Sequence record: PZ386974.1
Reading direction: 5' to 3' (one strand)
Source: a phage
DNA: 64,000 bases
Shown here: positions 1 to 64,000 of the stretch, piece after piece
How the letters are laid out: each line of letters begins with the position of its first letter
How positions within the stretch are numbered: position 1 is the first letter of the stretch
Translations under genes and position numbers: made by a program
The notes under the pieces: generated by a model
Seen by the model: the letters and a program-made list of their open reading frames with translations, nothing else
What the model was told of the DNA's origin: nothing
Databases searched by the model: none

Positions 1-166
1 GTATACGGTCTTCGATAGATAAATTTCCGTCATTTTTAGGCATTTTAATTGACGTAACGTATGGTTCTAAACGGTTTTCTGCATAATATGGAAAAACGTC
101 TGTTACACGATAAGTAACTTCGATCATTTCCGTACCAAACAATTTCTGGATTAATTTATTCAACAT
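1..166 (-). CDS. hypothetical protein, 3' end beyond window start
   Basis: ATG at 166 on minus strand, open frame runs off left edge (55 codons seen); not in ORF track because under 60 aa. Confidence 0.3.
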   Translation of the reverse strand, partial: MLNKLIQKLFGTEMIEVTYRVTDVFPYYAENRLEPYVTSIKMPKNDGNLSIEDRI

Positions 167-353
167 GTTTCAACCCTTTAATAGGAGATAACTCTTTACC
201 CATACGTATGTCAGAAGTCCAATCAACCCATTGAACAGCATACGCTTCATTGATAATTCCAGCGGCGGTTTTAAATTCAGGGAGAACTTTAAAAATCACC
301 CCAGGAATTCCAACACCTTTTAATTGGACTGTTTGTGCTATTAAAAATTTCAT
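156..353 (-). CDS. hypothetical protein (65 aa)
   Basis: ORF track; co-oriented with neighbouring early genes. Confidence 0.4.
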   Translation of the reverse strand: MKFLIAQTVQLKGVGIPGVIFKVLPEFKTAAGIINEAYAVQWVDWTSDIRMGKELSPIKGLKHVE

Positions 354-407
354 ATTTTTCCACTTACTAAAGAAATCATTATACTCTAATCCGTCCTTGG
401 ATGTAAA

Positions 408-1022
408 CTACTTAATGAAATTAATTTCTACCGGATGAACAACAGGTTGAGCAGTGATATATTGAGTAATTGCTTTCATGACTAGAGCTTCAGAACCAGG
501 ATTTTTCTCAACGAATTCACGTGCTTGGTTATGAGCTTCAAGTTCACTTAGTAAACCACTTCGTTGACATCCACGGTCTTGAGTACCCTGTTCAGATAAA
601 AAGGCGACGATGTATTTTTCATCGTCATACGGTTTAGACGGTTGAGCAAATGTTCCTTTACTTCCAAAAGGAGAGTTATGACGCCACATCACGCCGTTAG
701 GAGTTTCAACCTTCGTATATTCGTGTGGGCCATTTTTCTTAGTTTCTTGATGTGGAACTTCATGGACCTTAGGGTTAGGACATTCAATAAAATGCTCATC
801 TAAATCAGTCGAGAATATTAAAGTAAAACAATTACTAAATTTACCAACACCTGCCTGATAAATTTTACCTTCAGACGTTCTAATTTCACAAACCGAGCCA
901 GCATCAGTAACTTCTAAAACTTCAAAAGGCTCGATAAGGTCATATGAGAACATGTTTTTAAGGCGTGGAGTAATATCCCCATTTTTAAAATTCATTTTAT
1001 AAAAAGTATTAACTTTAAACAT
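408..1022 (-). CDS. hypothetical protein (204 aa)
   Basis: ORF track; ATG start; followed by hairpin 1035..1050. Confidence 0.55.
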   Translation of the reverse strand: MFKVNTFYKMNFKNGDITPRLKNMFSYDLIEPFEVLEVTDAGSVCEIRTSEGKIYQAGVGKFSNCFTLIFSTDLDEHFIECPNPKVHEVPHQETKKNGPHEYTKVETPNGVMWRHNSPFGSKGTFAQPSKPYDDEKYIVAFLSEQGTQDRGCQRSGLLSELEAHNQAREFVEKNPGSEALVMKAITQYITAQPVVHPVEINFIK

Positions 1023-1034
1023 AATTTCCTCAAT

Positions 1035-1050
1035 GGGAGCCGAAGCTCCC
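1035..1050 (-). terminator. GC-rich hairpin GGGAGC-CGAA-GCUCCC (UUCG loop on the minus-strand transcript)
   Basis: Perfect 6-bp stem with tetraloop, 8 nt after stop of ORF 1058..1423; no strong U-run, so may be an RNA-stability hairpin rather than terminator. Confidence 0.45.
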
Positions 1051-1057
1051 AGTTAAA

Positions 1058-1423
1058 TTAGATATCAAATTCGTTAAGAACTACATCAAAGATTGCTTCG
1101 AGATGTTCAGGTTTAGCTCGGTTACTCAGGATATGACGAATCCAAGTTTTAACCAGAAGTTTACGATTAACACCATTCCAGCAAGGATGAGTACCTAAAT
1201 CACGTTGACGGAAATCATCATCTAATGCAATTTTGAAGTTGGAACCTTCCATTGTGATTGAAACCGTGATGCCATTTTCAAATCGCATATAAACATAATT
1301 AGGAGTCATATACTGCTCAATTTCACATACTGAACCATTTTTATGCTTCCACAAACAAACCATATCGATAGAACCAGCGATACCGTTAGAAACATATTTG
1401 CGTTCGAAGTTGGTGTAGTTCAT
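1058..1423 (-). CDS. hypothetical protein (121 aa)
   Basis: ORF track; ATG start; promoter-like element upstream. Confidence 0.55.
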   Translation of the reverse strand: MNYTNFERKYVSNGIAGSIDMVCLWKHKNGSVCEIEQYMTPNYVYMRFENGITVSITMEGSNFKIALDDDFRQRDLGTHPCWNGVNRKLLVKTWIRHILSNRAKPEHLEAIFDVVLNEFDI

Positions 1424-1464
1424 TTTATTCTCCAGATGTTTAAGTTGTTTGTTGGTACAGGTCT

Positions 1465-1493
1465 ATAATAACATAACCTGTACCAAAGTAAAC
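1465..1493 (-). promoter_or_regulatory. sigma70-type early promoter (-35 GTTTAC, 17-bp spacer, -10 TATTAT)
   Basis: Read on minus strand: GTTTAC at 1493..1488, TATTAT at 1470..1465, followed by conserved AGACCT box; embedded in inverted repeat ggtacagg/cctgtacc. Confidence 0.5.
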
Positions 1494-1497
1494 TGTT

Positions 1498-1866
1498 TTA
1501 TGCAACTTTAATCCAATTGTCTAAATTTAAAACACCTTTGGCTTTCATTTTTTCGATCAGGTTATCTGCTGTAATGCGTCCATTTTGATACCATGTAACA
1601 TCTTCAGAGTAACCAGTTTCTTCGTCAACATATGTTTCTGAACGAATTTTACCGGTAATAATAGTTTTTAATTCGTATGTGTCACCTGTGAAAAAGTTTG
1701 CTAACACAATTTTCCAAGAGAAATCATCTGAAGGACCTTCAGGGGTCATACAACTTACGATCTCAAATTGCTCTTTGTATAACATCCACTGGAATTCTTT
1801 AATTTCGATAGCTTTATAACCATCGTGGTCTTTACATTTGATGTATGAGTTCAGATTGATTTTCAT
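1498..1866 (-). CDS. hypothetical protein (122 aa)
   Basis: ORF track; ATG start. Confidence 0.55.
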   Translation of the reverse strand: MKINLNSYIKCKDHDGYKAIEIKEFQWMLYKEQFEIVSCMTPEGPSDDFSWKIVLANFFTGDTYELKTIITGKIRSETYVDEETGYSEDVTWYQNGRITADNLIEKMKAKGVLNLDNWIKVA

Positions 1867-1908
1867 TTTGTTCTCCAGGTTGTTTTATTGATTAGGTGGT
1901 ACAAGTCT

Positions 1909-1937
1909 ATAGTAACACATCCTACAGGAGAGTAAAC
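1909..1937 (-). promoter_or_regulatory. sigma70-type early promoter (-35 GTTTAC, 17 bp, -10 TACTAT)
   Basis: Minus-strand GTTTAC 1937..1932 and TACTAT 1914..1909 upstream of ORF 1498..1866. Confidence 0.5.
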
Positions 1938-1973
1938 ATCTTTTTAAACTTTTTCTGCCCTAAACGCACAAAA

Positions 1974-1989
1974 GGGAGCCGAAGCTCCC
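1974..1989 (-). terminator. intrinsic terminator hairpin GGGAGC-CGAA-GCUCCC plus U-run
   Basis: 6-bp GC stem, UUCG loop on minus transcript, A4 on plus strand just left of stem (U-run on the transcript); 5 nt after stop of ORF 1995..2174. Confidence 0.6.
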
Positions 1990-1994
1990 TAAAA

Positions 1995-2174
1995 TTATGC
2001 AACAACCTTTCCAAAACGAGAAGCATCATCTCGAAGAACTGCACGTGCTCTGCGCATGATCTTCTCAACTGTTTGATTAATACGAGAGTTCGACCCACGC
2101 TTGTATCCAGCGCGTTTAGAGGTACCATCAACTTTCTTTTCAACTGCTTTCTTTGCTTTAGCTTGTTTTGCCAT
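1995..2174 (-). CDS. small basic protein (59 aa, Lys/Arg-rich)
   Basis: Own translation: MAKQAKAKKAVEKKVDGTSKRAGYKRGSNSRINQTVEKIMRRARAVLRDDASRFGKVVA; ATG start, terminator immediately downstream; below ORF-track size cutoff. Confidence 0.4.
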   Translation of the reverse strand: MAKQAKAKKAVEKKVDGTSKRAGYKRGSNSRINQTVEKIMRRARAVLRDDASRFGKVVA

Positions 2175-2469
2175 TATAAATTCTCTTTAAATGAAAATGC
2201 AGGACTTATTGACATTGCCTGCGCAAGTCCTCAAGGGGAACATAGGTTTTGGATATTTAACGACAGGATAACCATAAACCCGTCATCATACCACCCACGA
2301 CTTAGACAGATAACCTTTTTCTGACGCGTGATAGTATAAAATACATTCAAGAGGTACACCGTAAAACTGCCGGGGTCTTAAAACTATAATGATTCGCAAA
2401 TCATTAATCAGACAGTTCGACGGCTCCTCGATTTTCTAGCCGCACTTAAGGTAGCGAATCACCTAAAAC

Positions 2470-2718
2470 TTATTTAAGGGTGATAACAAAATGACGTACT
2501 GCTTTACGAGCTGCAGAAGCCAAAGGCTTAGCGTATTTCAGTTCATCTTTTGCTTCCAGTTCAGAAGCCAAAGCTGCCTGTACCGGGTTCAGATGTTTGA
2601 AATATCGCAGGATTTCAAGAGCTTCGGCTTCAACATCAATAGATGCGCCATAGTTTTCGTGGCCGTTATTCCATGCGTTTCGTTGCAGTTCAAGAGCGTG
2701 TTGTAATTGTTTAATCAT
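2470..2718 (-). CDS. rIII: rIII-like lysis-inhibition accessory protein (82 aa)
   Basis: 82-aa ORF beside gene 31 on the same strand; size and position match T4 rIII as recalled. Confidence 0.5.
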   Translation of the reverse strand: MIKQLQHALELQRNAWNNGHENYGASIDVEAEALEILRYFKHLNPVQAALASELEAKDELKYAKPLASAARKAVRHFVITLK

Positions 2719-2834
2719 TTTAAATTCTCAATTCGAGATAATATTTAGTAGCCACGTTCGTCTGAATTTCACTTCCTTTCGACAAGTCTCTCAGTTGTAG
2801 GCTACCGCTTAGAAGAGTGTTCTCTTCATATAGT

Positions 2835-2842
2835 TATTTATA
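2835..2842 (-). promoter_or_regulatory. possible late promoter (TATAAATA on minus strand)
   Basis: Exact TATAAATA octamer just 3' of gene 31 stop, 117 nt upstream of the rIII ATG. Confidence 0.3.
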
Positions 2843-3175
2843 TCACTTATAAAGACACGGAATAGCTTTATAGTGGCATGTTACGAATTTCTGTTTAATT
2901 TCTTTAGGATGTTTAAGTCCCAAAGCCACAAATGGATGTGGAACATTTCGAATTTGTCCAACTGGTAGTGGAGTCAAATCACCGACTTCAACAAAACCTT
3001 CAGGAACATCAGGACCTACAGAATGAACTACACATAGTTCAGGAACTTCACCTTGAACACGTTTACCAATCACAAGTCCTGATTCGGTAACTTCTTCATC
3101 ACCTGCTTGAGCGGGTTCAGAAACCAGAATGACATATTCACCAACAGCACGAATTGGGAGTTGTACTTCAGACAT
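2843..3175 (-). CDS. 31: co-chaperonin gp31 (GroES analogue)
   Basis: 110-aa [31 protein letters not shown]..., near-identical to T4 gp31 as recalled; ATG start. Confidence 0.9.
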
Positions 3176-3232
3176 CTTATTTCCTTGTTGTTTGACGATA
3201 GATTAATAATACCATACTATTCGTAAAGCATA

Positions 3233-3541
3233 TTACATAAGAAGCAAACGTTCTACTGGAGTACCATCAACCGAAATTACTTTATCAAGGCGGAAAGAAC
3301 GCCACTGACCTAACTCGGTATCGAATGCTCGAACTGATTCACGAGGTTCAGAACGAACTTCTGTTGATGGGTTACTATTTTCATATTTGACTTCAAGTTC
3401 ATCGCGGGAGGCAAACATCGTACGAACATCACCGTTAGCCTTTTCAAATACAACACAATGAACGCCTACAGACAGAATAGTTTTAATACGTTCACGAAGA
3501 ACCATAGTTTCTCGTTCAGTTAAAATCATATTATTCACCAC
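3233..3541 (-). CDS. hypothetical protein (102 aa)
   Basis: ORF track; lies between cd and 31. Confidence 0.5.
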   Translation of the reverse strand: MVNNMILTERETMVLRERIKTILSVGVHCVVFEKANGDVRTMFASRDELEVKYENSNPSTEVRSEPRESVRAFDTELGQWRSFRLDKVISVDGTPVERLLLM

Positions 3542-4112
3542 AAAAGTTTCGGATTTGTTCCCAATTCAGAGAACGAAGATTATTACGAGAGTACTGAATT
3601 ACTTCAATACCGGCTTGTTTTAGAATTTCGGCCCAATTTTCAGGAGATCTGTCATATAATTCCGCGTATACAACCTTTTTAATACCTGACTGCGTAATAG
3701 CTTTAGTGCAATCAGGACACGGAGAAAGCGTAGTATATAACGTAGCACCTTCAATAGAATTACCTTTACGAGCTGCAAACAAAATTGCGTTCAGTTCCGC
3801 ATGGATTTCGTTATTAGCAGACCATGCACTATGAGCGGCCCGATGTTCTTTAGCCAAAACAAAATTATCCACCCGTCCAAATGCTGTAGTGCCTTCTTTA
3901 TGCCCAGCAACGATGACCGGGCTTGGTTTATTCTTCAACCAACCGTTTTCGGATGCATGTTCGCAACAGTTTGTACCACCTGAAGGAGAGCCATTATAAC
4001 CTGTAGAAATAATGCGTCCATCCTTTTCAATGACGGCACCAACTTTCCATGAACAACATTTTGATTCTTGAGAAATCAGATATGCAATCTGAAGGTATGT
4101 GCTAGCTTTCAT
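3531..4112 (-). CDS. cd: dCMP deaminase
   Basis: 193 aa; zinc-binding HAE and PCxxC motifs (HAELNAI...SPCPDC); size matches T4 Cd; ATG overlaps upstream stop (TAATG). Confidence 0.9.
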   Translation of the reverse strand: MKASTYLQIAYLISQESKCCSWKVGAVIEKDGRIISTGYNGSPSGGTNCCEHASENGWLKNKPSPVIVAGHKEGTTAFGRVDNFVLAKEHRAAHSAWSANNEIHAELNAILFAARKGNSIEGATLYTTLSPCPDCTKAITQSGIKKVVYAELYDRSPENWAEILKQAGIEVIQYSRNNLRSLNWEQIRNFCGE

Positions 4113-5104
4113 TATTGAACCTTATTAATATAAGTTAACAGCTCTTTAGTTTGTTCCCAACTGATGCACGCATCGGTAACGGAAACGCCATAGGACATAT
4201 TATCAGAAATTTTTTGATTTCCTTCATGTAGGAATGATTCTATCATAATTCCTTTGACCAAATCATTAGCTGCTAAATTTTTACCAATACCAATTTGATT
4301 GCTATAATGCCCATCAGCGTTTGCATGGCTACAGTCAACCATTACATAATGATTCAGACCTACTGCCCTTGCTTTGTTAGAAGCTTCTTGAATATCAGAA
4401 GAATGATAGTTCGGGCCGTTGGTCCCACCACGCAATACGATATGCGTATTCTGATTACCTTCAGCTTCAACAATGCCTACAGTACCATCGACGTCCATAC
4501 CCATATACCGATGAGGCCAGGCGGCACTATACATCGCGTCTGTAGCTACTTTAATAGAACCATTGGTTGCGTTCTTGAAGCCTACGCACATCGGTAGACC
4601 TGAAGCAATTTCACGATGTGTCTGACTTTCAGTCGTACGGGCGCCAATAGCAACCCATGAGAAAATACCAGAAAGATACTTAATCGTGAATGGGTCTAAT
4701 ACTTCAGTTGCTAATGGAAGTCCCATACGTAGAAGTTTACGACACAATGTTCGTGCAACTATAAGACCGTGGTTCATATCAAAACTTCCGTCAAGATATG
4801 GATCATTTACAAGACCTTTCCAACCTACGGTAGTTCGAGGCTTTTCAAAATAAACGCGCATCACTAACAGAACATTAGGAAGACGAGTTTGAAGTTCGGC
4901 CAGACGTTTGCCGTATTCAACAGCAGCAATAGGGTCATGAATTGAACAAGGACCTACAACAATAAGTTTGCGTGGGTCTTCACCGTTCATAATCGAATTA
5001 ACTTGTTCGCGATGAGAAGCCACTTGTGATGCGTAAGCTTCCGACAAAGGAATAATCTCAGCCAGTTCTTTTGGAGAAATAAGTTTTCCGACGACAGGTA
5101 ACAT
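4112..5104 (-). CDS. 3-deoxy-D-arabino-heptulosonate-7-phosphate (DAHP) synthase, AroG/F/H-like class I
   Basis: 330 aa; motifs VVGPCSIHD, FEKPRTTVGWKGL, IGARTTESQ, VMVDCSHAN collinear with E. coli AroG; ATG start. Confidence 0.85.
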   Translation of the reverse strand: MLPVVGKLISPKELAEIIPLSEAYASQVASHREQVNSIMNGEDPRKLIVVGPCSIHDPIAAVEYGKRLAELQTRLPNVLLVMRVYFEKPRTTVGWKGLVNDPYLDGSFDMNHGLIVARTLCRKLLRMGLPLATEVLDPFTIKYLSGIFSWVAIGARTTESQTHREIASGLPMCVGFKNATNGSIKVATDAMYSAAWPHRYMGMDVDGTVGIVEAEGNQNTHIVLRGGTNGPNYHSSDIQEASNKARAVGLNHYVMVDCSHANADGHYSNQIGIGKNLAANDLVKGIMIESFLHEGNQKISDNMSYGVSVTDACISWEQTKELLTYINKVQ

Positions 5105-5225
5105 AACAATCCTTAGGAGATATAAACAGATTCTGATTCAACAATACCTTTAACCGGACCACGCCAGGCTAAGTTGGTAGTGCTCAGATTTATGACCATT
5201 CTCGATAGTAATGAGATAGCTCTCA

Positions 5226-5462
5226 TTATAGTGTTCCATATACTCGAGTTGCTTCAACAAGACCATCACTGCCTAATTTAAGGCTAGTAATCTGGCCACC
5301 ATCTTTAGGATTAACGATTATGAGAAAAGAACGTGGAGATTCTTGAATAACTCGTAATGTTGCATCCTGGAAACGTTCAGACACTTTATTGATGAGTGCT
5401 TGAGCAAATTCTTTTACTTTAATCTGAAATTCGTGCACTGTAATTGGGTTTTCACTTAGCAT
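5226..5462 (-). CDS. hypothetical protein (78 aa)
   Basis: ORF track. Confidence 0.45.
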   Translation of the reverse strand: MLSENPITVHEFQIKVKEFAQALINKVSERFQDATLRVIQESPRSFLIIVNPKDGGQITSLKLGSDGLVEATRVYGTL

Positions 5463-5523
5463 TCTGTTTTCCTCATTGTGTTGGTAGAGTTATAGTATCA
5501 CAACTCTACCATGTTGTAAACCA

Positions 5524-5799
5524 TTAAATTGCTTTGCATTCAATTTTTTGTGTACCGAAATTGATATCACATTGGATAACTAAATCGCCGTCAAGATCAA
5601 ATACCACGATGACGTGTGCAGACCCAGGGAGAAGAGTAATAGCAATAGAATCTACTTGGTCTGGGAGCAAAGCATTGAGTACATGAGTTAGTTGAGCATG
5701 AACTCTGAGTTCGGCTGCATTATCAAGCACTTCAAACATATTATTAGCAATAATCTGACTGAAGACTACCTTTACAATTTCAGAATAAGTTGGGAACAT
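5524..5799 (-). CDS. hypothetical protein (91 aa)
   Basis: ORF track. Confidence 0.45.
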   Translation of the reverse strand: MFPTYSEIVKVVFSQIIANNMFEVLDNAAELRVHAQLTHVLNALLPDQVDSIAITLLPGSAHVIVVFDLDGDLVIQCDINFGTQKIECKAI

Positions 5800-5806
5800 A
5801 ATTACC

Positions 5807-6031
5807 TCAGTGTACAGTATTTACTTTAACTCGAACAACAAATCGCTCGGTCGGTTCACCTACAGGAACAAACTCTACATGATATTCGCCTTTGTAACGA
5901 GTATTCAGATCATTACGAATTCCTGCGAGTTTGTTGATTAATGTAGGACTCATATTAAGTCCCACTAGTTTACGAAGCATTTTGTATGCTTCATCTTCGA
6001 TTTCATGATGTTTATCGTACATAGTTTTCAT
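5807..6031 (-). CDS. hypothetical protein (74 aa)
   Basis: ORF track. Confidence 0.45.
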   Translation of the reverse strand: MKTMYDKHHEIEDEAYKMLRKLVGLNMSPTLINKLAGIRNDLNTRYKGEYHVEFVPVGEPTERFVVRVKVNTVH

Positions 6032-6202
6032 TTAACCATTCAATTGCCTGGTCGACGTTATCAAATATACCGCCGTCCAACCATTCTTCATGTTCATAGT
6101 CCAGCACATCAATACCGAACCGTCCATTTACTAAAGGCCATACTACAAACAAATATTCTTTATGCTGTTCGATGACCTCAATCACTTCATATAATCGTTT
6201 CA

Positions 6203-6203
<1 letters not shown>
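6012..6203 (-). CDS. hypothetical protein (63 aa)
   Basis: ORF track; start overlaps pseT stop. Confidence 0.45.
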
Positions 6204-7289
<1,086 letters not shown>

Positions 7290-7290
<1 letters not shown>

Positions 7291-7589
7291 TATTTGATTC
7301 CTAAGAAAGCTTCAAGAATACGAATGTTGAGTTCGCGCCGGTCTTTATTAATTTCAGCAACGTTTTTATTAATTGACGTACTTCTAACGTTTGAAGAAAT
7401 AAATTTAATCATATGACTTTTGAGTTGATGCAAATCCAACCCTTTTTCTTTAGCAGCTTTACGAAGAGCTTTACCTGCTTCATCTAGTGCTTTTGCCGCA
7501 TCTTTATCATAATTGCCAAGTGGCATTCCGCGGCAGATATCAATATACTCATCAGACCGTTTGATGTAATTCTCTAGTAATGTTTTCAT
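7290..7589 (-). CDS. hypothetical protein (99 aa)
   Basis: ORF track; ATG start; consensus promoter upstream. Confidence 0.5.
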
Positions 7590-7617
7590 TTAGATTTCCT
7601 CAATTATCCATAGGAGC

Positions 7618-7647
7618 ATTATACTCTGCTCCCGAGAGTTTGTAAAC
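7618..7647 (-). promoter_or_regulatory. sigma70-type early promoter (-35 GTTTAC, 18 bp, -10 TATAAT)
   Basis: Minus strand GTTTAC 7647..7642 and TATAAT 7623..7618; the -10 sits in the loop of inverted repeat ggagca/tgctcc. Confidence 0.55.
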
Positions 7648-7871
7648 TATTTTACTAAAGATTCAATATACTCATGAAGAGCTTTAGTCGCTACTGCCCA
7701 CTTATTCTGATATTCATTTTTCAGATTAGCACGAGACTGAACTAACAAGCGATCATTAGTCGGAGGCAAAGATTCTAATCGTTGAATCTGGCGTCCATAA
7801 ATCATAGCCGCCATTTCAGATTCATAGATAAGCCCTTTAATGTATTCATGCTGTTCTTTAGTCATTGGCAT
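7647..7871 (-). CDS. hypothetical protein (74 aa)
   Basis: ORF track. Confidence 0.45.
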   Translation of the reverse strand: MPMTKEQHEYIKGLIYESEMAAMIYGRQIQRLESLPPTNDRLLVQSRANLKNEYQNKWAVATKALHEYIESLVK

Positions 7872-8152
7872 TTTTCCTCTTTTAAACCACTACGATAATA
7901 ACATATCATAGTCTTCTGGTCGTGTACATATCTTTTTACGTCGTTTAACCAGATACGAAATTCTTGAGAGTCTTCAAATGGCATTCCGACCCACGGATTA
8001 CCATCAATAACCTTTACTTGCCATTTCTGGTTATATTCAGCAATAGATTCTGGCCATGGCGGATGTAAAGTTTCTTTAGGGCTTAAGGGCACATCCTGGG
8101 CACATCCGGCCAAAATGCCAATAGATAATACAACTGCGGTTAATTTAATCAT
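7862..8152 (-). CDS. outer-membrane spanin (lipoprotein, Rz1-like)
   Basis: 96 aa; signal peptide with lipobox LAGC; Pro/Trp-rich mature region; overlaps preceding i-spanin-like gene by 4 nt; position matches T4 pseT.2 as recalled. Confidence 0.55.
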   Translation of the reverse strand: MIKLTAVVLSIGILAGCAQDVPLSPKETLHPPWPESIAEYNQKWQVKVIDGNPWVGMPFEDSQEFRIWLNDVKRYVHDQKTMICYYRSGLKEEKCQ

Positions 8153-8505
8153 TCTGAGAGCTTCCTGAGGTCTTCTGCAAAGGAATCGAAGGACCTGTTG
8201 ATTTGTTTTTCGACCAATCCTGGCTTACTTGCCACCACGTTCTTCTTCTTCGAATCCTTACGGAGCTTTTCATTTTCGGCCTTAAGTTGGTCAACTAAAA
8301 CACGGTTCTTATAAGTCATTTCTTCGATTGACTGATATTGAACCTTGAAGTCGTCTAATACTTTAGCATTGTTTTTAGCGGTCTCTTTGACAGAAGCTAA
8401 TTCAGTATTCAACGAATCAACTTTGTTGTTTAAGACAACTATTGTTATCGTAGAAACTAGAGCAAAAGCTGCTACTATAGCATAAATCGGATTTACTTTA
8501 AGCAT
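8149..8505 (-). CDS. inner-membrane spanin (Rz-like)
   Basis: 118 aa; N-terminal TM segment then charged coiled-coil-like region; adjacent to lipoprotein ORF; position matches T4 pseT.3 as recalled. Confidence 0.55.
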   Translation of the reverse strand: MLKVNPIYAIVAAFALVSTITIVVLNNKVDSLNTELASVKETAKNNAKVLDDFKVQYQSIEEMTYKNRVLVDQLKAENEKLRKDSKKKNVVASKPGLVEKQINRSFDSFAEDLRKLSE

Positions 8506-8993
8506 GTTTTAATAATCTCAATGATTTCATCTCGGGATAATCCATTGATAAGAACGGTTTTCGGACCATCGCACTGGATTTTGTACGATTCAAACAATAC
8601 ACACAACTCTTCTGCTGTATGATACGGACTTGAGATTCCGAGACGGTTGAATTTGTCGGTAAGAGGGTCGCAAATAATGTAGAATTTTATACCTGAGATA
8701 TGTACGTTTGGTTGACTAATATTAATGAACACATTAGCGTCATATTTAGTCAAATTGTTTTGAAGAAATTCTACCATGGCATTAACTGCTTCCGGCATCG
8801 CTTCACGTTTCTCTTCGGTGTAACGTGTTGAATATTCCTTTTGCTTTAACTTCTTTTTAGCATTTTTCGCTAGAGTAACACGTAGGTCAGTAAGATAACC
8901 AACTGCACGGCCTTTCTTAAAGACCCTGATTCCGTCTGTAGAATCACCAAATGCTGCCACAACCATATCGTTAGTAATCAATTGCATATTCAT
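8493..8993 (-). CDS. alc: Alc-like protein (host transcription shut-off)
   Basis: Track ORF 8493..9056 trimmed to ATG at 8993 (SD GAGGAG 6 nt upstream) giving 166 aa; synteny rnlA-alc-pseT.3 as in T4; sequence homology not verified. Confidence 0.45.
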   Translation of the reverse strand: MNMQLITNDMVVAAFGDSTDGIRVFKKGRAVGYLTDLRVTLAKNAKKKLKQKEYSTRYTEEKREAMPEAVNAMVEFLQNNLTKYDANVFINISQPNVHISGIKFYIICDPLTDKFNRLGISSPYHTAEELCVLFESYKIQCDGPKTVLINGLSRDEIIEIIKTCLK

Positions 8994-9023
8994 AATTTTC
9001 TCCTCGTGTTGTTGATAAAAGCC

Positions 9024-9053
9024 ATAGTAACACCTTCCTTGGTGTTTGTAAAC
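9024..9053 (-). promoter_or_regulatory. sigma70-type early promoter (-35 GTTTAC, 18 bp, -10 TACTAT)
   Basis: Minus strand GTTTAC 9053..9048, TACTAT 9029..9024, upstream of the alc-like gene. Confidence 0.45.
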
Positions 9054-9055
9054 CA

Positions 9056-10189
<1,134 letters not shown>

Positions 10190-10205
10190 TCAGTTAGTTT
10201 TTTAA

Positions 10206-10235
10206 ATTGTACCACAATCCTTGTGGTATGTAAAC
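10206..10235 (-). promoter_or_regulatory. sigma70-type promoter (-35 GTTTAC, 18 bp, -10 TACAAT)
   Basis: Minus strand GTTTAC 10235..10230, TACAAT 10211..10206, upstream of rnlA; spacer contains palindrome ccacaa/ttgtgg. Confidence 0.45.
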
Positions 10236-10645
10236 TACTTTTTCTTATGTTGGATATTCCAAGGCGGGTTGAACTTTTTGATAAAAAGTGGTTCTTCAAG
10301 GTCCATTGTTGCGATGGTCATTGAACCAAGTTCGTTGGTGACTGAAAGGTCAAAACATTGGCGGGCCCAGAATTCAACCTTTTTGCCTTGCATTAAGGCA
10401 TCCAAAATCATAAGTGATTTTCTTGAATCTGAAGTCTGGTCTTTTCGATTTATGGCTGTTCGATAATAGTTAATGCGTTTCTTTAAATTCTTGGTTTTAC
10501 CAATATACACAAGTTCGTCATCTATAGCAATAGCGTATATGACATTTTTCTTATTAGGGACATCAACTGTTTTAATTGTTGCATCTTCTAATAGCTCCAA
10601 TTCTGTATATTTAATAAAGGAATATTCGGCGGCAATATCTTTCAT
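10235..10645 (-). CDS. denA: endonuclease II (GIY-YIG family)
   Basis: 136 aa; VIYAIAIDDELVYIGKTKNLKKRINYY GIY-YIG core; length and sequence match T4 DenA. Confidence 0.88.
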   Translation of the reverse strand: MKDIAAEYSFIKYTELELLEDATIKTVDVPNKKNVIYAIAIDDELVYIGKTKNLKKRINYYRTAINRKDQTSDSRKSLMILDALMQGKKVEFWARQCFDLSVTNELGSMTIATMDLEEPLFIKKFNPPWNIQHKKK

Positions 10646-10653
10646 AATAAAGT

Positions 10654-10667
10654 GGGACCGAAGTCCC
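10654..10667 (-). terminator. hairpin GGGAC-CGAA-GUCCC (UUCG loop on the minus-strand transcript)
   Basis: Between nrdB stop (10672) and denA start (10645); 5-bp GC stem, tetraloop. Confidence 0.4.
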
Positions 10668-10671
10668 GTCC

Positions 10672-11847
10672 TTAGAAATATTTTTTGTATGAATTGATTA
10701 CATTTTGGTCTACATCATTATCAATTTGTGCGACAAGATAAGAACTGATTTCAACTTCCTGAGGAGCTGCTTGAACTAAATCAGAGTTCAGATATTCACG
10801 AATCCAAGGATACGGATGCTTTGTCGGAGCATCAGTGATTGGGCATGGCAAACCACACTGTTTCATACGAGACACAGTCAAGTAATCAACAAAAGCACAC
10901 ATACTCTGTGTATTGATGCCTGGGCATGTACCGTCTTTAAAGAGGTGTGCAGCCCATTCCTTCTCTTGACTATTTACTTCCATAAAAATGTCAACTGCTT
11001 CTTGTTCACATTCTTTAGCAATTTGAACCCACTCATCACCGTCAGTACCAGATTGAAGTTGACGGATAATGTACTGAGTACCCTTGAGATGGAGTTGTTC
11101 GTCACGAGCAATGAACTTCATAATCTTTGCATTACCTTCCATAATTTCCATATTTTTATGGAAGTTGAAAGTACATGCAAATGATACGTAAAAACGAATA
11201 GCTTCTAAGGCGTTGATAACATGCAAACAGAGATAAAGAGACTTCATTAAATCACGCTTGGCGTTAAACATTATTTCTTCGTACATCTCAATATCATTCT
11301 GCTGGCATGAGCCTATTGAATACTCATAATTTTCCTTAGCATTTTCCCAATGACGAGTCTTGACTAGAACATCATCGTAATATTTACCTATTGATTCAGC
11401 TCGTTTCATGATTGCTTCGTCTAATACAATCTCATCAAATACCTTAGATGGGTCTGTATAAAGATTTCGCATAATATGAGTATACGAACGAGAGTGAATA
11501 GTTTCACTGAAAGTCCATGTTGCAACCCATGTATCTAATGAAGGGTCAGAAATCAGTGCCATAAGTACCGCAGATGGGGCCCTGCCTTGGATAGAATCTA
11601 ATAATGATTGATACTTAAGATTGTTTGTAAAGATGTCCTGTTGGAACTGAGGAAGCTTATTGAACTGCGCAGAGTCCAACATCAAGTTTACCTCTTCGGG
11701 GCGCCAGAAAAATGACAATTGCTTTTCGGTCAAATCTTCAAAAACTTTATGGCGTTGAATATCATAACGCGCAATACCAAGACCAGAACCAAAGAACATC
11801 GGTTCATTCAAAACATCGACTTGTTGTGTGTTAAAAACTGTACTCAT
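10672..11847 (-). CDS. nrdB: ribonucleotide reductase small (beta) subunit
   Basis: Ferritin-like RNR R2 fold with di-iron ligand motifs; track start 11859 is GTG, in-frame ATG at 11847 gives MSTVFNTQQ...; single uninterrupted ORF. Confidence 0.9.
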   Translation of the reverse strand: MSTVFNTQQVDVLNEPMFFGSGLGIARYDIQRHKVFEDLTEKQLSFFWRPEEVNLMLDSAQFNKLPQFQQDIFTNNLKYQSLLDSIQGRAPSAVLMALISDPSLDTWVATWTFSETIHSRSYTHIMRNLYTDPSKVFDEIVLDEAIMKRAESIGKYYDDVLVKTRHWENAKENYEYSIGSCQQNDIEMYEEIMFNAKRDLMKSLYLCLHVINALEAIRFYVSFACTFNFHKNMEIMEGNAKIMKFIARDEQLHLKGTQYIIRQLQSGTDGDEWVQIAKECEQEAVDIFMEVNSQEKEWAAHLFKDGTCPGINTQSMCAFVDYLTVSRMKQCGLPCPITDAPTKHPYPWIREYLNSDLVQAAPQEVEISSYLVAQIDNDVDQNVINSYKKYF

Positions 11848-11900
11848 TATATTTCTCACTTAGTTTTAACTCATCCATGAGTAAATTATAATCAAAAGTC

Positions 11901-14156
11901 TTAAAGCTTACAAGCAGAACAATCTTCAGCTTTAGGTGTTTCTAATTCATAGTCATCTGTACCCGACCCATCACGAGTGTTATGATAGTAGAGGTTTTTT
12001 CCGCCAAAGTACCAGAAGTAAAGCAGATCGTCAAGCATTACTGACATTGGCACTTTACCTTTCTCAAATACTGCAGGGTCATAGTAAGTATTAGCAGAAG
12101 CAGATTGGCACACCCATTTCAACATGATAGCAACTTGGGTCAAATAAGGTTTATTACCTTTCTTAGCAAGTTTCCACGCGTAGTCGTAAAGACTCATGTT
12201 ATGTTCGATATTAGGAACAACCTGTCGGAAGTTGCCTTCTTTAGATTCTTTAATACTTACTGGACCGCGCGGAGGCTCAATCCCGTTTGTAGAGTTCGAT
12301 ACTTGACTGCTTGACTCACAAGGCATGAGTGCAGACAACGTTGAGTTACGAATTCCATGTTCTTTGAGTTCAGCTCGAAGTTCTTCCCAGTCACAGACGT
12401 AGTTCGGGGCTGCGATTTGGTCAATCTTTTTATTGTACCAGTCGATAGGTAATTCGCCTCTAGACCATTTAGTGTCTGAATAATACTCGCAACGTCCTTT
12501 TTCTTTGGCGAGTTTGATTGAAGCTTTGATAAGGCCATATTGCAATCTCTCAAACAATTCATGAGTCAAATCGTTAGCGTCTTCATATGAAGCAAAGTTA
12601 GAAGCTAACCATGCAGCATAGTTCGTCACACCGACACCGAGGTTTCGACGCTTTTTAGCTTTTAAAGCTTCTGGAACCGGATAATCTTGATAGTCTAACA
12701 GGTTATCAAGTGCACGTACTTGTACTTCAGCAAGTTCATTAATTTTATCTTGGTCTTGCCAATCAAATTTATCTAATACAAAAGCAGATAATGTGCATAA
12801 ACCGATTTCAGCGTCAGGTCCATTCACATCATTAGTTGGAATAGCGATTTCACAACATAAGTTACTTTGACGAATTGGAGCTTTTTCACGAATAAATGGA
12901 GTGTAGTTATTCGTGTTATCAACAAACTGCGGATAAATTCGAGCAGTGCCAGAACGTTCAGTCATGAACAATTCAAAGAGTTCTAGTGCTTTGATTCTTT
13001 TCTTTCTGATTGTTGGGTCTTTTTCAGCTTTCTCATAAAGCTCACGGAATTTATCTTGATCTTCAAAGAACGAGTAGTATAGTTCGCCTGACATTTCGTG
13101 AGGGCTAAATAAAGTAATATAATCATTTTTGCCAAGGCGTTCCATCATGAGGTCATTAATCTGAATTCCATAGTCCATATGTCGAATACGGTTTTCATCC
13201 ACGCCTTTGTTATTTTTCAGAACTAATAGGTTCTCTACTTCTAAGTGCCACATCGGATAATACGCTGTAGCAGCACCGCCACGAATACCACCTTGAGAAC
13301 AAGATTTTACTGCAGTTTGGAAATGTTTCCAGAATGGAATAACACCTGTATGTCGAACTTCACCCATACCGATCTTAGAACCTTCTGCACGAAGCATACC
13401 AACGTTGATACCGATACCAGCTCGTTTAGAAATATATTCAATAATTGATGCTGAAGTTTTGTTAATAGATTTTAACGAATCACCGGCTTCAATAACTACA
13501 CAACTAGAGAACTGGCGAGTCGGAGTACGAGCACCTGCCATAATTGGGGTTGGCAATGAAACTTGATGAGTAGAAACGGCATCATAAAAACGAATAATAT
13601 GTTTCAAACGGTCATGAGTTTCGTTTTGGTGTAAGGCCATGCCAATAGCCATGATAGCAAACTGGGGAGTTTCATAAATCTTCCCAGTTGTTTTATCTTT
13701 AACTAGATATTTTTCTTTAAGCTGCATAGCACCAGCATAAGTCAGGTCAAAGTCTCGTCCATGTTTAATCTGTGAATCGAGATAAATGATTTCTTCTGCT
13801 GAATATTGAGACAACAGCTCAGGGTCATATTTGCCTTCATTAACACAATAAGAAATATGGTCGATAAAAGCAGGCGGTTCAAACTGCCCATATACATCTT
13901 TACGAAGTGCAAACATTAGCCCTTTGGCGGCGACATACTGATAATCAGGTTCTTCGACAGAAATCGAGTTAGCTGCAACTTTAATACAAATCTTCTGAAT
14001 ATCTTTGGTGCTCATCCCGTCAACAAGATGGGTCTTAATTTCTTCGTACAATTCATATGGGTCAATTTGTGTTCCTTCACATTGCCAAGTTAAGACTTGA
14101 ATAATTTTCTGTGCATCAAAATTTTGGGATACACCACTGCTCTTAGTTACTTGCAT
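11901..14156 (-). CDS. nrdA: ribonucleotide reductase large (alpha) subunit
   Basis: 751 aa class Ia RNR R1; ATG start; adjacent to nrdB. Confidence 0.93.
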   Translation of the reverse strand: MQVTKSSGVSQNFDAQKIIQVLTWQCEGTQIDPYELYEEIKTHLVDGMSTKDIQKICIKVAANSISVEEPDYQYVAAKGLMFALRKDVYGQFEPPAFIDHISYCVNEGKYDPELLSQYSAEEIIYLDSQIKHGRDFDLTYAGAMQLKEKYLVKDKTTGKIYETPQFAIMAIGMALHQNETHDRLKHIIRFYDAVSTHQVSLPTPIMAGARTPTRQFSSCVVIEAGDSLKSINKTSASIIEYISKRAGIGINVGMLRAEGSKIGMGEVRHTGVIPFWKHFQTAVKSCSQGGIRGGAATAYYPMWHLEVENLLVLKNNKGVDENRIRHMDYGIQINDLMMERLGKNDYITLFSPHEMSGELYYSFFEDQDKFRELYEKAEKDPTIRKKRIKALELFELFMTERSGTARIYPQFVDNTNNYTPFIREKAPIRQSNLCCEIAIPTNDVNGPDAEIGLCTLSAFVLDKFDWQDQDKINELAEVQVRALDNLLDYQDYPVPEALKAKKRRNLGVGVTNYAAWLASNFASYEDANDLTHELFERLQYGLIKASIKLAKEKGRCEYYSDTKWSRGELPIDWYNKKIDQIAAPNYVCDWEELRAELKEHGIRNSTLSALMPCESSSQVSNSTNGIEPPRGPVSIKESKEGNFRQVVPNIEHNMSLYDYAWKLAKKGNKPYLTQVAIMLKWVCQSASANTYYDPAVFEKGKVPMSVMLDDLLYFWYFGGKNLYYHNTRDGSGTDDYELETPKAEDCSACKL

Positions 14157-14243
14157 ATATTCCTCAGTATAGGTTGATAGACATTACTCCAAACGGGATA
14201 GTATTTATCCCGTTAATTTATTATACACCTTTAAACTGAAGCG

Positions 14244-14498
14244 TTAATTATCCTTAGCAATAATTTCTTCGTATTCTTTAGGTGTCAAGACTGTGATATT
14301 GAAATAAACCAACGGTTCTTTTTCCATACCGAATCCACCACAGAATTCACGATATTCATAAATTCGTTCATGTGAATAACAAATGAATCGTTCACCTTTA
14401 ACTGTGATTTCACTATTTGGTGAAGGGATATCCAGTTCACTTGGATTTTTCATTTCAAAAATTGTGGTGCCATATGAATTAATAAAACGTAAAATCAT
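14244..14498 (-). CDS. hypothetical protein (84 aa)
   Basis: ORF track; between nrdA and td. Confidence 0.5.
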   Translation of the reverse strand: MILRFINSYGTTIFEMKNPSELDIPSPNSEITVKGERFICYSHERIYEYREFCGGFGMEKEPLVYFNITVLTPKEYEEIIAKDN

Positions 14499-14499
14499 T

Positions 14500-16185
<1,686 letters not shown>

Positions 16186-16187
16186 AA

Positions 16188-16436
16188 TTATTTCCTCAGA
16201 TTTTTCTTAACAACTTTCCAATCAGCTTTAAACTGATCGACGTCAGAATGATAAATCCAGAATCCTGCACTTTCACCATCTTCGTAGAGTGGACATCCAT
16301 CACATTCTTCGTTCCAACCCATTTCGCGTAAAGCTTCTTCAGCTTGTTCAAGGAGTTCAGCGTCTTTACCAACAATGTTGAAGTACCATTTACCTCTAAC
16401 TTCAGAATCTTTGATGCTCTGGCGTTGCAATCTCAT
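16188..16436 (-). CDS. hypothetical protein (82 aa)
   Basis: Track ORF starts with GTG at 16451; in-frame ATG at 16436 has strong SD GAAGGAG. Confidence 0.5.
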   Translation of the reverse strand: MRLQRQSIKDSEVRGKWYFNIVGKDAELLEQAEEALREMGWNEECDGCPLYEDGESAGFWIYHSDVDQFKADWKVVKKNLRK

Positions 16437-16498
16437 TTTATTCTCCTTCACTTTTGATTTGATAGGGCTACTATAACATAACCCTATCTGATTGTATA

Positions 16499-16903
16499 CT
16501 ACTTTTTAAAAGTTTTTTGCAAAAGTTTGATGATTTCGTCGACGTTGGTTTCATCTACGATACAATGGATTTTTGTTACACCTAAAGTTATACCTTCGTT
16601 AGTAGGTTGAGGCTTTACTAAATCTACCTCAGTAAAGTACTCAATAAAGTATTTGAACTCGTCAGGATAAATCTCAAAATAAGTTTCAATTTCACCACCG
16701 GCAGAACATACAGTACCATCTTCCATAGTTACACTTACTACGTTTGACGTATCGCTATCATAATCAGGTTCCATTCCGTTTACAACAAAACTAGGCCCGT
16801 GGAGTTCAATCAATTTTAACATCTTAGCGTTATTATGTGGTGCTTCTTGAACAAAGTCGTCTTTAAATAAAGGGTTAATGATATAAGATTTTCCGATTTC
16901 CAT
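16499..16903 (-). CDS. hypothetical protein (134 aa)
   Basis: ORF track; ATG start; promoter upstream. Confidence 0.5.
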   Translation of the reverse strand: MEIGKSYIINPLFKDDFVQEAPHNNAKMLKLIELHGPSFVVNGMEPDYDSDTSNVVSVTMEDGTVCSAGGEIETYFEIYPDEFKYFIEYFTEVDLVKPQPTNEGITLGVTKIHCIVDETNVDEIIKLLQKTFKK

Positions 16904-16932
16904 TTTGATTTCCTCATGTTGTTGATATGACT

Positions 16933-16961
16933 ATACTAACACATCTAGTGAAGAAGTAAAC
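16933..16961 (-). promoter_or_regulatory. sigma70-type early promoter (-35 GTTTAC, 17 bp, -10 TAGTAT)
   Basis: Minus strand GTTTAC 16961..16956 and TAGTAT 16938..16933, between gene 32 terminator and next ORF. Confidence 0.45.
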
Positions 16962-16992
16962 AACTTTTTCGGTAATTTATAGATACTCAAAA

Positions 16993-17010
16993 GGGAGACC
17001 GAAGTCTCCC
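16993..17010 (-). terminator. intrinsic terminator GGGAGAC-CGAA-GUCUCCC plus U-run (gene 32 terminator)
   Basis: 7-bp stem, UUCG loop on transcript, A-run on plus strand left of stem; 6 nt after gene 32 stop. Confidence 0.65.
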
Positions 17011-17016
17011 GATTTA

Positions 17017-17919
17017 TTATAGACCAGCTAACAGGTCATCGAGGTCGCCATCATCAGAGGATGAGGTAGAGCTCATGAAGTCATCTTCAGTTTTTGCAGA
17101 ACTAAAGGCTTCCATGTCTTTATCAAAATCGTCAAGGTCAGAAGCAACTTTATCTGCAACAGAAGCTGCGGCAGCTGCTGCACCACCAAGAGCGGCAGTA
17201 CCAAGAACCTTAGCGAAAGATTCATTTAATTTTTCAAATGATTTGAACTGGTCTTTAGCCGTCAAAGTAGTAAGGTCTACCATCTGGTCATATAGTTCTT
17301 TCTGGAATGCTTCGTCATTAATACGAGGAATTTCAGACTGACCCAAGAATTTAGATTCGTCATAGTTGCTAAAACCGGAAACCTGCTTAGCTTTCAGAAC
17401 GAAGTTAGCACCTTCAAACGGACAAGTAACATCAACTGGAGTTTCACCCATTTCGGTATCAACTGCAATCATTGCATTGATTTTGTCCCAAATCTTTTTA
17501 CCGAAACGATATTTAAATACTTTACCTTCGTTATCTGGAGCTTGAGGATCTTTAACAACCAGAATATTAGCCCAATAAGAAGTTTTACGTTTCAGTTGAG
17601 AATATTCAGCTTTGTTGGTATTGTACAGGTCATTTTTACTAATGTACTGACATACAGGACAAGAGTCATAATCACCATGTGTAGAAGAGCAATTTTCAAT
17701 ATACCATTTACCATTTTTCTTGAAACCATGGTTAACAAGAATTGCAAATGGTAGTGCATCATCAGTTTTTGCTGGCAAGAAACGAATTACCGCTTGACCA
17801 TTACCGGATGCATCTAGCTTCAGCTTCCATTCGCCTTTATCTTCTGAAGAGAAACCTTTGTTACCATTCAGTTTAGCCATTTGAGCAGCGAGGTCAGCAG
17901 TAGATTTACGTTTAAACAT
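17017..17919 (-). CDS. 32: single-stranded DNA-binding protein gp32
   Basis: 300 aa; zinc-binding H..C..C..C region ([11 protein letters not shown]) and acidic Ser/Asp-rich C-tail; matches T4 gp32. Confidence 0.93.
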
Positions 17920-18037
17920 GGATTATTACCTTTTATTTAGATTATTTAATTTATTTACAGTTGGTTGCTACGACACTTATACCTCGTAGCTGGTATGATT
18001 TATTTATAAAGTAATTTTAACACACAAGAAATAAAGC

Positions 18038-18691
18038 TTAATACTTACATGATTTGATTGTTTCTATGAACAATTTCTTAGCAGCATTTCCATCGATTTG
18101 AAGTATTTTTCGATATGCCTTTAATTTGGTAGAATAATTTTGCCAGACTAAGTTATCGGTGAGTTCGTCGTGCTTATCTATAATATTCAAAAATGAATCT
18201 AACAACAAGAAGGTTTCAAATGAAATTACATTGCTTTGTAGCAATTTAAATATGTAGCTCGACTGAACTTTATTATTATAATCAAATATCTCTTGAAGCG
18301 CGCTAACTTCAACTTTCTTACTGAAATAGTAGATGTTACGTACATCTTCAGCAAACGTCTCCTTGGCTTGTTTGAGACGTCCAATATATTCCCTATAGAA
18401 AACTAATGCATCAGCGTCTGATATCTCACCAATCCATGCGTCTTGGTTAGCAACTAAGTTGCTTATGAATATCAAGGTGAGTTCCTTCAATTTATATTTC
18501 TCTGCTAGTTTTTCAAAGAAATATTTATCTCGGCGTTTTTGATACGCATTATCCGAAACACGCATGCACCAGTTATATTTGATTACGTCATACCGACCAT
18601 TAAAATGTTGTTTGCACATCAAGTATAGTTTGTATACCGATTTTCCGTTAATATAACGTTCTCCATCAGGAGGCATGCGTATTTTAATCAT
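18038..18691 (-). CDS. 59: helicase loader gp59
   Basis: 217 aa, same length and collinear with T4 gp59 as recalled. Confidence 0.88.
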   Translation of the reverse strand: MIKIRMPPDGERYINGKSVYKLYLMCKQHFNGRYDVIKYNWCMRVSDNAYQKRRDKYFFEKLAEKYKLKELTLIFISNLVANQDAWIGEISDADALVFYREYIGRLKQAKETFAEDVRNIYYFSKKVEVSALQEIFDYNNKVQSSYIFKLLQSNVISFETFLLLDSFLNIIDKHDELTDNLVWQNYSTKLKAYRKILQIDGNAAKKLFIETIKSCKY

Positions 18692-19026
18692 AATAAGAAA
18701 TCTAACGTATTAGTTTTTTCACCACGAGCAACTGATGGGCGAAGCATATTTTCGTCAATTGCTTCGCTTGTAATTTTTTCAACAATTCCTGTAGGAATAA
18801 ATTTAGCAAATTGTGTTTCTGGGATAGAATTTTCTTCCAAGAAAGCAGTTGTTGCTTCTAAATAAGACATACCAAATTGTTCAACCATGGATTCGATAAT
18901 GAATCCGTTTTCTTGTCGGTCAAGCAATTTAGCGATATCATCTTTATCGTGTTTTACTGCTAATTCTTGTTCAGATAAACCGGCCTCATCAACCGGTTTA
19001 ATATCACTTAGTGAAAACTGTGTCAT
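18688..19026 (-). CDS. 33: late transcription accessory protein gp33
   Basis: 112 aa, same length and collinear with T4 gp33 as recalled; ATGA overlap with gene 59. Confidence 0.8.
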   Translation of the reverse strand: MTQFSLSDIKPVDEAGLSEQELAVKHDKDDIAKLLDRQENGFIIESMVEQFGMSYLEATTAFLEENSIPETQFAKFIPTGIVEKITSEAIDENMLRPSVARGEKTNTLDFLL

Positions 19027-19273
19027 AAAGCTCGACTACCTCTTCGTTTTCAGCTTCAAATTGGTCACGAGCGTCTTTATGATAAAGAGCTAACAAACGA
19101 TTAAACATTTTTCCATCGACACCAAGCTCTTCTTTAGCACGAGTACGAATGTCTTTAATCAGTTCATTATAACCAGAAATTTTAAGTTTGTTATCGGAAG
19201 CTTCCTTGACTAGTTTAGCCAGTTCTTCACCATGCACATCTTGATTAAATTCAACTGCTTCTTTCTTAGCCAT
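19004..19273 (-). CDS. dsbA: dsDNA-binding protein DsbA
   Basis: Track ORF 19004..19291; ATG at 19273 has SD GAGGT and gives 89 aa as in T4 DsbA; the longer start would overlap rnh. Confidence 0.7.
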   Translation of the reverse strand: MAKKEAVEFNQDVHGEELAKLVKEASDNKLKISGYNELIKDIRTRAKEELGVDGKMFNRLLALYHKDARDQFEAENEEVVELYDTVFTK

Positions 19274-19280
19274 GTTTACC

Positions 19281-20198
19281 TCAGAATTCATTAATTACAC
19301 TTGTTAATTTAGAAAGGCCAGATTTTACAAAGTATGAATAAATCTTGCCTTTAGGTTGTTGTTTATATGAGTTATAATACTCTATAATGGTTGAAGCAAT
19401 ATTATCAGGGATATAATCAAAATCAATGAGAACCAAATTTTCTTGATACCGTTTATATTCTTCTGCACTTAATAATACTTCAGCTTGAGAACGGTCATTA
19501 GCAATTGCTTCAATAATTGATGTTTTCATGCTTGGAGTTCGTTCACCATCAACTCTGGTAAACCAGAAGTCGCCACGAACTCGAACAGATGCAACGCCGT
19601 CTTTACGGTCACCTTTAAGAATTTTAGTCATGCAATCAATTTCAGCAGAACCGTTCTTAATTTTAACCCATTTTTTCTGTGGTGGCGACCACTGTTTAAC
19701 GTTAGGATATTTGTGTAATTGTGTAAAGTCACCATCTGATGCAACAATACATACCTTATGACCAGCTAATGACAAATATTTAGTTAATACACCGATATGG
19801 TCGTCCGCTTCATACTTGTCAATATCCATTACAACGTATGGCATGTATTTCTTAATCTCATCAACAACTTGATGGAGTGCAGTAAAATATCCTTCCCAAT
19901 CCCACTTTGAAGCTTCACGATCGGTTTTACGATTTTTCTTGTAATAGTAAGCAAAGTCACGACGCCAATAACCTGAAGTAGCATTATCCATACACAATAC
20001 AAATTTTGTATAGCCTTGCTTACGGAACATCACTACGTTTTTACGAATTGAATTCAAGATTACATGTCGAACCATTGGAACAGTAATTTTATCACCGTCT
20101 TCAAAGTTGTTTAATGCGGCTGCCAACGCAATGTTACTAAAGTCGGCAAGTGCAATACCTTCTTTGTAATCTTCATCCAACATCATTTCTAAATCCAT
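19281..20198 (-). CDS. rnh: RNase H (5'-3' exonuclease, FEN-1 family)
   Basis: 305 aa, same length and collinear with T4 RNase H as recalled; ATG start. Confidence 0.9.
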   Translation of the reverse strand: MDLEMMLDEDYKEGIALADFSNIALAAALNNFEDGDKITVPMVRHVILNSIRKNVVMFRKQGYTKFVLCMDNATSGYWRRDFAYYYKKNRKTDREASKWDWEGYFTALHQVVDEIKKYMPYVVMDIDKYEADDHIGVLTKYLSLAGHKVCIVASDGDFTQLHKYPNVKQWSPPQKKWVKIKNGSAEIDCMTKILKGDRKDGVASVRVRGDFWFTRVDGERTPSMKTSIIEAIANDRSQAEVLLSAEEYKRYQENLVLIDFDYIPDNIASTIIEYYNSYKQQPKGKIYSYFVKSGLSKLTSVINEF

Positions 20199-20230
20199 AT
20201 GAACCTCTTGTTCAGTTAGTCAACTTGTCT

Positions 20231-20260
20231 ATAGTAACACACTCATTTGAAAGCGTAAAC
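20231..20260 (-). promoter_or_regulatory. sigma70-type promoter for rnh (-35 GTTTAC, 18 bp, -10 TACTAT)
   Basis: Minus strand GTTTAC 20260..20255, TACTAT 20236..20231, about 33 nt upstream of the rnh ATG. Confidence 0.5.
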
Positions 20261-20263
20261 TGG

Positions 20264-20271
20264 TATAAATA
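20264..20271 (+). promoter_or_regulatory. late promoter TATAAATA for gene 34
   Basis: Exact T4 late-promoter octamer on plus strand, 30 nt upstream of gene 34 ATG (20302). Confidence 0.6.
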
Positions 20272-20301
20272 AGTATTATTGAAACAATAAAGGAAAAACG
20301 A

Positions 20302-23300
20302 ATGGCCGACATCAAACGTAAGTTCAGAGCCGAAGACGGTCTGGACGCCGGTGGCGACAAGATTGTTAACGTAGCATTAGCCGACCGTACAGTAGGTACT
20401 GATGGCGTAAACGTTGACTTCCTGGTACAAGAAAACACCGTTCAAGTATATGATTCTACGCGTGGATATAACAAAGGATTTGTTGTTCTTTATGACAACC
20501 GTTTATATCAAGCAATAAATGATATCGTGTCTCCTTCCGGGGCATTTAACCTTTTACAATGGCGTGCAGTTCGTACCGATGCACAATGGATAACTGTAGC
20601 TTCTGGGACTTATCAACTTTCTTCAGGTGAATCGATTTCGGTTAACACCAGTGCCGGCAATGATATGGTTTTCACGTTGCCAAATGCGCCGGTTGATGGT
20701 GACACTATTGTTTTGGCTGATATTGGTGGAAGAACCGGGGCAGTTAAAGTACAGATTAACGCGTCTGTGCAGAGTATTTTAAACTTTAGAGGCGAACAAG
20801 TTCGTACAGTTTTAATGACGCGTCCGCGTTCACAACTAGTGTTTGTGTTTAGTAATCGTTTGTGGCAGATGTATATCATTGATTACGGTAAAGAATCAAT
20901 CACTGTTACACCTGCTACACCATATCAAGCGCAAGCAAACGATTTTATTGTTCTTCGTTTTACTAGTGCAGCACCAATCAACATTACACTTCCACGTAAT
21001 GCTAACAATGGTGATATAATCAGCCTAGTTGATTTAGATAAATTAAACCCACTGTATCATACGATTATTAAAACATTTGATGATACAACGTCTATTGGCG
21101 AAGTCGGGACTCATATCGTCGAAGGTAGAACTTCTTCTGACGCGTTTTTTGTTTTTGATGCTGCAAATAGTTTATGGCGTATATGGGAAGGCGACCAGAA
21201 ATCACGTCTTCGTATTATCCGTACAGATTCAAATATTCGCCCAAATGAAGAAGTTCTTATTTTTGGTACAAATAACGCTACAGCAGAAACTATTAACCTT
21301 ACGCTTCCTACAGGAATTTTGACCGGTGACACTGTTAAAATTTCAATGAACTACATGCGTAAAGGCCAAACAGTAAAAATTAAAGCTGCCGAAGGTGATA
21401 CAATTGCTTCTTCTGTCGCATTACTTCAGTTCCCTAAACGTTCTGAATATCCACCTGATACTCAATGGGTCTCTGTTACTGAACTAGAATTCAATGGCAC
21501 TACTTCATATGTTCCTGTATTAGAATTAGCGTATATCGAAGACACCGATTCTGACACTCATTATTGGGTTGTGCAACAGAATGTCCCTACAGTAGAACGT
21601 GTTGATGCCGGAACTGATGCTACACGAGCTCGTTTAGGTGTTATTGCTCTTGCTACTCAAGCGCAAGCAAATGCTGATTTAGAGAATACTCCAGCTAAAG
21701 AAGTGGCTATTACTCCTGAAACGTTGGCAAATCGTACAGCAACTGAAGCTCGACGTGGTATCGCTAAAATTGCTACAACAGCACAAGTTAACCAGAATTC
21801 CACAGCATCATTTGTGGACGATACTGTTGTTACGCCTAAAAAACTAAATGAGCGTACAGCAACTGAAACTCGTCGTGGTCTTGCTGAAATTGCTACTCAG
21901 ACTGAAACCGATGCTGGTCTTGATGACACAACGATTATTACACCTAAGAAATTGCAGGCACGTCAGGGTTCTGAAACACTATCTGGTATAGTTAAATATG
22001 TATCAACTACTTCTGCTACTCCGGCTGCATCTCGTGGAGCTGCAGGCACTAATGTTTATAATAAAGACACAACCACGTTAACTATTTCTCCTAAAGCCCT
22101 TGACCAATATAAAGCAACTTATGCTCAACAAGGTGCAGTAATTTTAGCTGTTGATAGTGAAGTAATTGCTGGTCAATCACAAGCAGGTTATTCTCATGCT
22201 GTAGTAACTCCTGAAACACTACATAAGAAAACTTCTACTGATGGACGTATTGGTTTAATTGAAATTGCTACGCAAGCAGAAACTAATGCTGGGACTGATT
22301 ATACGCGGGCAGTAACGCCTAAGACGTTAAATGATAGGAAAGCTACGGAAGGATTATCCGGCATAGCCGAACTTGCTACGCAAGTTGAATTTGATACTGG
22401 AACTGATGATACTCGTATCTCGACTCCACTGAAAATTAAAACTCATTTTGATTCTTCTGACCGTACCAGTGTTAATTCTGATTCCGGACTTATTGAAGAA
22501 GGAACCTTGTGGAACCATTATACTCTTGATATTTCTAAAGCAAATGAAACACAACGTGGTACACTTCGCGTAGCGACTCAGGCAGAATCTAATGCAGGAA
22601 CTTTAGATGATGTTCTTATTACTCCTAAAAAGCTTTTAGGGACTAAGTCCACTGAAACGTCTGAAGGTGTAATTAAGGTTGCTACTCGGGCTGAAACTGT
22701 AACAGGAACTTCTGCTAATACTGCTGTATCGCCTAAGAATTTAAAATGGATTGTCCAGAATGAACCAACATGGGCTGCTACTACGGCAATTCGTGGATTC
22801 GTTAAAACTTCATCCGGTTCTATTACATTCGTTGGTAATGATACAGTTGGTTCAACACAACCTTTAGAATCATATGAGAAAAATAGTTATGCGGTATCAC
22901 CATATGAATTAAACCGTGTACTTGCTAACTATTTGCCATTAAAAGCAAAAGCTGCTGACTCAAATTTATTAGATGGCCTAGATTCATCTCAGTTCATTCG
23001 TAGGGACATTGCACAGACGGTTAATGGTTCACTAACCTTAACCCAACAAACGAATCTGAGTGCCCCTCTTGTATCATCTAGTACTGCTACGTTTGGTGGT
23101 TCAGTTTCGGCAAATAGTACATTAACTATTTCTAATACTGGAACGGCAACTCGTCTGATTTTTGAGAAAGGACCTCAAACTGGAACTAACCCAGTGCAGA
23201 CGATGACTATCAGAGTTTGGGGAAATCAGTTTGGTGGCGGTTCAGATACAACACGTTCTACTGTATTTGAGGTTGGTGATGAAACATCTAATCACTTTTA

Positions 23301-24177
23301 TTCTCAACGTAATAAAGATGGGAATATAGCGTTTAGCATTAATGGCACTGTAATGCCAATAAACATTAACGCTTCCGGTTTGATGAATGTTAATGGCGTT
23401 GCAACATTCGGTCGTTCAGTTACTGCTAATGGCGAATTTATCAGTAAATCATCAAATGCTTTTAGAGCAATAAATGGAAATTACGGATTCTTTATTCGTA
23501 ATGCTGGTAATGACACTTATTTTATGCTCACTGCAGCTGGTGATCAGAACGGTGGATATAATGGATTACGTCCATTATCAATTAATAATCAATCCGGTCA
23601 AGTTACAATCGGTGAAAGCTTAATTATTGCCAAAGGTGTTACTATAAATTCAGGTGGTTTAACTGTTAACTCGAGAATTCGTTCTCAGGGTACTAAAACA
23701 TCTGATTTATATACCCGTGCACCAACATCTGATACTGTAGGATTCTGGTCAATCGATATTAACGATTCAGACACTTATAACCAGTTCCCAGGTTATTTTA
23801 AAATGGTTGAAAAAACTAATGAAGTGTCTGGACTTCCATACTTAGAACGTGGTGAAGAAGTTAAATCTCCTGGTACTTTGACTCAATTTGGCAATACTCT
23901 TGATTCACTTTACCAAGATTGGATTACTTATCCAACAACTCCAGACGCACGTACCACTCGCTGGACACGTACATGGCAGAAAACTAAAAATTCTTGGTCA
24001 AGTTTTGTTCAAGTATTTGATGGCGGAAACCCTCCTCAACCTTCTGATATTGGCGCTTTACCTTCTGATAATGCAACAATCGGAAACTTGACAATACGGG
24101 ATTTCTTAAGGATTGGTAATGTCCGCGTTATTCCAGACCCTGTGAATAAATCTGTTAAATTCGAGTGGATTGAATAA
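20302..24177 (+). CDS. 34: long tail fibre proximal subunit gp34
   Basis: 1291 aa; position at head of the fibre operon; extensive collinearity with T4 gp34 as recalled. Confidence 0.93.
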   Translation: MADIKRKFRAEDGLDAGGDKIVNVALADRTVGTDGVNVDFLVQENTVQVYDSTRGYNKGFVVLYDNRLYQAINDIVSPSGAFNLLQWRAVRTDAQWITVASGTYQLSSGESISVNTSAGNDMVFTLPNAPVDGDTIVLADIGGRTGAVKVQINASVQSILNFRGEQVRTVLMTRPRSQLVFVFSNRLWQMYIIDYGKESITVTPATPYQAQANDFIVLRFTSAAPINITLPRNANNGDIISLVDLDKLNPLYHTIIKTFDDTTSIGEVGTHIVEGRTSSDAFFVFDAANSLWRIWEGDQKSRLRIIRTDSNIRPNEEVLIFGTNNATAETINLTLPTGILTGDTVKISMNYMRKGQTVKIKAAEGDTIASSVALLQFPKRSEYPPDTQWVSVTELEFNGTTSYVPVLELAYIEDTDSDTHYWVVQQNVPTVERVDAGTDATRARLGVIALATQAQANADLENTPAKEVAITPETLANRTATEARRGIAKIATTAQVNQNSTASFVDDTVVTPKKLNERTATETRRGLAEIATQTETDAGLDDTTIITPKKLQARQGSETLSGIVKYVSTTSATPAASRGAAGTNVYNKDTTTLTISPKALDQYKATYAQQGAVILAVDSEVIAGQSQAGYSHAVVTPETLHKKTSTDGRIGLIEIATQAETNAGTDYTRAVTPKTLNDRKATEGLSGIAELATQVEFDTGTDDTRISTPLKIKTHFDSSDRTSVNSDSGLIEEGTLWNHYTLDISKANETQRGTLRVATQAESNAGTLDDVLITPKKLLGTKSTETSEGVIKVATRAETVTGTSANTAVSPKNLKWIVQNEPTWAATTAIRGFVKTSSGSITFVGNDTVGSTQPLESYEKNSYAVSPYELNRVLANYLPLKAKAADSNLLDGLDSSQFIRRDIAQTVNGSLTLTQQTNLSAPLVSSSTATFGGSVSANSTLTISNTGTATRLIFEKGPQTGTNPVQTMTIRVWGNQFGGGSDTTRSTVFEVGDETSNHFYSQRNKDGNIAFSINGTVMPININASGLMNVNGVATFGRSVTANGEFISKSSNAFRAINGNYGFFIRNAGNDTYFMLTAAGDQNGGYNGLRPLSINNQSGQVTIGESLIIAKGVTINSGGLTVNSRIRSQGTKTSDLYTRAPTSDTVGFWSIDINDSDTYNQFPGYFKMVEKTNEVSGLPYLERGEEVKSPGTLTQFGNTLDSLYQDWITYPTTPDARTTRWTRTWQKTKNSWSSFVQVFDGGNPPQPSDIGALPSDNATIGNLTIRDFLRIGNVRVIPDPVNKSVKFEWIE

Positions 24178-24185
24178 GAGGTATT

Positions 24186-25313
24186 ATGGAAAAATTTATG
24201 GCTAAGTTTGGACAAGGATACGTCCAAACGCCATTTTTATCGGAAAGCAATTCGGTACGATTTAAATTAAGCATAGCGGGCTCTTGTCCGCTATCAACAT
24301 CTCCTGCCTATATTAAGTTCCAAGATAATCCACTTGGGTCCCAGGTTTTTTCTGTTGGATTAAACGTTCGTGTAATAAATCCTACAACAGGTGCAGTAGT
24401 TGAATCTAAGTCATATAATTTCTCTACTGAAAACGACGCCACGTCAAGTGCATTTGTTACTTTCATGGACACATATGCTTCAAATTTTATATTTGCTCTT
24501 GTTACTAACGCTAAAACAAACTTTCCACCCGAAGTTCTTACATGGTTTAATAAAGCCGGAAGTTCTGCTATTCCATTAGCTCAACAAGTTTTAAATATAG
24601 TGGACATTTCTTATTCTGCGTTTTATATTTCTGGTAAGAATGCTATAGCACTAGAACATATTAAGTATAGTAATAAGAAAACTTCAACCGACTATAGTAC
24701 ACCACTTGATGTTGTGTACGACACGATCGATGATATTGGTGCTACCGGCTTCCCTAGACGTACGTACGAATCGACAGACACATTTTTATCTGCTGTTGGA
24801 GGTGCTAATAATGAAATTAAAAGGATGCCTACAACGTCCGTTATTACACCTCTCACTGGGTATAAATTGAAGCCTGGAGATTTCCTTTATATGAAATTCC
24901 AACTAATGGCCGATGCCGATTTGTTAGCACAAGGGACGACACGACTTTCTATTCGTTTCTTTAAATCTCCTTCTACTTCACCTATTTCATTTAAGGATAT
25001 AAACTTTGATGGGGCTGCAGGTGAATGGAAGATATATGAAGACTACATAGAAATTCCTGCTGGTGCTGACGGGTTCACGATTTATTGTTATCGTACAGCT
25101 CCAGTCGGGCAAGGTGGATTAAGAAACGTTATATTCACTGAAGTATCATGTAATGGAAGCGTTTCAAAACCTGCCGAGTTTGGTATAAATGGTATTCGTG
25201 TAAATTATGTTTCAGAATCTTTAAGTGCCCCAGACATAATGACATTACCTACTCAATCTTCAACCGATACTGGTAAGGTATTTGGTCAAGAATTTAAAGA
25301 AGCATCAGAATAA
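24186..25313 (+). CDS. 35: long tail fibre hinge protein gp35
   Basis: 375 aa ORF immediately after gene 34; size and order as in T4. Confidence 0.88.
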   Translation: MEKFMAKFGQGYVQTPFLSESNSVRFKLSIAGSCPLSTSPAYIKFQDNPLGSQVFSVGLNVRVINPTTGAVVESKSYNFSTENDATSSAFVTFMDTYASNFIFALVTNAKTNFPPEVLTWFNKAGSSAIPLAQQVLNIVDISYSAFYISGKNAIALEHIKYSNKKTSTDYSTPLDVVYDTIDDIGATGFPRRTYESTDTFLSAVGGANNEIKRMPTTSVITPLTGYKLKPGDFLYMKFQLMADADLLAQGTTRLSIRFFKSPSTSPISFKDINFDGAAGEWKIYEDYIEIPAGADGFTIYCYRTAPVGQGGLRNVIFTEVSCNGSVSKPAEFGINGIRVNYVSESLSAPDIMTLPTQSSTDTGKVFGQEFKEASE

Positions 25314-25318
25314 ATTTA

Positions 25319-25342
25319 GGGAGACTTCGGTCTCCCATTTTT
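25319..25342 (+). terminator. intrinsic terminator GGGAGAC-UUCG-GUCUCCC plus U-run
   Basis: 7-bp stem with UUCG tetraloop followed by ATTTTT; 5 nt after gene 35 stop. Confidence 0.65.
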
Positions 25343-25343
25343 G

Positions 25344-25351
25344 TATAAATA
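25344..25351 (+). promoter_or_regulatory. late promoter TATAAATA for gene 36
   Basis: Exact octamer 25 nt upstream of gene 36 ATG, immediately after the terminator hairpin. Confidence 0.6.
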
Positions 25352-25375
25352 TGGTATACATATAAGGAGACAACT

Positions 25376-26041
25376 ATGGCCGATTTAAAAGCTGGTAGTA
25401 CAACTGGCGGTGCTGTCATATGGCATCAAGGTAATTTCCCTTTAATGCCAGCAGGTGATGACGTCCTGTATAAAACGTTTAAACTCTATTCAGAATATAA
25501 TAAACCACAAGCTGCTGATAACGATTTCGTTTCTAAAGCTAATGGTGGTACGTATGCCGCTCGAGTAACATTTAATAATGGTGTGCAAGTACCTTATGCC
25601 GTAAATAACACAAATCAAAGTGGTATTTATCCTGGCAATGGCGATGCTGCTACTTTTGATACAGCAAATATTGATATTGTTTCATGGTATGGCATTGGTT
25701 TTAAATCATCACAAGGATCTGCAGGTAGAACTGTTGTTGTTAACACTCGTACTGGTGATATCAGCACTAAAGGTGGTATTTATGCAACTGGTCCTGTCCG
25801 TTCTAATGCTACTGCTCCGGTTGCAGCAAATGATCTCACAAGAAAAGATTATGTTGATGGACGAATAAATATTGTTACGGATAACGCAAATTCCCGTGTA
25901 TTGCGTAAAGGCGATACCATGACTGGTACTTTAACAGCACCAAACTTTTTCTCACAGAATCCGGCGTCTGAGGCTAATCATGTTCCTCGTTTCGACCAGA
26001 TTGTAATTAAAGATTCTGTTCAAGATTTCGGCTATTATTAA
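25376..26041 (+). CDS. 36: long tail fibre distal connector gp36
   Basis: 221 aa, same length as T4 gp36; operon position. Confidence 0.88.
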
Positions 26042-26049
26042 GAGGACTT

Positions 26050-29000
26050 ATGGCTACATTAAAACAGATACAATTTAAAAGAAGCAAAGTAGCAGGAGTT
26101 AATCCTACTGCAGCACAATTAGCCGAAGGCGAATTAGCGATAAACTTAAAAGATCGAACTCTTTTTACTAAAGATGACCTCGGTAATATTATTAGCCTAG
26201 GCTTTGCTAAGGGTGGGGATATTAACGGTAATGTAACTCAAAATGGTGATTATTTACAAAACGGCACATTTAACCTCAATGGAAATCAGTTTGTTTATGC
26301 AGGAAAATACATTGAATTTTTACCTAAAACCACTGGAAATGGCGCTTGGGCTAACCAACATTCGAATAAAGCCCCTATCTTTACAGATTTGAGTTCAACT
26401 ACTTCTATTTCAGAATACCACCCTTTGATTAAACAACGCTATAAAGATGGAACTTTTTCTGCTGGTACATTAGTAAACGAAGGTAGTTTTAAATTCCATT
26501 ATATTGATGAAACCGGGACTTCAAAATACTGGACTTTTAATCGAAACGGTAATTTTCAAGTTGATTCTGGAAGTTTATTAGTATCTAATGGATATTTAGT
26601 TACTCAAAGTAATATTGAAACTAAAGCTGGTTCTTTAATTGGTCCTAAAGTTATTACCAAAAATATCAATGTGAGCACTAAATCTTGGGGCACTAATATT
26701 GATACTGCATATGATTTAGTTTCATTACCGACTTGGCACTATACTCCAACCGAAACAGATTTGGATACTAATGGTATAAACTACCTTCGTAAATTCCGCG
26801 GACATGTTTCTTCTGCTATTTTCCATGAAGTTGCTGATGCTCGTTCAGGTAAACCACAGAATATTTCGTATTGGACGGGACGTAATGCTGAAGTTTATCA
26901 ATGGTCTTATACCACAGATGGGCGTATGTCTGTTGCTAATTCGATAGGTATAGGTCTTGCTGATGTTGGTGACCAAGGACGTTATCCATTGGTTTCGTTT
27001 GGTAAAGGTATTGCAATTGGTGACAATGATACTGGTATTAAATGGGTTCGTGACGGGGTTATCGATTTAGTTGCGAATGGTATTTCTGCCGGCACTATTC
27101 TTAATAACGGCATTAACAGTACTAAAAAATTGATGGTTGGTTATAGTCGAGATTCTGGTTCTACTTGGGATTACCCAAATAACAACCAAGCAATGTTTAC
27201 TGCGCGTACCGATGTTGATGGTAATAATAACGGTGACGGTCAGACTCATATTGGTTATAGCAGCAATGCCAAGATGTATCACTATTTCCGTGGCACTGGT
27301 CGTATGTCCGTTAGTATGGGCGATGGACTTCTTGTTGAGCCTGGCATTTTAGATATTAAAACTGGTTCAAATTCGTTAAATTTGCGTGCTGATGGTACCA
27401 TCGCTTCCGTTCAAACGTTAAAACTTAATAATGGATTATATTTTAATGGCGATGGAACTAATGCTTCTCTAGTTTTTAAAGCAGCTTCAGGTATTGATGG
27501 CACTAAGCAAATCATGTGGGAAGGCGGTACTCGAGCAGGTCAGAATAAGAGTTATGTAACGGCTAAAGCATGGGGTAATTCATTTAATGCCACTGGTGAT
27601 AAATCTCGTGAAACTGTATTTGAAGTTAGTGACGGGCATGGATACCATTTTTATTCTCAACGTGTAGCTCCTGCGCCTGGTTCTACCGTCGGACCTATTC
27701 AATTTCGAGTTAATGGTGGTTTATTAACTTCAGGTAGTATTGTTACTTCTGGTTCTATTACAACTGAATCTTCTTTAAGTGTTAATAATGGCATGTCAGT
27801 AAATGGACAAGCTAAATTCGGTGGAACTGCTGATGCATTAAGAATTTGGAATGCTGAATACGGTGCTATTTTCCGTCGTTCAGAGGCGGCATTGCATATT
27901 ATTCCAACTCCTAAAGATGCAGGTGAATCTGGCGGAATAAGTAATCTTCGCCCATTAAGTATCAGCCTTAATAATGGTATGGTGCAAATGCGTCATTCTG
28001 TCACGTTAGGTGACGATGGTGCTGGCGGTAATATGATTACAGTGGACAATGATAACAAACTTGTTGTTGTTACTAGTAATAGTCGCATTTCTCCTAATTT
28101 CAGAATGCAGATAGGTCAGTCGGCATACATTGATGCAGAATGTACTGATAGAGCACGTCCGGCCGGAGCGGGTTCTTTTGCTTCCCAAAATAATGAAAAT
28201 GTACGTGCGCCGTTCTATATGAATATTGATAGAACTGATACTAGTACATATGTTCCTATTTTGAAACAACGATATGTTCAAGGAAATAGCTGTTATTCTT
28301 TAGGAACTCTAATTAATGGTGGTAACTTTAGAGTTCATTATCATGAAGGTGGTGATAATGATTCGACGGGCCCTTTAATTAAGGACTTCGGGTGGGAATT
28401 CAATAGAACCGGTGATTTTATTTCCCCTGGTAAATTAGGCGCTGGTACGGTTCGTATTGGTACTGACGGTAACATCACAGGTGGTTCTGGTAATTTTGCC
28501 AACTTAAATAGTACAATTGAATCACTTAAAACTGATATTGTCTCAAGTTATCCAATTGGTGCTCCGATTCCATGGCCTACTGATACACCTCCTGAAGGTT
28601 ATGCCATAATGGAAGGTCAAACATTTGATGCTGGCTTGTATCCTAAGTTAGCTGCGGTGTATCCTTCCGGCTCTCTGCCTGATATGCGTGGTCAAACTAT
28701 CAAGGGTAAACCATCTGGGCGTGCTGTATTGAGTACAGAAGCAGACGGTGTTAAGTCACATAGCCATAGTGCAAGTGCATCAAGCACAGATTTGGGTACT
28801 AAGACCACTTCTAGTTTTGATTACGGTAGCAAAACGACTTCAAGCTTTGATTATGGTACTAAGACCAGTAATACCACTGGCAACCATAACCATACAGTGA
28901 GTGGTAATACTAGTTCCGCAGGAGCTCACCACCACGCGCGTTCAGGTCCTCAGGTACAAGGCGGCATACCCACTAGCGTATTCTATGATGGATACAATAG

Positions 29001-29304
29001 TGCTGGTCCAAACGGCAACGCTAAATTCACTGCAACCGTGAGCGGTGCTACTGCATCGTCGAATATGGCCAAAACTTCTTCAGACGGTGCCCACACCCAT
29101 AGTTGGTCAGGAACTACTAGCTCTACGGGTAACCACGCGCATACTGTAGGTATCGGTGCCCATAGCCATTCGGTCGGTATTGGTGCTCATACCCACACGG
29201 TAGCTATTGGTTCGCACGGTCATACTATCACTGTAAATAGTACAGGAAATACAGAAAACACAGTTAAAAACGTTGCTTTTAACTATATCGTTCGTTTAGC
29301 ATAA
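26050..29304 (+). CDS. 37: long tail fibre distal subunit gp37 (receptor-binding tip)
   Basis: 1084 aa; N-terminal region shares repeats with gp34; C-terminus has tandem [11 protein letters not shown] repeats and seven or more HxH boxes (HSHS, NHNH, AHHH, HTHS, NHAH, HSHS, HTHT, HGH). Confidence 0.92.
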
Positions 29305-29310
29305 GGAGAA

Positions 29311-29329
29311 GGGACCTCAGTCCCTTTTT
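29311..29329 (+). terminator. hairpin GGGAC-CUCA-GUCCC plus U5 between genes 37 and 38
   Basis: 5-bp stem, U-run; lies between the SD-like AAGGAG (29303..29308) and the gene 38 AUG. Confidence 0.55.
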
Positions 29330-29334
29330 ATAAT

Positions 29335-29886
29335 ATGAAACTCTATCATTATTATTTTGACACTAAAGAATTTTACAAAGAAGAAAATTATAAACCATTA
29401 AAAGGCGTAGGATTTCCGGCTCATTCGACACCAAAAAAACCTTTAGACCCTAAAGAAGGCTATGCTGTTATATTTGATGAACGCGAACAAGAATGGGTAT
29501 ATGTTGAAGACCATCGTGGAAAAACGGTATGGACTTATGATAAGCAAAAAATTGTTATTGACACTCCAGGTGCTCTTCAAAATGTTACTACAGAAGAACC
29601 TGGTGAATTTGACATTTGGACCGACGACGGGTGGAAGGAAGATGAAGCATATAAACGTGTAGTTCAACGTGATAAGAAAATTCATGAACTCTATAAATTA
29701 TTCAGTGTTTTAAGTTCTCTTATTGATGCAGAGGTTGCTAATAGAGAAGAAAAACGAAAATTTAAAGAGCTCAAAAAATTCTTTGCCCTTTTAGAAAAAC
29801 ATGAACATCTTGGCGGCGAATTCCCTAAATTCCCTGACCTTGAAAGCAAATCACTTGTTAAACGAATTATAAATATCTTTAAGTAA
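29335..29886 (+). CDS. 38: tail fibre assembly chaperone gp38 (T4-type)
   Basis: 183 aa, same length as T4 gp38 and collinear with it as recalled (MKLYHYYFDTKEFYKEENYKP...). Confidence 0.88.
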   Translation: MKLYHYYFDTKEFYKEENYKPLKGVGFPAHSTPKKPLDPKEGYAVIFDEREQEWVYVEDHRGKTVWTYDKQKIVIDTPGALQNVTTEEPGEFDIWTDDGWKEDEAYKRVVQRDKKIHELYKLFSVLSSLIDAEVANREEKRKFKELKKFFALLEKHEHLGGEFPKFPDLESKSLVKRIINIFK

Positions 29887-29895
29887 GGAGGTATT

Positions 29896-30555
29896 ATGGC
29901 AACACCAAAAGTGTCATTTTCGCCTAGTGATATTCTATTTGGGTTGCTAGATCGTATTTTCAAAGATAACGCTACTGGAAAGGTTTTAATGTCCCGAGTA
30001 GCGGTAATTATTCTTTTGTTCCTAATGGCACTAATATGGTACAAAGGAAGTATTTTGCTGGATTATTATGTAAGAGCTAAGTATGATACTTATACTGAAA
30101 TAATCCAAAAAGAACGAGCTTTACGTTTTGAATCTGCGGCTCTAGAACAACTGCAAATAGTTCATATCTCATCTGGTGCAGATTTTAGTGCTGTGTATTC
30201 TTTCAGACCTAAAAACTTAAATTATTTTGTCGACCTTATAGCTTATGAAGGCAAACTACCTAGCACAATTTCTGAAAAGTCCCTTGGCGGATTCCCGGTG
30301 GATAAAACGGCCAATGAATATATAATTCATTTAAGCGGCCGTCATTTCTCATCTAAATCAGAATTTGCATTTTTGCCTACAAAATCTAAGACTGCCGAAC
30401 TTTCTTATATGTATAGCTGTCCATACTTTAATTTGGATAACATCTATGCTGGAACTGTGACGATGTATTGGTATAAGGGGAATAATATACTTGAGGAGGA
30501 CCGCTTAGCGGCTATATGCAACCAAGCGGTCCGAATACTAGGAAGGGCTAAATAA
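29896..30555 (+). CDS. t: holin T
   Basis: 219 aa; single N-terminal TM helix and large periplasmic domain; matches T4 holin T; SD AAGGAGG upstream. Confidence 0.9.
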   Translation: MATPKVSFSPSDILFGLLDRIFKDNATGKVLMSRVAVIILLFLMALIWYKGSILLDYYVRAKYDTYTEIIQKERALRFESAALEQLQIVHISSGADFSAVYSFRPKNLNYFVDLIAYEGKLPSTISEKSLGGFPVDKTANEYIIHLSGRHFSSKSEFAFLPTKSKTAELSYMYSCPYFNLDNIYAGTVTMYWYKGNNILEEDRLAAICNQAVRILGRAK

Positions 30556-30828
30556 TTAGTTGTTAGAATACATCGCTAAATGACGATAAATATTTTCAAA
30601 ACCTTCATTGAATTCACTAATCAGTGTTTTCTTTTCTTCGGCAGTTAAATTTGTAATTAGTTTTCTAAAAGAATTCTGATTTAGCTGCCGACCATCTTTT
30701 TTAATTCCAATCTCATTCAAGAATCCGATGAAACTTGCTCGGTCTTCAACAATATCTTCCCTAGAGAATTTAATCAAAATAGAAGCAATAGTAATAATTT
30801 CACGTACGATTTCAATGTCTTTATTCAT
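30556..30828 (-). CDS. asiA: anti-sigma70 factor AsiA
   Basis: 90 aa, same length and collinear with T4 AsiA as recalled; convergent with t. Confidence 0.85.
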   Translation of the reverse strand: MNKDIEIVREIITIASILIKFSREDIVEDRASFIGFLNEIGIKKDGRQLNQNSFRKLITNLTAEEKKTLISEFNEGFENIYRHLAMYSNN

Positions 30829-30874
30829 AACGTTTTATTCATTCCACTTAGTTGATATGGATATAGTACCATTA

Positions 30875-31036
30875 TCAGTGTTGATTGTAAACGGCTTTTT
30901 CTACGCTTTTAACGTAATTGGTATAGTCTTCCTGTTCGTACGAGTGTAAGGCTAAGAACAGAGCTAATAATTCATTATAGACTAAAGCCTCACGCTCACG
31001 TTCGGCCTCTACTACGTTCTGAAGATTATGACTCAT
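30875..31036 (-). CDS. hypothetical small protein (53 aa from ATG 31036; 71 aa if track start 31090 is used)
   Basis: ORF track; SD AAGGA precedes the ATG at 31036. Confidence 0.35.
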   Translation of the reverse strand: MSHNLQNVVEAEREREALVYNELLALFLALHSYEQEDYTNYVKSVEKAVYNQH

Positions 31037-31412
31037 ATCGTTCCTTATAACTATCAATATAGTCCTGTATGTCGAAAAACGACATTTCATATTCTAGGGC
31101 GTTAAGAGCCCGTTCTTCAGTATAGTCAGAACCAAAGACGATAGTGATTTCGCCAGGCTTCATGTGATTGAAATCGACACTAAAAGGAATACGAGAACAT
31201 ACTTCGTCTGCCATATCTACGATAACACTACGACACACTTCTCGGTTAACCCGATAAAGCTCTGCAAGTTCTTCACATCGAATAACAAGTTCAGTGGCAG
31301 GATTTTCTTTGATTTTAGTAAGCATAGTCTTTACCCTTATGTTTTTGTTTACGTTTAGATTGAAGTTCTGATTTCTTTTTGTCCTTATGGACGGAAGCCT
31401 TATTGAAATCAT
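31026..31412 (-). CDS. hypothetical protein (128 aa)
   Basis: Track start 31424 is TTG; ATG at 31412 forms ATGA overlap with upstream ORF stop. Confidence 0.4.
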   Translation of the reverse strand: MISIRLPSIRTKRNQNFNLNVNKNIRVKTMLTKIKENPATELVIRCEELAELYRVNREVCRSVIVDMADEVCSRIPFSVDFNHMKPGEITIVFGSDYTEERALNALEYEMSFFDIQDYIDSYKERYES

Positions 31413-31627
31413 GTTTTGCCACAAGATTGTTCATAATGCTTTATAACCTCGTTTAAACATTTACTAGTGAAAGAAAACTTTTTAGCCACAGAACATTCGA
31501 TAATGTGCTCTTTCAAATCTTTAGAGTCGGTATAACCCATCTCAATAATAAAGTGGCGAATTAAAGCTTTATTCTTATCATTAACAGAATTAAAATAATC
31601 TGCTTTAGAATCAATTATTCTCATCAT
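31409..31627 (-). CDS. hypothetical protein (72 aa)
   Basis: ORF track. Confidence 0.45.
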   Translation of the reverse strand: MMRIIDSKADYFNSVNDKNKALIRHFIIEMGYTDSKDLKEHIIECSVAKKFSFTSKCLNEVIKHYEQSCGKT

Positions 31628-31892
31628 CTAATTTCCTTAATTGATATTGCAACGAGCTAATAATTTCTTCGTTCATTTTAATATACATGTCACGCAAGAA
31701 AGGTTTTAATCCATCACGAATAATTGCTAACGTATCACCTTTACATAAATTAACCAAATAAGGATGGTCTAAAGCGTCCCAACCAGGCTGATTAGCATAC
31801 ATACCATAGTTTTCTTCCATCATAGCATTCAGGCGTTTGATATGATTAATGTGGGCTTCAATAGCATCAATCTGGAGTTGTTTAAGATTCAT
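31611..31892 (-). CDS. hypothetical protein (93 aa)
   Basis: ORF track; lies in the asiA-motA interval where T4 carries arn; identity not established. Confidence 0.45.
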   Translation of the reverse strand: MNLKQLQIDAIEAHINHIKRLNAMMEENYGMYANQPGWDALDHPYLVNLCKGDTLAIIRDGLKPFLRDMYIKMNEEIISSLQYQLRKLDDENN

Positions 31893-32353
31893 TAGTAAAG
31901 GTCCTCAGAGTAAAGTTCTTTTTCATTACCACCACGTTCAATACGTACTTGTCCAGCGTAAGTTGCAATAATCATTGCTTCTTCACGTGTCCAGTAATTA
32001 CTATATTGGTCAATAAATCCTTGGTCATCATCACAAACTTGTTGAGTAACTAATTGAGGTTTAACTACATCTAAAACTTCTGCCATATCTTTAGAATAAT
32101 GGCGAGCACCTGGAATAATAAGAGTTCGTCCATCTTTTAATTTAAAACGATTAGCTGCACAGACAATTCGTCGTTGATACTTTTGGTTTTCATCCCAATA
32201 CAGAGTCTGCCAACAGATTTCAGGAACTTCATCTAAAACATTTTGTTCTGTATATTCACCGCCGTAAGAAGCTAATTTAGCAGCCAGACTTTCCGGAGTC
32301 TCACGCGACAAAGCTTTATCTAACAGAGCTAAACGTTCTTTAAAAGTTTTCAT
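31892..32353 (-). CDS. hypothetical protein (153 aa)
   Basis: ORF track. Confidence 0.5.
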
Positions 32354-32679
32354 TTAAACCATCCTTTAATACGTTGCCAAATAGATTTTTGTGCTTGTTT
32401 ATTTACACCAATCGAACGAATAACCGGTTGTGACTGCTGATATTCTTTATAATCTTCTTTATAGATTTCGTAAGCTGCATCAACAAATGAACTGATCGCT
32501 GCCATGTAGTTTTTACGAAGGCCAAATGGCGCGTCATTATTTTCACGAATAACCGTATATTGGCCTGCTTTAATCTTTACAATTGTCCCTAAATAAGCCC
32601 CGTGGTACCAAATATCCCATCCTTCTTGAGTAGGTTCTGCACATTTACGAAGTTCGTTAATAATATTCAGCTTATTCAT
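32350..32679 (-). CDS. hypothetical protein (109 aa)
   Basis: ORF track. Confidence 0.5.
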
Positions 32680-32689
32680 TATGTATTCC

Positions 32690-33322
32690 TCACAGTACGT
32701 TAGTTACAAGGGTAATGATTTCTTTGGACACATTAGGGAAGTCAATGTAAGTATATTTACCACCGATCTTAATCTTAACATCATTTTCAAGAGAAGTAAA
32801 CAGCTTTGATTCAGTTTCTGACATGTTGTATGCAAAGATTCTAAGAGAACCATCTCGACGAATTTCGATCTGACGAATACCTAGAACTCGTTTAGCGAAT
32901 CGAACTTCTAAGTTACTACGGTTTTCACCAATTTCTTTAACTTCAACTTTATCTTTAATATTTTCAAAAACAAAGTTTGCTAATTCATGCATTTCAGGAG
33001 TAACTCCACGTGCTTTTCTAGTGTTACGTTTCTGAAGAAGTTCTGGAGCATTTTCTTGGGCAAAGAGGTCTGCAGCTTTTTGGATAATATCCATTGCTTC
33101 GCCTGTTGCTACAAGTCCATCACCGGATTTTTCGACTAAACCTTTCTTAATCAATACACCAATGTTAGAGTTAACAACCGATGCATTGTATTCTGCTTCC
33201 AGAGCTTCACGGACATTGGCAGCAGTGGTGAAGTTGTTCTTAATGATATAAACCATTATTGCAGCAGTTTTTTCATTCAGAGCGTTTTCAGAAGCTTTGA
33301 TGATGTAAGTAACTTTAGACAT
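32690..33322 (-). CDS. motA: middle-transcription activator MotA
   Basis: 210 aa; collinear with T4 MotA as recalled (MSKVTYIIKAS..., VLIKKGLVEKSGDGL); ATG start. Confidence 0.85.
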   Translation of the reverse strand: MSKVTYIIKASENALNEKTAAIMVYIIKNNFTTAANVREALEAEYNASVVNSNIGVLIKKGLVEKSGDGLVATGEAMDIIQKAADLFAQENAPELLQKRNTRKARGVTPEMHELANFVFENIKDKVEVKEIGENRSNLEVRFAKRVLGIRQIEIRRDGSLRIFAYNMSETESKLFTSLENDVKIKIGGKYTYIDFPNVSKEIITLVTNVL

Positions 33323-33361
33323 TTTATTTCTCCAATTTGGGTGTTTTGTTTTGATAGGTCT

Positions 33362-33390
33362 ATACTATCATGTTTGAAGCAAAAGTAAAC
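33362..33390 (-). promoter_or_regulatory. sigma70-type early promoter for motA (-35 GTTTAC, 17 bp, -10 TAGTAT)
   Basis: Minus strand GTTTAC 33390..33385, TAGTAT 33367..33362; part of a 78-bp element duplicated at 33635..33712. Confidence 0.5.
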
Positions 33391-33427
33391 TTTATTTTGG
33401 GCTCTTTTTCAAAAGCCCTGGTAAAAT

Positions 33428-33643
33428 TTACAAACTCATTTCTTTAATAAGGCTAATAAGTTTTGCCTTTTTAGAACGAAGCTTTTCTAAATGATGTCCA
33501 TTTGAACCGCGAACCACTAAAGAATTGATTTCAACTTCTAAGAAATTTAATTCTTCAACAAGTGCTTTACGTGGAGCATTCATACCAGGTTTAACTTTAC
33601 CGAAACGAGTAGTTGTGTTTTGGGTTAATTTCATTTTAGACAT
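33428..33643 (-). CDS. hypothetical protein (71 aa, basic)
   Basis: ORF track; ATG start; shares promoter/leader/first three codons (MSK) with motA. Confidence 0.5.
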   Translation of the reverse strand: MSKMKLTQNTTTRFGKVKPGMNAPRKALVEELNFLEVEINSLVVRGSNGHHLEKLRSKKAKLISLIKEMSL

Positions 33644-33682
33644 TTTATTTCTCCAATTTGGTTGTTTTGTTTTGATAGGTCT

Positions 33683-33711
33683 ATACTATCATGTTTGAAG
33701 CAAAAGTAAAC
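33683..33711 (-). promoter_or_regulatory. sigma70-type early promoter (duplicate of the motA promoter)
   Basis: Minus strand GTTTAC 33711..33706, TAGTAT 33688..33683. Confidence 0.5.
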
Positions 33712-33736
33712 TGTTTTGTGAGAAAAATGCACAAAA

Positions 33737-33752
33737 GGGAGCCGAAGCTCCC
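33737..33752 (-). terminator. intrinsic terminator GGGAGC-CGAA-GCUCCC plus U-run
   Basis: Downstream of gene 52 stop; A4 on plus strand left of stem gives the U-run on the transcript. Confidence 0.6.
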
Positions 33753-33828
33753 TAATCATGTTTGTCCAACCAATACAGCCAAATCACTAGTACAGCTATT
33801 GCACCGAGAAATCCTAAGGCTAGGGCAC

Positions 33829-35154
33829 TCAAAGTGCCTCCAAGTCTTTAGTGTACTCGGTCACAACATCAGTAGACTTCCAATACTCATTTTCTTCTTT
33901 CTTAGCTTTAGCTTCTTCTGCTAGTTTACGTGCTTCGTCGGAAGTGATATGGAAGATGTTAAGACCTACCAGTTTATCGACATGTTCTTTATACATTTCG
34001 ATTTGTGCTAGCTCTTCAGTCAAAGCTTTACGAGTCTTGCCCTGAATCACAATTTCACCTGTAATAACTTTTTTGATGAAGTGTGCCTTAGCAAAAGCCA
34101 GTTTAAATGCTTTTTCAGATTCAAGGATTTTGTTGTCAATACGTTTCTGAACGTAAGTCTTACGGACTTCAACAAAATCTTTGATTAAGTCCACTACGTT
34201 ATCGTAGACAGCTAATTTACCCTTTTCATTAATCACTGTGATGTTTTGAGAACGGCGTTCGATGAGACTAAAATCTTTCATGATTTTTTCATGACGTAGC
34301 TCTTCATCATCAGGAAGCGAGTACTCTTTACGGAACTTCACTTTAAACCCAAAGCCGTGTTCACCACAATCATCTTCCCAAGAGATTAGACCTTTGTCTT
34401 CCAACGGGTCAAGAACCTTACTCACATACGTTTCACGGTCGAATTTATATGGGATTTCAGTTATCTGCATTTGAGTGCGAGATGTGAACTTATATGTTCC
34501 GTGAATCTCATAACGCCCATCAACTTCATGTACTTCACCACGGAATTCCGGGAATTCAACTTTTGGCTTAGTGACATTTTTACCTTGAAGAGCTTGTAAT
34601 ACAGCCTTTTTGACTGATTTAAAACTATGAGGCAGAATATTTGTTGCGTAACCGGTTGCAATACCAGAAACACCATTCAAAAGAACTGTCGGAATAATAG
34701 GAAGATAGAATTTTGGTGGAATGTGTTCTTTATCTTCATGAGCTGGAGCATATTCAGTATCTTTATATACGTTATAGAAATTTTTACTTACACGAGCAAA
34801 AATATAACGAGATGCTGCAGCTTTTTGGACTGTTCTAGAACCAAAGTTGCCTTGGCCATCTAACAGTGGATAGTTGTTGTTCCATGTGTTAGCCATCAAT
34901 GCACCTGCATCTTGTGCAGAAGATTCACCATGGTGATAACCTAAATCTGCAACACCACCTGCAATTGACGCAAGTTTATGAAATTTTTCTTTATTACCAC
35001 GAGCCAAATCTAACGCACGATGAACCACAAAACGTTGAACCGGCTTAAATCCATCAATCATGTTTGGGATTGCACGGTTTTCAACGGTGTACATCGCATA
35101 TGCTAAGGCTTCGTTATCAATAATACTTTTTAGATTACGAGAATTCAATTGCAT
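33829..35154 (-). CDS. 52: DNA topoisomerase II medium subunit gp52
   Basis: 441 aa; GyrA-like cleavage/religation core (active-site Tyr region); matches T4 gp52; ATG start. Confidence 0.93.
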   Translation of the reverse strand: MQLNSRNLKSIIDNEALAYAMYTVENRAIPNMIDGFKPVQRFVVHRALDLARGNKEKFHKLASIAGGVADLGYHHGESSAQDAGALMANTWNNNYPLLDGQGNFGSRTVQKAAASRYIFARVSKNFYNVYKDTEYAPAHEDKEHIPPKFYLPIIPTVLLNGVSGIATGYATNILPHSFKSVKKAVLQALQGKNVTKPKVEFPEFRGEVHEVDGRYEIHGTYKFTSRTQMQITEIPYKFDRETYVSKVLDPLEDKGLISWEDDCGEHGFGFKVKFRKEYSLPDDEELRHEKIMKDFSLIERRSQNITVINEKGKLAVYDNVVDLIKDFVEVRKTYVQKRIDNKILESEKAFKLAFAKAHFIKKVITGEIVIQGKTRKALTEELAQIEMYKEHVDKLVGLNIFHITSDEARKLAEEAKAKKEENEYWKSTDVVTEYTKDLEAL

Positions 35155-35158
35155 ATTT

Positions 35159-35299
35159 TCACCATATTAATGAACGAATAGCCATTATAACATCTGAAAT
35201 GAAAAGCACTACTTTGATTAGTCCAAACATCACACCATAGTACAGAACCGTAAGCAACAACAAGAGCCCGAAGGCTCCTGCTAAGATTTTCTTAATCAT
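35159..35299 (-). CDS. small hydrophobic protein (46 aa)
   Basis: Own translation MIKKILAGAFGLLLLLTVLYYGVMFGLIKVVLFISDVIMAIRSLIW; TAATG coupling to upstream ORF; TGA 4 nt before gene 52 ATG. Confidence 0.35.
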   Translation of the reverse strand: MIKKILAGAFGLLLLLTVLYYGVMFGLIKVVLFISDVIMAIRSLIW

Positions 35300-35445
35300 T
35301 ACTCGCCTTTTAATACGTTAAGAAGAGCTAAGACCGCTAAGGTACCTTGTGATACGGCCTGTTGAAATACTGTTGTTTCACCTGTAACTAAAGTGTTAAC
35401 GAATAAAAACGACCAACACAGCAATGCAATAATCCATGCTACCAT
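35299..35445 (-). CDS. small hydrophobic protein (48 aa)
   Basis: Own translation MVAWIIALLCWSFLFVNTLVTGETTVFQQAVSQGTLAVLALLNVLKGE; in the 52-ndd interval where T4 has ac and stp. Confidence 0.35.
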   Translation of the reverse strand: MVAWIIALLCWSFLFVNTLVTGETTVFQQAVSQGTLAVLALLNVLKGE

Positions 35446-35497
35446 TTTAATTACCTCAAAAATAAATTAAAGGCCTATTAAGCTAGGCCCGTATAAA

Positions 35498-35944
35498 TTA
35501 GTAACTCTGCAGAATGAATTTGAAATTATCTGCCAGAAGACGGTTCATTTCAGTGAGTGTTTGATATTCTGATGTATGGTTGCGAGTGAATGCCAGAGCC
35601 AATTGTCCTTTACCATAACCAGTAGTCAGTGGTTTCATGTTCTTAGCTGCAACAAAGATTACATCATATTCAATATTGTTAGTGCCCATGGTACGGGCTA
35701 GTTGCGAACGGCCTTGACGAATGTGAGAAAGAATTGCATCCAACCCTTGTTTAGAACGTTGACGTCCTACAAAGAATCGTGCTGCTACTTGTCGCCAATC
35801 AGATGAACCTTTAACAAAGAAGTAAAAACCTTCGCGAGAACGAAACTCTTTAGAAACTTCAGAACCGTATTCGCCATTACGAACTACTGCAACAACTTCA
35901 CCACCAACTGCCAGAAGGTCTTTACGAGTTAAATATTTGGACAT
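35498..35944 (-). CDS. ndd: nucleoid disruption protein Ndd
   Basis: 148 aa; position downstream of rIIB/denB and C-terminal ...[12 protein letters not shown] resemble T4 Ndd as recalled. Confidence 0.55.
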
Positions 35945-35988
35945 GCTAATTTCCTCAATTGATTAATGTTTTTGTAATCCATGAGAGC

Positions 35989-36018
35989 ATTATACTCTGC
36001 TCTCAAGAGTTTGTACAA
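35989..36018 (-). promoter_or_regulatory. sigma70-type early promoter for ndd (-35 TTGTAC, 18 bp, -10 TATAAT)
   Basis: Near-identical to the 7618..7647 element including hairpin gagagca/tgctctc around the -10. Confidence 0.5.
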
Positions 36019-36020
36019 TT

Positions 36021-36221
36021 TTATTCGGCTATATCAGAACGTTCAAAAAGCTCTTCAACAGTTAAACATTCAGTGTCATCTTCAATAAAGAATCGAGTCC
36101 AACACGTTGGGGCGATACAGTTATGAGTTTGTCCGGCGATAGAAGCTACACGAATAAGCTGCTGACCATTATTCAGAACAAATTTTTCACCAATTTCAAC
36201 ATCTTTAAAAAGCTTAGCCAT
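36021..36221 (-). CDS. hypothetical protein (66 aa)
   Basis: ORF track. Confidence 0.45.
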   Translation of the reverse strand: MAKLFKDVEIGEKFVLNNGQQLIRVASIAGQTHNCIAPTCWTRFFIEDDTECLTVEELFERSDIAE

Positions 36222-36471
36222 TTTGTGTTCCTCGTGTTTCAGTAGGACTACTATACCATAATCCTACCTTGATGTAAACAATTAAATTACATTAAAATAT
36301 GTTAAAGCCAACCATGTTCCAGTGAACGAACATGCGATGTAAAAACCCGTATCACAAATTGTTCTTAGTACAATAAGAAGTGCATTTTTCATAAGTACCT
36401 CAATACAATTGAAAATATTATACAAATCATAGGGATACTAAGCAACCATATTCCGATCCACATTTTAGAGC

Positions 36472-36735
36472 TCATATCTCAACTTCCGCGAGTTCCATAT
36501 ATCCTTTGTTGATAACCTCTTTAAGGTCTTTAGAAAGAATAACACTAAAATGGTCGTTCATATGCCCATTAACCAGACGAGTTATTTCGGCTTCAGATGA
36601 CATATAAGGCACGTCTGAGTCCCAATGAGATAGACCCAAATGGGTATAAATCATCCCTTCGTCATCTGCAGTGTTGTACATTGAAACAAATTCGCCTGTT
36701 ACTTTATGTTTTGCGTAGAAAAATTTAAATTTCAT
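36472..36735 (-). CDS. hypothetical protein (87 aa)
   Basis: ORF track. Confidence 0.45.
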   Translation of the reverse strand: MKFKFFYAKHKVTGEFVSMYNTADDEGMIYTHLGLSHWDSDVPYMSSEAEITRLVNGHMNDHFSVILSKDLKEVINKGYMELAEVEI

Positions 36736-36803
36736 GATGTTATCCTCTTTTAGATAGGACTACTATATCATAGTCCTACTTAGTTGTAAACACTTTTATG
36801 AAA

Positions 36804-37361
36804 TTAAAGTTGAAGATACCACCCGTTGTAGTTGCTCTTGCGGACGATTTTCTTTAGGTCTTCATGGTCTCCCACAAACTTTATAGAATAAGAGAAGACG
36901 TCAGGTGAGGTTTCTTTGGCATCTAATATAATAATGCAATCTGCGACTCGATGGTTCAAGAAGGGGCCTATATTGATTCCATTACCACCCGGATAATCAC
37001 CACTGTATCCTGTGGTAACCGAAATCCATTTAGAATCCATCTGATGTGTCTTGACTTCTACACGAATTCCACAATATTTGGGATGGGCTAACACGTCCCA
37101 TGCATACGTGTACGGGTCTTCTACATCTTCAATACCTTTATTAACATATCCGTCTAGCCAATTTGCTACTACATACTCTGCAAAGACCGCAACCTTACAA
37201 CGTCGAACTACATCTTCTTTGTTTTGGTCAGGATTTTGGCTCAGGGAATACCGAGCCGTGTCAGCAATCTTCACCTTCATTTCACTAGTCAAAAACTCAT
37301 TCGACAGGATAAATGTCGGAAGATTCTTCAGTCTCAACAGTCCCAAGTTCGTCTTTACCAT
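36804..37361 (-). CDS. denB: endonuclease IV (DenB)-like
   Basis: Track ORF 36804..37424; ATG at 37361 with SD AGAGG gives 185 aa, the length of T4 DenB; lies next to rIIB as in T4. Confidence 0.5.
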   Translation of the reverse strand: MVKTNLGLLRLKNLPTFILSNEFLTSEMKVKIADTARYSLSQNPDQNKEDVVRRCKVAVFAEYVVANWLDGYVNKGIEDVEDPYTYAWDVLAHPKYCGIRVEVKTHQMDSKWISVTTGYSGDYPGGNGINIGPFLNHRVADCIIILDAKETSPDVFSYSIKFVGDHEDLKKIVRKSNYNGWYLQL

Positions 37362-37584
37362 AGATACCTCTGATGTGTAGTTCGCCAAAATAAATGCGGT
37401 CACCTTCTTCAAGATATTCTGCATCTACAGGCGGAATTTCAATAACAACTTCGTCGCATTCTAACCAGCCGTAGTGTGCATCGCCGGGATGTTTTACCAA
37501 TTTAGCACAATAAACTGATTTACACTTATGATGACCACGAAGACTAGCAATTTTGGATTCTGATACGTCAAATGGATGAATCAT
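37297..37584 (-). CDS. hypothetical protein (96 aa)
   Basis: Track ORF 37297..37635 would span the terminator hairpin; ATG at 37584 lies downstream of it; overlaps the denB start in another frame. Confidence 0.35.
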   Translation of the reverse strand: MIHPFDVSESKIASLRGHHKCKSVYCAKLVKHPGDAHYGWLECDEVVIEIPPVDAEYLEEGDRIYFGELHIRGIYGKDELGTVETEESSDIYPVE

Positions 37585-37603
37585 AATTACCCCTAAAGAA
37601 AAA

Positions 37604-37619
37604 GGGGACCGAAGTCCCC
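37604..37619 (-). terminator. intrinsic terminator GGGGAC-CGAA-GUCCCC plus U-run
   Basis: 6-bp GC stem 6 nt after rIIB stop; A5 on plus strand left of stem. Confidence 0.65.
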
Positions 37620-37624
37620 AATTA

Positions 37625-38560
37625 TTATTCTGCAAACAATTCAGTAACGTCTGAAATTACTTCATAACGACATGTACGCATCTTAGCATCACCATAGTCA
37701 ACTGGGATGGACACAACATCACGTGGATGAACTTTAACCTTAACAACTTTATCTGAGCTAGAACCAAAGTAACGAATATATGATTTAGCACAAACATGTA
37801 GACCGCGAGAACAAGTTTGTGTATCATCGTCGTTAACTCGAGTACGAGGCATTGAAACAACTTTACCTGGGGAGTTATCAAATGTACCACTATAGCAGTC
37901 TAAATAGTCCTTACGAACTACTTTCCACGCATAGAAATGACCATCTTCAGTGATTTCAATATCGTTTGCAACCAAGAAGTCGAATAAACGTTGTACAGCT
38001 TTTTCGCTTGGGTTTTCTAACAGGTTTTCAAGGAATGGCAGATAGAATTTAAAGTCTTCACCTTTTTCCATGGAATCAATAATACGGTTAACCAGCCCTG
38101 AACGAATCTCTATACCTTGATAAAATAAACTACCACCTTCAATAGTAACATTACCATCAACAAACTTAGTAATAGCTTTCTTGACGTTAATAAGTTCGAC
38201 AGCTTTACTAAGGTTTCCTGCGACCAAATTAGCTTTAATTTCTTCAAAATTTGCATGACTTGATGGGGTCGCATTGTATGCTACGCGTCCTTCAATGATT
38301 GAGATAAATTTAGATGACGCGTTCCATACGATTTCTGGACGATGTCCGCCGATAATAGGTTCATCATTTTCTGGGACCTGTTCTTCGTCTTCAAATTCAG
38401 CTGCTTTCTCTTCAGCTTTAAAATTCTTAACAATCTTACGAAGAGTATCTGTTGAAATGTCGAAGTAATCGGCAATTTCTTTACGGGTCCATTTGCCTGA
38501 TTTGACCAGGTCGTAAGCTTCTAACTGTTCTTCTTGGGACAAGCATTTGATATTGTACAT
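37625..38560 (-). CDS. rIIB: rIIB protein
   Basis: 311 aa; long conserved C-terminal block (GGSLFYQ...TQTCSRGLHVC...RTCRYEV) as in T4 rIIB. Confidence 0.9.
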   Translation of the reverse strand: MYNIKCLSQEEQLEAYDLVKSGKWTRKEIADYFDISTDTLRKIVKNFKAEEKAAEFEDEEQVPENDEPIIGGHRPEIVWNASSKFISIIEGRVAYNATPSSHANFEEIKANLVAGNLSKAVELINVKKAITKFVDGNVTIEGGSLFYQGIEIRSGLVNRIIDSMEKGEDFKFYLPFLENLLENPSEKAVQRLFDFLVANDIEITEDGHFYAWKVVRKDYLDCYSGTFDNSPGKVVSMPRTRVNDDDTQTCSRGLHVCAKSYIRYFGSSSDKVVKVKVHPRDVVSIPVDYGDAKMRTCRYEVISDVTELFAE

Positions 38561-38569
38561 AATGTTTCC

Positions 38570-40783
38570 TTATTTGGCCGCTTCCACGGCCTTCATGAAT
38601 TTAACGATTTGAGCGACCTGTTCTTTAGAAAGAGTACCACGTCGTCCCATGTATTCTGACACAATATGATAATTGGTTTCAAATTCAATAACCATTTTAT
38701 CATCATTATCGTAAGCATTATCTTTAAGCTTATCGAAAATTTTAGCACACAATTCTAACTTCTTATTCAGATCTCTGTTAGTAGCACCTGAGAATCGATT
38801 CCATCCCCAACGATTATTTACTGTTGAAAGTTTTGCAAAATCTTTACTGATTTCTTTGTTCTTAGAGCTAAAATACTTACTAAGGAAGTTGAGCTCTTCA
38901 TTACGAGTAATATGATTCAAATAAGGCTGTGCTCTACGACTTGGTGATACATACTCATCATAATCTACTTTATCGATTAGCATAATATAGTCATTAATTG
39001 ATTTTTCAAACAAACATTCTACTTCACCAAGTTTACGAACTTTCTTAGCAATCTGTGGACGGACTACAGTGAACTCTTTAATACCTGACAAATCAGCAAT
39101 ACGGGTCAAGAAATTGGAGTCATAGTTCAACCAACCTTTATCTGCGTCAAGACATTCAGCATTAGAACGATTACGAACTATAGCATAACCTTGGATTTCA
39201 TCAGCTTCACTCGCCGGAATAAAGAGATCTTCTGATACCCAAACATCGTTTTCATTCTTAAAGAACCGATGAGCACTCGGGGATTTAGGACGAGGCCCAT
39301 TAGAACGAGTCTTGACTTCAATCCATGGCTTAACGATTTGTAAAAGCTCTGAAGTCTTGTACATGTTAATGTTGTCGCCATCAAAGATAACTTTAAGGCG
39401 TTCCAGAAGTTTCATTGCGTCTTCGTCTGTAGGGTCAACGAATAGTACGCTTTTACCAAAACCACGTGGGACTTTACCGGTTAATTTAACCTCGTCTTTA
39501 GACATTTCAATTGAATTAAGAGCTCGCATTAATGGAACACGTCCCTTAACGTCATCAATAACAATTTCAACGTTTTTAATGTTAATGCCAATCAGACTGT
39601 TAATTGAAATAGTTGCAGATGAGCTACCACTTTCACGAATACGACGAAGACGAGGGTCTTCAATGATATCGTATACGACGCCGAGATTACACCATTCGGG
39701 TCCCATTTTAAAACGTTTGTACAACTCAGAATAAGTTAGTTGTTCTTTAGAATATTTCAGAGATTCAATATTAGACCCAGCCTTTTCCATGTATTTGCGA
39801 GCGGTATAGCCAAGAGAATCAATTTCACGGAACACATGGCGCGGGTATTTACAATCAATCCATTTCTTAGAATCTTCAGCGAACAATTTAGCATCGATTT
39901 CTGCAACGCGTTTATGGATATTTGCTACTGTACGTTTATCAAATGACAATGCTTCACGAGACGGGGCTACATCTAGTTCACCCATAGGGAATTTAATATA
40001 AGCTGTAGTGCATCGCGTCATCATCCATGTTTGTTCTTTAATAACACTTCCGATTGGATATACAATACCACCATAAACAGCCATGATATTACCACGTTCA
40101 CCCCATGGAGCTTCCTTGGCCAAATATACATCGTCAAATTCAGGGAAGTATTTGATATCTTTAACACCGCGAACTTCTGCAATATCACCTAGAGGACGCA
40201 TAACATATGCAATTTCAGATGCGAACTTTTCAAAATCTTCTGGGTTAACCGGTACAACTACTTCTACACCCGTACGGTCATCAGGGCCCATCTTATCTAC
40301 GAAGGTTGGCTTAATCTGTGGACCACTGTCATCTTGATAAATTACATAACCACGAACTTCACCGTTGTGATAAGATGTAAGGTTAAACGTATCGGTATAT
40401 GCTAGTGGAGCTTTAGAGCCGAGTCCGAATCCACCAATGAAATCGTTACTCGATGTTTTAGTTGAAGCAAAATATGAGTTATAGATTCCTGGCTCTTCGT
40501 CATTACCTCGAATGGTGAAATCACTCATACCAGGACCAAAGTCTCGAACTACAAAACGCGGGTCTAAACGACCTGGAGCCTGAACAATAAACTTATCAGT
40601 GCAACCATTAAGAATTTGTCCATCGATACAGTTTGTGATTAATTCACGTACACAAGCCAATTCTTTGTTTGTATAAAGGTCATTAGACAAAATCTTATAA
40701 ACTTTGCTATTGCCTTGAATAGTAAATGCTGTGCTCTTACCGCCTGAACCAATAATCGTTTCTTTAGCCGTTTCAATAATCAT
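38570..40783 (-). CDS. rIIA: rIIA protein
   Basis: 737 aa; N-terminal GHKL-type ATPase-like region; adjacent to rIIB. Confidence 0.92.
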   Translation of the reverse strand: MIIETAKETIIGSGGKSTAFTIQGNSKVYKILSNDLYTNKELACVRELITNCIDGQILNGCTDKFIVQAPGRLDPRFVVRDFGPGMSDFTIRGNDEEPGIYNSYFASTKTSSNDFIGGFGLGSKAPLAYTDTFNLTSYHNGEVRGYVIYQDDSGPQIKPTFVDKMGPDDRTGVEVVVPVNPEDFEKFASEIAYVMRPLGDIAEVRGVKDIKYFPEFDDVYLAKEAPWGERGNIMAVYGGIVYPIGSVIKEQTWMMTRCTTAYIKFPMGELDVAPSREALSFDKRTVANIHKRVAEIDAKLFAEDSKKWIDCKYPRHVFREIDSLGYTARKYMEKAGSNIESLKYSKEQLTYSELYKRFKMGPEWCNLGVVYDIIEDPRLRRIRESGSSSATISINSLIGINIKNVEIVIDDVKGRVPLMRALNSIEMSKDEVKLTGKVPRGFGKSVLFVDPTDEDAMKLLERLKVIFDGDNINMYKTSELLQIVKPWIEVKTRSNGPRPKSPSAHRFFKNENDVWVSEDLFIPASEADEIQGYAIVRNRSNAECLDADKGWLNYDSNFLTRIADLSGIKEFTVVRPQIAKKVRKLGEVECLFEKSINDYIMLIDKVDYDEYVSPSRRAQPYLNHITRNEELNFLSKYFSSKNKEISKDFAKLSTVNNRWGWNRFSGATNRDLNKKLELCAKIFDKLKDNAYDNDDKMVIEFETNYHIVSEYMGRRGTLSKEQVAQIVKFMKAVEAAK

Positions 40784-40795
40784 ATTTTTCTCTCA

Positions 40796-40996
40796 TCACA
40801 AGTTACGTTTAAAAATTTCTGCTACTTCAAGAAGTTCTTCTTTAGTAGCTGTATCGGTTTGTATTTTATATCGAATTTCTTTAAAGCGTTCTTTAAAGGA
40901 CTCTGCTGACTCGATATCAAAAAATCTTTGGATAAGCCGGAATTCCCGGAGCACTGCTTTATCAAAAAGTTCCAAGTCCACGTTATATGTTCTCAT
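40796..40996 (-). CDS. hypothetical protein (66 aa)
   Basis: ORF track; immediately upstream of rIIA. Confidence 0.5.
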   Translation of the reverse strand: MRTYNVDLELFDKAVLREFRLIQRFFDIESAESFKERFKEIRYKIQTDTATKEELLEVAEIFKRNL

Positions 40997-41088
40997 AATA
41001 TTCTCTTCAGTAGATTCCTAGGGCACTATTACTAAAGACCATATAATCTATCATCTTATGTGTAATAGTGCCTCAGGCGATTCAGGAT

Positions 41089-42189
41089 TTACGCTGTGAA
41101 GATTTTATCCCACATCGCAACAACTGCATCTCGATTATACTTCTTCCATACTGCTTCAGCACGTTTAACTCGAGCTTCGTATGTGTCAGTGAATTCTAAT
41201 ACAGCTTTTGTGTAAAGCGCAACTACTTCTTTCTTAGGAGTAGAGGAATCAATTTCTACACGCACAGTATCTGGGTCATATTCGAATGTCGCGTGCGGAT
41301 AATCCTTAAAAACTAACTGGATTACAGGGACACCTTTAGAGATGGCTTCAATAGAACTATTCTCTACCGTACCTGTGTCAGGACACGTATTAATAAGTGC
41401 TTTAGCTGTTTTAAGACGTTCCATAATTTCACTGTGTGGAGCATCAATAATAACAGGATATTTAGCCGGTGGTGCCCATTTACTAGGACAGTATCCTACA
41501 CCATTTTCGCCTAGTGCTTTAATCGCTTCAAGAGCAACATCAGTACGACGCATTTTAGTGTCATAACGTTGTGCACTAATAATCAGATCAGTCGCCGGAA
41601 GAACTTCAGGTTTCTCATTCAAACAAATAACCGGATAATCTTCGGCTTCAAACAACGGATTTGCTCGCCAATAATCATAATCAATTTTGTCAGTCAGACC
41701 CGAAGTCATATAACAATATTTACGTTCAAATTCACGGAAGGCTTTAGTAGGAGCATAACTCTTACCACCATTCTTATGAATTTGAATAGTCTGGTCCCAA
41801 ATTTGAACAATGCCACGAGATACCGGTTCAAATGGTGTTGCCATAAAATTCTTATGAACTTTAGAGAGACCTGCGTCTTTAATTGCCTGAACGGTTAGTT
41901 TGGTCGGTTCCATTGTAACAACGAAATCATACTCATTAATGCCGGCTAGTTCAACAATCTTACGAGCCATAGTATAACTCATACCTAGACTGAATTTAGT
42001 CAGATGACCAACAGGATGATGATTAACTTTCCAATCACCAAATGTGTCATTATCAAAACCGATATAATCAATATCGGCACCGATGGACACAAGATATTTC
42101 AACACATTTAAATGTACTGCTTCAAGACCACCTTGTACACGTTCTGGGTTAAATGGGACTGCGCGAGATGGGATAAACATAACTTTCAT
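41089..42189 (-). CDS. GT-B fold glycosyltransferase (GT4-like)
   Basis: 366 aa; N-terminal MKVMFIP...GGLEAV and C-terminal E-x7-E-type motif TGTVENSSIEAISKGVPVI typical of retaining GT-B enzymes; ATG start. Confidence 0.7.
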   Translation of the reverse strand: MKVMFIPSRAVPFNPERVQGGLEAVHLNVLKYLVSIGADIDYIGFDNDTFGDWKVNHHPVGHLTKFSLGMSYTMARKIVELAGINEYDFVVTMEPTKLTVQAIKDAGLSKVHKNFMATPFEPVSRGIVQIWDQTIQIHKNGGKSYAPTKAFREFERKYCYMTSGLTDKIDYDYWRANPLFEAEDYPVICLNEKPEVLPATDLIISAQRYDTKMRRTDVALEAIKALGENGVGYCPSKWAPPAKYPVIIDAPHSEIMERLKTAKALINTCPDTGTVENSSIEAISKGVPVIQLVFKDYPHATFEYDPDTVRVEIDSSTPKKEVVALYTKAVLEFTDTYEARVKRAEAVWKKYNRDAVVAMWDKIFTA

Positions 42190-42215
42190 AATTAAGCCTT
42201 ATTAAAATTAAAATG

Positions 42216-42233
42216 AAGCTCCCGAAGGAGCTT
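42216..42233 (-). terminator. hairpin AAGCUCC-CGAA-GGAGCUU overlapping the gene 39 stop codon
   Basis: 7-bp stem, UUCG loop on transcript, between gene 39 and the glycosyltransferase gene. Confidence 0.45.
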
Positions 42234-44049
42234 AGGACATCCATTCTTTACGAAGTTCTGAATCATCACCCATCAACATTTCAAAGAGTTCTTTCCAATT
42301 TTCAGGAAGTTTAACTACGTCGTACACAGGGTTCTGAATCATTTCACGATATTCTGACTTTTCAAGGGAGCCTAATCCCTTGATGTATCGAATACTATGC
42401 TTAGGCAGTGTATATTTAACTTCTTCATACTCAGCTACAGTATAAAACCATTTTTGAGTTTTGCCAATTTGTGCAATAATTACAGGTGTTTTAACAAAGC
42501 GAATACGTCCTTGTTCAAACAATTCAGGCCAATTACTAAAGAAAGCAAGCAAAGCTGGATAAATGCTTCCAAGACCGTCATGATCGGCATCAGTCATAAT
42601 TGCAATATTACGATAGTTCGTATTCTCTGCCTTTTCACCAAGAATAAGACCTGTGATAGCACAGATATCAAAGAGCTCTTTGTTCTTCATCATATCAGCA
42701 TATGACATACCCCAGCTATTCATCACCTTACCACGTAATGGGAATCCACCATGTAGTTCACGGTCACGAACATCAATGAGATAACCAATTGCCGAATCAC
42801 CTTCTGTTAAGAACAATGTCGTATCTGCATCTTTACCACATTGGTTAGCTTTAATATGCTTATGAACCTTAGCTTTAGTTGCCTTTTTAGCTGCTTTAGT
42901 TTCTGCAGCCTTTTCTGCCGCCAATTTACGAGCTAATGCTGCTTCAACAATAGGCATAATCAAGGCTTCGTTTTTAAGAAGTGCCTGAGCAATTTTCTTA
43001 GCATCTAATTGGATATGATTACGAATATCACCATATGTTGACGTTAAACGTTCTTTAGTCTGAGAATCAAAACGCATGTTGCTCATGTCTCTAATAAACA
43101 TCAACATTGTGAGACATTCTTTAACACGAGCTTTAGTGACTTCAATACCCTTATATTTCTTTTTAATACCGGGCAAAAGATGTTCGCAGATATCATCCAT
43201 TACACATTCAACATGATGACCACCATTTTTAGTATGGATGTTATTCACATAAGTTAAATGACGGAAGCCATCTGGTGATGTTGTGAATGCTATAGAGACT
43301 TTATCATTTTCTTGAATGATGTTATCTTCGCCAAATTGTTTAGCAAATCGTTTAAAATTACCATCAACCTTTTTACCATTAAATGTGAACTTGATATCAG
43401 GATAAACGACTGCCAACGTTTGAAGTCGGTCTAAAGTAATATCTAAATAAACTTGAGATAAATTATGCTCTTCAAATGAAGAGAAATCAGGAGTGAAGAT
43501 TACTTTAGTGCCTTTACCTTTAGATTTCTTAGAAGACCATGATTTGTTTTCCATTCCGTTTGAACAGTTAACAGTGATTTCATTTTCGCCATCTGACGTG
43601 ATGCCTGTAAACAACGTAGAGAAGATATTAGTTAAACTACTCCCGACGCCGTTCATACCACCAGTCTTGCGTTCAGAGTCATCACCAAAGTTACCACCGG
43701 CCTTTGGAATAGTCCAGGCTGCTACAGGCCCAGGAATTTGTTCACCTGTTTGGTCTGTAACTAAACCTTGAGGAATACCACGTCCGTTATCTTCCACCGA
43801 AACTTGATTATTTTTAATTTGCACATCAATTTTATTTGCAAACTTAAATGATGTACGAATAGCTTCATCAACCGAGTTGTCAATAATCTCATCGATTAAT
43901 TTAACCAGACCAGGAACATATTCAACTTGCTGATATTTACCAAACAAAAAACGCTCATGTGCTTCTTTGGCCGAAGAACCAATATACATACCACTGCGTT
44001 TCTTAATATGTTCTACATCTGACAATACCTTAATTTCATTTTTAATCAT
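42232..44049 (-). CDS. 39: DNA topoisomerase II large subunit gp39 (single ORF covering the T4 gene 39 + gene 60 equivalent)
   Basis: 605 aa uninterrupted; GHKL ATPase (Bergerat) motifs in the N-terminal half and a TOPRIM region at the C-terminus; ATG start. Confidence 0.92.
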   Translation of the reverse strand: MIKNEIKVLSDVEHIKKRSGMYIGSSAKEAHERFLFGKYQQVEYVPGLVKLIDEIIDNSVDEAIRTSFKFANKIDVQIKNNQVSVEDNGRGIPQGLVTDQTGEQIPGPVAAWTIPKAGGNFGDDSERKTGGMNGVGSSLTNIFSTLFTGITSDGENEITVNCSNGMENKSWSSKKSKGKGTKVIFTPDFSSFEEHNLSQVYLDITLDRLQTLAVVYPDIKFTFNGKKVDGNFKRFAKQFGEDNIIQENDKVSIAFTTSPDGFRHLTYVNNIHTKNGGHHVECVMDDICEHLLPGIKKKYKGIEVTKARVKECLTMLMFIRDMSNMRFDSQTKERLTSTYGDIRNHIQLDAKKIAQALLKNEALIMPIVEAALARKLAAEKAAETKAAKKATKAKVHKHIKANQCGKDADTTLFLTEGDSAIGYLIDVRDRELHGGFPLRGKVMNSWGMSYADMMKNKELFDICAITGLILGEKAENTNYRNIAIMTDADHDGLGSIYPALLAFFSNWPELFEQGRIRFVKTPVIIAQIGKTQKWFYTVAEYEEVKYTLPKHSIRYIKGLGSLEKSEYREMIQNPVYDVVKLPENWKELFEMLMGDDSELRKEWMS

Positions 44050-44100
44050 GTTGTCTCCTCGTTATGAAGGTATTCTATCATCCGAAATCTAAAGCAAAAA

Positions 44101-44112
44101 GGGCCGAAGCCC
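44101..44112 (-). terminator. hairpin GGGC-CGAA-GCCC flanked by A5/T-rich runs
   Basis: Between ORF 44113..44535 stop and gene 39 start. Confidence 0.45.
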
Positions 44113-44535
44113 TTATTTAAATTTAATTTTCTGAAGTGCATCAATTGCAGCCAAACGCCCTTGTTCACTTTTAACTGTAATGACCACATCGCCTGATACG
44201 ATCACCGAACCATCAACAAATTCTATAGAGCCTTTTTTGAAATCGACAGCTGTATCTGGTTCCGGAACTTCTTCAAAGAATTTAAATTCTGCACCATAAA
44301 GCAGAATATCACCTTGCATACTAATGATTGTACGTCCAGGTCCATCGGTTTCAGCGGCAATCATTGAAACACCGTAACCAATCATCTCTTCTACAATAAA
44401 ATCTCTTGATAATAAAACTGTATGCAGAGTAGTGTTAAGACGTTTACCAGTTGTATTAAGAATTCTCAAGAAATTATCTTCTTGACCTTTGATAATACGA
44501 TATTTCTTACCAACTTCAAAACCTTTAAAAGCCAT
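44113..44535 (-). CDS. hypothetical protein (140 aa)
   Basis: ORF track; ATG start; occupies the slot upstream of gene 39 where T4 has goF/39.x. Confidence 0.5.
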   Translation of the reverse strand: MAFKGFEVGKKYRIIKGQEDNFLRILNTTGKRLNTTLHTVLLSRDFIVEEMIGYGVSMIAAETDGPGRTIISMQGDILLYGAEFKFFEEVPEPDTAVDFKKGSIEFVDGSVIVSGDVVITVKSEQGRLAAIDALQKIKFK

Positions 44536-44537
44536 AA

Positions 44538-44717
44538 TTAACCCTTCTTAAGTAAGTCGTAAAAACCACCGTTCACATGTTTAGGAGCAGAAACCCGACG
44601 AGTAGACAGACGATGACATTCAGGGCAAACATCGTTTTCTCGTTCAGAAATCCTTTTAATTTTTTCATATTCATGGCCACAATCTTCAGATTGGCATTTA
44701 TAGTCGTATAACGGCAT
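44538..44717 (-). CDS. FmdB-family zinc-ribbon protein (59 aa)
   Basis: Own translation [41 protein letters not shown]...; CxxxxC...CxxC pattern; TAATG coupling upstream. Confidence 0.45.
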   Translation of the reverse strand: MPLYDYKCQSEDCGHEYEKIKRISERENDVCPECHRLSTRRVSAPKHVNGGFYDLLKKG

Positions 44718-45130
44718 TATTGTTCCTTAAAGTGAGCTTTCAACATTTGATACAAAGACCATGCCTGGTCATTATTTTCGATAGTAATCGTCATCACAGG
44801 AAATTCAGACAATTCGTCAAGTTCACCAGAATCTTGCTCTTCGGACGCTTGATATGGATTTCCAACTTCGTCAAAGAACTCTGCTTCATTCGTGGAGAGC
44901 CAGATAAAGTTTTCATCAAGGATATCACCACCTGTTGCGTATCCAACCATGCCAGTAGATGTCACAATTTTAGTAGGACGACCAAGATGGTCAACATCTA
45001 ATACTTTAAATGGTTCCATGCCAAGACGTCGTGCATAAATCCCATTATCAGTGTGGTCTTTAATAAACTCTTCTTGGGCACGTTTATCTATGAACTGATA
45101 CCATTTATTAACTTCAAATTTATTAGCCAT
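44717..45130 (-). CDS. hypothetical acidic protein (137 aa)
   Basis: Track start 45148 is TTG; ATG at 45130 forms TAATG overlap with upstream stop. Confidence 0.5.
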
Positions 45131-45357
45131 TAGTAAGTTTCCTTCCAATAAGTTGTGCCGTTTTCAGTGATTTCACGGAAGATACCATAGATAGGCATTT
45201 CATCGCCGAGTTTTTCGTAAACGTAAACCACTTCGGTGTAGCATAAAAATTCGGTCCAGTTTTTCTGTACAACAACTAAATCAGGATTAAACAGAACATC
45301 TTCAAACTCATCAATGTTTGAATCAGTAGTTACGTTTTTAATGATTTGACGTTTCAT
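45130..45357 (-). CDS. hypothetical protein (75 aa)
   Basis: Track ORF 45130..45402; ATG at 45357 has strong SD AGAGGAG and lies downstream of the promoter box. Confidence 0.4.
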
Positions 45358-45385
45358 AATATTCTCCTCTTGTTTTGATAGGTCT

Positions 45386-45414
45386 ATAGTATCATAGGCC
45401 ATAGTTGTTGTACA
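45386..45414 (-). promoter_or_regulatory. sigma70-type early promoter (-35 TGTACA, 17 bp, -10 TACTAT)
   Basis: Carries the conserved TACTATAGACCTATCAA box seen at other early promoters. Confidence 0.4.
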
Positions 45415-45939
45415 TCATTTTAGCAAAATAAAATCAACTTGTTCTGCCAATGAACGTCTAAACATTAATTGACAACTTCCGAGGATGAAATCAGGTGCTT
45501 CATAGACAGCGATGTAGTATCCTTTAGCTTTCAAGAGTTCAACATCCACCTGGTCATCAAACCATGCATAAACCGCGTCAACACTTTCAAATCCAAAATA
45601 GAACCCTTGAGCCCAATCTTCACTCAATTCAAATGTGTGCTCAATTCTATGGTATCTTAAGATATTTTGTTCAAGGAGTTTGTCTTCATTTACTGTAGGA
45701 CGATTAGGGACATTATAGTTGTCGCCGTGATGGTAGAAGTTACCTGAGATTATTCCGTGTTTATCAAGGAACTCCCATGTTTCTTCAGAGTTGTCGGTGC
45801 CAGACCAACCGTATGGCGAGCGAGGTTCTTTATTCCAAGAGGTTTCCCAAATTCTGACGGCTTTACCGTCTTCGATAGCAATTCCTGGTAATGATTCACG
45901 TTGAGTACAAAAACTACGTTCTACGCGGTAAACTAACAT
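45415..45939 (-). CDS. hypothetical protein (174 aa)
   Basis: ORF track. Confidence 0.5.
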   Translation of the reverse strand: MLVYRVERSFCTQRESLPGIAIEDGKAVRIWETSWNKEPRSPYGWSGTDNSEETWEFLDKHGIISGNFYHHGDNYNVPNRPTVNEDKLLEQNILRYHRIEHTFELSEDWAQGFYFGFESVDAVYAWFDDQVDVELLKAKGYYIAVYEAPDFILGSCQLMFRRSLAEQVDFILLK

Positions 45940-45998
45940 ATTATTCTCCTCTGGTTGATAGGTCTATAATACCAAAACCAGAGGAGAAGTAAACAACT

Positions 45999-46418
45999 TT
46001 ATGCGAAAGCCGCTGGGCTATATTTTTTAATTTGGAATTCAGGAACTACCATGAACTGTCCAGCAAAAACAATATTGTAGAGCTTGACGCCATCTTCTAT
46101 CCAACGGTCGCTAATAAATCCGGCGATTTGCTTAGTTTTCCATGGCGTTCCATCAGTTGCCGCAGCAATAGTGAATTCATGGTCTTTTTCAACAGAAACT
46201 GATCTGCATAGTCCCCATTTGAACGCACGTTCTTCTGGCTCAATGAACTGGCTTGAGACGTAGCCAATATTACCATTGGCATCACGAACTTTAACTTGGT
46301 TACGACCAAAAACCGGATCACTCACAGAAAGAACTTCAACCAACTTCCCGGCAACTTTAGAGCGAGAAGCAACAGATACATATACGTAATCACCTGTAGA
46401 GAGATTTACAATATTCAT
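45999..46418 (-). CDS. hypothetical protein, paralog family member A (139 aa)
   Basis: Shares N-terminal SVASRSKVAGKLVEV and C-terminal GFISDRWIEDGVKLYNIVF blocks with the next two ORFs. Confidence 0.55.
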   Translation of the reverse strand: MNIVNLSTGDYVYVSVASRSKVAGKLVEVLSVSDPVFGRNQVKVRDANGNIGYVSSQFIEPEERAFKWGLCRSVSVEKDHEFTIAAATDGTPWKTKQIAGFISDRWIEDGVKLYNIVFAGQFMVVPEFQIKKYSPAAFA

Positions 46419-46427
46419 AATAATTCC

Positions 46428-46892
46428 TTAAGCTTTACGAGGAGACACATAGCGAGTGATTTCAGATTCTTTAACAACTCGGAAGTCACCTAAGAATACG
46501 ATATTGTATAACTTTTCACCATCTTCAACCCATTGGTCACTAATGAAGCCACACATAGTATCAGTTTTGCTTGGATAACCGTATTCATCGATGAAGTCAA
46601 ATTCTTTATCGGTTATAAATTCAACGCCTTTGCAAAGGGCCCATTTGAACTGTGTAGTAGGCTCAACGATATCGCTTGAAGCAAAGTGGGCACTTACACG
46701 AGTTTCCAAGAATTTAGGACTTACATAGGCGAACTGAGTTTCAGTTTTTCCAGAACTAGGAATGATTCGAACTTTAACTTCTTTAATACGTCCCATGCCA
46801 TTTGTGCGAAGTCCGACAACTTCAACCAGACGACCTGCGGCTTTAGAACGGGATGCAGTTGATACACGCTTAATTTCACCAATATTAATCAT
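46428..46892 (-). CDS. hypothetical protein, paralog family member B (154 aa)
   Basis: Track ORF 46428..46955; ATG at 46892 gives an N-terminus MINIGEIKRVSTASRSKAAGRLVEV aligned with paralog A. Confidence 0.55.
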   Translation of the reverse strand: MINIGEIKRVSTASRSKAAGRLVEVVGLRTNGMGRIKEVKVRIIPSSGKTETQFAYVSPKFLETRVSAHFASSDIVEPTTQFKWALCKGVEFITDKEFDFIDEYGYPSKTDTMCGFISDQWVEDGEKLYNIVFLGDFRVVKESEITRYVSPRKA

Positions 46893-46954
46893 ATTTTTTC
46901 TCTCTTTGTTTAAATTGAATTCATTATACTCCATCCATCCTTGGATGTACAACA

Positions 46955-47449
46955 TTAATTTAGAATATTAACCATAGCACTACGTGGAACTACACTAAAA
47001 TCACCTGCATGAACAACGTTCAGAAGTTCAACACCGTCTTCAATCCACTGATCAGTTACCCATCCACTCACTGGACCTGCGAACGGACGTCGAATTGAAA
47101 CAGCTTTACACAACAAATCAGTAGGCTCAATAGGCTTAATCAGAGTACCGTACATACAAGCGATATCCATATCAATACAGATGTCTTTAACGGGTTCTAC
47201 TTCTTCAATCAACAGTTCAAAGTCAGTGCTTGGAATGGCGGTAGTAGAAATTGTACCGTGTGAATTTTTAATTTCTAAGAATAACCAAGGGCCTTCAGCT
47301 TGTTTGATGAAGTTAACAATAGTGAAACTATTACCTTGAGTGGCACCTAAAATTTCACAAAACTTTTCATAAGCTCGCACTGAAGCACCGTACCAGTTGA
47401 TTTGTTTTTCGTCTTTCATGATGTAAGTAGCCGTAGTATTGATGTTCAT
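46955..47449 (-). CDS. hypothetical protein, paralog family member C (164 aa)
   Basis: C-terminal block GWVTDQWIEDGVELLNVVHAGDF homologous to paralogs A/B; sits in the dexA-proximal slot where T4 has motB/dexA.x. Confidence 0.55.
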   Translation of the reverse strand: MNINTTATYIMKDEKQINWYGASVRAYEKFCEILGATQGNSFTIVNFIKQAEGPWLFLEIKNSHGTISTTAIPSTDFELLIEEVEPVKDICIDMDIACMYGTLIKPIEPTDLLCKAVSIRRPFAGPVSGWVTDQWIEDGVELLNVVHAGDFSVVPRSAMVNILN

Positions 47450-47515
47450 AATGTTTTTCCTGTTTGGTTAAGATAGAAAGATTATACTCCAACCATCCTT
47501 GGTTGTAAACTGATT

Positions 47516-48193
47516 TTATCGCTGTTTTACACTTAACGGGTCAGGATTCTCAGGGACATCTTCAAGGCCAAGCGCATAACGCTGAGCATATTTTAACATC
47601 AAAATATCTTTAGCACAATCATGAATACTATCATGAGCAACGAATCCTTTTAGCGTACCCATCGGTAATGGACACATACTTAATCCTCGTGTCAACGAGT
47701 AAGCTTCGATTGCCGTACGAATATCACGTTGAGCCCAGAATTTAACCGGTTCTAATTTATCAGTATCAATCTCTGGTTCAAGAACACCTTCATCACGATA
47801 GAGGTCACGAATCAAATCGACCAAGATCGGGAAGTCAAAGCTCATACCGCGGCACCACATCTGTGATTTCCATTGGTCAACTTTATTAGCTCGACAATAA
47901 TCTAAAAAGATTTTAATGCCTTCAAGCGTAGTGACATCGTCTTCAGACGGAGCCAAGTTTTTACGCGCTTCAGCCGATTGTTCTTTCCACCATTTCATAG
48001 TGGATTTAGCGAAAACTCGCTTCCCTTTCTGAGAAGCTAAATTAAATTTAATTCGCTTACCTCGTTGAACAAGTTCTTCAAATGATTCAACAACTTCAGG
48101 GTCGGAATTATATGCAATAACCGCAAGGTCAATAACAGCCGCTTTTGATGTATTGCCGAATGTTTCAAAATCTATAATAACATCAGTGCTCAT
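47516..48193 (-). CDS. dexA: exonuclease A (DEDD 3'-5' exonuclease)
   Basis: 225 aa; N-terminal IIDFETFG Exo I motif and C-terminal H-x4-D; size and position match T4 DexA. Confidence 0.85.
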   Translation of the reverse strand: MSTDVIIDFETFGNTSKAAVIDLAVIAYNSDPEVVESFEELVQRGKRIKFNLASQKGKRVFAKSTMKWWKEQSAEARKNLAPSEDDVTTLEGIKIFLDYCRANKVDQWKSQMWCRGMSFDFPILVDLIRDLYRDEGVLEPEIDTDKLEPVKFWAQRDIRTAIEAYSLTRGLSMCPLPMGTLKGFVAHDSIHDCAKDILMLKYAQRYALGLEDVPENPDPLSVKQR

Positions 48194-48202
48194 AATTTTC
48201 TC

Positions 48203-49516
48203 TCAAATAAAATGGACGTCAAACCGGCCACGAGTTGTGCCGACATACAATAACTGTTTAGCTAATTCCGAATCAGCATAATGGATACACGGTGTATAAA
48301 CAAAGGCCGTGTCAACAGACATACCCTGGGCCTTATGGAAGGTTGATACTGGTAGTGCCTTCACCTTAGTGAACATACGTTTAGCATCCCAGAATTCGCT
48401 CCATGGAGCTTTACCACCTTTATTCCAGAATTTGTATGTTTCTGCGGCCTTAGCCAAAAACAAATTGAATTTATAAAGCTCTTCTTCTGAAGAAATAACC
48501 TTTATATCTTCGCGGATGTATTCTTCATCATCCCCATATGTTTCTACTGTAAGATTCCAGTATCGTATCATATATTCGCCTGAAACACCACGTGCTTTAA
48601 CGAATGTAGACGTTTCTACAGCATCTCGAATACGAACGAATTGCCCGTTATTGAAAAGCATTTCGGTCATATTTTTACAATCTAGCTTATATGTCTTAGT
48701 AAATGGCTCTTGTAGAACAATGACTTCGTCTTTAATAAATGGTTTTTCTGTTTCAAGAAGTTTTCGGCGAATAATTGAATTTAACTTGTCCACCGACTTA
48801 TTTGTGAATGCCATCATTCGATTTTCGAAAAGGTCTTCAGGAGTTTTAACGACATTAAAATAGTTCGTCATATACGATTTAAGGTCTGTATATCCATGAA
48901 CACCATGCCCGTCAACTACTTTATCGTAAATCCATTTGCCATTACGAATATCAGTCGCAACATCAATAATTGGTGCATTGCTACGTTTAACTTCTGTAAG
49001 GTTGCATTGCACGAAGTCTTTGTGAGTGAAGAAAGGACTTAGATACGCAGTTGATTCGCCTGGATCTACCGGACGAATCTGGCATCGGTCGCCGATTCCA
49101 ATTACTGTACACCATTTAGGGATACTAGCTAACATTATTTTAAACAGAGAACGGTCGCACATTGACGCTTCATCAAATAACAGTACACGACACAAGGCTA
49201 AGTCGGGAACCTTTTTCTGTTCAAACAATACGTTTTCTTCGTATGTAGTTGGGTTGATTTTAAGAATGCTATGAATAGTCGATGCTTCTTGACCAGCAAG
49301 TTTGCTTAGAACCTTTTTAGCAGCATGTGTAGGGGCTGCTAAAATAATGCCTGATTCTCCGGCAGAAATAAGAGCTTCAACGATGAATCTAGTAAGGGTT
49401 GTTTTACCTGTACCAGCAGGCCCATTAATAGTTACGTGATGTTTCTTTTCTTTAATAGCTTTCATAACAACGTTGAAGGCGTTTTTCTGGCCTTCAGTCA
49501 AATCATCAAATGTCAT
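48203..49516 (-). CDS. dda: Dda DNA helicase (SF1B)
   Basis: 437 aa; Walker A GPAGTGKTT, Walker B LFDEASM; collinear with T4 Dda as recalled. Confidence 0.92.
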   Translation of the reverse strand: MTFDDLTEGQKNAFNVVMKAIKEKKHHVTINGPAGTGKTTLTRFIVEALISAGESGIILAAPTHAAKKVLSKLAGQEASTIHSILKINPTTYEENVLFEQKKVPDLALCRVLLFDEASMCDRSLFKIMLASIPKWCTVIGIGDRCQIRPVDPGESTAYLSPFFTHKDFVQCNLTEVKRSNAPIIDVATDIRNGKWIYDKVVDGHGVHGYTDLKSYMTNYFNVVKTPEDLFENRMMAFTNKSVDKLNSIIRRKLLETEKPFIKDEVIVLQEPFTKTYKLDCKNMTEMLFNNGQFVRIRDAVETSTFVKARGVSGEYMIRYWNLTVETYGDDEEYIREDIKVISSEEELYKFNLFLAKAAETYKFWNKGGKAPWSEFWDAKRMFTKVKALPVSTFHKAQGMSVDTAFVYTPCIHYADSELAKQLLYVGTTRGRFDVHFI

Positions 49517-49824
49517 CGTAAAGTCCCTGCAATTGGAATACTAACAATACGGCCTGTGTCCAGGATTCGTTGATACAATCTTTGCGTCTCCGCATCTAGT
49601 TTAATGTGTTTCATTTCGAGCTTATTAAACCAGAACTTACGCGGAGTTTCGACCATTCTTAGAACTCCCATTTTTAAATCTGTTTTATACTGTGTTTTCA
49701 AAGTATCGAAAACTTTATCTGCAATATCCTTTCTAAAAAATACTGCAGGACGATGCTCATCAAGTGGAACCGGGACAGTAAATCCTTCCATATCTCGATA
49801 AACTATTGCATATACATAAACCAT
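49513..49824 (-). CDS. hypothetical protein (103 aa)
   Basis: ORF track; ATGA overlap with dda. Confidence 0.5.
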   Translation of the reverse strand: MVYVYAIVYRDMEGFTVPVPLDEHRPAVFFRKDIADKVFDTLKTQYKTDLKMGVLRMVETPRKFWFNKLEMKHIKLDAETQRLYQRILDTGRIVSIPIAGTLR

Positions 49825-49826
49825 AA

Positions 49827-50573
49827 TTAACCTTTAATCAGTTGGAATAATGATGCGCTAAGTGGTAGGCCACGTTTCAATTTTAATTTACCAATGAAAC
49901 CAATCTTTTCAAAACGTTGCAGACCTTGGATAACTTTATCATATGTATCGAAAAGCGATTCAGCGTCAGTTAATTTAGTTTTAGTTTTCCAGTCAGAGCC
50001 TTTAAGAAGAACATTGAGTTTAGTAAGTTCATGGCCTTCTGCTTGATGTGAGCCATTAATGCGTGCTTTCAAAGCAACAATTCTAAGTTTAGATTCGTTA
50101 GATAAAGGTTGATTTTTCATCATGTTCGCCATATGCTTAACACGATTTTCACGTTTTGCTCGGATTTTTAAAATAGTGCCATAAACCTTTTTAATTTGGG
50201 CCCATTTCTTCTCGTCGAGATTAAGTTTCTCTACTTTACGGGCAGAAGGATTAGCGATACGTCTTGCAATGGCATCACGTTTCTCAATAAGTTCTTCTAA
50301 TGTTAAATCAGAACGAGCCGTGTTATATTTTTTCTTAACTGGGATGACATTACCTTTAATGTAGCCTATATCATTATTAAAACGTTCTAAGGATAATTTC
50401 TCACCTTCAACAGAGTTATTAAAAGATTCACCTGAGTAAGCGCAGACCTTTTGATCAAGAATGTTTTTAAGGTAATTAAAGTCTAAGTTAAAATCCTTAG
50501 AGCGTCTCTTCGCAGAAGCTCTGGTGTGGTCAAGACGACGATTGATTTTGTTAATTTTATTATTTGATAACAT
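49827..50573 (-). CDS. srd: Srd-like protein
   Basis: 248 aa basic protein between dda and the mod genes; size and position match T4 Srd; homology not verified. Confidence 0.5.
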   Translation of the reverse strand: MLSNNKINKINRRLDHTRASAKRRSKDFNLDFNYLKNILDQKVCAYSGESFNNSVEGEKLSLERFNNDIGYIKGNVIPVKKKYNTARSDLTLEELIEKRDAIARRIANPSARKVEKLNLDEKKWAQIKKVYGTILKIRAKRENRVKHMANMMKNQPLSNESKLRIVALKARINGSHQAEGHELTKLNVLLKGSDWKTKTKLTDAESLFDTYDKVIQGLQRFEKIGFIGKLKLKRGLPLSASLFQLIKG

Positions 50574-50725
50574 AATATTTTCCTCTGTCTTACGGACGTT
50601 AGGTCATTTAGCTGATAGGTCTATAATATCATGCCCTCAGGTAGTGTACACTCTTTTTTCGTAAAATGCTTTAATTTTTTATGTGTTATAATGGTTCTGA
50701 GTTCCATCCGGTTATTCCAATCCAG

Positions 50726-51334
50726 TCAGTAACTGACAATAGACAGATTCCAAATTGTATAACGTCCATCTTGAATAATAGAATCTACACGCAGTGTAGT
50801 CCCTATAGGGAGCATAAATTCACATTCGTCAGATATAAGTCTAGCATTAGACCGTCTTGTCGCTTCAGGGAAAGCTCCATTGAACTCACAAGATGGCGCA
50901 GCCAGAATCATGTTAAGCATATGTTCACGGAAGTTGAAAGCAAATGATGCATCTTTGATGCAGAACATATTAAATGTTCCATAAAAATTATATGAAGCGA
51001 AGTTACGTGCTACACCAAACACCGGACTAAAGCTCATTACTCTGTCAAATTTAATAATACTACCAATGCCTTTATCATCAAGTGTGGCCATAGTTTTCTT
51101 AGAGATTCCACGATACATTGTCTCAGGAACAGAAGACGTCCAATTTCTACGAACGATTGAACTTAACTCCTGTTGAATACAGTCTGGCTTGTTTTCCATA
51201 CACTGCCAAAGGATGCTTTGTTCATTATCGTTGAATTGACTATCAATTTCGTACTGCAATACATCTTGATATTCGGGGTTTTGAGCACGACGAACCATTT
51301 CTTCAATTTCACACTCGTTATACGGCATAAACAT
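50726..51334 (-). CDS. modA: ADP-ribosyltransferase (ModA-like)
   Basis: 202 aa; R-S-ExE signature (YRG..., SFS, ECE); paralog of the next gene; A/B assignment by order only. Confidence 0.6.
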   Translation of the reverse strand: MFMPYNECEIEEMVRRAQNPEYQDVLQYEIDSQFNDNEQSILWQCMENKPDCIQQELSSIVRRNWTSSVPETMYRGISKKTMATLDDKGIGSIIKFDRVMSFSPVFGVARNFASYNFYGTFNMFCIKDASFAFNFREHMLNMILAAPSCEFNGAFPEATRRSNARLISDECEFMLPIGTTLRVDSIIQDGRYTIWNLSIVSY

Positions 51335-51362
51335 TTAGGTTTCTCCTCTGGTTGATAGGTCT

Positions 51363-51391
51363 ATAGTATCATCGTCCTTGTTGTTTGTACA
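51363..51391 (-). promoter_or_regulatory. sigma70-type early promoter (-35 TGTACA, 17 bp, -10 TACTAT)
   Basis: Conserved TACTATAGACCTATCAACC box directly upstream of the modA-like SD/ATG. Confidence 0.45.
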
Positions 51392-51973
51392 CTAAAAATT
51401 CAACATTTTCAAATGAATGATTTTGTATAATCGAGATAAAGGGTCATATTCTAAGTCTTCAATTTCAACAATCTCAAATCTAGAGATACCTGAGACCATG
51501 TACTCTTGTTCAGATTCAATCATATCTAGGACGTCAACACGCTTTTCTTCCATAACATGCTTAGGGTTCTTTCCGGCGAGTACAATGTTAACCATGTTTT
51601 GGTAGTAATCAAAAATGAATGGAGCATTCCTGAGACTAAGAATAGTGTACGTCTGATATTCCCAACTCCCAGAGAATTGACGAGCTGTACTGAAATCAGT
51701 TGTGAACGATGTTACTCGTCCAGGAGACCAATGGCATCCAACAGAAAGAAGTGAAAGACGTTCTACTTCTTCTGGAGTTACACCACGGTAGAGTTCTACT
51801 GGTACTGTAGAAGTCATATGCTTACGAACAAGATGGTCTAATTCATAGTGGAAATCCGGGTCTTCCTTAGAATCGGTGCAAGCCCAGAGAATGTTTTGTT
51901 CTTGGCGGGTGAATTTGCTATCAATCAGATTTGTTAGGTATTCACGTTCTTGAAGTTCAGATTGACATGTCAT
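51392..51973 (-). CDS. modB: ADP-ribosyltransferase (ModB-like)
   Basis: 193 aa; R-S-ExE signature (YRG..., SFT, EQE); paralogous to the preceding gene. Confidence 0.6.
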   Translation of the reverse strand: MTCQSELQEREYLTNLIDSKFTRQEQNILWACTDSKEDPDFHYELDHLVRKHMTSTVPVELYRGVTPEEVERLSLLSVGCHWSPGRVTSFTTDFSTARQFSGSWEYQTYTILSLRNAPFIFDYYQNMVNIVLAGKNPKHVMEEKRVDVLDMIESEQEYMVSGISRFEIVEIEDLEYDPLSRLYKIIHLKMLNF

Positions 51974-52189
51974 GATAGACCTCCATTTAAAGATAAGCCT
52001 ATCATAACACGAGAGGAGGGAATGTAAACTACTTTTTAAGCTTTCCTACTAAAGGTCCATCAGGGCCAGGTTGTTCTAACATGAATAACGATGCTTTAAA
52101 AAGCAATGTCAACCCTTTCACCATTCGATACCATGTCTCAAAGTCTTTTTCCTTGATTTCTAGTAAGAATTTCTCTTTCAATTTCTCTT

Positions 52190-52378
52190 TCATTTCCAAG
52201 GACTCCATGGTGGAGGGTCATCATAATAAGAGGCGAGGTCTTTCAGGACATCTAATGGTAAACTAAAGCCATGACGCTGTATAATACTATCTAGTTCATC
52301 AACAAGTTCACTACGATGCACTTTAGGAGCCTCAACTTCAGGCTCGTCAAACATACTCATAAGGTCCATATTATTCAC
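52190..52378 (-). CDS. hypothetical protein (62 aa)
   Basis: ORF track. Confidence 0.4.
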   Translation of the reverse strand: MNNMDLMSMFDEPEVEAPKVHRSELVDELDSIIQRHGFSLPLDVLKDLASYYDDPPPWSPWK

Positions 52379-52835
52379 CTAAATAAAAACTAGCAGGTTC
52401 AGAGAATGTTTCTAGTGCTACACCTTTTGTCTTAAAAAATTTCCAAATAGCTCGTTGCAAATGGATTAAATCTGCTAATGATGTAATAAAGTATTTTTTG
52501 GCAAAATACGTATGGTCTCGCTTTTCAAACAGGTCTAAACGCTTTTCAGGATTCACATAAACCGCATTTTCTGTGGATTCATACCCTAAGTCCTTTATGC
52601 CTTCTTCAAGACTAAACGGAGAATTTTTAGAACGAGTAATAGCTCCAACTCGCTCTACACGAATTTTGTAACCTTTAGGAATCTGCAATTTGCAGAATTC
52701 TTCTACGATATATTGCGGATTATTTAGACTTTTGTTAATGAGAATAGCTATTTCTAGTGGAGTCTTATCTTCTACTGGTATATGTTTAAACGACTTGGCT
52801 TCAAGCAAGTACATTTTAAATAACATAGCATCCAT
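52371..52835 (-). CDS. hypothetical protein (154 aa)
   Basis: ORF track. Confidence 0.5.
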   Translation of the reverse strand: MDAMLFKMYLLEAKSFKHIPVEDKTPLEIAILINKSLNNPQYIVEEFCKLQIPKGYKIRVERVGAITRSKNSPFSLEEGIKDLGYESTENAVYVNPEKRLDLFEKRDHTYFAKKYFITSLADLIHLQRAIWKFFKTKGVALETFSEPASFYLGE

Positions 52836-53041
52836 TATAATTTCCTCGATGGTTCACCCATATAAAGTTTTACAATACGTTCGCCTTCATCTTCGACGAG
52901 CTTTTCTTCATGTTTCTGGAATTCTTTAGCCATATTCTCTTCAAGAACATCCAGCCAATCTTCTGGACCGACACCATAGTCCCAGCTTTTAAACCATTTA
53001 ACTATCTTGTTCATTCGCAGCTCCCTGAGCTTGAACCACAA
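52835..53041 (-). CDS. hypothetical protein (68 aa)
   Basis: ORF track. Confidence 0.45.
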   Translation of the reverse strand: MWFKLRELRMNKIVKWFKSWDYGVGPEDWLDVLEENMAKEFQKHEEKLVEDEGERIVKLYMGEPSRKL

Positions 53042-53259
53042 TCAGAATAACTTGACCCAGAATCACCAGGCCAAGACGATACGTATGAATGATTATAACT
53101 TGAAGAGCTTGAAGCATTAATCTGTTTTGTTTTTGGACGAACAACTTCTTCCATCATTCCGTCACCAATGTATTCCCAACTTTTTTCGTGTGTATCAGGA
53201 ATAGGCATCATACCTTCGCCTGGTTTAACAGCAAATAACTTCTTCAGTATCGTAAGCAT
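53011..53259 (-). CDS. hypothetical protein with Ser/Cys-rich C-terminus (82 aa)
   Basis: Track ORF 53011..53331 overlaps the next ORF; ATG at 53259 has SD GAGGA. Confidence 0.35.
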   Translation of the reverse strand: MLTILKKLFAVKPGEGMMPIPDTHEKSWEYIGDGMMEEVVRPKTKQINASSSSSYNHSYVSSWPGDSGSSYSDCGSSSGSCE

Positions 53260-53452
53260 TAATTGTTCCTCGAACAAAACGAACACCACCATCATCCCAG
53301 CGGATTTCGGCATTAAATTTGATGTCTTCACCGTCCATCATGAAAGAATGTACCACAACATCATCATAGTATCCAAGACCGTACTTTAATGAAACTTCTT
53401 GAGCAATCAAAGCGCCTAATGTGTTATTAGGTTTAATCCAACGATTTAACAT
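53225..53452 (-). CDS. hypothetical protein (75 aa)
   Basis: ORF track. Confidence 0.45.
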   Translation of the reverse strand: MLNRWIKPNNTLGALIAQEVSLKYGLGYYDDVVVHSFMMDGEDIKFNAEIRWDDGGVRFVRGTINAYDTEEVICC

Positions 53453-53525
53453 ATTGTTCTCCTCTTGAGTAAGTAAGAATATCTTAACACAGTTTTTAGT
53501 GGTTGTAAACTCTAGAAACGAAAAA

Positions 53526-53545
53526 AGGAATCCCGAAGGATTCCT
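53526..53545 (-). terminator. intrinsic terminator AGGAAUCC-CGAA-GGAUUCCU plus U-run (after soc)
   Basis: 8-bp stem, A6 on plus strand left of stem; 9 nt after soc stop. Confidence 0.65.
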
Positions 53546-53553
53546 TAAATTAT

Positions 53554-53790
53554 TTAACCACTTACTGGTGTAGGGGTAAACATTGCAGCGTTCTTAGTTT
53601 TCCAAGTTGCTGCGTCAGAAACGACATCAGAATAAGCTGCCTTTTCTGACGGAAAGATTTGGTAATGGGAATCTGCAATTCGATGTTCGTTTGAATAAAT
53701 CTCAAACGGTACAGAAACTTCCATACCTTTAACTTCTTTACCTTCACCAGCTGGACGTGTAAAGGTTTTGATATTAACGTAACCACCCAT
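53554..53790 (-). CDS. soc: small outer capsid protein Soc
   Basis: 78 aa; GYVNIKTF...HYQIFPSEKAAYS matches T4 Soc as recalled; late promoter upstream. Confidence 0.8.
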   Translation of the reverse strand: MGGYVNIKTFTRPAGEGKEVKGMEVSVPFEIYSNEHRIADSHYQIFPSEKAAYSDVVSDAATWKTKNAAMFTPTPVSG

Positions 53791-53821
53791 AATTAACTCC
53801 TTTGTTGTTTAATTACAGGTG

Positions 53822-53829
53822 TATTTATA
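53822..53829 (-). promoter_or_regulatory. late promoter TATAAATA for soc
   Basis: Exact octamer on minus strand about 32 nt upstream of soc ATG, in the 56-soc intergenic gap. Confidence 0.55.
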
Positions 53830-53835
53830 ACTTAA

Positions 53836-54357
53836 TTAGTAACCATTATCCTGGCGTTCAAAGTTGTGTTGGTTTTTCAAGTAGTAAAGTTTAAAGATTT
53901 CTTCAGCAGTAAGACCAAGACCTTGGAACATATTCAGAACAAAGTGGAGGATATCAATCATTTCAAATTTAATTTCAAGCTGGTCTTCAGGAGACAGTTC
54001 ATCGATACGACGATTTCGATATTCAGCATGTTGTGCCTTCCACGGCTTCCATACACTGCTGGCGGCTTTTTCACCATTGCTCATACCACCAAGTGAAGTC
54101 AGCAGTTCACGAAATTCATCATCAATATAATCTTTCTGATTACGCAGCCAATCAACAACATCACCAGCAGTGGCCAATTCATCAGGATGTTTGTTATGTT
54201 CAGGCTTGTCATTTGCCAGACGAACCTGTAAAGATTTCTGCATATCAAGCATTACCTGCAGTGGGTCTTTATCTTCGTGAATCAGAGCATTAAAATAAGC
54301 TTCTTCTGCTTTATCAACACCAGAAATAAGTTGTGAACATTCGTTAAAGTGTGCCAT
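53836..54357 (-). CDS. 56: dCTP pyrophosphatase gp56 (MazG-like)
   Basis: Track start 54372 is TTG; ATG at 54357 with SD AAGGA gives 173 aa MAHFNECSQL...; matches T4 gp56 as recalled. Confidence 0.85.
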   Translation of the reverse strand: MAHFNECSQLISGVDKAEEAYFNALIHEDKDPLQVMLDMQKSLQVRLANDKPEHNKHPDELATAGDVVDWLRNQKDYIDDEFRELLTSLGGMSNGEKAASSVWKPWKAQHAEYRNRRIDELSPEDQLEIKFEMIDILHFVLNMFQGLGLTAEEIFKLYYLKNQHNFERQDNGY

Positions 54358-54445
54358 TATTTTTCCTTTCAATTCAGTATAAGAGAGTTAATTCTAACAT
54401 TAATTTTATAAAGCGTAATAAATAATAGGTAACTAAGGAGATATT

Positions 54446-54643
54446 ATGTTTAAACTTCCATCGTTAATCAACGCTATTAAAGGCAATAAAAAGAAAACTG
54501 CTATCGCTGCAATAGTTGTAGGTGGCATTATTTCATGGAACTTCGGGATTGCACCATTGTTAGTTGCCCATGGTATTATAGTTCCTTCTGTTCCATTGGA
54601 TACTGTAGTTGATTTGGCCTTTGCTATTATAGGGCTTGTTTAA
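54446..54643 (+). CDS. small membrane protein (65 aa, two predicted TM segments)
   Basis: Plus-strand ORF with strong SD AAGGAG 5 nt before ATG; stop overlaps the gene 61 stop convergently. Confidence 0.5.
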   Translation: MFKLPSLINAIKGNKKKTAIAAIVVGGIISWNFGIAPLLVAHGIIVPSVPLDTVVDLAFAIIGLV

Positions 54644-55662
54644 ATCTTCGAATAACGAGATAATCTCATTTTAGCATGCAACCCACTTGAAATATTCTGT
54701 TTCATATATTCTAAAATTTCTTGTGGTGTTGCATTTTCTTTCATTACCATATCATTCACATCCTTTGATCTCCATGGAGCTCGATCCCAGAACATGACAC
54801 GTTCGCCTGCATCAACTAATCGCTTCATGCGAGCTATAGTATCCGGATGCCTAGGTTCATTATCCATTACCCATACCCGACGCTCTTTAAATGGTACCAC
54901 ATCTAAATCTATTGAGCCGCCTGTAATAGCGATTGCGTTGGGTATGAATAAACTATCAATAGGACCTTCCATTACCCAGACGTCCCCTTCCTTAACACGT
55001 TCAACACCATAAATTTTTGTTGCAGACTCAAACGCTTTAATAGTGATATATTTCTGAGGAGCATCTTTACGAAGTGCACGTCCTTGGAACGACTCTGCCT
55101 TCCCATCTTTATTAAAAATAGGAATCACTAAACGCGGTTCAGGAATCTCTTTCTTATACGTACCCGGTTGAATCTTGTTGACCAATTTAGGCCATTCTAA
55201 TGTGAACCATAATCTGTTCCATGATTCTTTAGGAATGCATCGAGACTTAACATATTTCACAATAGGATGCTCTTCAGGCAGCTTGTCCAGACGAGAACAA
55301 GACGGCAAAGAATTTATAGTCTTTTTCTCCGGTTCTGGTTTATGTTCAGGAACCTTTTCAATCTTTGGTTCCATTCTAGCTTTTTCTTTACGAACTTCCA
55401 TTAGATACTCACGATAAAGCTCTTCATCATACTCTTTTAAGTATCCGGAAATTGTATTGTGGTATTGACAGTTATAGCAATGTACATTACCAGGAGTACC
55501 GCCATAATACCACCCGCGAGCTTTCATTGCATCTGTCTGGGAGTCGCCACAAACTGGACATCGAAACGTTAATTTAAATGTGCTTGAATTATTGATTTGT
55601 CTAAAACGAGGGAGGTGAGAAAACGCACGATAAGCAAATTCATTATCTATCCATTCAGCCAT
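54640..55662 (-). CDS. 61: DNA primase gp61
   Basis: 340 aa; N-terminal zinc ribbon CPVCGDS...CYNC and TOPRIM core; matches T4 gp61; ATG start. Confidence 0.9.
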   Translation of the reverse strand: MAEWIDNEFAYRAFSHLPRFRQINNSSTFKLTFRCPVCGDSQTDAMKARGWYYGGTPGNVHCYNCQYHNTISGYLKEYDEELYREYLMEVRKEKARMEPKIEKVPEHKPEPEKKTINSLPSCSRLDKLPEEHPIVKYVKSRCIPKESWNRLWFTLEWPKLVNKIQPGTYKKEIPEPRLVIPIFNKDGKAESFQGRALRKDAPQKYITIKAFESATKIYGVERVKEGDVWVMEGPIDSLFIPNAIAITGGSIDLDVVPFKERRVWVMDNEPRHPDTIARMKRLVDAGERVMFWDRAPWRSKDVNDMVMKENATPQEILEYMKQNISSGLHAKMRLSRYSKI

Positions 55663-55701
55663 AGTATTCTCCAGAGGCCTTAAATTAATAAGGCCATCTT
55701 A

Positions 55702-56196
55702 TCACAACTTATTAATATTTACTTTAATTCGCTTTCTTTTCTTGGAAGGAATTTGTTCTGGACCTTTATTTACGACTGCACCCGTAGTTGTTCCTGATGC
55801 AATAGCTTGAGGACTGCCGCCTGAATCACCAGCAACCATATCCTCAAATAAAGGGAGTTCTTTAAATATTTCTTTCTGTTGTTCTTCCGTAATGTTATAG
55901 CGTGAAGCTACAGCACTCCAAGCAGACATCATTGATGCCATTCCATTAAGACCTGGAACAGTGCTCATCATTCGCTTCATTGAACGAACTGAAGCATGAA
56001 AAGGTGTATACGCCGCTTTTTCTTCGGGAGTAGAAGGACGTTTAAGAACACTTCCACGTTCATCGATGATTTTGGCTTCGTATGCTTTCCATTCGGTAAA
56101 AGGTTTTTGCATTAGTCGAATAAACTTATATGCATAAACAGAATCTATTGCAGTGTTAATAATACCCATAGGTACCTCCTGAGTATATTTAATCAA
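55702..56196 (-). CDS. hypothetical protein (164 aa)
   Basis: ORF track; 61-proximal ORF of the 41-61 interval. Confidence 0.5.
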   Translation of the reverse strand: MIKYTQEVPMGIINTAIDSVYAYKFIRLMQKPFTEWKAYEAKIIDERGSVLKRPSTPEEKAAYTPFHASVRSMKRMMSTVPGLNGMASMMSAWSAVASRYNITEEQQKEIFKELPLFEDMVAGDSGGSPQAIASGTTTGAVVNKGPEQIPSKKRKRIKVNINKL

Positions 56197-56386
56197 TTAC
56201 AAAGATTGCTTTGGCACCATTTATATCTGTGACTTCATATGTAGTGCCTTCATACTGTGGAATATTCCAAATTACACCATCATTAGCTTTTACGCTAATA
56301 TGGTATTGGTGTTTTGAAACAACTTCATAATCTTCAAAACTTGTAAAAACACTAATTTTAGAACCAGTGCAAATTGCAGTAGTCAT
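56189..56386 (-). CDS. hypothetical protein (65 aa)
   Basis: ORF track. Confidence 0.45.
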   Translation of the reverse strand: MTTAICTGSKISVFTSFEDYEVVSKHQYHISVKANDGVIWNIPQYEGTTYEVTDINGAKAIFVID

Positions 56387-56387
56387 T

Positions 56388-57047
56388 TTAACCTCGATTC
56401 ATAAATGCATTAAATATTTGGTCATCAACAGAAATTTCTAATTCGACTTCAATTGCTTCAGCCTTTTCTTCAGGTGGTAATTCGTATCCACACACTACAA
56501 TTTTTTCATCGATATCAAAATATACAGAAGCAATACGATTAATGTTATTTTCAGTTAAGTCCAAATCAACATCAACGTCTTTTTGGCCTACACTTAGAGG
56601 ATAACTAATACGGGTTATTTTATTATCTTTAACAAAGAGTCCACCAACATACTCTGTACTACGTTTGAAGTCTACACGTTTCCGAATTGAAAGATATGAT
56701 ACATCTTTACCGTGAGCTCGGCTCATAGGACATAATGAATAACTAGAATAAGAGATGTCAAATCCTACACCTTCAATATGAGCCAACGCGTCATGATTAA
56801 ACCAATTATAATCATATGCCAAATCCATTATATTGTAATATGTGAAAGGCACAGGATTAACATCATATGTTGTACCTTTAAAATCTGCCCAGGCAACGAT
56901 TTCGTTATCTTTAACAATTACAAAAATTACACCGAGATGGTATCCGTTATTATTTTCATTAGGCGTTATATTATAACATTGTGCATTAGGAAATTTACCA
57001 TATTTAAATGGTGCGTTTTTGTGCATATAATAAATCATATTATTCAC
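56388..57047 (-). CDS. hypothetical protein (219 aa)
   Basis: ORF track. Confidence 0.5.
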   Translation of the reverse strand: MNNMIYYMHKNAPFKYGKFPNAQCYNITPNENNNGYHLGVIFVIVKDNEIVAWADFKGTTYDVNPVPFTYYNIMDLAYDYNWFNHDALAHIEGVGFDISYSSYSLCPMSRAHGKDVSYLSIRKRVDFKRSTEYVGGLFVKDNKITRISYPLSVGQKDVDVDLDLTENNINRIASVYFDIDEKIVVCGYELPPEEKAEAIEVELEISVDDQIFNAFMNRG

Positions 57048-57333
57048 CTGTGATTTCGGTTACGATATCTTTGTTATCGAAATTAGGGTCACAATACAAG
57101 ACATAGTTGTACTGCATGATACCACCAGACTTAAGTTGTTCAACAACTTTATTAACCATATTAGGACGGTCTCGTTTAGTGATGTTCATGATATCAGAGA
57201 AGATTTGTTGTTCAACATCTTCTTGATTTGCAGTCATTGACCACTCACAGAGGTCTTTATCATAACCTGCCGTAACTGGAGCCGGTGTACATGATACTGC
57301 AAGTAAGATTGCTGCCAATGATAACTTTTTCAT
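57040..57333 (-). CDS. sp: Spackle-like periplasmic protein (superinfection exclusion / lysozyme inhibitor)
   Basis: 97 aa; signal peptide, mature region GYDKDLCEWSMTA...GGIMQYNYVLYCD resembles T4 Sp (61.3) as recalled. Confidence 0.6.
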   Translation of the reverse strand: MKKLSLAAILLAVSCTPAPVTAGYDKDLCEWSMTANQEDVEQQIFSDIMNITKRDRPNMVNKVVEQLKSGGIMQYNYVLYCDPNFDNKDIVTEITGE

Positions 57334-57396
57334 TTTAACTCCTTAGTTGATTTGATAGGACTACTATACTATAGTCCATCTATAATGTAAACAAGT

Positions 57397-57645
57397 TTAT
57401 TCTTTTTCGCGAATAATAATTACTTGTTGAGGCTGCTGAGCAGATTTCTTTTCGGCAACGATAGACCAAATTAAAGTTCCAATCCAACCAACCATCGTCC
57501 AGTTAAAGAGTAAAGATACAAAGAAGATTGCTGTTGTGCTTTTTGTGCCACGAATAAGTGCGATTATCCAAGGCAACATGTAAATGATGATTGAACCAAT
57601 ACCTGCGATTAAAACTGCTACTGAACTAGCTACGAATAATTCCAT
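57397..57645 (-). CDS. small integral membrane protein (82 aa)
   Basis: Two hydrophobic helices (VAVLIAGIGSIIIYMLPWIIALI; AIFFVSLLFNWTMVGWIGTLIWSIV) and charged C-tail. Confidence 0.5.
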   Translation of the reverse strand: MELFVASSVAVLIAGIGSIIIYMLPWIIALIRGTKSTTAIFFVSLLFNWTMVGWIGTLIWSIVAEKKSAQQPQQVIIIREKE

Positions 57646-57706
57646 GTTAATTTCCTCTTGATTTGTTATGTTTATAGTATCTTATTTTAACTTTGGTGTA
57701 AACCAA

Positions 57707-58075
57707 TTAGTTAAATTTGTTTAAACGTTCAATACACTGGATGTAGTTATTCGCTATTTGTTTCTGGGTAGGCTCTTTACCGGTTGTTTCAACATAGCGA
57801 ATGAATGCGATTTCAGTAGCCTGTAAGCAATGTTCTTTAACGCGTTGTTCTTTTGACAATGCTACAGTATCAGAGTCACGATACCGTTGAGCATGAGCAT
57901 CAGCTTGAATCATTCGATTACCTACAGTAACCGGGTCTTCCACTTCAACTTTAGGTTGGTCATACTGTTTAACATTCGGATTGTAAATCAATTGGCCAAC
58001 GTTATTAGGGATAAAGCCATGGGCACCACATCCGGTTAATCCGAATACCATTGCTAAAGCGATTAATTTTTTCAT
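57707..58075 (-). CDS. predicted lipoprotein (122 aa)
   Basis: Signal peptide with lipobox LTGC (MKKLIALAMVFGLTGC). Confidence 0.55.
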   Translation of the reverse strand: MKKLIALAMVFGLTGCGAHGFIPNNVGQLIYNPNVKQYDQPKVEVEDPVTVGNRMIQADAHAQRYRDSDTVALSKEQRVKEHCLQATEIAFIRYVETTGKEPTQKQIANNYIQCIERLNKFN

Positions 58076-58146
58076 TTCAATTTCCTCTGTAGTTGATAGA
58101 AAGATAGTAACACAGTATGCGGTGCTTGTAAACAGTTTATTTAAAA

Positions 58147-58335
58147 TTATCGAAAATCTGCTTCGAAAACTTTCTCGTCATTAACAAATGCTTTAACCAG
58201 TGCACTGTTCACTTCAGCAAGTTGTACCGTAACCCACTCGATTTCTTCGCGATCACCTGATAACATGATATCTTTAGTGAACATCTCACCGCTTTTAAAC
58301 CAGCCAATAAAAGTAACTTTAGTTAATTTGCTCAT
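58147..58335 (-). CDS. hypothetical protein (62 aa)
   Basis: ORF track; size and location compatible with a dmd-like gene, not verified. Confidence 0.4.
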   Translation of the reverse strand: MSKLTKVTFIGWFKSGEMFTKDIMLSGDREEIEWVTVQLAEVNSALVKAFVNDEKVFEADFR

Positions 58336-58649
58336 ATTTCCTCACAGAATGCCCATTCAGCATGATAAACTGTAGCACCTTTAGTATCATTCATTTGAAC
58401 TACATCTACCGGAGAAATTACTCGATAGAGACGTGGTTCACCTCCATAAGAGCGTGCTGCTCGTCCTGCATAAATCTTTGCTAAACCGATATCTTCAGTA
58501 AAGAATACACGATCCAAGTTTTTCTTACGTCCAGTTTCAGACAGAACTCCTGTTTCCTCAGGAGGACAAAGCATGTTTTCGATGTTAGCTGAACTACTTG
58601 AACCGTGATAAAAAATCTTAAATTCTGCTTTACAATCGATGGTTTTCAT
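58332..58649 (-). CDS. hypothetical protein (105 aa)
   Basis: ORF track. Confidence 0.5.
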   Translation of the reverse strand: MKTIDCKAEFKIFYHGSSSSANIENMLCPPEETGVLSETGRKKNLDRVFFTEDIGLAKIYAGRAARSYGGEPRLYRVISPVDVVQMNDTKGATVYHAEWAFCEEI

Positions 58650-58704
58650 TTTGTTCTCCAGTAGTTGATAGGTCTATAATAACACAACTACTGGAGAAGT
58701 AAAC

Positions 58705-59079
58705 TTAAAAATGTAATTTAGATACATCTGCGTTGATTTCACTTTGGTTTGCGTCATATGCAATTAAACGAACCGCTTTAGATGGGTCATTCAATGCATA
58801 GAAATGATGGAACATTGCTCGAACGATATCACCATTTACGAGTTCTACCTGGATAGGAGAACCTTTTTCGAGTTGGAAATGTTCATAAGCTTTGATGGTT
58901 CGCAGATAATCAAGTTTTTGATTTCCGGCTCCAACGATTTGTACGATACGTTTGCCCATGTTTTCCATACGAGATACAATAGATTTAGGAGCAAGAATAA
59001 CGTAGGTTGCCAGCGGAGAAACTACTTCAACAGTTGTGTTTTCGGTGATTGCAGTAAAAATTGCTTGAGACATATTCAT
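58705..59079 (-). CDS. hypothetical protein (124 aa)
   Basis: ORF track; ATG start. Confidence 0.5.
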   Translation of the reverse strand: MNMSQAIFTAITENTTVEVVSPLATYVILAPKSIVSRMENMGKRIVQIVGAGNQKLDYLRTIKAYEHFQLEKGSPIQVELVNGDIVRAMFHHFYALNDPSKAVRLIAYDANQSEINADVSKLHF

Positions 59080-59142
59080 AATGTTTTCCTCTTGGTTGGT
59101 GTAAGTACATCATATCATGCCTAGAGGAAGATGTAAACCCCG

Positions 59143-59164
59143 AAAGGAGACCGAAGTCTCCTTT
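59143..59164 (-). terminator. intrinsic terminator AAAGGAGAC-CGAA-GUCUCCUUU (after gene 41)
   Basis: 9-bp stem with UUCG loop on transcript, 4 nt after gene 41 stop. Confidence 0.6.
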
Positions 59165-59167
59165 TTA

Positions 59168-60610
59168 TTAAAATTTTAACTCATTGGCTAAGCTATCTAG
59201 GTCAGCACGTGTTGCTTTGGCTTTACCTACGCGTTCCGTACGATTCACCTCTGCCTGACGCATCTGAGCACCTGCGTTTTCATTTACTGTGTTAGGTGTG
59301 TTCATGCCTTCTTGCTCAATCTCGATCCATTTCTGGTTGCCTTTACGTACACCCATCAGGAATTTATTCCACTTATTCTTATCACCATATCGTGATTTTA
59401 TTTGTTTGATAAGTTGTTGTTCAGCTTGTGCAAGTTCTTCGGTTTCAATTACGGCCAACATGAAATCTGCCGTTGCTGGTAAACCTGCTGATTCTGCGAT
59501 ATCACTCATGTTCATGTCTGAAGCATCCCATGCTGCACGTCCTACTTGAGCTGCAGTCCATAGAACTGTTTCAGATTCTACTGCTAATGCACGAAGTTCT
59601 TCTGCGATAGCTTTAACTAATGTGTAGCTATTTTCAGTGTAAACTCTGATACGACAAGACCCACAAATACCTAAGTAATCAACCATGATTACAGACGGCA
59701 CAAAGTTCTTCTTAAGTTTTAACTCATTAAGCAATGCACGAAATGTATTAGCATTAGCTCCACCAGTAGGATACTGTTTAACTACTAAACGTCCTAATGT
59801 GGATTTTGAACGCCATTTTTCCATCTTGGCTTTATATTCAGCATAAGATACGTTACCATCATCGATATCATCGAGTGATACGTCAAGCATGTTTGCATCT
59901 ATACGCTTAGCACAAACTTCTTCAGCCATTTCCATGGAAATATAAAGAACATTATGACCTGTTTGAAGATAATCTGCAGCAAGTGAACAAAGGCCTAAAG
60001 ATTTACCAACGTTAACACCGGCCATTAAAACATTCAGTGTACCGGTTTCAGCACCACCTTTAGTGATTTTATTCAGAATGTTTAATTTGAACGGGACCTT
60101 ACGTGCTTTATTTAGATAAGAAAGCCAGCGTGCTTCGTAGTCTTCCATCCAGTCATGTCCAACATAACTATCAAACGAAATTGAAAGTGCTTGACGCATA
60201 ATATCAGGAATAGCTCCTACGTCAGGCATTTTCTTGTTACGTTGTTCTGGAGGTAGTTCAGCATTAGACTGAATCTCAATGATTTTGGATGTAGCATTAT
60301 ACATCGCTTTTTGCTGGACATATTTCTCAGTTTCTTTAACCAACCATTCATGGTCTTCAGGAGTATCAGCCAATTTTTCAATTAGGTCTGAAGTTCCTTT
60401 ATATTCTGCTTCAGTTAAAGAACTATTATCTAAAGCCACCTTTAATGCATTGATAGATGGCATTGCATTATATTCGTTAACGTGGCTCTTTATAATTTTA
60501 AAGACGTTTTTTGCCGGTCCACGCTCAAAATACTCAGAATCCATATAAGGCCAGACCTTAGAAAAATAAGCCTGGTCATATACTAGATGAGACAAAATAA
60601 TTTCTACCAC
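59168..60610 (-). CDS. 41: replicative DNA helicase gp41 (DnaB-like)
   Basis: 480 aa; Walker A GVNVGKS and RecA-like core; GTG start with SD AAGGAG. Confidence 0.92.
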   Translation of the reverse strand: MVEIILSHLVYDQAYFSKVWPYMDSEYFERGPAKNVFKIIKSHVNEYNAMPSINALKVALDNSSLTEAEYKGTSDLIEKLADTPEDHEWLVKETEKYVQQKAMYNATSKIIEIQSNAELPPEQRNKKMPDVGAIPDIMRQALSISFDSYVGHDWMEDYEARWLSYLNKARKVPFKLNILNKITKGGAETGTLNVLMAGVNVGKSLGLCSLAADYLQTGHNVLYISMEMAEEVCAKRIDANMLDVSLDDIDDGNVSYAEYKAKMEKWRSKSTLGRLVVKQYPTGGANANTFRALLNELKLKKNFVPSVIMVDYLGICGSCRIRVYTENSYTLVKAIAEELRALAVESETVLWTAAQVGRAAWDASDMNMSDIAESAGLPATADFMLAVIETEELAQAEQQLIKQIKSRYGDKNKWNKFLMGVRKGNQKWIEIEQEGMNTPNTVNENAGAQMRQAEVNRTERVGKAKATRADLDSLANELKF

Positions 60611-60619
60611 GATAACTCC

Positions 60620-60961
60620 TTAAAAGAATTTAAATTTTTTCTTGGTCCGTTCATTAAAAGCTTGTTGTACTTGCATTGTAACACATTTTTCAACATGTGG
60701 TGCAAGTTCTGCTTTTCTGTCCTGATCAAGAACTGCAAAGTCCATTACGATTTTACCATCAACCCAGTCTAGTTTTGTAATATAGACTATATGATGGGAA
60801 CCGTCTTCAAGTGTAATCAGAATCTCTTGAATGACATTTTCCATTGCTGAACGGACAATTTTAAGAGATTCATTAAACACTCGTTCTTTGCGAATGTCTT
60901 CCCCTTCCGAAGAAGGGGATTCATCAACGATTTCTAGATTTAAATCATCGAGATTATTCAT
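60620..60961 (-). CDS. 40: gp40-like protein (head vertex assembly chaperone in T4)
   Basis: Track start 60982 is TTG; ATG at 60961 overlaps the uvsX 3' end; assignment rests on the uvsX-40-41 order. Confidence 0.45.
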   Translation of the reverse strand: MNNLDDLNLEIVDESPSSEGEDIRKERVFNESLKIVRSAMENVIQEILITLEDGSHHIVYITKLDWVDGKIVMDFAVLDQDRKAELAPHVEKCVTMQVQQAFNERTKKKFKFF

Positions 60962-62126
60962 CGAAATCTTCCATTTCGTCAAGGTCGTTTTCTATATCTG
61001 CTGCAGATGGAGCATCAGAAGTTTTAACCGGAACTTTAGTTGTTGCTTTGCAATTAATAAGGTCGTTAACAGCGTCATCAACTTCTTTAATAGAAGAGAT
61101 AGCACCTAGTTTATATTTAGTTTCAATTGCATCTCGGAAAGGTTTGTGTTTAAACAAAGGTCCCCAGAATTCTACACAATCAGTAGCTTTAGCACGCCAT
61201 GATTTTTCTTCACGAATCATTTCACCTGTTTCTTCGTCAAGGAATTCACGAGCATACCAACCGGCTTTAGGCTTAACTACAAAACCAATTTCAGTTGCCA
61301 TTTCTAACAAGCCACTGAATGGGTCAATACCGCCATCAAAATTAACCGTGATTGGGAAAGTAGATTTCTCTTTAACTGTACGAGATTTTTCTGCTTTCAA
61401 CGTGAAGTCATAACCGGTCAATTCTGTACCTTCTTTAACCTGACGTTTAGAGATAAAGAATACAGTGTTAGCAGAGTAAAGAATACCTGTACCACCACCC
61501 ATAATCTCTTTAGGATACAATCCGCCGATTTCCATTGCTGTATGGTTGATTGCAACACACGGAATATCTTTAATAGTCAGATAAGGAGTCACAATGCGGA
61601 ACAGAGATTTAAGTGCCTTAGCACGAGACATATCACCTACAACTTTCTCGTTCAACGCATCTTCGGTTTCTTTCTTAGATGCAGTATTACCAATCGAGTC
61701 AATAAAGATAATAACTTTATCACCGCGTTCAATAGCATCAAGCTGATTAGTCATATCAACTTTAAGTTGTTCGACAGATTGAATCGGAGTATGAACTACA
61801 CGGTCTAAATCAACACCCATTGAACGAAAATAAGATTCTGAAGCACCAAATTCCGAATCATAGAACAAACAAATTGCATCTTTATATTTCTTCATATATG
61901 CTGCAACCATGGTCAGTCCAAACAATGTTTTAAAATGTTTAGAAGGAGCAGCAAAAATAGTTAAGCCTGATTGCAACCCGGCATTCAGTGCACCACCTAA
62001 TGCAATATTCAACATCGGAATACGAGTAGGGACTTCATCACGATTATTAAACAGCTTAGACTTAGTCAAGTCTGCAGTCATTTTAGAAGTAGAAGCTTTA
62101 ATCAGACGAGATTTTAAATCAGACAT
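60954..62126 (-). CDS. uvsX: UvsX recombinase (RecA/Rad51 family)
   Basis: 390 aa; Walker A/B and collinearity with T4 UvsX as recalled; ATG start. Confidence 0.92.
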   Translation of the reverse strand: MSDLKSRLIKASTSKMTADLTKSKLFNNRDEVPTRIPMLNIALGGALNAGLQSGLTIFAAPSKHFKTLFGLTMVAAYMKKYKDAICLFYDSEFGASESYFRSMGVDLDRVVHTPIQSVEQLKVDMTNQLDAIERGDKVIIFIDSIGNTASKKETEDALNEKVVGDMSRAKALKSLFRIVTPYLTIKDIPCVAINHTAMEIGGLYPKEIMGGGTGILYSANTVFFISKRQVKEGTELTGYDFTLKAEKSRTVKEKSTFPITVNFDGGIDPFSGLLEMATEIGFVVKPKAGWYAREFLDEETGEMIREEKSWRAKATDCVEFWGPLFKHKPFRDAIETKYKLGAISSIKEVDDAVNDLINCKATTKVPVKTSDAPSAADIENDLDEMEDFDE

Positions 62127-62224
62127 TGTATTTTTCCATAGGCATCATTATATTTTACTCATGTTTAAAAGATAAGACGATTATATACTAAGGGTTATAC
62201 AGCATTTAAAACTTTAAATGGCTC

Positions 62225-62773
62225 TTAACGAGCCCATTTGATGATTTCTGTAATCAAACCATTACGTTCGCTTGCATTAAATCCTATAACTTTGTTAGCA
62301 CCATCATGATTAAGTAATTGATACGTTTGGATTTTGTTATGAATTGCAAACTCTTCAAAATGTGAAATGACTGTATTAAAACCGAATGAAGACAAAGTAA
62401 TAAGGTCGTCTTCAAAACTTTCAGTCATTTCGTTACGTGTTAAAATAATTGTGAACACATCATGGTTTTGGCAAAGACGAACATAATCCTGTTCATAAAC
62501 ATCAAGAACCGAGTCCGCATCTTGTCGAATACGTCCATAAACCCAGTTACTAATATATCCACGGTCTAACAGATAAATCTTAGTAGGGTCTAAATAATTC
62601 AACATCGTTTCGAAACAGCCAACTTCATTTCGAGACTTAACATCGAAACGTCCATCAACCGTTCGTTTAGGGAAATCAATCTTTACATATCTTTCACTAA
62701 TTTCCATTATGTCATTAATGAAAGTTGTTTTACCAGCATTATCCGGGCCATCTACTAAAATAATTTTAGCCAT
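62225..62773 (-). CDS. P-loop NTPase / nucleotide kinase-like protein (182 aa)
   Basis: Walker A at N-terminus (ILVDGPDNAGKTTF), Walker B-like YLLDRG; ATG start. Confidence 0.55.
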   Translation of the reverse strand: MAKIILVDGPDNAGKTTFINDIMEISERYVKIDFPKRTVDGRFDVKSRNEVGCFETMLNYLDPTKIYLLDRGYISNWVYGRIRQDADSVLDVYEQDYVRLCQNHDVFTIILTRNEMTESFEDDLITLSSFGFNTVISHFEEFAIHNKIQTYQLLNHDGANKVIGFNASERNGLITEIIKWAR

Positions 62774-62774
62774 T

Positions 62775-63674
62775 TTATTCCTCGATTACGACATCTTCGT
62801 ATTTAGGTATATTATACGGCGAAGAAATTAAAGCATTAAAGTAGATGAACTCACCAAGACCTGGATGGAATACTTCTTCAGGATTTTCGAAATATTGAAT
62901 CTTCGGACGTCCTTTAAGAATTTGATAGTACTCAGTTTTAGTTGGTTTAAAAATTCGAATCAGCGCTTCTTCAGGATACTTATTTCTGTCGAAGCTATTA
63001 TTTGGATCGGTTATATAAAGCGGTTGGCCTAATTGAATTGCACATTCAACCACTTGTTCAAAACGATAGCATGGGTCACTAATTCGAAATGGATGAAAAA
63101 TACCATCTAGATGAATAGGAGCCAAATCACCTACAAGACGCTGCATGATGGAAGGACGTATAACTTTCTGCGTTACGATAATCTTATTACCATCTGCACC
63201 TGCGTTAACCAGCACTTCTTTTTGACGTTCATTCAACACAGTAGTTTGAAGTGAACGATTAACAGACAACATGTCGGTTTTTAAGAATTCATCAATATAA
63301 AAACGTGGTTTATTAGGGTCTGCAGTGATATTGAAATTGAATTCTACGTCAAAAGCGCCATCATATCCAGTGATATCTGTGATTAGAAAATCACAATCAT
63401 AATAAGCAATTAATGAATCAACCACAAATTCATTTTCAGACCAGAAATATTTACGAGTGTTATACGCGTTATCTTTATACCATAATGGAACAAACTTAAA
63501 TTCTGGGAAAAGACGTTCACATTCTTTAATATCAGATGCATTACGTGGATATGTAATCACATCGCCTGGATTAGCACGGTGCAAATGAAGTTGGAAGTTG
63601 CCATCCTTAAGGATAGCATACTGTCCAGTTTCATAAGACCGCATACTCAAAATAGGTACGCGGAAAATAGCCAT
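62775..63674 (-). CDS. hypothetical protein (299 aa), possible nucleotide-sugar transferase
   Basis: ORF track; hydrophobic stretch followed by DCD (LIAYYDCDFLITD) resembling a GT-A DxD motif; weak evidence. Confidence 0.5.
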   Translation of the reverse strand: MAIFRVPILSMRSYETGQYAILKDGNFQLHLHRANPGDVITYPRNASDIKECERLFPEFKFVPLWYKDNAYNTRKYFWSENEFVVDSLIAYYDCDFLITDITGYDGAFDVEFNFNITADPNKPRFYIDEFLKTDMLSVNRSLQTTVLNERQKEVLVNAGADGNKIIVTQKVIRPSIMQRLVGDLAPIHLDGIFHPFRISDPCYRFEQVVECAIQLGQPLYITDPNNSFDRNKYPEEALIRIFKPTKTEYYQILKGRPKIQYFENPEEVFHPGLGEFIYFNALISSPYNIPKYEDVVIEE

Positions 63675-64000
63675 TAGTCAAGAAATCCTTTAACATAATC
63701 AAAATCACGTTCAAACACATGGGCACTTACCATGGTATGAGTATAATCACCAACTTCTACACCACATTCGTTAGCGATATAATGAAGTAATTTTCCTTGG
63801 AGATAAAAATCCAACTGCATAACAACAGCACAGTTCTGAGAACGCATATGACAGTGGGTATAAAGCTTACCATCGCGAATATAATAAGTCACTGAGTCAG
63901 TACATGGATATTCAAGCGTTTCGTCCGAATCAAGCAAAGCCTGATCAGAACTTTCTAGAATTTGGAACACAACTCTTCGAGAGTTAGGCTTCTCTTTAAG
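63674..64000 (-). CDS. 42: thymidylate-synthase-family enzyme, gene 42 (dCMP hydroxymethylase)-like, 5' end beyond window
   Basis: Frame open to the right edge (track start is an internal GTG); C-terminal domain with YPCTDSVTYYIRD and MRSQN resembles the catalytic-Cys region of dCMP hydroxymethylase. Confidence 0.5.
   Translation of the reverse strand, partial: LKEKPNSRRVVFQILESSDQALLDSDETLEYPCTDSVTYYIRDGKLYTHCHMRSQNCAVVMQLDFYLQGKLLHYIANECGVEVGDYTHTMVSAHVFERDFDYVKGFLD

Follow-up and report, generated by a model that had tools for sequence, protein, structure and literature searches.

The DNA examined in this study, a 64,000-nt window of phage record PZ386974.1 to which all coordinates refer, carries an open reading frame that is judged, at a probability of about 0.97, to be an uninterrupted gene 39 coding for the GyrB-like large subunit of a T4-type type IIA DNA topoisomerase in a Mosigvirus phage. 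The first-pass annotation had described a single ORF of 605 aa at 42232-44049, and both coordinates and length are correct, with 0 internal stops in the translation (Table 1). No feature of the sequence speaks against this assignment. The exact protein was absent from a collection of 15 billion proteins searched by exact-sequence look-up because it differs from those of known isolates by a few substitutions; the nearest, from phage ST2, is 99.8% identical, a difference of about 1 residue in 605, and 111 phage records hold a protein at least 99% identical to it.

Table 1. Features of the gene 39 region and of the partner subunit gene in the window.
Feature	Position	Strand	Basis or remark
Gene 52, topoisomerase II medium subunit (GyrA/ParC-like, DNA breakage-reunion), 441 aa	33829..35154	-	NCBIfam GyrA/ParC N-terminal models
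rIIA	38570..40783	-	Synteny with RB69 and T4 annotation; anchor
rIIA.1	40796..40996	-	Pfam T4_RIIA1, E = 2e-30; synteny anchor
RB69 ORF003c/RB69p003 homologue, putative GT-B DNA arabinosyltransferase, 366 aa	41089..42189	-	Synteny with RB69
UUCG-tetraloop hairpin AAGCTCC-TTCG-GGAGCTT, then T-rich tail	42216..42233	-	Overlaps gene 39 stop
Gene 39 ("60plus39"), 605 aa: GHKL ATPase, transducer, TOPRIM, TOPRIM_C	42232..44049	-	Single ORF, ATG start
Empty endonuclease site TGGATG, codons W603-M604	42238..42243	-	blastn breakpoints and junction sequences
Intact codons A474-G492 (AENTNYRNIAIMTDADHDG)	42574..42630	-	Stretch lost in T4 and replaced by the MobA cassette; alignment breakpoints
Shine-Dalgarno GAGGAG, 5 nt ahead of the ATG at 44049	44055..44060	-	Read from sequence
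ORF005c-like gene, 140 aa	44113-44535	-	No Pfam match
goF-position gene, 143 aa	44717-45148	-	No Pfam match

The domains of a type IIA large subunit are found in order along the protein. The GHKL ATPase domain (Pfam HATPase_c, E = 3.5e-11) and the transducer (Pfam DNA_gyraseB, E = 2.8e-14) both score above their cut-offs, the former with its N-box, G1 and G2 motifs (EIIDNSVDE at 54, DNGRGIP at 87 and GGMNGVG at 130) and the latter with the QTK loop (QTKERL at 330). Pfam TOPRIM_C scores 26.3 bits, slightly below its 29-bit cut-off. The TOPRIM domain is continuous, and both parts of its E...DxD metal site, TEGDSA at 415 and DADHDG at 487, are in the same reading frame; the role of this site is taken from the T6 structure paper (PMC11461880). 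The window residues E416/D487/D489 correspond to T6 E415/D486/D488, offset by a 1-aa indel. When the protein was compared with the PDB using phmmer, the best match was T6 gp39 (8ylu_C; query 1-605 against chain 1-604, E = 0) and the second was an engineered T4 gp39-gp60 fusion (8YO3).

Several deposited relatives are auto-annotated as "DNA gyrase subunit B" or "parE", which would fit a reading of the ORF as a cellular gyrB or parE gene, or else as a decayed non-functional copy. However, the NCBIfam gyrB/parE models, though matching end to end, reach only 184-234 bits against cut-offs of 723-900, while the protein matches phage gp39 proteins and the T6 structure best, the gene lies among T-even phage genes and all catalytic motifs are intact. 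Such an origin or state is therefore extremely improbable. Bacterial GyrB/ParE and the N-terminal half of eukaryotic Topo II belong to the same GHKL-transducer-TOPRIM fold family, but relative to these the gene 39 product is distant in sequence, falls below the family cut-offs, lacks the GyrB insert and has a short GyrA-like partner of 441 aa. T-even topoisomerase II relaxes DNA and is not known to supercoil it.

The gene for that partner, gene 52, is located 7 kb from gene 39. Its product matches the NCBIfam GyrA/ParC N-terminal models (E = 1.6e-47, under the cellular equivalog cut-offs) and is annotated as "DNA topoisomerase II medium subunit" in related phage records. Structural and biochemical work on the T4 and T6 enzymes assigned the ATP gate and Mg2+ site to gp39 and the catalytic tyrosine to gp52 (PMC11461880). 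By analogy, two gp39 chains would provide an ATP-operated N-gate (GHKL ATPase and transducer) and the TOPRIM metal site E416...D487xD489, and two gp52 chains carrying the catalytic tyrosine would join them in a heterotetramer. This complex would open a transient break in one duplex, move a second duplex through it and so relax supercoils during phage DNA replication. ATP-dependent relaxation and assembly with gp52 are inferred for the gene 39 product from its 82-86% identity to the characterized T-even enzymes.

The same work showed that the enzyme has two subunits in T2 and T6 and three in T4 with equivalent relaxation activity, and that the natural three-subunit T4 enzyme and an artificial gp39-gp60 fusion do not differ in behavior, which leaves the split without a known functional advantage (PMC11461880). 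In the T4 reference locus, gene 39 lies at 3778..5328 and is followed by the mobA remnant and 60.1, and gene 60 is annotated as two joined pieces around a 50-nt bypass region. The order of the T4 cassette has been given as C-terminal extension, mobA, N-terminal extension, homologous region and 50-nt gap (Manning & Atkins preprint, 10.1101/2022.08.31.505936).

No trace of the cassette was detected in the window. When the protein was aligned with the two T4 subunits by BLASTP, residues 1-474 matched T4 gp39 1-473 (79.3% identity) and residues 473-605 matched T4 gp60 27-159 (86.5% identity). The two alignments abut and are colinear with nothing inserted at the junction, which bears out the earlier proposal that one ORF spans both T4 proteins. 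The topoisomerase ORF is not split near residues 466-473, where a single frame runs without a stop. As had also been proposed, there is no separate gene 60: matches to T4 gp39 and gp60 in tblastn searches of the whole window were confined to the gene 39 ORF. A copy of gene 60 elsewhere in the window was considered and rejected, with T4 gp60 matching only at 42235-42633, inside the ORF.

The absence of a bypass element, another point of the first-pass annotation, likewise held. Where T4 reads GAT GGA, then UAG-CCUUCGGGCUA...50 nt...GGA and UUA GGU, the equivalent of the take-off site in the window is the uninterrupted GAT CAT GAC GGT CTT GGA AGC (D-H-D-G-L-G-S), of which GAC GGT CTT GGA AGC encodes D491-G492-L-G-S. 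A fuzzy search of both strands of the 64-kb window gave 0 matches to the 50-nt gap with up to 12 substitutions, and 0 matches to the take-off hairpin with up to 3 mismatches. No frameshift or stop accompanied by bypass signals was found within the ORF. The codons A474-G492, which are intact here, include the TOPRIM DxDxD metal-binding motif (D487-D491) and end on Gly492 (GGT), the counterpart of the T4 take-off Gly46.

The third part of the earlier description, that mobA is not inserted, was examined by tblastn with intact MobA (272 aa, from phage HY03), T4 gp60.1, the T4 mobA fragment and the T4 gp39 C-terminal and gp60 N-terminal extensions. Only chance-level matches to MobA, gp60.1, the mobA fragment and the cassette-derived extensions were obtained in the 64 kb, all of them at E > 0.4 (best E = 0.47). 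Neither the 43-aa tail of T4 gp39 (FEEKEDGEWF...RKNL) nor the N-terminal ~26-30 residues of gp60 have a counterpart in the gene 39 alignment. This suggests that the gene never acquired the MobA cassette, or at least that it bears no trace of it.

A continuous ORF could also arise from a past MobA invasion if the endonuclease and the bypass gap were later excised, a "hit-and-run" history. Re-fused genes do exist and have been proposed for one clade of Aeromonas phages (Manning & Atkins, 10.1101/2022.08.31.505936), and the gene 39 locus clearly lies open to homing endonucleases, one of which is found in relatives at the gene's 3' end. However, in re-fused genes the C- and N-terminal extension peptides that came with the cassette persist as an insertion (10.1101/2022.08.31.505936). 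The window protein has the same length as T2 gp39 (605 aa), shows no insertion at residues 466-492 when aligned with T4 gp39/gp60 and with T2 and T6, and the T4 extension peptides have no tblastn match in the window. Because no cassette-derived insertion is present, the gene 39 of the window is of the parental type, and a hit-and-run history is effectively refuted and considered very unlikely.

An uninterrupted gene 39 would be translated conventionally from its strong Shine-Dalgarno sequence, without recoding. Its stop codon, TAA at 42234-42232, is overlapped by a UUCG-loop hairpin that may act as a terminator-like or RNA-stabilizing stem-loop. A similar UUCG-tetraloop hairpin at 44099-44114 (minus strand) closes the upstream ORF005c-like gene, and terminator-like sites are enriched across a 4.6-kb stretch (9 observed, 2.2 expected). 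A UUCG loop occurs in the T4 take-off hairpin as well, but these two hairpins are intergenic and unrelated to bypassing. One further hairpin lies inside the ORF at 42666-42649 (codons 462-467; 7 pairs, 3 of them G-C); it was taken as a chance match because it has no accompanying stop or frameshift and falls in ordinary coding region common to T2 and T4.

The unsplit gene is the overwhelming norm, and the T4 split is the exception. A tblastn search with the gene 39 protein matched 1932 phage records, 1818 of which cover at least 80% of it in one place, and a 60-row sample spread over the ranking contained a single record (BF15) with the three-piece, endonuclease-containing arrangement. When the T4 cassette was used as the query, 480 records matched, mostly Tequatrovirus, and only 41 of these span 80% or more of the cassette; in the remainder, T2, RB32 and RB7 among them, the match is limited to the 94 nt of gene 39 at the cassette edge. 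The MobA element of ~1.1 kb has been described as a mobile cassette that was independently inserted in a few clades (Manning & Atkins, bioRxiv 10.1101/2022.08.31.505936). Each invaded clade has close "parental" relatives with an intact gene, and the uninvaded condition is the common state (bioRxiv 10.1101/2022.08.31.505936). The survey counts agree with that picture of rare, independent insertion (10.1101/2022.08.31.505936).

The closest known counterparts are RB69 gp60plus39 (AAP75906.1) and the proteins of the Mosigvirus phages ST2, AV110, ATK48, JS09 and APCEc01, which share the same gene, neighbors and unsplit architecture. The RB69 record names the gene "60plus39: gp60plus39 large subunit topoisomerase II" and adds a note on the T4 split, so the unsplit gene 39 was already known and annotated and is the ordinary state of a well-studied gene. 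The window protein is 96% identical to that of RB69. The deposited RB69 protein is 606 aa long and differs from the window, T4 and T6 at residues ~14-46 in a frameshift-like manner, and this segment breaks the KKRSGMYIG motif that the other three keep. In nucleotides, RB69 (AY303349, 5300-5483) has 23 differences from the window (~43870-44049) in the first 180 nt. This difference is probably due to sequencing errors in the 2003 record and not to biology; other sequencing errors in the RB69 record were reported by a 2026 paper (PMC13326640).

The arrangement had also been likened to that of uninvaded T2-like relatives, and this comparison is sound: T2 gp39 likewise has 605 aa and is 82.3% identical over 605 aa (BLASTP). 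T2 gp39 and T6 gp39 (structures 8YLU, 8YO1, 8YOD and 9IMJ) are single chains, colinear over their full length with the window protein, and they share its domain order and catalytic residues. They differ from it by one 1-aa indel near residue 301 and by genus, both being Tequatrovirus, and in T2, unlike in the window, gene 39 and rIIA.1 are not separated by a glycosyltransferase gene. T4 gp39 and gp60 form a homologous enzyme (79% identity in the gp39 part and 86% in the gp60 part). However, unlike in the window, the T4 gene is cut after residue 473, gp39 has a 43-aa cassette-derived tail, gp60 opens with ~30 unique residues, a decayed mobA/60.1 lies between the halves, and a GGA-UAG...GGA gap of 50 nt follows gp60 Gly46.

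By sequence, the source phage is RB69-like and belongs to the genus Mosigvirus; it is not T2-like. The window DNA is 98-98.6% identical to known Mosigvirus isolates. The 3.6-kb gene 39 locus is 98.0-98.6% identical to numerous Mosigvirus phages of Escherichia and Shigella (AV110, phage 55, ATK48 and JS09) and 97.9% identical to RB69, while the 25-kb stretch surrounding gene 39 is 97-97.7% identical to vB_EQ1 and APCEc01. The gene order rIIA - rIIA.1 - ORF003c homologue - 39 - ORF005c homologue - 39.2 zinc ribbon - goF is that of RB69, and it is this order together with the DNA identity that places the phage as RB69-like. The interval upstream of gene 39 is variable among T-even-type phages, with gene 39.1 in place of the ORF005c type in T4 and both genes in T2. 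The claim that the locus marks the phage as distinct from T4 proper is thus upheld with a refinement: the phage belongs to another genus, Mosigvirus, and having a fused gene does not set it apart.

The gene 39-rIIA.1 interval, which is empty in T2 and holds gene 60 in T4, is occupied here by the ORF003c homologue. This gene is not part of the topoisomerase. Its product has no Pfam or NCBIfam match, and an identical protein is found in phage ATK47. RB69 ORF003c was proposed in 2018 to be an arabinosyl-hmC transferase (PMC6024577) and in 2026 to be "beta-arabinosyltransferase 2" for di-arabinosylated 5-hydroxycytosine DNA (NAR; PMC13326640). A homologue of this putative arabinosyltransferase would imply that the phage DNA contains arabinosylated cytosine.

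The MobA tblastn survey also revealed that the Mosigvirus phages phiC120 and phi25-307 carry a different Mob-type endonuclease adjoining gene 39, and this is the endonuclease found at the 3' end of the gene in relatives. It is a free-standing HNH protein of 265 aa with NUMOD3 motifs and shares 62% identity with MobA residues 1-70 across its HNH region; the start codon of its gene overlaps the stop of gene 39. In the compared loci of both phiC120 and phi25-307 the endonuclease is located at 4001-4798. An insert of 795 nt at the equivalent of ~42238-42243, a few codons ahead of the gene 39 stop, was found in 28 of 188 matching records. In the window this insert is absent at gene 39, and no homologue of the 265-aa endonuclease was found anywhere in the 64 kb. 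In carriers, the original TGGATGTCCTAA-plus-hairpin is kept as the 3' end of the endonuclease gene (the hairpin is kept in phiC120), and within the last ~200 nt of gene 39 they read GNDPELRKDWMLG where the window reads GDDSELRKEWMS.

About half of the differences that separate gene 39 of the carriers from that of the window are concentrated in its last ~200 nt (34/66 for phiC120 and 32/55 for phi25-307). RB69, which lacks the insert, has no such 3' cluster of differences. The cluster looks like a co-conversion or immunity tract, and such a tract-like pattern points to the 3' end of gene 39 as a possible target of the phiC120-type endonuclease. No published characterization of its target was found; the phiC120 genome paper lists the ORF without target analysis. 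Taken a step further, the gene 39 of the window could be a doubly naive allele, with an uncut MobA target in TOPRIM and an empty 3' site whose last ~200 nt are unconverted, and the 39-rIIA.1 junction could be a recurrent landing pad. This proposal is tentative, with the odds somewhat against it.

The data presented in this study indicate for this phage a topoisomerase II of the standard two-gene kind (39 and 52) found in most T4-like phages, for which translational bypass is not needed. As a marker, the fused gene 39 says only that the phage is not among the few invaded T4-like phages. The gene also assigns the window to the RB69-like genus. For annotation, "DNA topoisomerase II large subunit" is preferable to the gyrB/parE names used in several related records. 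The T4 39/60 split and its 50-nt hop are the derived product of a mobile element, as is already in the literature, and uninvaded alleles such as this one are the reference state for mapping the MobA cassette. If the second endonuclease cuts in the last 200 nt, the 39-rIIA.1 junction of T-even-type phages would have served independently as a landing site for two or more homing endonucleases and for a DNA-arabinosyltransferase gene. If the doubly naive proposal is true, the window allele would offer a natural substrate on which to test homing into a phage whose DNA is arabinosylated.

What the first reader, a model, noticed from the sequence alone, without database searches (positions are those of the whole stretch)
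44538..44717. Unannotated FmdB-type zinc-ribbon micro-protein
A 59-aa ORF below the track cutoff encodes [20 protein letters not shown]...CPECH, the C-x4-C ... C-x2-C pattern of FmdB-family zinc ribbons, translationally coupled (TAATG) to its upstream neighbour. Such proteins are often regulatory and easily missed.
Basis: seen in the sequence. Interest (0 to 1): 0.3.

Follow-up and report, generated by a model that had tools for sequence, protein, structure and literature searches.

The report
Known T-even phage gene 39.2 (NwgI)
The 59-codon reading frame is a real, strongly conserved gene, but it is the already catalogued gene 39.2 of T4/RB69-type phages, a small zinc-ribbon protein reported in 2012 to tune the host's GroEL protein-folding machine, so the finding is correct but ordinary.

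Summary
The ORF exists as described, at 44538..44717, but on the minus strand. It has an ATG start, a TAA stop, an AAGGA ribosome-binding site 6 nt upstream and a TAATG overlap with the upstream gene goF. It scores above the curated cut-offs of Pfam Zn_ribbon_8 (PF09723, 49.3 vs 34.4 bits) and NCBIfam TIGR02605, "FmdB family zinc ribbon protein" (48 vs 31.3 bits). All four Cys are kept in 141-149 of 149 aligned sequences. dN/dS among T-even orthologues is 0.00-0.13.

The gene is not new. The window is a Mosigvirus (RB69/JS09-like, 98% nt identity). The protein is 59/59 identical to RB69 NP_861696.1 (annotated as similar to a T4 protein; the identical JS09 copy is noted "gp39.2") and 82% identical to the 58-aa T4 Gp39.2. 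It lies in the conserved order 39 – ORF005c – 39.2 – goF – cef – motB. tblastn finds it in 956 phage records, many annotated "zinc ribbon domain protein" or "FmdB-like transcriptional regulator".

T4 Gp39.2 (NwgI; Ang & Georgopoulos 2012) is described as shifting GroEL towards its open, co-chaperonin-binding state, and a T4 39.2 deletion cannot grow on certain groEL mutant hosts. The name "transcriptional regulator" is inherited from the family and untested.

Verdict: already known, low interest.

The parts
44538..44717 (-). CDS of gene 39.2 (NwgI orthologue), 59 aa plus stop; FmdB/Zn_ribbon_8 zinc-ribbon protein
   Evidence: ORF list and sequence. Pfam PF09723 49.3 bits, TIGR02605 48 bits, phrog_1076. 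59/59 identical to RB69 NP_861696.1; 47/57 identical to T4 GT7 Gp39.2. dN/dS 0.00-0.13.
44679..44696 (-). First zinc knuckle, C8-QSED-C13 (C-x4-C variant)
   Evidence: Translation. C8 present in 147/149 and C13 in 141/149 aligned sequences (His in 4). The two extra residues are shared by about 44/149; the rest have C-x2-C.
44616..44627 (-). Second zinc knuckle, C31-PE-C34 (C-P-x-C)
   Evidence: C31 in 148/149, P32 in 138/149 and C34 in 149/149 aligned sequences. Coordinates confirmed by regex scan.
44541..44588 (-). C-terminal tail APKHVNGGFYDLLKKG containing the conserved G-(F/W)-Y motif; predicted short helix at residues 52-57 with lower confidence
   Evidence: G51 in 113/149, F/W52 in 93/149 and Y53 in 67/149 sequences. 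The tail is invariant (SAPKHVNGGFYDLL) among T-even orthologues. AlphaFold pLDDT is 58-67 here against about 90 for residues 1-40.
44724..44728 (-). Shine-Dalgarno AAGGA, 6 nt upstream of the ATG, inside the 3' end of goF
   Evidence: Sequence. Invariant in window, JS09, moskry, T4 RefSeq and T4 GT7.
44717..44719 (-). Stop codon TAA of goF, overlapping the 39.2 ATG by one base (TAATG)
   Evidence: Sequence. Seen in window and moskry only; JS09, RB69 and T4 stop one codon earlier, leaving a 2-nt gap.
44717..45130 (-). Upstream neighbour goF (comC-alpha) homologue, 137 aa from the annotated ATG
   Evidence: phrog_622 and goF phrogs. Annotated as goF / RNA metabolism moderator in JS09, moskry and RB69.
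44113..44535 (-). Downstream neighbour, RB69ORF005c homologue (140 aa), a goF-like paralogue; occupies the position of T4 39.1
   Evidence: phrog_622, E = 2e-19. Annotations in JS09 and RB69.
42232..44049 (-). Gene 39 (fused 60+39), DNA topoisomerase II large subunit, 605 aa; the synteny anchor
   Evidence: ORF list. Annotations in JS09, RB69 and moskry.

Best explanation
This is gene 39.2 of a Mosigvirus (RB69-like T-even phage). It encodes a 59-residue protein with a four-cysteine zinc ribbon (residues 1-40) and a short conserved tail (SAPKHVNGGFYDLL). It sits in the rIIA-39-motB-dexA gene block on the same strand as its neighbours and has its own AAGGA ribosome-binding site inside the end of goF. 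By orthology with T4 Gp39.2 (NwgI), the protein most likely acts on the host GroEL/GroES chaperonin. It would bias GroEL towards the open conformation that binds the co-chaperonin (host GroES or phage gp31). That would keep folding of GroEL-dependent phage proteins efficient on hosts whose chaperonin is suboptimal. Shown here: the ORF, family membership, Cys conservation, purifying selection, identity to RB69 gp39.2, and synteny. Taken from the literature on the T4 orthologue: the effect on GroEL and the host-range phenotype of the deletion. Inferred: that this identical-to-RB69 protein does the same, that it binds zinc, and which surface contacts GroEL.
For: Identity: 59/59 to RB69 NP_861696.1, whose identical JS09 copy is noted 'gp39.2 conserved hypothetical protein'. 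47/57 (82%) identical to the 58-aa protein encoded by T4 GT7. Synteny: 39 - ORF005c/39.1 - 39.2 - goF - cef - motB is the same in window, JS09, RB69 and T4. The gene also lies next to or near the topoisomerase gene and dexA in Moonvirus and Krischvirus. Real coding gene: dN/dS 0.00-0.13 with dS up to saturation. Family: PF09723 and TIGR02605 above cut-off. Cys conserved in 141-149 of 149 aligned sequences. AlphaFold model with pLDDT about 90 over residues 1-40, consisting of four short beta-strands, as expected of a zinc ribbon. [quoted passage not shown] It says genetic and biochemical studies suggest it shifts GroEL toward the 'open' conformation able to bind GroES-type co-chaperones, and that a T4 39.2 deletion is completely blocked on specific groEL mutant hosts. 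PMC4396842 summarises the same. From my own memory of the abstract of Ang & Georgopoulos 2012 (Genetics 190:989; not held in the library), the original selection recovered the RB69 39.2 gene itself, which is identical to this ORF.
Against: I could not read the primary paper here, so the mechanism rests on secondary descriptions and memory. No direct binding site on GroEL or structure is known to me, and no PDB relative exists by sequence (best E = 0.32) or by fold (best E = 0.42). The published phenotype is subtle and conditional, since the deletion is viable on ordinary K-12 hosts, so GroEL may not be the only or the main target. Zinc binding is inferred from the Cys pattern only.
Confidence: 0.75

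Rival explanations
1. It is a transcriptional regulator, as the widespread annotation 'FmdB-like transcriptional regulator' implies: the zinc ribbon binds DNA or RNA polymerase and changes transcription of phage or host genes.
For: PHROG 1076 and many RefSeq records carry this name. The gene lies among early modulators of gene expression (goF, cef, motB). The weak, non-significant fold matches include zinc-ribbon proteins that bind RNA polymerase or sigma factors, such as RbpA and the YdjO-SigA model (E of 0.4 or more).
Against: The name is inherited from the Pfam/TIGRFAM family, and I found no tested case: the search for 'FmdB' plus 'zinc ribbon' returned one unrelated paper. Pfam finds no DNA-binding domain beyond the 40-residue ribbon. 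The only experiments I found described for an orthologue point to GroEL. All fold matches are below significance.
Confidence: 0.08
2. It is a small zinc-ribbon adaptor whose main natural target is some other host or phage protein, for example a defence or stress factor. On this reading the GroEL effects seen on overproduction are secondary.
For: The deletion phenotype is conditional. Small zinc ribbons are generic protein-protein or protein-nucleic acid modules. The family is very broad, with 252 representatives at E <= 1e-3 across phages and cells, and with multi-ribbon proteins, so one dedicated GroEL function for all members is unlikely.
Against: The secondary accounts report both genetic and biochemical support for the GroEL link, together with a loss-of-function phenotype specific to groEL mutant hosts. 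No evidence for another partner turned up.
Confidence: 0.15
3. It is a chance ORF, or a non-coding spacer between goF and ORF005c.
For: It is short (59 codons) in an AT-rich genome. The T4 GT7 record leaves it unannotated, and T4 RefSeq carries a truncated 45-aa version.
Against: Profile E-values of about 1e-12. dN/dS of 0.00-0.13 with saturated synonymous change. An invariant SD. Conservation across at least four genera with the four Cys kept.
Confidence: 0.01

Closest known systems
RB69 gp39.2 (NP_861696.1, RB69p006) and identical proteins in Mosigvirus phages (JS09_0174, moskry_26, p000v, SF and others)
   Same: 59/59 identical amino-acid sequence, with the same position between RB69ORF005c and goF on the same strand. 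135 phage records have a tblastn match of at least 99% identity.
   Different: Nothing at the protein level. At the DNA level the window and moskry have a C where JS09, RB69 and T4 have a T, which lengthens goF by one codon and creates the TAATG overlap.
T4 Gp39.2 = NwgI (Ang & Georgopoulos 2012, Genetics 190:989-1000), modulator of GroEL/GroES
   Same: 82% identity over 57 residues with no gaps. It has the same C-x4-C ... C-x2-C pattern, the same SAPKHVNGGFYDLL tail, and the same genomic slot between gene 39 and goF.
   Different: 10 substitutions, mostly in the loop between the knuckles and after the second knuckle (G14A, H15K, S38A, T39V, R41L and others), and one extra C-terminal residue. 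The T4 neighbour is 39.1 (65 aa) instead of the 140-aa ORF005c. The function was not tested here.
FmdB family zinc ribbon / Pfam Zn_ribbon_8 (PF09723), NCBIfam TIGR02605 CxxC_CxxC_SSSS
   Same: An N-terminal M-P-x-Y-x-Y-x-C start, G-H-x-F/Y-E after the first knuckle, a C-P-x-C second knuckle, and full-length profile matches above the cut-offs.
   Different: The first knuckle is C-x4-C rather than the family's eponymous C-x2-C; about 30% of the retrieved relatives share this. There is no Ser-rich tail; the tail is G-G-F-Y-D-L-L instead. 'FmdB' is named as a putative regulator, and that role is not established for this protein.

Membership tests
FmdB family zinc ribbon (Pfam PF09723 Zn_ribbon_8 / NCBIfam TIGR02605) | Profile score above the curated cut-off over the whole domain | tested here: met
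   PF09723: 49.3 bits against a cut-off of 34.4, residues 1-42 on profile positions 1-40 of 41. TIGR02605: 48.0 bits against 31.3, residues 1-44 on profile positions 1-42 of 52.
FmdB family zinc ribbon (Pfam PF09723 Zn_ribbon_8 / NCBIfam TIGR02605) | Two cysteine knuckles (four Cys) conserved in homologues | tested here: met
   C8 147/149, C13 141/149 (His in 4), C31 148/149, C34 149/149. The first knuckle is the C-x4-C variant rather than C-x2-C. All four Cys are invariant in every T-even orthologue read.
FmdB family zinc ribbon (Pfam PF09723 Zn_ribbon_8 / NCBIfam TIGR02605) | Zinc-ribbon fold (two beta-hairpin knuckles) | tested here: inconclusive
   The AlphaFold2 model has mean pLDDT 81, about 90 for residues 1-40, with strands at 3-8, 16-20, 28-30 and 37-40. 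This is compatible with a zinc ribbon. Foldseek against the PDB gives no significant match (best E = 0.42); the top hits are zinc-ribbon modules of MCM, RbpA, RNA polymerase subunit P and ribosomal proteins.
FmdB family zinc ribbon (Pfam PF09723 Zn_ribbon_8 / NCBIfam TIGR02605) | Actual zinc binding | not testable with these tools
   Needs metal analysis of purified protein.
T-even phage Gp39.2 / NwgI orthologous group | Full-length sequence similarity to T4 and RB69 Gp39.2 | tested here: met
   59/59 identical to RB69 NP_861696.1. 47/57 identical and 52/57 similar to T4 GT7 Gp39.2, with no gaps.
T-even phage Gp39.2 / NwgI orthologous group | Conserved genomic position: same strand, between topoisomerase gene 39 and goF/cef/motB | tested here: met
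   Window ORFs compared with JS09, moskry, T4 and RB69. The position is also near the topoisomerase gene and dexA in Moon and ECD7.
T-even phage Gp39.2 / NwgI orthologous group | Modulates GroEL/GroES: suppresses groEL/groES alleles, and the deletion is blocked on groEL mutant hosts | not testable with these tools
   Known only from the literature on T4. The primary paper is not held.
Transcriptional regulators (as in the label 'FmdB-like transcriptional regulator') | A recognisable DNA-binding domain, or experimental evidence of transcription control | tested here: not met
   Pfam finds only the zinc ribbon; other matches (Ogr_Delta 15.9 bits, DUF4379, HypA) are below their cut-offs. The literature searches found no tested regulatory role.

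The most novel reading that the evidence does not exclude
The conserved G-G-F-Y-D-L-L tail behind the ribbon might dock into the hydrophobic groove of the GroEL apical domain, in the manner of the GroES/gp31 mobile loop (Gly-Gly followed by hydrophobic residues). Because a G-(F/W)-Y motif recurs across much of the FmdB family, many of the thousands of cellular and viral 'FmdB-like regulators' could then be chaperonin modulators rather than transcription factors. This is speculation from sequence resemblance. Nothing here tests it, and a simple competitor of GroES would not obviously explain the reported pro-folding effect.
Probability: 0.07. Interest if true: 0.5.

Novelty: already known. Interest (0 to 1): 0.08.

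Why it matters
It matters little as a discovery, because the gene is catalogued and its orthologue has a published function. The practical value lies in annotation. The label 'FmdB-like transcriptional regulator', now spread through RefSeq phage records, is probably misleading for this orthologous group, and 'GroEL modulator Gp39.2/NwgI' would be better founded. A length cut-off near 60 aa hides functional phage genes like this one. The T4 reference record itself carries a truncated version.

Tried and rejected
1. I tried to read the primary paper (Ang & Georgopoulos 2012) by DOI and by PMC id. It is not held, so I used secondary descriptions.

2. A sequence search of the PDB gave only ribosomal protein bL31 at E of about 0.3-0.5, which is not significant.

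3. A Foldseek search of the PDB with the AlphaFold model gave no hit at E <= 0.001, so no structural analogue can be claimed beyond 'generic zinc ribbon'.

4. The promoter scan found 9 sigma-70-like sites against 7.2 +/- 2.8 in shuffles. This is no evidence for a dedicated promoter. The site at 44743..44716 directly upstream is therefore not claimed.

5. The word-indexed homologue search returned only 8 close relatives; the exhaustive HMMER search was needed to see the family.

6. I looked for a second FmdB-type ORF in the window by regex over six frames. There is none; the only other clean 4-Cys ribbon is in the gp61 primase.

7. The chance-ORF explanation is rejected on dN/dS and profile scores.

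8. Conserved translational coupling through TAATG is rejected as a general feature, because relatives have a 2-nt gap.

Full report
**Observation**

The window holds a 59-codon ORF at 44538..44717.
- The ATG is at 44717-44715 and the TAA stop at 44540-44538.
- The product is [59 protein letters not shown].
- The Cys pattern is C8-x4-C13 ...
- The stop codon of the upstream gene (44719-44717) shares one base with the ATG, giving TAATG.
- An AAGGA Shine-Dalgarno lies 6 nt upstream, at 44728-44724.
- The next gene downstream starts 2 nt after the stop.

**Is it a real gene?**

Yes, on four lines of evidence.
- The protein matches Pfam Zn_ribbon_8 (PF09723) at 49.3 bits (cut-off 34.4, E = 5e-13) over the whole 41-position profile.
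- It matches NCBIfam TIGR02605, 'FmdB family zinc ribbon protein', at 48.0 bits (cut-off 31.3), and PHROG 1076.
- tblastn finds it in 956 phage records, 913 of them covering at least 80% of the query.
- Nei-Gojobori counts on seven distinct orthologous DNA sequences give dN/dS of 0.00-0.13 wherever dS could be computed, with synonymous sites close to saturation between lineages; window vs L013, for example, has 26 synonymous and 11 non-synonymous differences.

This is the signature of a translated gene under strong purifying selection.

I aligned the query with 148 representatives of 130 aa or shorter from an exhaustive HMMER search of 1.84 billion proteins (252 hits at E <= 1e-3).
- The four cysteines are kept: C8 in 147/149, C13 in 141/149 (His in 4), C31 in 148/149 and C34 in 149/149.
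- Also nearly invariant are M1, P2, Y4, Y6, E18 and P32.
- A G-(F/W)-Y motif in the tail is common (G51 in 113/149).
- The C-x4-C spacing of the first knuckle is a minority variant, seen in about 44/149; the rest have C-x2-C.
- All T-even orthologues read from IMG/VR loci keep the four Cys and an invariant SAPKHVNGGFYDLL tail.

**What it is**

The 1.4 kb around the ORF is 97-98% identical to Mosigvirus phages (moskry, JS09, O157 typing phages 3 and 6, and others).

Annotation in relatives:
- In moskry it is 'zinc ribbon domain protein'.
- The RB69 protein NP_861696.1 is 59/59 identical to the window ORF.
- T4 strain GT7 encodes a 58-aa protein at the equivalent site that is 47/57 identical, with no gaps.

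Gene order on the minus strand is gene 39 (fused 60+39 topoisomerase, 605 aa) – RB69ORF005c – 39.2 – goF – cef – motB.2 – MotB-like – motB – motB.1 – dexA. It matches RB69 and JS09 exactly, and matches T4 with 39.1 in place of ORF005c.

In more distant T4-like phages the homologue stays in the same neighbourhood. In Moonvirus it follows cef and a goF-position gene and lies upstream of the topoisomerase gene. In Krischvirus ECD7 it sits directly between dexA and the topoisomerase gene. The ORF is therefore the orthologue of T-even gene 39.2.

**How it most likely works**

[quoted passage not shown] I could not obtain the paper itself. Two papers in the library describe its results.
[quoted passage not shown] It says genetic and biochemical studies suggest Gp39.2 shifts GroEL toward its 'open' conformation, capable of binding host- and phage-encoded GroES co-chaperones. 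It also says a T4 39.2 deletion, unlike wild type, is completely blocked on specific groEL mutant hosts.
- PMC4396842 says the same and adds that the deletion is viable on many K-12 strains.
- From my own memory of the abstract, which I could not verify here, the selection originally recovered the RB69 39.2 gene, which is identical to this ORF. I also recall that homologues from T4, RB43 and RB49 behaved alike, and that overproduction is lethal.

On this basis I take the most likely mechanism to be the following. A small zinc-ribbon protein binds or otherwise acts on GroEL. It biases GroEL's conformational equilibrium toward the co-chaperonin-accepting state. This safeguards GroEL-dependent folding of phage proteins on hosts with a suboptimal chaperonin.

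Which steps are shown and which inferred:
- Shown here: orthology, family membership and selection.
- From the literature: the effect on GroEL.
- Inferred: zinc binding, transfer of the function to this protein, and the contact surface.

**Structure**

An AlphaFold2 model built on a 67-sequence alignment has mean pLDDT 81. Confidence is about 90 for residues 1-40, which form four short beta-strands (3-8, 16-20, 28-30, 37-40). Confidence is lower (58-67) for the tail, which has a short helix at 52-57. This is compatible with a zinc ribbon.

No solved structure is related by sequence (best E = 0.32, ribosomal protein bL31). None is related by fold at a significant level (best Foldseek E = 0.42). 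The top-ranked entries are generic zinc-ribbon modules: the MCM N-terminal domain, RbpA, RNA polymerase subunit P and ribosomal proteins. No inference about function can be drawn from these.

**Rivals**

- The widespread label 'FmdB-like transcriptional regulator' comes from the family name. I found no experimental support for it, and there is no DNA-binding domain beyond the ribbon.
- A different primary target cannot be excluded, because the deletion phenotype is conditional.
- A chance ORF is excluded.

**Translational coupling**

The TAATG overlap is present in the window and in moskry. JS09, RB69 and T4 carry a T instead of a C one codon earlier, so goF ends sooner and a 2-nt gap (TAA-TA-ATG or TAA-TT-ATG) separates the genes. 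The AAGGA is invariant in all five sequences. Tight packing and an internal SD are thus conserved, but the overlap is not. Coupling is plausible but untested. The promoter scan gave no more sigma-70-like sites than shuffled sequence (9 against 7.2 +/- 2.8).

**Verdict**

The gene, however, is neither unannotated in public data nor novel. It is RB69-type gene 39.2 (NwgI), whose T4 orthologue has a published function in modulating GroEL. Novelty: already known. Interest: low. The residual value is in annotation quality; see the items noticed in passing.

Noticed in passing
L003 (T4 RefSeq NC_000866.4) 2703-2840; L088 (T4 GT7 KJ477686.1) 601-777: The T4 reference genome annotates 39.2 as only 45 aa. 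A single extra T (GCTTCCTAAG against GCTCCTAAG in T4 GT7 and other T-evens) shifts the frame and cuts off the conserved PKHVNGGFYDLLKG tail. T4 GT7 encodes the full 58 aa but has no CDS annotated there. This is either a sequencing error in the reference or a real lesion in that stock.
   Followed up: partly
window 44717-44722 compared with L001, L002, L003, L088, L089: One C/T polymorphism decides whether goF ends in ...EQ* and overlaps 39.2 (TAATG; window and moskry) or ends one codon earlier and leaves a 2-nt gap (JS09, RB69, T4).
   Followed up: yes
window 44113-44535 and 44717-45130 (both minus strand): The two genes flanking 39.2 (the RB69ORF005c homologue and goF) both match PHROG 622 and goF PHROGs (E = 2e-19 and 8e-40). 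They therefore look like paralogues bracketing the zinc-ribbon gene. T4 has the unrelated-looking 65-aa 39.1 at the ORF005c position.
   Followed up: partly
window 44099-44114: A perfect 6-bp GC-rich hairpin (AAGGGC-TTCG-GCCCTT) followed by T-runs on both strands lies between ORF005c and gene 39. It is terminator-like in both directions, and several related records annotate a 'terminator' here.
   Followed up: no
window 45999-46418, 46428-46955, 46955-47449 (minus strand): Three adjacent MotB/MotB-like/motB.1 ORFs share a C-terminal motif: (F/W)(I/V)(S/T)DQWIEDG..L(Y/L)N(I/V)V.AG.F.VVP. This suggests a tandem paralogue family.
   Followed up: no
window 55468-55560 (minus strand), within ORF 54640-55662: The only other clean C-x2-C ... 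C-x2-C element in the window found in a long ORF is the N-terminal zinc ribbon of a 340-aa ORF, which I take to be the gp61-type DNA primase on my own knowledge of T4 (no family search run).
   Followed up: partly
proteins P0012 (449 aa), P0025 (828 aa), P0042 (792 aa), P0079, P0128: Some large proteins carry 4-6 tandem matches to this 59-aa zinc ribbon, so FmdB-type ribbons also occur as repeated modules.
   Followed up: no
L024 2001-2132 and other IMG/VR loci: A few phage homologues that start with MPLYDYKC lack the second Cys of the first knuckle (for example KCPSGHIFE) or have C-x-C spacing (KCICGK, KCECG). These are variants of the metal site that may use His or may have lost it.
   Followed up: no

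What the first reader, a model, noticed from the sequence alone, without database searches (positions are those of the whole stretch)
45999..47449. Tandem trio of paralogous genes sharing a C-terminal W-x-EDG domain
Three consecutive leftward ORFs (139, 154 and 164 aa) share a C-terminal block: GFISDRWIEDGVKLYNIVFAGQF, GFISDQWVEDGEKLYNIVFLGDF and GWVTDQWIEDGVELLNVVHAGDF. The first two also share an N-terminal SxASRSKxAGxLVEV block. Local duplication and divergence of a small domain is unusual in a tightly packed early region. The slot is where T4 has motB and the dexA.x ORFs, so these may be DNA-binding or host-takeover factors.
Basis: seen in the sequence. Interest (0 to 1): 0.4.

Follow-up and report, generated by a model that had tools for sequence, protein, structure and literature searches.

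The report
MotB-family gene trio in T4-like phage
The three neighbouring genes are real relatives of each other, but they are the already described MotB / MotB.1 family of early T4-like phage proteins (DNA-coating factors that disturb the host's H-NS gene silencing), in the same arrangement already reported for phage RB69, so the finding is correct but ordinary.

Summary
Three consecutive minus-strand genes (A 45999-46418, B 46428-46892, C 46955-47449) are paralogs: A-B align over their full length (42% identity, E 2e-31), and C shares only the C-terminal ~55-75 residues with them (E ~1e-11; shuffle z 16-18).

The window is a Mosigvirus, ~96.5% identical to phage moskry. All three pass the Pfam motB (PF17613) cut-off.
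- B is the ortholog of T4 MotB (49% identity).
- A is the second "MotB-like" copy found in RB69 and RB3.
- C is the ortholog of T4 MotB.1.

Patterson-West et al. 2021 already reported that MotB and MotB.1 share a C-terminal domain (CTD) behind different N-terminal domains (NTDs). They also reported that RB69 has two motB genes plus one motB.1. T4 MotB binds DNA non-specifically, remodels H-NS on DNA and doubles burst size.

Small additions from this work:
- The shared CTD is acidic or neutral, while B's KOW NTD is strongly basic. The CTD is therefore more likely a shared partner-binding or assembly module (inference).
- The duplication is old (synonymous sites saturated).
- The T4 and RB69 reference records carry indels that truncate motB.1 inside this domain.

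Verdict: already known; low interest.

The parts
46955..47449 (-). Gene C, 164 aa: ortholog of T4 MotB.1 (an RB69 motB.1-type allele). LSm/SH3-like N-terminal domain, disordered linker, MotB-family C-terminal domain.
   Evidence: 47% identity over the full length to the unframeshifted 143-aa T4 MotB.1, E 3e-46. phrog_2333, 276 bits. Pfam motB 35.6 bits against a cut-off of 25, on residues 85-159. 98% DNA identity to RB69 motB.1 plus p012.
47195..47449 (-). C N-terminal domain (residues 1-85): beta-rich domain with two helices, the LSm-like fold described for T4 MotB.1.
   Evidence: AF2 pLDDT ~83-89; strands 8-11, 42-49, 55-61, 67-73, 80-83 and helices 26-37, 74-79. Kim et al. 2025 assign this NTD to the LSm-like family with GoF and Frd.2.
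47135..47194 (-). C linker (residues ~86-105), predicted disordered. It carries the conserved motif D-M-D-I-A-C-M-Y-G-T-L-I-K-P.
   Evidence: pLDDT below 50 for residues 86-105. The same D-x-D-[IV]-A-x-M-Y motif recurs in MotB.1-type proteins and in KOW-type family members P0161, P0178, P0231, P0233, P0238 and P0239.
46958..47134 (-). C C-terminal domain (residues 106-164): the shared W-x-EDG domain, MotB.1 type (PTDLL...GWVTDQWIEDGVELLNVVHAGDFSVVPRS).
   Evidence: pLDDT 85-92. Five strands with a 3-10 helix before the last strand. 23 invariant columns across 25 family members with unrelated N-termini.
46428..46892 (-). Gene B, 154 aa: ortholog of T4 MotB. Basic KOW-like N-terminal domain, linker, C-terminal W-x-EDG domain.
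   Evidence: Pfam motB 141 bits over positions 2-157 of 162. 49% identity to T4 MotB, E 4e-46. 91% identity to RB69 MotB.
46701..46892 (-). B N-terminal KOW/SH3-like domain (residues 1-64), pI 10.7, net charge +7. Contains the VSxxSRSKAAGRLVEV block.
   Evidence: AF2 strands 7-10, 22-30, 36-43, 53-57. Charge. The NTD profile gives weak, sub-threshold matches to uL24, eL27, NusG, Spt5 KOW and SH3 chains. Invariant V10, S11, S14, S16, G20.
46431..46655 (-). B C-terminal domain (residues 80-154): W-x-EDG domain, MotB type, with a long beta-hairpin insertion. Net charge -4.
   Evidence: pLDDT 89-95; strands 89-101, 107-123, 126-133, 136-141, a 3-10 helix, then 145-149. Charge. Alignment A3.
45999..46418 (-). 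Gene A, 139 aa: second MotB paralog (RB69p010 / RB3_010 type). Same KOW + W-x-EDG architecture, but the N-terminal domain is not basic.
   Evidence: 42% identity to B. Pfam motB 74.5 bits. phrog_1671, 173 bits. 88% identity to RB3_010. At least 80% identical copies in 208 of 760 phage records, with none between 60 and 80%. NTD net charge 0.
47481..47509 (-). Sigma-70 / T4-early-type promoter-like site upstream of C (TTTACA, 17 nt spacer, TATAAT).
   Evidence: 11 of 12 consensus matches, the best in the 5.7-kb scan. Pattern match only.
46923..46951 (-). Promoter-like site upstream of B (TGTACA, 17 nt spacer, TATAAT). It lies inside the spurious 21-codon extension of the 175-aa ORF. A has no such site and starts 9 nt after B's stop, so it is probably co-transcribed with B.
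   Evidence: 10 of 12 consensus matches. Its 22-nt spacer plus -10 (CCAAGGATGGWTGGAGTATAAT) occurs only here and upstream of C in the 64-kb window; 0 expected by chance.

Best explanation
The trio is the MotB-family cluster of a Mosigvirus (RB69-like T4 relative), in the order motB.1 (C), motB (B) and a second motB paralog (A). The genes are expressed early, from sigma-70-type promoters upstream of C and B.

B probably works like T4 MotB (inferred by orthology). It would be an abundant early protein whose strongly basic KOW/SH3-like N-terminal domain binds DNA without sequence specificity. It would coat DNA cooperatively, override the H-NS/StpA footprint and so de-repress H-NS-silenced loci, giving a modest gain in burst size.

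A has the same two-domain build but a non-basic N-terminal domain. C has an acidic LSm-like N-terminal domain.

All three share a small all-beta C-terminal domain with an invariant D-x-W-x-E-x-G...L-x-N-x-V core. That domain is predicted here to be an SH3-like (Tudor/KOW-class) barrel. My inference is that it is not the main DNA-binding element. It is more likely a common partner-binding or self/hetero-association module that brings three different N-terminal 'heads' to the same target, such as the MotB-coated nucleoid or a shared host or phage partner.

Shown here: paralogy, family membership, orthology, architecture, charge distribution, age of the duplication.
Taken from T4 experiments: DNA binding and the H-NS effect of MotB.
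Inferred only: the role of the shared domain and the functions of A and C.
For: Identity and context:
- Window is 96.5% identical to Mosigvirus moskry/mar005p1.
- Gene order dda-dexA-C-B-A-motB.2-like-cef-goF is identical to RB69.

Family membership and orthology:
- Pfam PF17613: 141 bits (B), 74.5 (A), 35.6 (C), against a cut-off of 25.
- PHROG MotB-like.
- B = T4 MotB at 49% identity, C = T4 MotB.1 at 47%, A = RB3_010 at 88%.

Prior description:
- PMC7827196 reports the shared CTD, the different NTDs, and RB69 with 2 motB + 1 motB.1.

Function of T4 MotB:
- Toxic, non-specific DNA binding, co-purifies with H-NS/StpA, 2-fold burst effect (PMC6070864).
- Alters the H-NS footprint and up-regulates 75 host genes, about a third of them in the H-NS regulon (PMC7827196).

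Structure:
- AF2 models have confident domains and disordered linkers.

Charge:
- B NTD +7 (pI 10.7) against B CTD -4.
- C overall -9 (pI 4.6).
- A about neutral.

Selection:
- The same-codon fraction at identical residues is 0.31-0.52, against 0.43-0.45 expected at saturation. The duplication is therefore old and the motif is kept by purifying selection, not by gene conversion.
- The CTD is nearly invariant behind unrelated NTDs.

Family size:
- Only 32 clusters among 1.84 billion representatives match the CTD profile.
- Structure search of viral models finds relatives in other T4-like genera.
Against: - No experiment exists for any Mosigvirus copy. B is only 49% identical to T4 MotB.
- The published HHpred analysis assigns the CTD to the cold-shock OB-fold and proposes that either domain could bind DNA.
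- The T4 MotB CTD is not acidic (net +1), so the charge argument is weaker for T4.
- No test of oligomerisation or partner binding could be run. Kim et al. report that AlphaFold3 did not give confident MotB.1 homomultimers.
- T4 delta-motB.1 has no phenotype, so C may contribute little under laboratory conditions.
- The promoters are consensus matches only.
Confidence: 0.85

Rival explanations
1. The shared C-terminal domain is itself the DNA-binding element, an OB-fold of the cold-shock type as published. All three proteins are then nucleic-acid binders, and their N-terminal domains only modulate specificity or partners.
For: The HHpred assignment of the MotB CTD to SCOPe b.40.4.5, and the statement that either domain could bind DNA (PMC7827196). 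The CTD is the most conserved part of the family. The T4 MotB CTD is slightly basic (+1). Many Tudor, PWWP and SH3-like barrels also bind nucleic acids, for example PWWP with ssDNA at rank 15.
Confidence: 0.3
2. Only B is functional. A and C are redundant duplicates drifting towards loss, kept only because they hitch-hike in a dispensable early region.
For: The region is non-essential in T4. T4 lacks A altogether. T4 delta-motB.1 has a wild-type burst and latent period. The T4 and RB69 reference records carry frameshifts in motB.1. Fusion and deletion remnants exist in public data (P0036, P0241).
Against: Intact A-type ORFs at 87-99% identity are found in 208 phage records. Intact C/MotB.1-type ORFs occur in hundreds of clusters. 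Synonymous sites between the paralogs are saturated while the domain core is invariant. Between T4 and the window the motB.1 CTD differs mostly at synonymous sites. Every resequenced T4 record listed at about 99.5% identity or higher (13 records) lacks the reference frameshift.
Confidence: 0.1
3. The similarity is a chance or low-complexity motif, and the ORFs are not related genes.
For: None found.
Against: BLASTP E 2e-31 and ~1e-11. Shuffle z 16-42. All three pass the curated Pfam motB threshold. Orthologs are annotated in hundreds of phage genomes.
Confidence: 0.01

Closest known systems
T4 MotB (modifier of transcription; Pfam PF17613; phrog_1671)
   Same: B is its positional and sequence ortholog: 49% identity over the full length, between dexA and cef, with the same KOW-like NTD, linker and W-x-EDG CTD, a basic NTD and an upstream early-type promoter. 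A has the same architecture.
   Different: B is shorter in the linker and its CTD is more acidic than that of T4 MotB. A lacks the basic charge and the 'RIIPxxGKTETQ' hairpin of the NTD, and it has no counterpart in T4. No biochemistry exists for either.
T4 MotB.1 (LSm-like fold family with GoF and Frd.2; phrog_2333)
   Same: C is its ortholog: 47% identity to the 143-aa form, the same position immediately upstream of motB, an LSm/SH3-like NTD plus the MotB-type CTD, and acidic (pI 4.6 for both).
   Different: C carries a ~20-aa linker insertion with the D-M-D-I-A-C-M-Y motif, which T4 MotB.1 lacks but Sf25/RB68-type alleles have. The T4 reference protein (119 aa) is truncated within the CTD by a 1-nt insertion not seen in any of the 13 other near-identical T4-type records listed.
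RB69 cluster motB.1 - p012 - motB - RB69p010 - motB.2 (Patterson-West et al. [quoted passage not shown]
   Same: Identical gene order and 91-98% sequence identity. The window is simply another Mosigvirus with this cluster.
   Different: In the window motB.1 is one intact 164-aa ORF. In the RB69 record two extra T residues in short T runs split it into 132 aa plus the 29-aa 'category 3' peptide.
Tandem SH3-like barrel proteins (53BP1 tandem Tudor, Spt5 KOW pairs, NusG KOW, PWWP/chromo/BAH 'Royal' domains)
   Different: Sequence identity is only 10-20%. The CTD has no sequence-level link to any solved structure. There is no evidence for a methyl-lysine-type aromatic cage or for ribosome or RNA polymerase binding. 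NTD and CTD are not detectably related to each other (hhalign probability 1%).
Other phage anti-H-NS factors (T7 gp5.5, T4 Arn, Pseudomonas phage LUZ24 Mip)
   Same: Same proposed biological outcome as T4 MotB, namely relief of H-NS silencing early in infection. T7 gp5.5 and T4 Arn are discussed in PMC7827196. LUZ24 Mip rests on my own knowledge only; PMC8501957 appeared in the search listing but I did not open it.
   Different: Those proteins bind H-NS directly. MotB associates with H-NS only through DNA. No sequence or fold relationship was tested or is expected.

Membership tests
MotB family (Pfam PF17613 motB) | Profile match above the curated gathering score (25 bits) | tested here: met
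   B 141 bits (profile positions 2-157 of 162). A 74.5 bits. C 35.6 bits, C-terminal half of the profile only.
MotB family (Pfam PF17613 motB) | Two-domain build: KOW-like N-terminal domain with the VSxxSRSKxAG motif, plus the C-terminal D-Q-W-x-E-x-G...L-x-N-x-V domain | tested here: met
   Met for A and B. C has only the C-terminal domain, so it belongs to the MotB.1 subfamily rather than to MotB proper.
MotB family (Pfam PF17613 motB) | Position in the early, leftward-transcribed dda-dexA...cef-goF region of a Tevenvirinae genome | tested here: met
   Window order is dda, dexA, C, B, A, motB.2-like, cef, goF-like. T4, RB3 and RB69 show the same neighbourhood.
MotB family (Pfam PF17613 motB) | Tight non-specific DNA binding, co-purification with H-NS/StpA, toxicity in E. 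coli, burst-size effect (the properties shown for T4 MotB) | not testable with these tools
   Known only for T4 MotB (PMC6070864, PMC7827196). The proxy of basic charge is met for B (NTD pI 10.7), marginal for A (pI 7.8) and not met for C (pI 4.6).
MotB.1 / phage LSm-like fold family (Kim et al. 2025) | Full-length similarity to T4 MotB.1 and an N-terminal bent five-stranded antiparallel beta-sheet domain joined to the CTD by a flexible linker | tested here: met
   C vs 143-aa T4 MotB.1: 47% identity, E 3e-46. The AF2 NTD has five strands plus helices, and the linker has pLDDT below 50. Family description. I did not superpose the NTD on GoF or Hfq.
OB-fold, cold-shock DNA-binding type (SCOPe b.40.4.5), the published assignment for the MotB CTD | Structural matches to OB-fold proteins (CSP, S1, eIF5A/EF-P C-terminal domains) | tested here: not met
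   No BLASTP hit to A, B or C at E<=10, and no convincing tblastn hit in the window. In T4 these genes lie between dda and dexA, a gap that does not exist here.

The most novel reading that the evidence does not exclude
The conserved W-x-EDG domain is not an OB-fold DNA binder. It is a phage-specific SH3/Tudor-like adaptor, possibly working together with the conserved disordered D-x-D-V-A-x-M-Y linker motif. Through it, interchangeable N-terminal heads dock onto one common target or co-assemble into a mixed nucleoprotein coat. The heads are a basic KOW, a neutral KOW, an acidic LSm-like domain and the 'category 4' domains. T4-like phages would then tune their attack on the host nucleoid by shuffling heads onto a fixed adaptor, and the tandem paralogs would act as one hetero-oligomeric system.
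Probability: 0.25. Interest if true: 0.45.

Novelty: already known. Interest (0 to 1): 0.15.

Why it matters
It matters little as a discovery. The family, the shared C-terminal domain and even the 2 motB + 1 motB.1 arrangement of RB69-type phages are published.

The practical value is in annotation and in sharpening later experiments:
1. Gene C, which many records call 'hypothetical', is MotB.1, and A is a second MotB.
2. The CTD looks SH3-like rather than OB-fold, and it is acidic where the KOW domain is basic. This predicts which domain binds DNA.
3. The T4 (NC_000866) and RB69 (NC_004928) reference records truncate MotB.1 inside this very domain. Work based on the 119-aa T4 protein may therefore have tested a crippled allele.

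Tried and rejected
- Search for a fourth copy or remnant of the domain in the window (tblastn, all queries): none. The weak hit at 60118-60204 (E 0.02-0.1) lies outside the conserved core and was dismissed.
- Relationship to T4 DexA.1 and DexA.2: none.
- Internal duplication (is the NTD related to the CTD?): hhalign probability 1%, rejected.
- Sequence link of the CTD to any solved structure: none at E<=10. The NTD gives only sub-threshold KOW/uL24/SH3 hints.
- Recent tandem duplication or gene conversion between A, B and C: rejected, because synonymous sites are at saturation.
- Relatives outside phages: the CTD profile against 1.84 billion representatives gave 32 hits. The last few are long repeat proteins with E 4e-5 to 9e-4 and 4-7 short stretches. 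I regard them as spurious and did not follow them.
- Structured RNA in the region: nothing above Rfam thresholds (Y_RNA 26.8 bits against a threshold of 38).
- Reading T4 and RB3 loci from Python failed because L002 and L003 were never copied to /data. The sequences were pasted by hand instead.
- The Son et al. 2021 NAR paper on MotB-driven DNA compaction is not held in the library. Its content is cited only through other papers and my own knowledge.
Full report
**1. The observation.**

Listing ORFs over 44.5-49.5 kb and reading the minus strand shows three consecutive leftward genes:
- C: 46955-47449, 164 aa.
- B: 46428-46892, 154 aa. The mechanical ORF extends to an ATG at 46955, giving 175 aa.
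- A: 45999-46418, 139 aa.

Pairwise comparisons:
- A and B align end to end: 42% identity, E 2e-31.
- C aligns with A and B only over its C-terminal part: E 3e-11 and 2e-11.
- Against 2000 shuffles, the Smith-Waterman scores lie 42, 16.5 and 17.6 standard deviations above the mean.

The similarity is therefore real. It is also broader than the 23-residue block. A family alignment (A3) shows one homologous C-terminal domain of about 56 residues in C and about 75 in A and B. A and B carry an extra ~18-20-residue hairpin. Nine columns are invariant (D, W, E, G, L, N, V, G, V). No further copy exists in the 64-kb window.

**2. What the window is.**

The 1.66-kb region is 96.5% identical to Mosigvirus mar005p1 and phage moskry, and it matches 396 phage records.

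The neighbours are:
- Dda helicase (48203-49516).
- DexA exonuclease (47516-48193).
- A 174-aa MotB.2-like gene (45415-45939).
- cef.
- Two GoF-like genes.

The order dda-dexA-C-B-A-motB.2-cef-goF is exactly that of RB69.

**3. Family assignment.**

All three proteins pass the curated threshold of Pfam PF17613 'motB': B 141 bits over nearly the whole profile, A 74.5 bits, C 35.6 bits on the C-terminal half, against a cut-off of 25. In PHROGs, A and B fall in phrog_1671 'MotB-like transcriptional regulator'. C falls in phrog_2333 (unknown function), with a secondary hit to phrog_1671.

Orthology follows from sequence and position:
- B is 49% identical to T4 MotB and 91% identical to RB69 MotB.
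- A is 88% identical to RB3_010 and corresponds to RB69p010, a second 'MotB-like' gene that T4 lacks.
- C is 47% identical over its full length to T4 MotB.1.
- The 174-aa gene is the MotB.2 homolog (34% identity, E 2e-15). It lies after the trio here and in RB69. In T4 and RB3 it lies between dexA and motB.1.
They are unrelated to the trio and absent from this window.

**4. Prior knowledge.**

- Patterson-West et al. 2021 (PMC7827196) already report several of these points. [quoted passage not shown] One gene probably arose from duplication of the other. Homologs fall into four categories by N-terminal domain. [quoted passage not shown]
- Patterson-West et al. 2018 (PMC6070864) show that T4 MotB is toxic in E. 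coli and binds DNA tightly without sequence specificity. It co-purifies with H-NS and StpA, and a motB amber mutation halves burst size.
- The 2021 paper adds three results. MotB overrides the H-NS DNase I footprint at proV. It up-regulates 75 host genes, about a third of them in the H-NS regulon. It associates with H-NS only through DNA.
- Kim et al. 2025 (PMC12152347) assign the MotB.1 N-terminal domain to an LSm-like fold family with GoF and Frd.2. They find no phenotype for T4 delta-motB.1.

The finding is therefore a correct re-discovery of a described family, in the described RB69-type arrangement.

**5. Anatomy and structure.**

AlphaFold2 models were built on family alignments.

B (mean pLDDT 82):
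- A beta-rich N-terminal domain, residues 1-62.
- A disordered linker, residues 66-79.
- A very confident C-terminal domain, residues 80-154 (pLDDT 89-95).

C (mean pLDDT 80):
- An N-terminal domain, residues 1-85.
- A disordered linker, residues 86-105.
- A C-terminal domain, residues 110-164 (pLDDT 85-92).

In both proteins the C-terminal domain is a five-strand meander with a short 3-10 helix before the last strand.

This does not reproduce the published HHpred assignment of the CTD to the cold-shock OB-fold. One caveat applies. I searched whole two-domain models and cannot attribute each hit to a domain.

At the sequence level:
- The CTD profile matches nothing in the PDB.
- The NTD profile gives only sub-threshold KOW/uL24/SH3 matches.
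- NTD and CTD are not detectably related to each other.

**6. Charge distribution and what it suggests.**

- B's KOW-like NTD is strongly basic (pI 10.7, net +7), while its CTD is acidic (net -4).
- C is acidic throughout (pI 4.6, net -9).
- A is near neutral, and its NTD has lost the positive charge.
- In T4 MotB the NTD is +5 and the CTD is +1.

The one element common to all three proteins is thus the least suited to non-specific DNA coating. I infer, without proof, that the KOW domain supplies MotB's DNA affinity. The shared domain would then be a partner-binding or self/hetero-association module. This would fit the cooperative coating seen in footprints.

The linker of C carries a conserved motif, D-M-D-I-A-C-M-Y-G-T-L-I-K-P. 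It recurs in other MotB.1-type proteins. It also recurs in distant KOW-type members of the family (P0161, P0178, P0231, P0233, P0238, P0239). It behaves like a short linear motif in a disordered segment.

**7. Evolution.**

- Between the paralogs, the fraction of identical residues that use the same codon is 0.52, 0.31 and 0.38. The expectation from codon usage alone is 0.43-0.45. The duplications are therefore old, and the motif is maintained by purifying selection rather than by recent gene conversion.
- B is closer to T4 MotB (49%) than to A (42%), so A diverged before, or evolved faster than, the Mosigvirus/Tequatrovirus MotB split.
- A-type genes form a tight clade. They are 87-99% identical in 208 of 760 MotB-carrying phage records, with nothing between 60 and 80%. 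They occur in Mosigvirus and in some Tequatrovirus (RB3, RB7, RB27).
- RB3 pairs a Mosigvirus-type motB (84%) and A (88%) with a T4-type motB.1 (81% to T4). This indicates cassette exchange by recombination.
- The MotB.1-type CTD is almost invariant behind at least four unrelated N-terminal architectures.
- Distant single-copy relatives combine a KOW NTD with a MotB.1-type CTD. In one case the gene order is motB.2-motB-cef.
- The CTD family is small: 32 clusters with E<=1e-3 among 1.84 billion representatives. A structure search of viral models finds members in other T4-like genera, including Klebsiella, Yersinia, Serratia and Enterobacter phages.

**8. Expression signals.**

- The two best sigma-70-type matches in the 5.7-kb scan lie upstream of C (47509-47481, 11 of 12) and upstream of B (46951-46923, 10 of 12).
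- Their 22-nt spacer plus -10 sequences differ by one base and occur nowhere else in the window.
- The B promoter lies inside the 21-codon extension of the 175-aa ORF, and T4 MotB starts at the homologous MI(I)NIGE. The 154-aa start is therefore the correct one.
- A starts 9 nt after B's stop and has no promoter-like site, so it is probably co-transcribed with B.

These are pattern matches, not evidence of function.

**9. Mechanism and verdict.**

Most likely, the trio is a MotB-family host-takeover module.
- B acts like T4 MotB, coating DNA and perturbing H-NS/StpA silencing early in infection. This rests on orthology and on the T4 experiments.
- A and C are long-diverged paralogs. They reuse the same C-terminal barrel with different N-terminal heads, and their functions are unknown.
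- I put family identity at above 0.95. I put the MotB-like action of B at about 0.7. I put the idea that the shared domain is an association or partner module rather than the DNA binder at about 0.4.

Nothing here is new in kind. The novelty rating is 'already known' and interest is low.

Noticed in passing
L002 (T4 AF158101.6 / NC_000866.4) 2833-2848; homologous to window ~47035-47050 (-): The T4 reference motB.1 (119 aa) ends in ...GWVTDQWIGRWR* because of one extra G (ATTGGAAGATGG instead of ATT GAA GAT GG), exactly in the W-I-E-D-G motif. The rest of the domain (EDGVELLNVVHAGEYSVVPRSAVVAILN*) is intact in the next frame. The 13 other records listed at about 99.5% identity or higher (11 T4, plus RB55 and RB59) span 436 nt rather than 437, and MT984581 annotates 143 aa. 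The 143-aa protein (P0115) was seen on 256 contigs. Kim et al. 2025 had their motB.1 plasmids synthesised and cite NC_000866.4 for the T4 sequences they used, and they report a 13.8-kDa protein. They therefore probably tested the truncated form.
   Followed up: yes
L005 (RB69 NC_004928.1) 3377-3873; window 46955-47449: RB69 'motB.1' (132 aa) plus the 29-aa ORF RB69p012 together equal window gene C. RB69p012 is the 'category 3' peptide of Patterson-West 2021. The RB69 record has two extra T residues in short T runs (CCGTTTC, GACGGTTGTT) that break the frame. The 29-aa peptide is the tail of motB.1, not a separate gene.
   Followed up: yes
window 45944-45988 (-), between gene A and the motB.2-like gene: A perfect 13-bp RNA hairpin (UUCUCCUCUGGUU / AACCAGAGGAGAA; -23.9 kcal/mol, z -4.8). 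Its loop contains the -10 (TATTAT) of a promoter-like site, and its 3' arm contains the Shine-Dalgarno GAGGAG of the downstream motB.2-like gene. Read-through transcripts would hide the ribosome site, while transcripts started at the internal promoter would not. This is a layout known for several T4 genes (own knowledge). T4 has a similar but weaker arrangement upstream of its motB.2.
   Followed up: partly
window 46923-46944 and 47481-47502 (-): The promoter-like sites upstream of B and C share a 22-nt spacer plus -10 sequence, CCAAGGATGG(A/T)TGGAGTATAAT, found nowhere else in the 64 kb (0 expected). The T4 motB promoter has a different spacer. Either the promoter was duplicated with the gene, or the spacer carries an extra signal.
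   Followed up: partly
window 46893-46955 (-); L001 3529-4056: Phage moskry and many database entries (172-175 aa forms such as P0001, P0005, P0007) annotate MotB from the upstream ATG that overlaps C's stop codon. This adds 21 residues (MLYIQGWMEYNEFNLNKERKN) that are a translation of the promoter region. It is probably a wrong start.
   Followed up: partly
P0036 (173 aa, Logan contig) and P0241 (43 aa): Apparent recombination products within the cluster. P0036 joins the N-terminal domain of B-type MotB to the C-terminal domain of A-type, which is a deletion between the tandem paralogs. P0241 joins the first 14 residues of MotB.2 to the last 29 of the MotB.1 CTD. Copy number in this cluster is evidently dynamic.
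   Followed up: no
L003 (RB3 NC_025419.1) 1977-3903: Tequatrovirus RB3 is mosaic here. Its motB.2 and motB.1 are T4-type (motB.1 81% identical to T4). Its motB (84%) and the extra MotB-like gene (88%) are Mosigvirus-type. This implies exchange of a motB + motB' cassette between genera.
   Followed up: partly
window 45415-45939 (-): The MotB.2 homolog (174 aa, phrog_1106, 34% identical to T4 MotB.2) lies downstream of the trio, next to cef, as in RB69. In T4 and RB3 it lies between dexA and motB.1. This is a local gene-order rearrangement. A distant relative (L006) has the order motB.2-motB-cef.
   Followed up: partly
window 44717-45148 (-) and 44113-44535 (-): Two further neighbours (143 and 140 aa) both match phrog_622 and goF families, and they are weakly similar to each other (E 0.03). 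Kim et al. 2025 link GoF to the MotB.1 N-terminal domain, so this early region holds a second set of distant paralogs related to the N-terminal domain of gene C.
   Followed up: no
window 47207-47300 (-): A sub-threshold Rfam match to Y_RNA (26.8 bits against a gathering score of 38, E 0.012) lies inside the coding sequence of gene C. I regard it as chance.
   Followed up: no

Follow-up and report, generated by a model that had tools for sequence, protein, structure and literature searches.

A conserved small gene facing primase gene 61 in Tevenvirinae phages, with a probable late promoter and a predicted single-pass membrane product

The closest described relatives of the gene analysed here are T4 Dam.1 (T4T record HM137666, T4Tp032), RB69ORF029w (NC_004928, RB69p029) and the protein family phrog_2024, all of them annotated as "hypothetical protein". 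The T4 homologue has 66 amino acids (NC_000866, 17738..17938). It is named dam.1 in the T4T record and carries no annotation in the T4 RefSeq record NC_000866.4; the homologues of JS98 and PEi20 are likewise missing from the annotation of those phages. Studies keyed to the NC_000866.4 annotation would therefore not have seen the gene. T4 is among the best-studied viruses, yet a gene conserved in every Tevenvirinae genus examined is absent from its RefSeq annotation. The searchable literature gave no mention of dam.1, ORF029w or the protein accessions, and the gene is not mentioned in the CRISPRi-ART and HIDEN-SEQ papers. The gene as such is already known, since hundreds of phage genomes list it as "hypothetical".

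The window, a stretch of 64,000 nucleotides of phage DNA, is of Mosigvirus origin (RB69/HX01-like). Its member of this family was first noticed as a rightward open reading frame (ORF) of 65 amino acids between the leftward genes 56 and 61, and its coordinates and strand were borne out (Table 1). The frame starts with ATG and ends with a TAA stop at 54641..54643, and 88 nt separate its ATG from that of gene 56. All credible neighbouring genes lie on the minus strand, over ~10 kb to either side, in line with the initial observation that the ORF is oriented against all its neighbours. The window ORF shares with its T4 and RB69 relatives the length (65-66 aa), the slot, the orientation towards the primase 3' end, the promoter-like motif and the Shine-Dalgarno sequence. 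In T4, dam lies between the small gene and gene 56, whereas in the window gene 56 is the direct neighbour. We conclude that the small ORF is an ordinary, previously annotated hypothetical gene. That it is a real gene for a late-expressed, single-pass membrane protein has, in our estimate, a probability of about 0.85.

Table 1 Features of the small gene and its surroundings in the window.
Feature	Positions	Strand	Basis
Gene 56 (dCTPase), divergent neighbour	53836..54357	-	72.5% identical to T4 gp56
AATAAATA, T4-type late (gp55) promoter variant, A for T at -13	54417..54424	+	Sequence motif
Predicted late transcription start, leader ~15 nt	54430..54432	+	Usual position of TATAAATA at -13..-6
Shine-Dalgarno AAGGAG, 5-nt spacer to ATG	54435..54440	+	Sequence
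CDS, 65 aa, RB69ORF029w / T4 Dam.1 family, phrog_2024	54446..54643 (stop codon included)	+	ORF list, phrog_2024 match
Residues 1-17, basic N-terminus (net +5), short amphipathic helix	54446..54496	+	AlphaFold2 helix 3/4-11; charge count
Residues 15-41, sole long predicted transmembrane helix	54488..54568	+	AlphaFold2, both runs; Hessa-type sum
Residues 42-65, predicted periplasmic tail	54569..54640	+	AlphaFold2 loop 42-50, helix 51-62
4-nt convergent overlap (TTAA) of small CDS and gene 61 CDS	54640..54643	.	Sequence
Gene 61 (DNA primase), convergent neighbour	54640..55662	-	Annotated DNA primase in near-identical phages

The window protein matched the phrog_2024 profile over residues 1-65 (65-position profile, E = 1.9e-27). 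Homologues were found in 693-699 GenBank phage records, in every case beside the primase gene, and 50 phage records encode the identical protein. Homology to T4 ORFs near oriA, proposed as a check by the first-pass annotation, was indeed found, in the form of the 66-aa T4 protein. The window protein and this T4 copy share 54% identity, a faster divergence than that of the neighbours (74% for gp61, 72.5% for gp56). Within types, dN/dS was 0.10-0.15, and differences between types were distributed over the three codon positions as 32/13/42. Substitutions favour the third codon position, and no frame-breaking indels were found. At the sequence level, these comparisons demonstrate purifying selection on the small ORF.

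Nine Tevenvirinae genera (Mosigvirus, Tequatrovirus, Gaprivervirus, Dhakavirus, Karamvirus, Jiaodavirus, Moonvirus, Kanagawavirus and Gelderlandvirus) have kept the start codon, the slot between gene 56 and the primase 3' end, and a strong ribosome-binding site. The gene points rightward, with gene 56 (or dam) on one side and the 3' end of gene 61 (primase) on the other. It is absent from RB49 and KP15, which fall outside the Tevenvirinae.

The family can be defined by its division into two paralogous subtypes and by a core, WN-P-G-P-[DE], that is invariant. The full motif, W-N-x4-P-x5-G-x3-P-x4-[ED], was present in 97 of 102 distinct family sequences; in these 97, the W, the N, the G and both P residues never vary, and E or D occupies the last position in 95. 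The corresponding residues of the window protein are W31, N32, P37, G43, P47 and D52. The invariant residues persist across identities of 20-50%. The second subtype (B; the JS98 66-aa ORF and the second TH41 gene) occurs alone in Dhakavirus (JS98) and in an A+B tandem in some Gapriverviruses (TH41). It agrees with the window protein in size and in the slot at the primase stop, and the two share the core W-N-x4-P-x5-G-x3-P-x4-E, but it is only ~20% identical overall, has its own N-terminus (MGxxFYQIWKL) and carries an Asp in the transmembrane (TM) helix. In JS98 it is preceded by AATAAATA and a Shine-Dalgarno sequence, as in the window, whereas in TH41 it lies 8 nt after the A copy and has no promoter of its own.

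Subtype B was located by synteny and not by profile. A narrow HMMER profile searched against 1.84 billion cluster representatives returned two clusters only and missed subtype B; on the strength of this exhaustive search, the family has no relatives outside T-even-like phages. A scan of IMG/VR added only seven further close loci. Scans of several family members against Pfam, NCBIfam and PADLOC found no remote homologues, the best hit of a PDB sequence profile search (E = 0.09) was to unrelated TM segments, and a BFVD fold search returned nothing beyond family members.

In T4, early and middle transcription runs leftward only (PMC2988020), and there is no rightward gene near the small ORF, which would therefore need its own promoter. 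The first-pass annotation had placed a near-late-promoter 22 nt upstream. The motif, AATAAATA, was found, although its distance from the ATG is 21 nt. An A at -13 is the commonest accepted variant among listed T4 late promoters, being present in 9 of 50, and the list also includes other single deviations and a TA to AT variant (PMC2988020). AATAAATA is thus an accepted single-deviation variant of TATAAATA, placed so that a short leader would precede the Shine-Dalgarno sequence; the start site given in Table 1 was predicted by applying the established late-promoter geometry (PMC2988020) to the window sequence, and its T4 counterpart would fall at about NC_000866 17722-17725. The strong AAGGAG ribosome-binding site noted at the outset is likewise present. 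A T4 dRNA-seq preprint reports 150 transcription start sites, 22 of them antisense (bioRxiv 10.1101/2024.04.04.588121).

A late-promoter-like motif (A/G/C-ATAAATA or ATTAAATA) was found 12-22 nt upstream of the ATG in all 12 first-in-line orthologues, which represent nine genera. All first-in-line orthologues also have AAGGAGG, AGGAGG or GGAGG, 4-6 nt from the ATG. The motif variants among genera are AATAAATA, GATAAATA, CATAAATA and ATTAAATA, and the perfect TATAAATA occurs in none. The flanking DNA is too diverged to be aligned across the nine genera, and still the promoter variant is kept, which offers a tidy instance of a late promoter below consensus being maintained across genera. The promoter call is weaker for Karamvirus, Moonvirus and Gelderlandvirus, where ATTAAATA has two deviations from the consensus. 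Both strands of the 64-kb window together hold only 18 occurrences of NATAAATA or ATTAAATA, and only three plus-strand sites precede a Shine-Dalgarno sequence and ATG: those of the small ORF, of a tail-fibre-like gene and of holin gene t. VATAAATA is rarer in the window than expected (8 vs 20.5 +/- 4.4), so that such motifs are arguably not neutral there.

With an accepted variant in the window and an equivalent motif in nine genera, the late promoter proposed for the small ORF probably does drive it. This one-off gp55 late-promoter variant of TATAAATA, the only conserved upstream element, would produce a short late mRNA whose leader is ~15 nt long. The promoter is never a perfect consensus and the Shine-Dalgarno sequence is always strong, a combination suggesting that late expression is deliberately modest.

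Two AlphaFold2 runs (pLDDT 80 and 81) predicted helices at residues 3/4-11, 15-41 and 51-62. The initial description of a protein with two TM segments did not hold, as AlphaFold2 and hydropathy point to a single TM helix. The C-terminal helix cannot span the membrane, because it has only 12 residues, and the C-terminal 19-23 residues give a Hessa-type sum of +8.0 kcal/mol (+3 to +16 across the family). The long helix, which holds the invariant W31-N32 (54536..54541) and P37 (54554..54556), is just marginally hydrophobic in the window protein (a crude Hessa-scale sum over the best 19-residue segment gives +2.4 kcal/mol; -2.4 to +3.6 across the family). The N-terminal helix has a hydrophobic moment of 0.38, and the positive-inside rule predicts a cytoplasmic N-terminus. 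In the tail, G43 and P47 are invariant, position 52 is acidic, and residues 51-62 form a predicted 12-residue amphipathic helix (moment 0.43). Two Pro and two Asp lie in this tail, and distant members have Lys, Glu, Gln and His there. Trypsin would leave the whole sequence beyond K17 as a single hydrophobic peptide of 48 residues, which standard tryptic proteomics would overlook.

Hydropathy and charge asymmetry are consistent with the one-TM model of AlphaFold2. The product would be a 65-residue bitopic inner-membrane protein with a basic, cytoplasmic N-terminus. Its TM helix would carry the invariant Trp-Asn, followed by Pro-x5-Gly-x3-Pro, and lead into a 22-residue periplasmic tail that includes a short acidic amphipathic helix. 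Self-association of the TM helix, or its pairing with another membrane protein, is suggested as its mode of action by the buried invariant Asn, to which subtype B adds an Asp. The first proposal, that the ORF really encodes a small membrane protein, is supported by the purifying selection, by the ~700 homologue-bearing records and by the TM helix seen with AlphaFold2 and hydropathy. A conserved phage gene, transcribed late from its own promoter and encoding a bitopic inner-membrane protein, is very probably the best explanation overall.

As to function, our guess is a non-essential late envelope accessory factor that tunes membrane integrity or the action of holin, antiholin or spanin. The exclusion or lysis-timing factor suggested by the first-pass annotation is likewise a guess. 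RB49 and KP15, which do not have the gene, lyse normally. A role specifically in lysis or envelope timing must be considered rather unlikely. The same tentative standing applies to the wider proposal of an overlooked Tevenvirinae late inner-membrane factor in lysis, lysis inhibition or envelope control, whose promoter is kept sub-consensus to hold its dose low. Such a factor could bind holin T, antiholin RI or a spanin via the invariant Trp-Asn helix. If a lysis-timing or envelope role were demonstrated, it would add a new component to a textbook system. Without such a role, the practical value would be small, e.g. the correction of "holin", "DNA packaging ATPase" or missing annotations.

It is unlikely that the protein sets lysis timing directly, as a holin- or pinholin-like hole-former or as an antiholin. 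Like the known holins (T4 holin T, PF11031; class II/III holins and pinholins), it is small and probably expressed from a late promoter, with a single N-in TM domain (AlphaFold2 helix 15-41, hydropathy) and polar residues in the helix. Two homologues are even labelled as such ("holin family protein" for that of EAWsc9, "Holin" for UniProt A0A482MZV5). However, the holin families of Pfam, NCBIfam and PHROG gave no match, which leaves the two labels with no family match behind them in the searched libraries. The C-terminus (…DLAFAIIGLV) is hydrophobic, with a net charge of -2 and no basic residues, unlike the charged cytoplasmic tail that holins usually have. The same window also contains the canonical holin gene t (29896..30555), which has a perfect TATAAATA; the small protein shows no similarity with the phage's own holin T, and its gene adjoins no lysis gene. 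Holin as a family assignment was rejected on the missing profile match, the missing similarity to T and the presence of the true t elsewhere in the window. Sequence, profile and fold comparisons also found no similarity to holin, antiholin, spanin, Imm or defence families.

Small phage membrane proteins often serve in exclusion or counter-defence. That the product serves in the membrane as a late guard, keeping out other phages or countering host abortive-infection systems by superinfection exclusion or counter-defence, is nevertheless a decidedly doubtful reading of this gene. T4 Imm and Sp are likewise small membrane or periplasmic proteins, and in Mosigviruses their genes belong to the same early region, at a distance of a few kb. 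The lineage restriction of the family and its faster divergence relative to the neighbouring genes would also suit a guard. Yet imm and sp lie on the leftward strand, that of early and middle transcription (PMC2988020), and known T4 exclusion genes are early, whereas the small gene is apparently late. The Imm sequence has two hydrophobic stretches. A BLASTP match between the family and Imm (E = 4e-4) spans just 20 residues and was overruled by profile comparison, in which the family profile, aligned to Mosigvirus Imm with hhalign, gave a probability of 0.14% (E = 0.42), i.e. no relationship. PADLOC models returned zero matches at E <= 10.

The stop codons of the small gene and gene 61 do overlap, as first described, sharing the four letters TTAA. 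The same geometry was found in T4, JS98, CkP1, Moon, STML-198, PEi20 and the B copy of TH41, and it is absent in JD18, EAWsc9, CJ20 and Yersinia phage vB_YenM_P8 (YenP8). In JD18 the two genes are separated by a 17-nt spacer with a GC hairpin, in A-only Gapriverviruses by a 118-nt spacer with a strong hairpin, and in YenP8 by an inserted homing-endonuclease gene. Type I toxins (Ldr, PF13940) are comparable in that a tiny hydrophobic protein is encoded by a gene overlapping a convergent one. The convergent partner is an antisense RNA in type I toxins but the protein-coding primase gene here, and the weak Ldr_toxin match (E = 0.1, 1 of 13 members) is far from significant.

Because the stop overlap is common and not universal, the suggested coupling of the small gene to termination of the primase transcript is unsupported. 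A scan of window positions 54000..55200 found no terminator-like site. Single-sequence folds downstream of the stop look stable (z = -3.25 for the window, -2.86 for T4), and RNAalifold gave no consensus structure there. A conserved downstream hairpin or terminator was rejected, with the stem absent in JS98, CkP1, Moon and STML-198, no RNAalifold consensus and a negative terminator scan.

The lack of a terminator-like site means that a late transcript of the small ORF would run antisense into gene 61. The selected function could then lie in the transcript, entering the 3' end of gene 61 and shutting off or processing primase mRNA, an explanation we regard as improbable. The 4-nt overlap is kept in seven of the nine genera and in both paralogue types, and some T4 regions are transcribed on both strands at different times (PMC2988020). 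However, selection acts on the amino-acid sequence, the invariant residues are in the protein, and the strong Shine-Dalgarno sequence is conserved. The genes are also parted by a stable hairpin in JD18 and the A-only Gapriverviruses and by the homing-endonuclease gene in YenP8, and the plus-strand hairpin inside gene 61 is not conserved among genera. The overlap itself can be explained as a frozen arrangement, since shifting either stop alters a protein end.

Residues 1-41 could also be read as a long cleavable signal peptide, from which signal peptidase I would release the 24-residue hydrophobic peptide HGIIVPSVPLDTVVDLAFAIIGLV on the periplasmic side. Ahead of the invariant Gly there is a Pro at -5, an Ala at -3 (88 of 97 sequences) and Ala, Thr or Ser at -1 (96 of 97). 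This pattern, P-x-A-x-(A/S/T), obeys the -3/-1 rule and places a helix breaker where the h- and c-regions meet, and the N-terminus is basic. Cleavage is very improbable all the same: the "h-region" would have ~19-24 residues and include the invariant Trp-Asn, which is unusual for a disposable signal peptide, and the AlphaFold2 helix is unbroken to residue 41. Moreover, the residue at -1 is Thr in 37 of the 97 sequences, and Thr is rare at this position in real signal peptidase I sites.

The reality of the ORF, on which the membrane-protein reading depends, rests decisively on the comparison of sequences. An unexpressed chance frame in a non-coding spacer might be argued from base composition (P ~0.012 for an open frame of 68 codons), from the many antisense ORFs of similar size in the window and from the homologues left unannotated in T4 RefSeq, JS98 and PEi20, but it is effectively refuted by purifying selection and by residues that stay invariant at 20-50% identity, along with ~700 intact copies, the paralogues, and the conservation of Shine-Dalgarno sequence, ATG and promoter motif.

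A small rightward ORF lies between genes 61 and 56, and within ~10 kb on each side of it every credible gene is on the minus strand. The window region shares ~98% identity with many E. coli Mosigviruses, e.g. HX01 and JS09. The first-pass annotation had described the ORF, its strand relative to its neighbours, its ribosome binding site and its stop overlap; this physical description was confirmed in the window with two corrections, one to a motif distance and one to the two-TM statement. The late-type motif, placed there 22 nt upstream of the ATG, was present at a true distance of 21 nt.

Features of the small-ORF region, of the holin locus and of the corresponding slot in other phages (window coordinates unless a record or locus is named)
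Feature	Position	Strand	Remarks
Small ORF	54446..54643	+	ATG start, 65 codons
SD AAGGAG	54435..54440	+	5 nt upstream of small-ORF ATG
AATAAATA late-type motif	54417..54424	+	21 nt upstream of small-ORF ATG
Stop TAA of small ORF	54641..54643	+	TTAA common to gene 61 end
Gene 61, primase	54640..55662	-	convergent; 4-nt overlap with small ORF via TTAA
Gene 56, dCTPase	53836..54357	-	divergent, 88 nt from small ORF
soc, small outer capsid protein	53554..53790	-	Pfam Soc, E=1e-18
Perfect TATAAATA	53829..53822	-	directly downstream of gene 56
Sigma-70-like match (TTGATT, 17 nt, CATAAT)	54443..54471	-	aimed at gene 56; -10 hexamer overlaps small-ORF start codon
Predicted stem + U-rich run	~54676..54735	+ (RNA)	3' end of gene 61; z=-3.25
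155-aa ORF	55702..56169	-	immediately upstream of primase gene
ATTAAATA + AGGAGG + ATG	56167..56193	-	precedes 155-aa ORF
Holin gene t	29896..30555	+	219 aa; Pfam Phage_holin_T, E=4e-92
Perfect TATAAATA before t	29868..29875	+	then AAGGAGG, then ATG
T4 homologue	NC_000866 17738..17938		66 aa
JS98 subtype B ORF	L017 7344..7544		66 aa
TH41 subtypes A and B	L013 2501..2907		tandem, 8 nt apart
PEi20 member	L020 1474..1659		
RB49, gene 56 homologue to primase	L016 1491..3052		14-nt gap
KP15, gene 56 homologue to primase	L024 8541..10110		7-nt gap

The small ORF is a real coding gene, conserved and under selection; its position is fixed, its SD is strong, and its late-type motif and membrane-protein core are conserved. 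The spot had been chosen correctly, and the gene is already in the databases, as 'hypothetical protein' in most Mosigviruses and as RB69ORF029w in RB69. Homologues were found by tblastn in 693-699 phage records, 50 of which encode the identical product. Homology to T4 ORFs, which the first-pass annotation had proposed as a check, was borne out by a T4 homologue with 54% identity, whose SD and 4-nt overlap with the gene 61 stop match those of the window. RefSeq NC_000866.4 leaves this stretch, between dam and 61, without annotation, and the T4T record names the gene dam.1, 'hypothetical protein'. The JS98 and PEi20 members are likewise unannotated. The family, phrog_2024, is listed as function unknown, and no mention of the gene was found in the searchable literature.

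Within types, dN/dS was 0.10-0.15. Codon-position differences between the Mosigvirus and T4 types were ~32/13/42, and the compared homologues had no frame-breaking indels. The small protein diverges faster than its neighbours (window versus T4 identity 54%, compared with 74% in gp61 and 72.5% in gp56), yet constraint on it is clear. A profile search of 5.8 billion proteins gave 94 members, all of 33-69 aa and nearly all of 56-69. Those with names were phage proteins, none informatively named, and many of the 94 came from contigs of ~170 kb, a length typical of T4-like phages. An exhaustive HMMER search revealed no relative outside this T4-like phage group.

An 8-mer one step from TATAAATA was present 12-22 nt upstream of the ATG in 12/12 first-in-line orthologues from nine genera: AATAAATA in the window, JS98 and some Tequatroviruses, GATAAATA in T4, CATAAATA in Gaprivervirus, JD18 and PEi20, and ATTAAATA in CkP1, Moon and STML-198. 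Each motif was followed by AAGGAGG, AGGAGG or GGAGG, and the remaining upstream DNA did not align. Among 50 listed T4 late promoters, 32 are perfect and nine have A at -13, the others carrying single deviations or a TA->AT change; T4 early and middle transcription is all leftward, and late transcripts have either polarity (Geiduschek and Kassavetis, PMC2988020). We infer a gp55-dependent late promoter for the small ORF, with a predicted start near 54430-54432. None of the 12 orthologue promoters has T at -13, where four different states occur, and the SD is uniformly strong, which suggests selection for a weak promoter.

Over the whole window, both strands, VATAAATA, which covers one-off variants of the late promoter, was strongly depleted (8 sites vs 20.5 +/- 4.4 in dinucleotide shuffles) and perfect TATAAATA was at expectation (6 vs 6.7). 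The depletion suggests selection against stray late-promoter-like sequences. On the plus strand, motif, SD and ATG occur together at only two other window sites, a tail-fibre-like gene and holin t. The minus-strand ATTAAATA may be a late promoter also reading leftward into gene 61; the protein of the 155-aa ORF behind it had no Pfam match. Sigma-70-like sites in the small-ORF region numbered 2 vs 3.8 expected, and the match aimed at gene 56 may be due to chance.

Two AlphaFold2 runs on the window protein (8 and 47 sequences, pLDDT 80 and 81) both gave a helix at residues 3/4-11, a long helix at 15-41, a Pro-rich loop at 42-50 and a 12-residue helix at 51-62. By crude Hessa-scale sums across the family, the best 19-residue window of the first hydrophobic segment scored -2.4 to +3.6 kcal/mol and the C-terminal tail +3 to +16 kcal/mol. 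Family-wide, net charge runs from +1 to +6 at the N-terminus, and tails are neutral or acidic, those of distant members containing Lys, Glu, Gln and His; the C-terminal helix has a hydrophobic moment of 0.43. The predicted helices, Hessa-scale sums and charge asymmetry support a model in which the protein is bitopic, N-in/C-out, and its amphipathic C-terminal helix is interfacial. The late expression and membrane location proposed earlier are probably right; the two TM segments are wrong, as the protein is no two-TM hairpin. Of 102 distinct family sequences, 97 contain W-N-x4-P-x5-G-x3-P with invariant W, N, P, G and P, and 95/97 have an acidic residue five positions further on. Ahead of the invariant Gly, a conserved P-x-A-x-(A/S/T) looks like a signal peptidase I site; we consider cleavage unlikely, given the length of the putative h-region and the invariant Trp-Asn within it.

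When the genomic slot of the small ORF was inspected in other genera, a second, paralogous type came to light, subtype B, beside subtype A of the window. The Dhakavirus JS98 ORF is of this type, with AATAAATA, AGGAGG and the primase-stop overlap as in the window. Gaprivervirus TH41 carries both in tandem, the B stop overlapping the primase stop, and other Gapriverviruses kept A with a decayed B remnant. Only a truncated remnant is left downstream of the A copy in EAWsc9 and CJ20, which in CJ20 folds into a highly stable hairpin (dG -35.3 kcal/mol, z=-4.9). YenP8 and DCP80 have an internal B deletion between GTGGAACT direct repeats, and YenP8 has a homing-endonuclease gene between B remnant and primase gene. 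Distant members occupy the same slot in Karamvirus CkP1, Jiaodavirus JD18, Moonvirus Moon, Kanagawavirus PEi20 and Gelderlandvirus STML-198. Outside Tevenvirinae, RB49 (Krischvirus) and KP15 (Slopekvirus) have no small ORF and 56 adjoins 61; given these narrow gaps, the gene looks like an insertion specific to Tevenvirinae at this junction, or a loss elsewhere.

Coupling of the small gene to primase transcript termination through the stop overlap, as suggested in the first-pass annotation, is unsupported. The 4-nt overlap is kept in 7/9 genera and both subtypes without being obligatory: the small gene is separated from primase in JD18 by a 17-nt spacer containing a GC hairpin, in A-only Gapriverviruses by a 118-nt spacer whose hairpin is highly stable (dG -35.3 kcal/mol, z=-4.9), and in a Yersinia phage by a homing-endonuclease gene. 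The stem predicted within gene 61 has a counterpart at the equivalent T4 position (z=-2.86). Conservation does not extend to JS98, CkP1, Moon or STML-198, RNAalifold gave no consensus structure, and the stem probably arises incidentally from the coding sequence. Since this fold is not conserved and the window has no terminator-like site downstream of the small ORF, a late transcript would probably run antisense into gene 61 here. An antisense transcript as the selected function is unsupported, and the protein-level constraint argues otherwise.

Transcription would be late and modest, from the gene's own gp55-type promoter, and the product would be a single-pass N-in/C-out inner-membrane protein whose invariant Trp-Asn helix could mediate association within the membrane. 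Our guess, at a probability of roughly 0.2, is that the protein serves as a non-essential accessory in late events at the envelope, e.g. lysis timing; the exclusion or lysis role proposed earlier is unsupported. The gene is ordinary in kind but, being highly conserved and omitted from the T4 reference annotation, would be worth a small experiment.

The family had no Pfam, NCBIfam or PADLOC matches, and no related solved structure was found. An Imm relationship was rejected, the short pairwise match vanishing in profile comparison. Fold searches matched family members only, one labelled 'Holin', and one GenBank record labels a homologue 'holin family protein'. Kinship to the phage's own canonical holin was rejected, as holin t and the small ORF share no similarity. 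Misnamed members are EAWsc9 ('holin family protein'), UniProt A0A482MZV5 ('Holin') and those of Klebsiella phages VAC36, MY02 and SAKp28 ('DNA packaging ATPase'). Within the window, holin t illustrates a consensus late promoter combined with SD and ATG.
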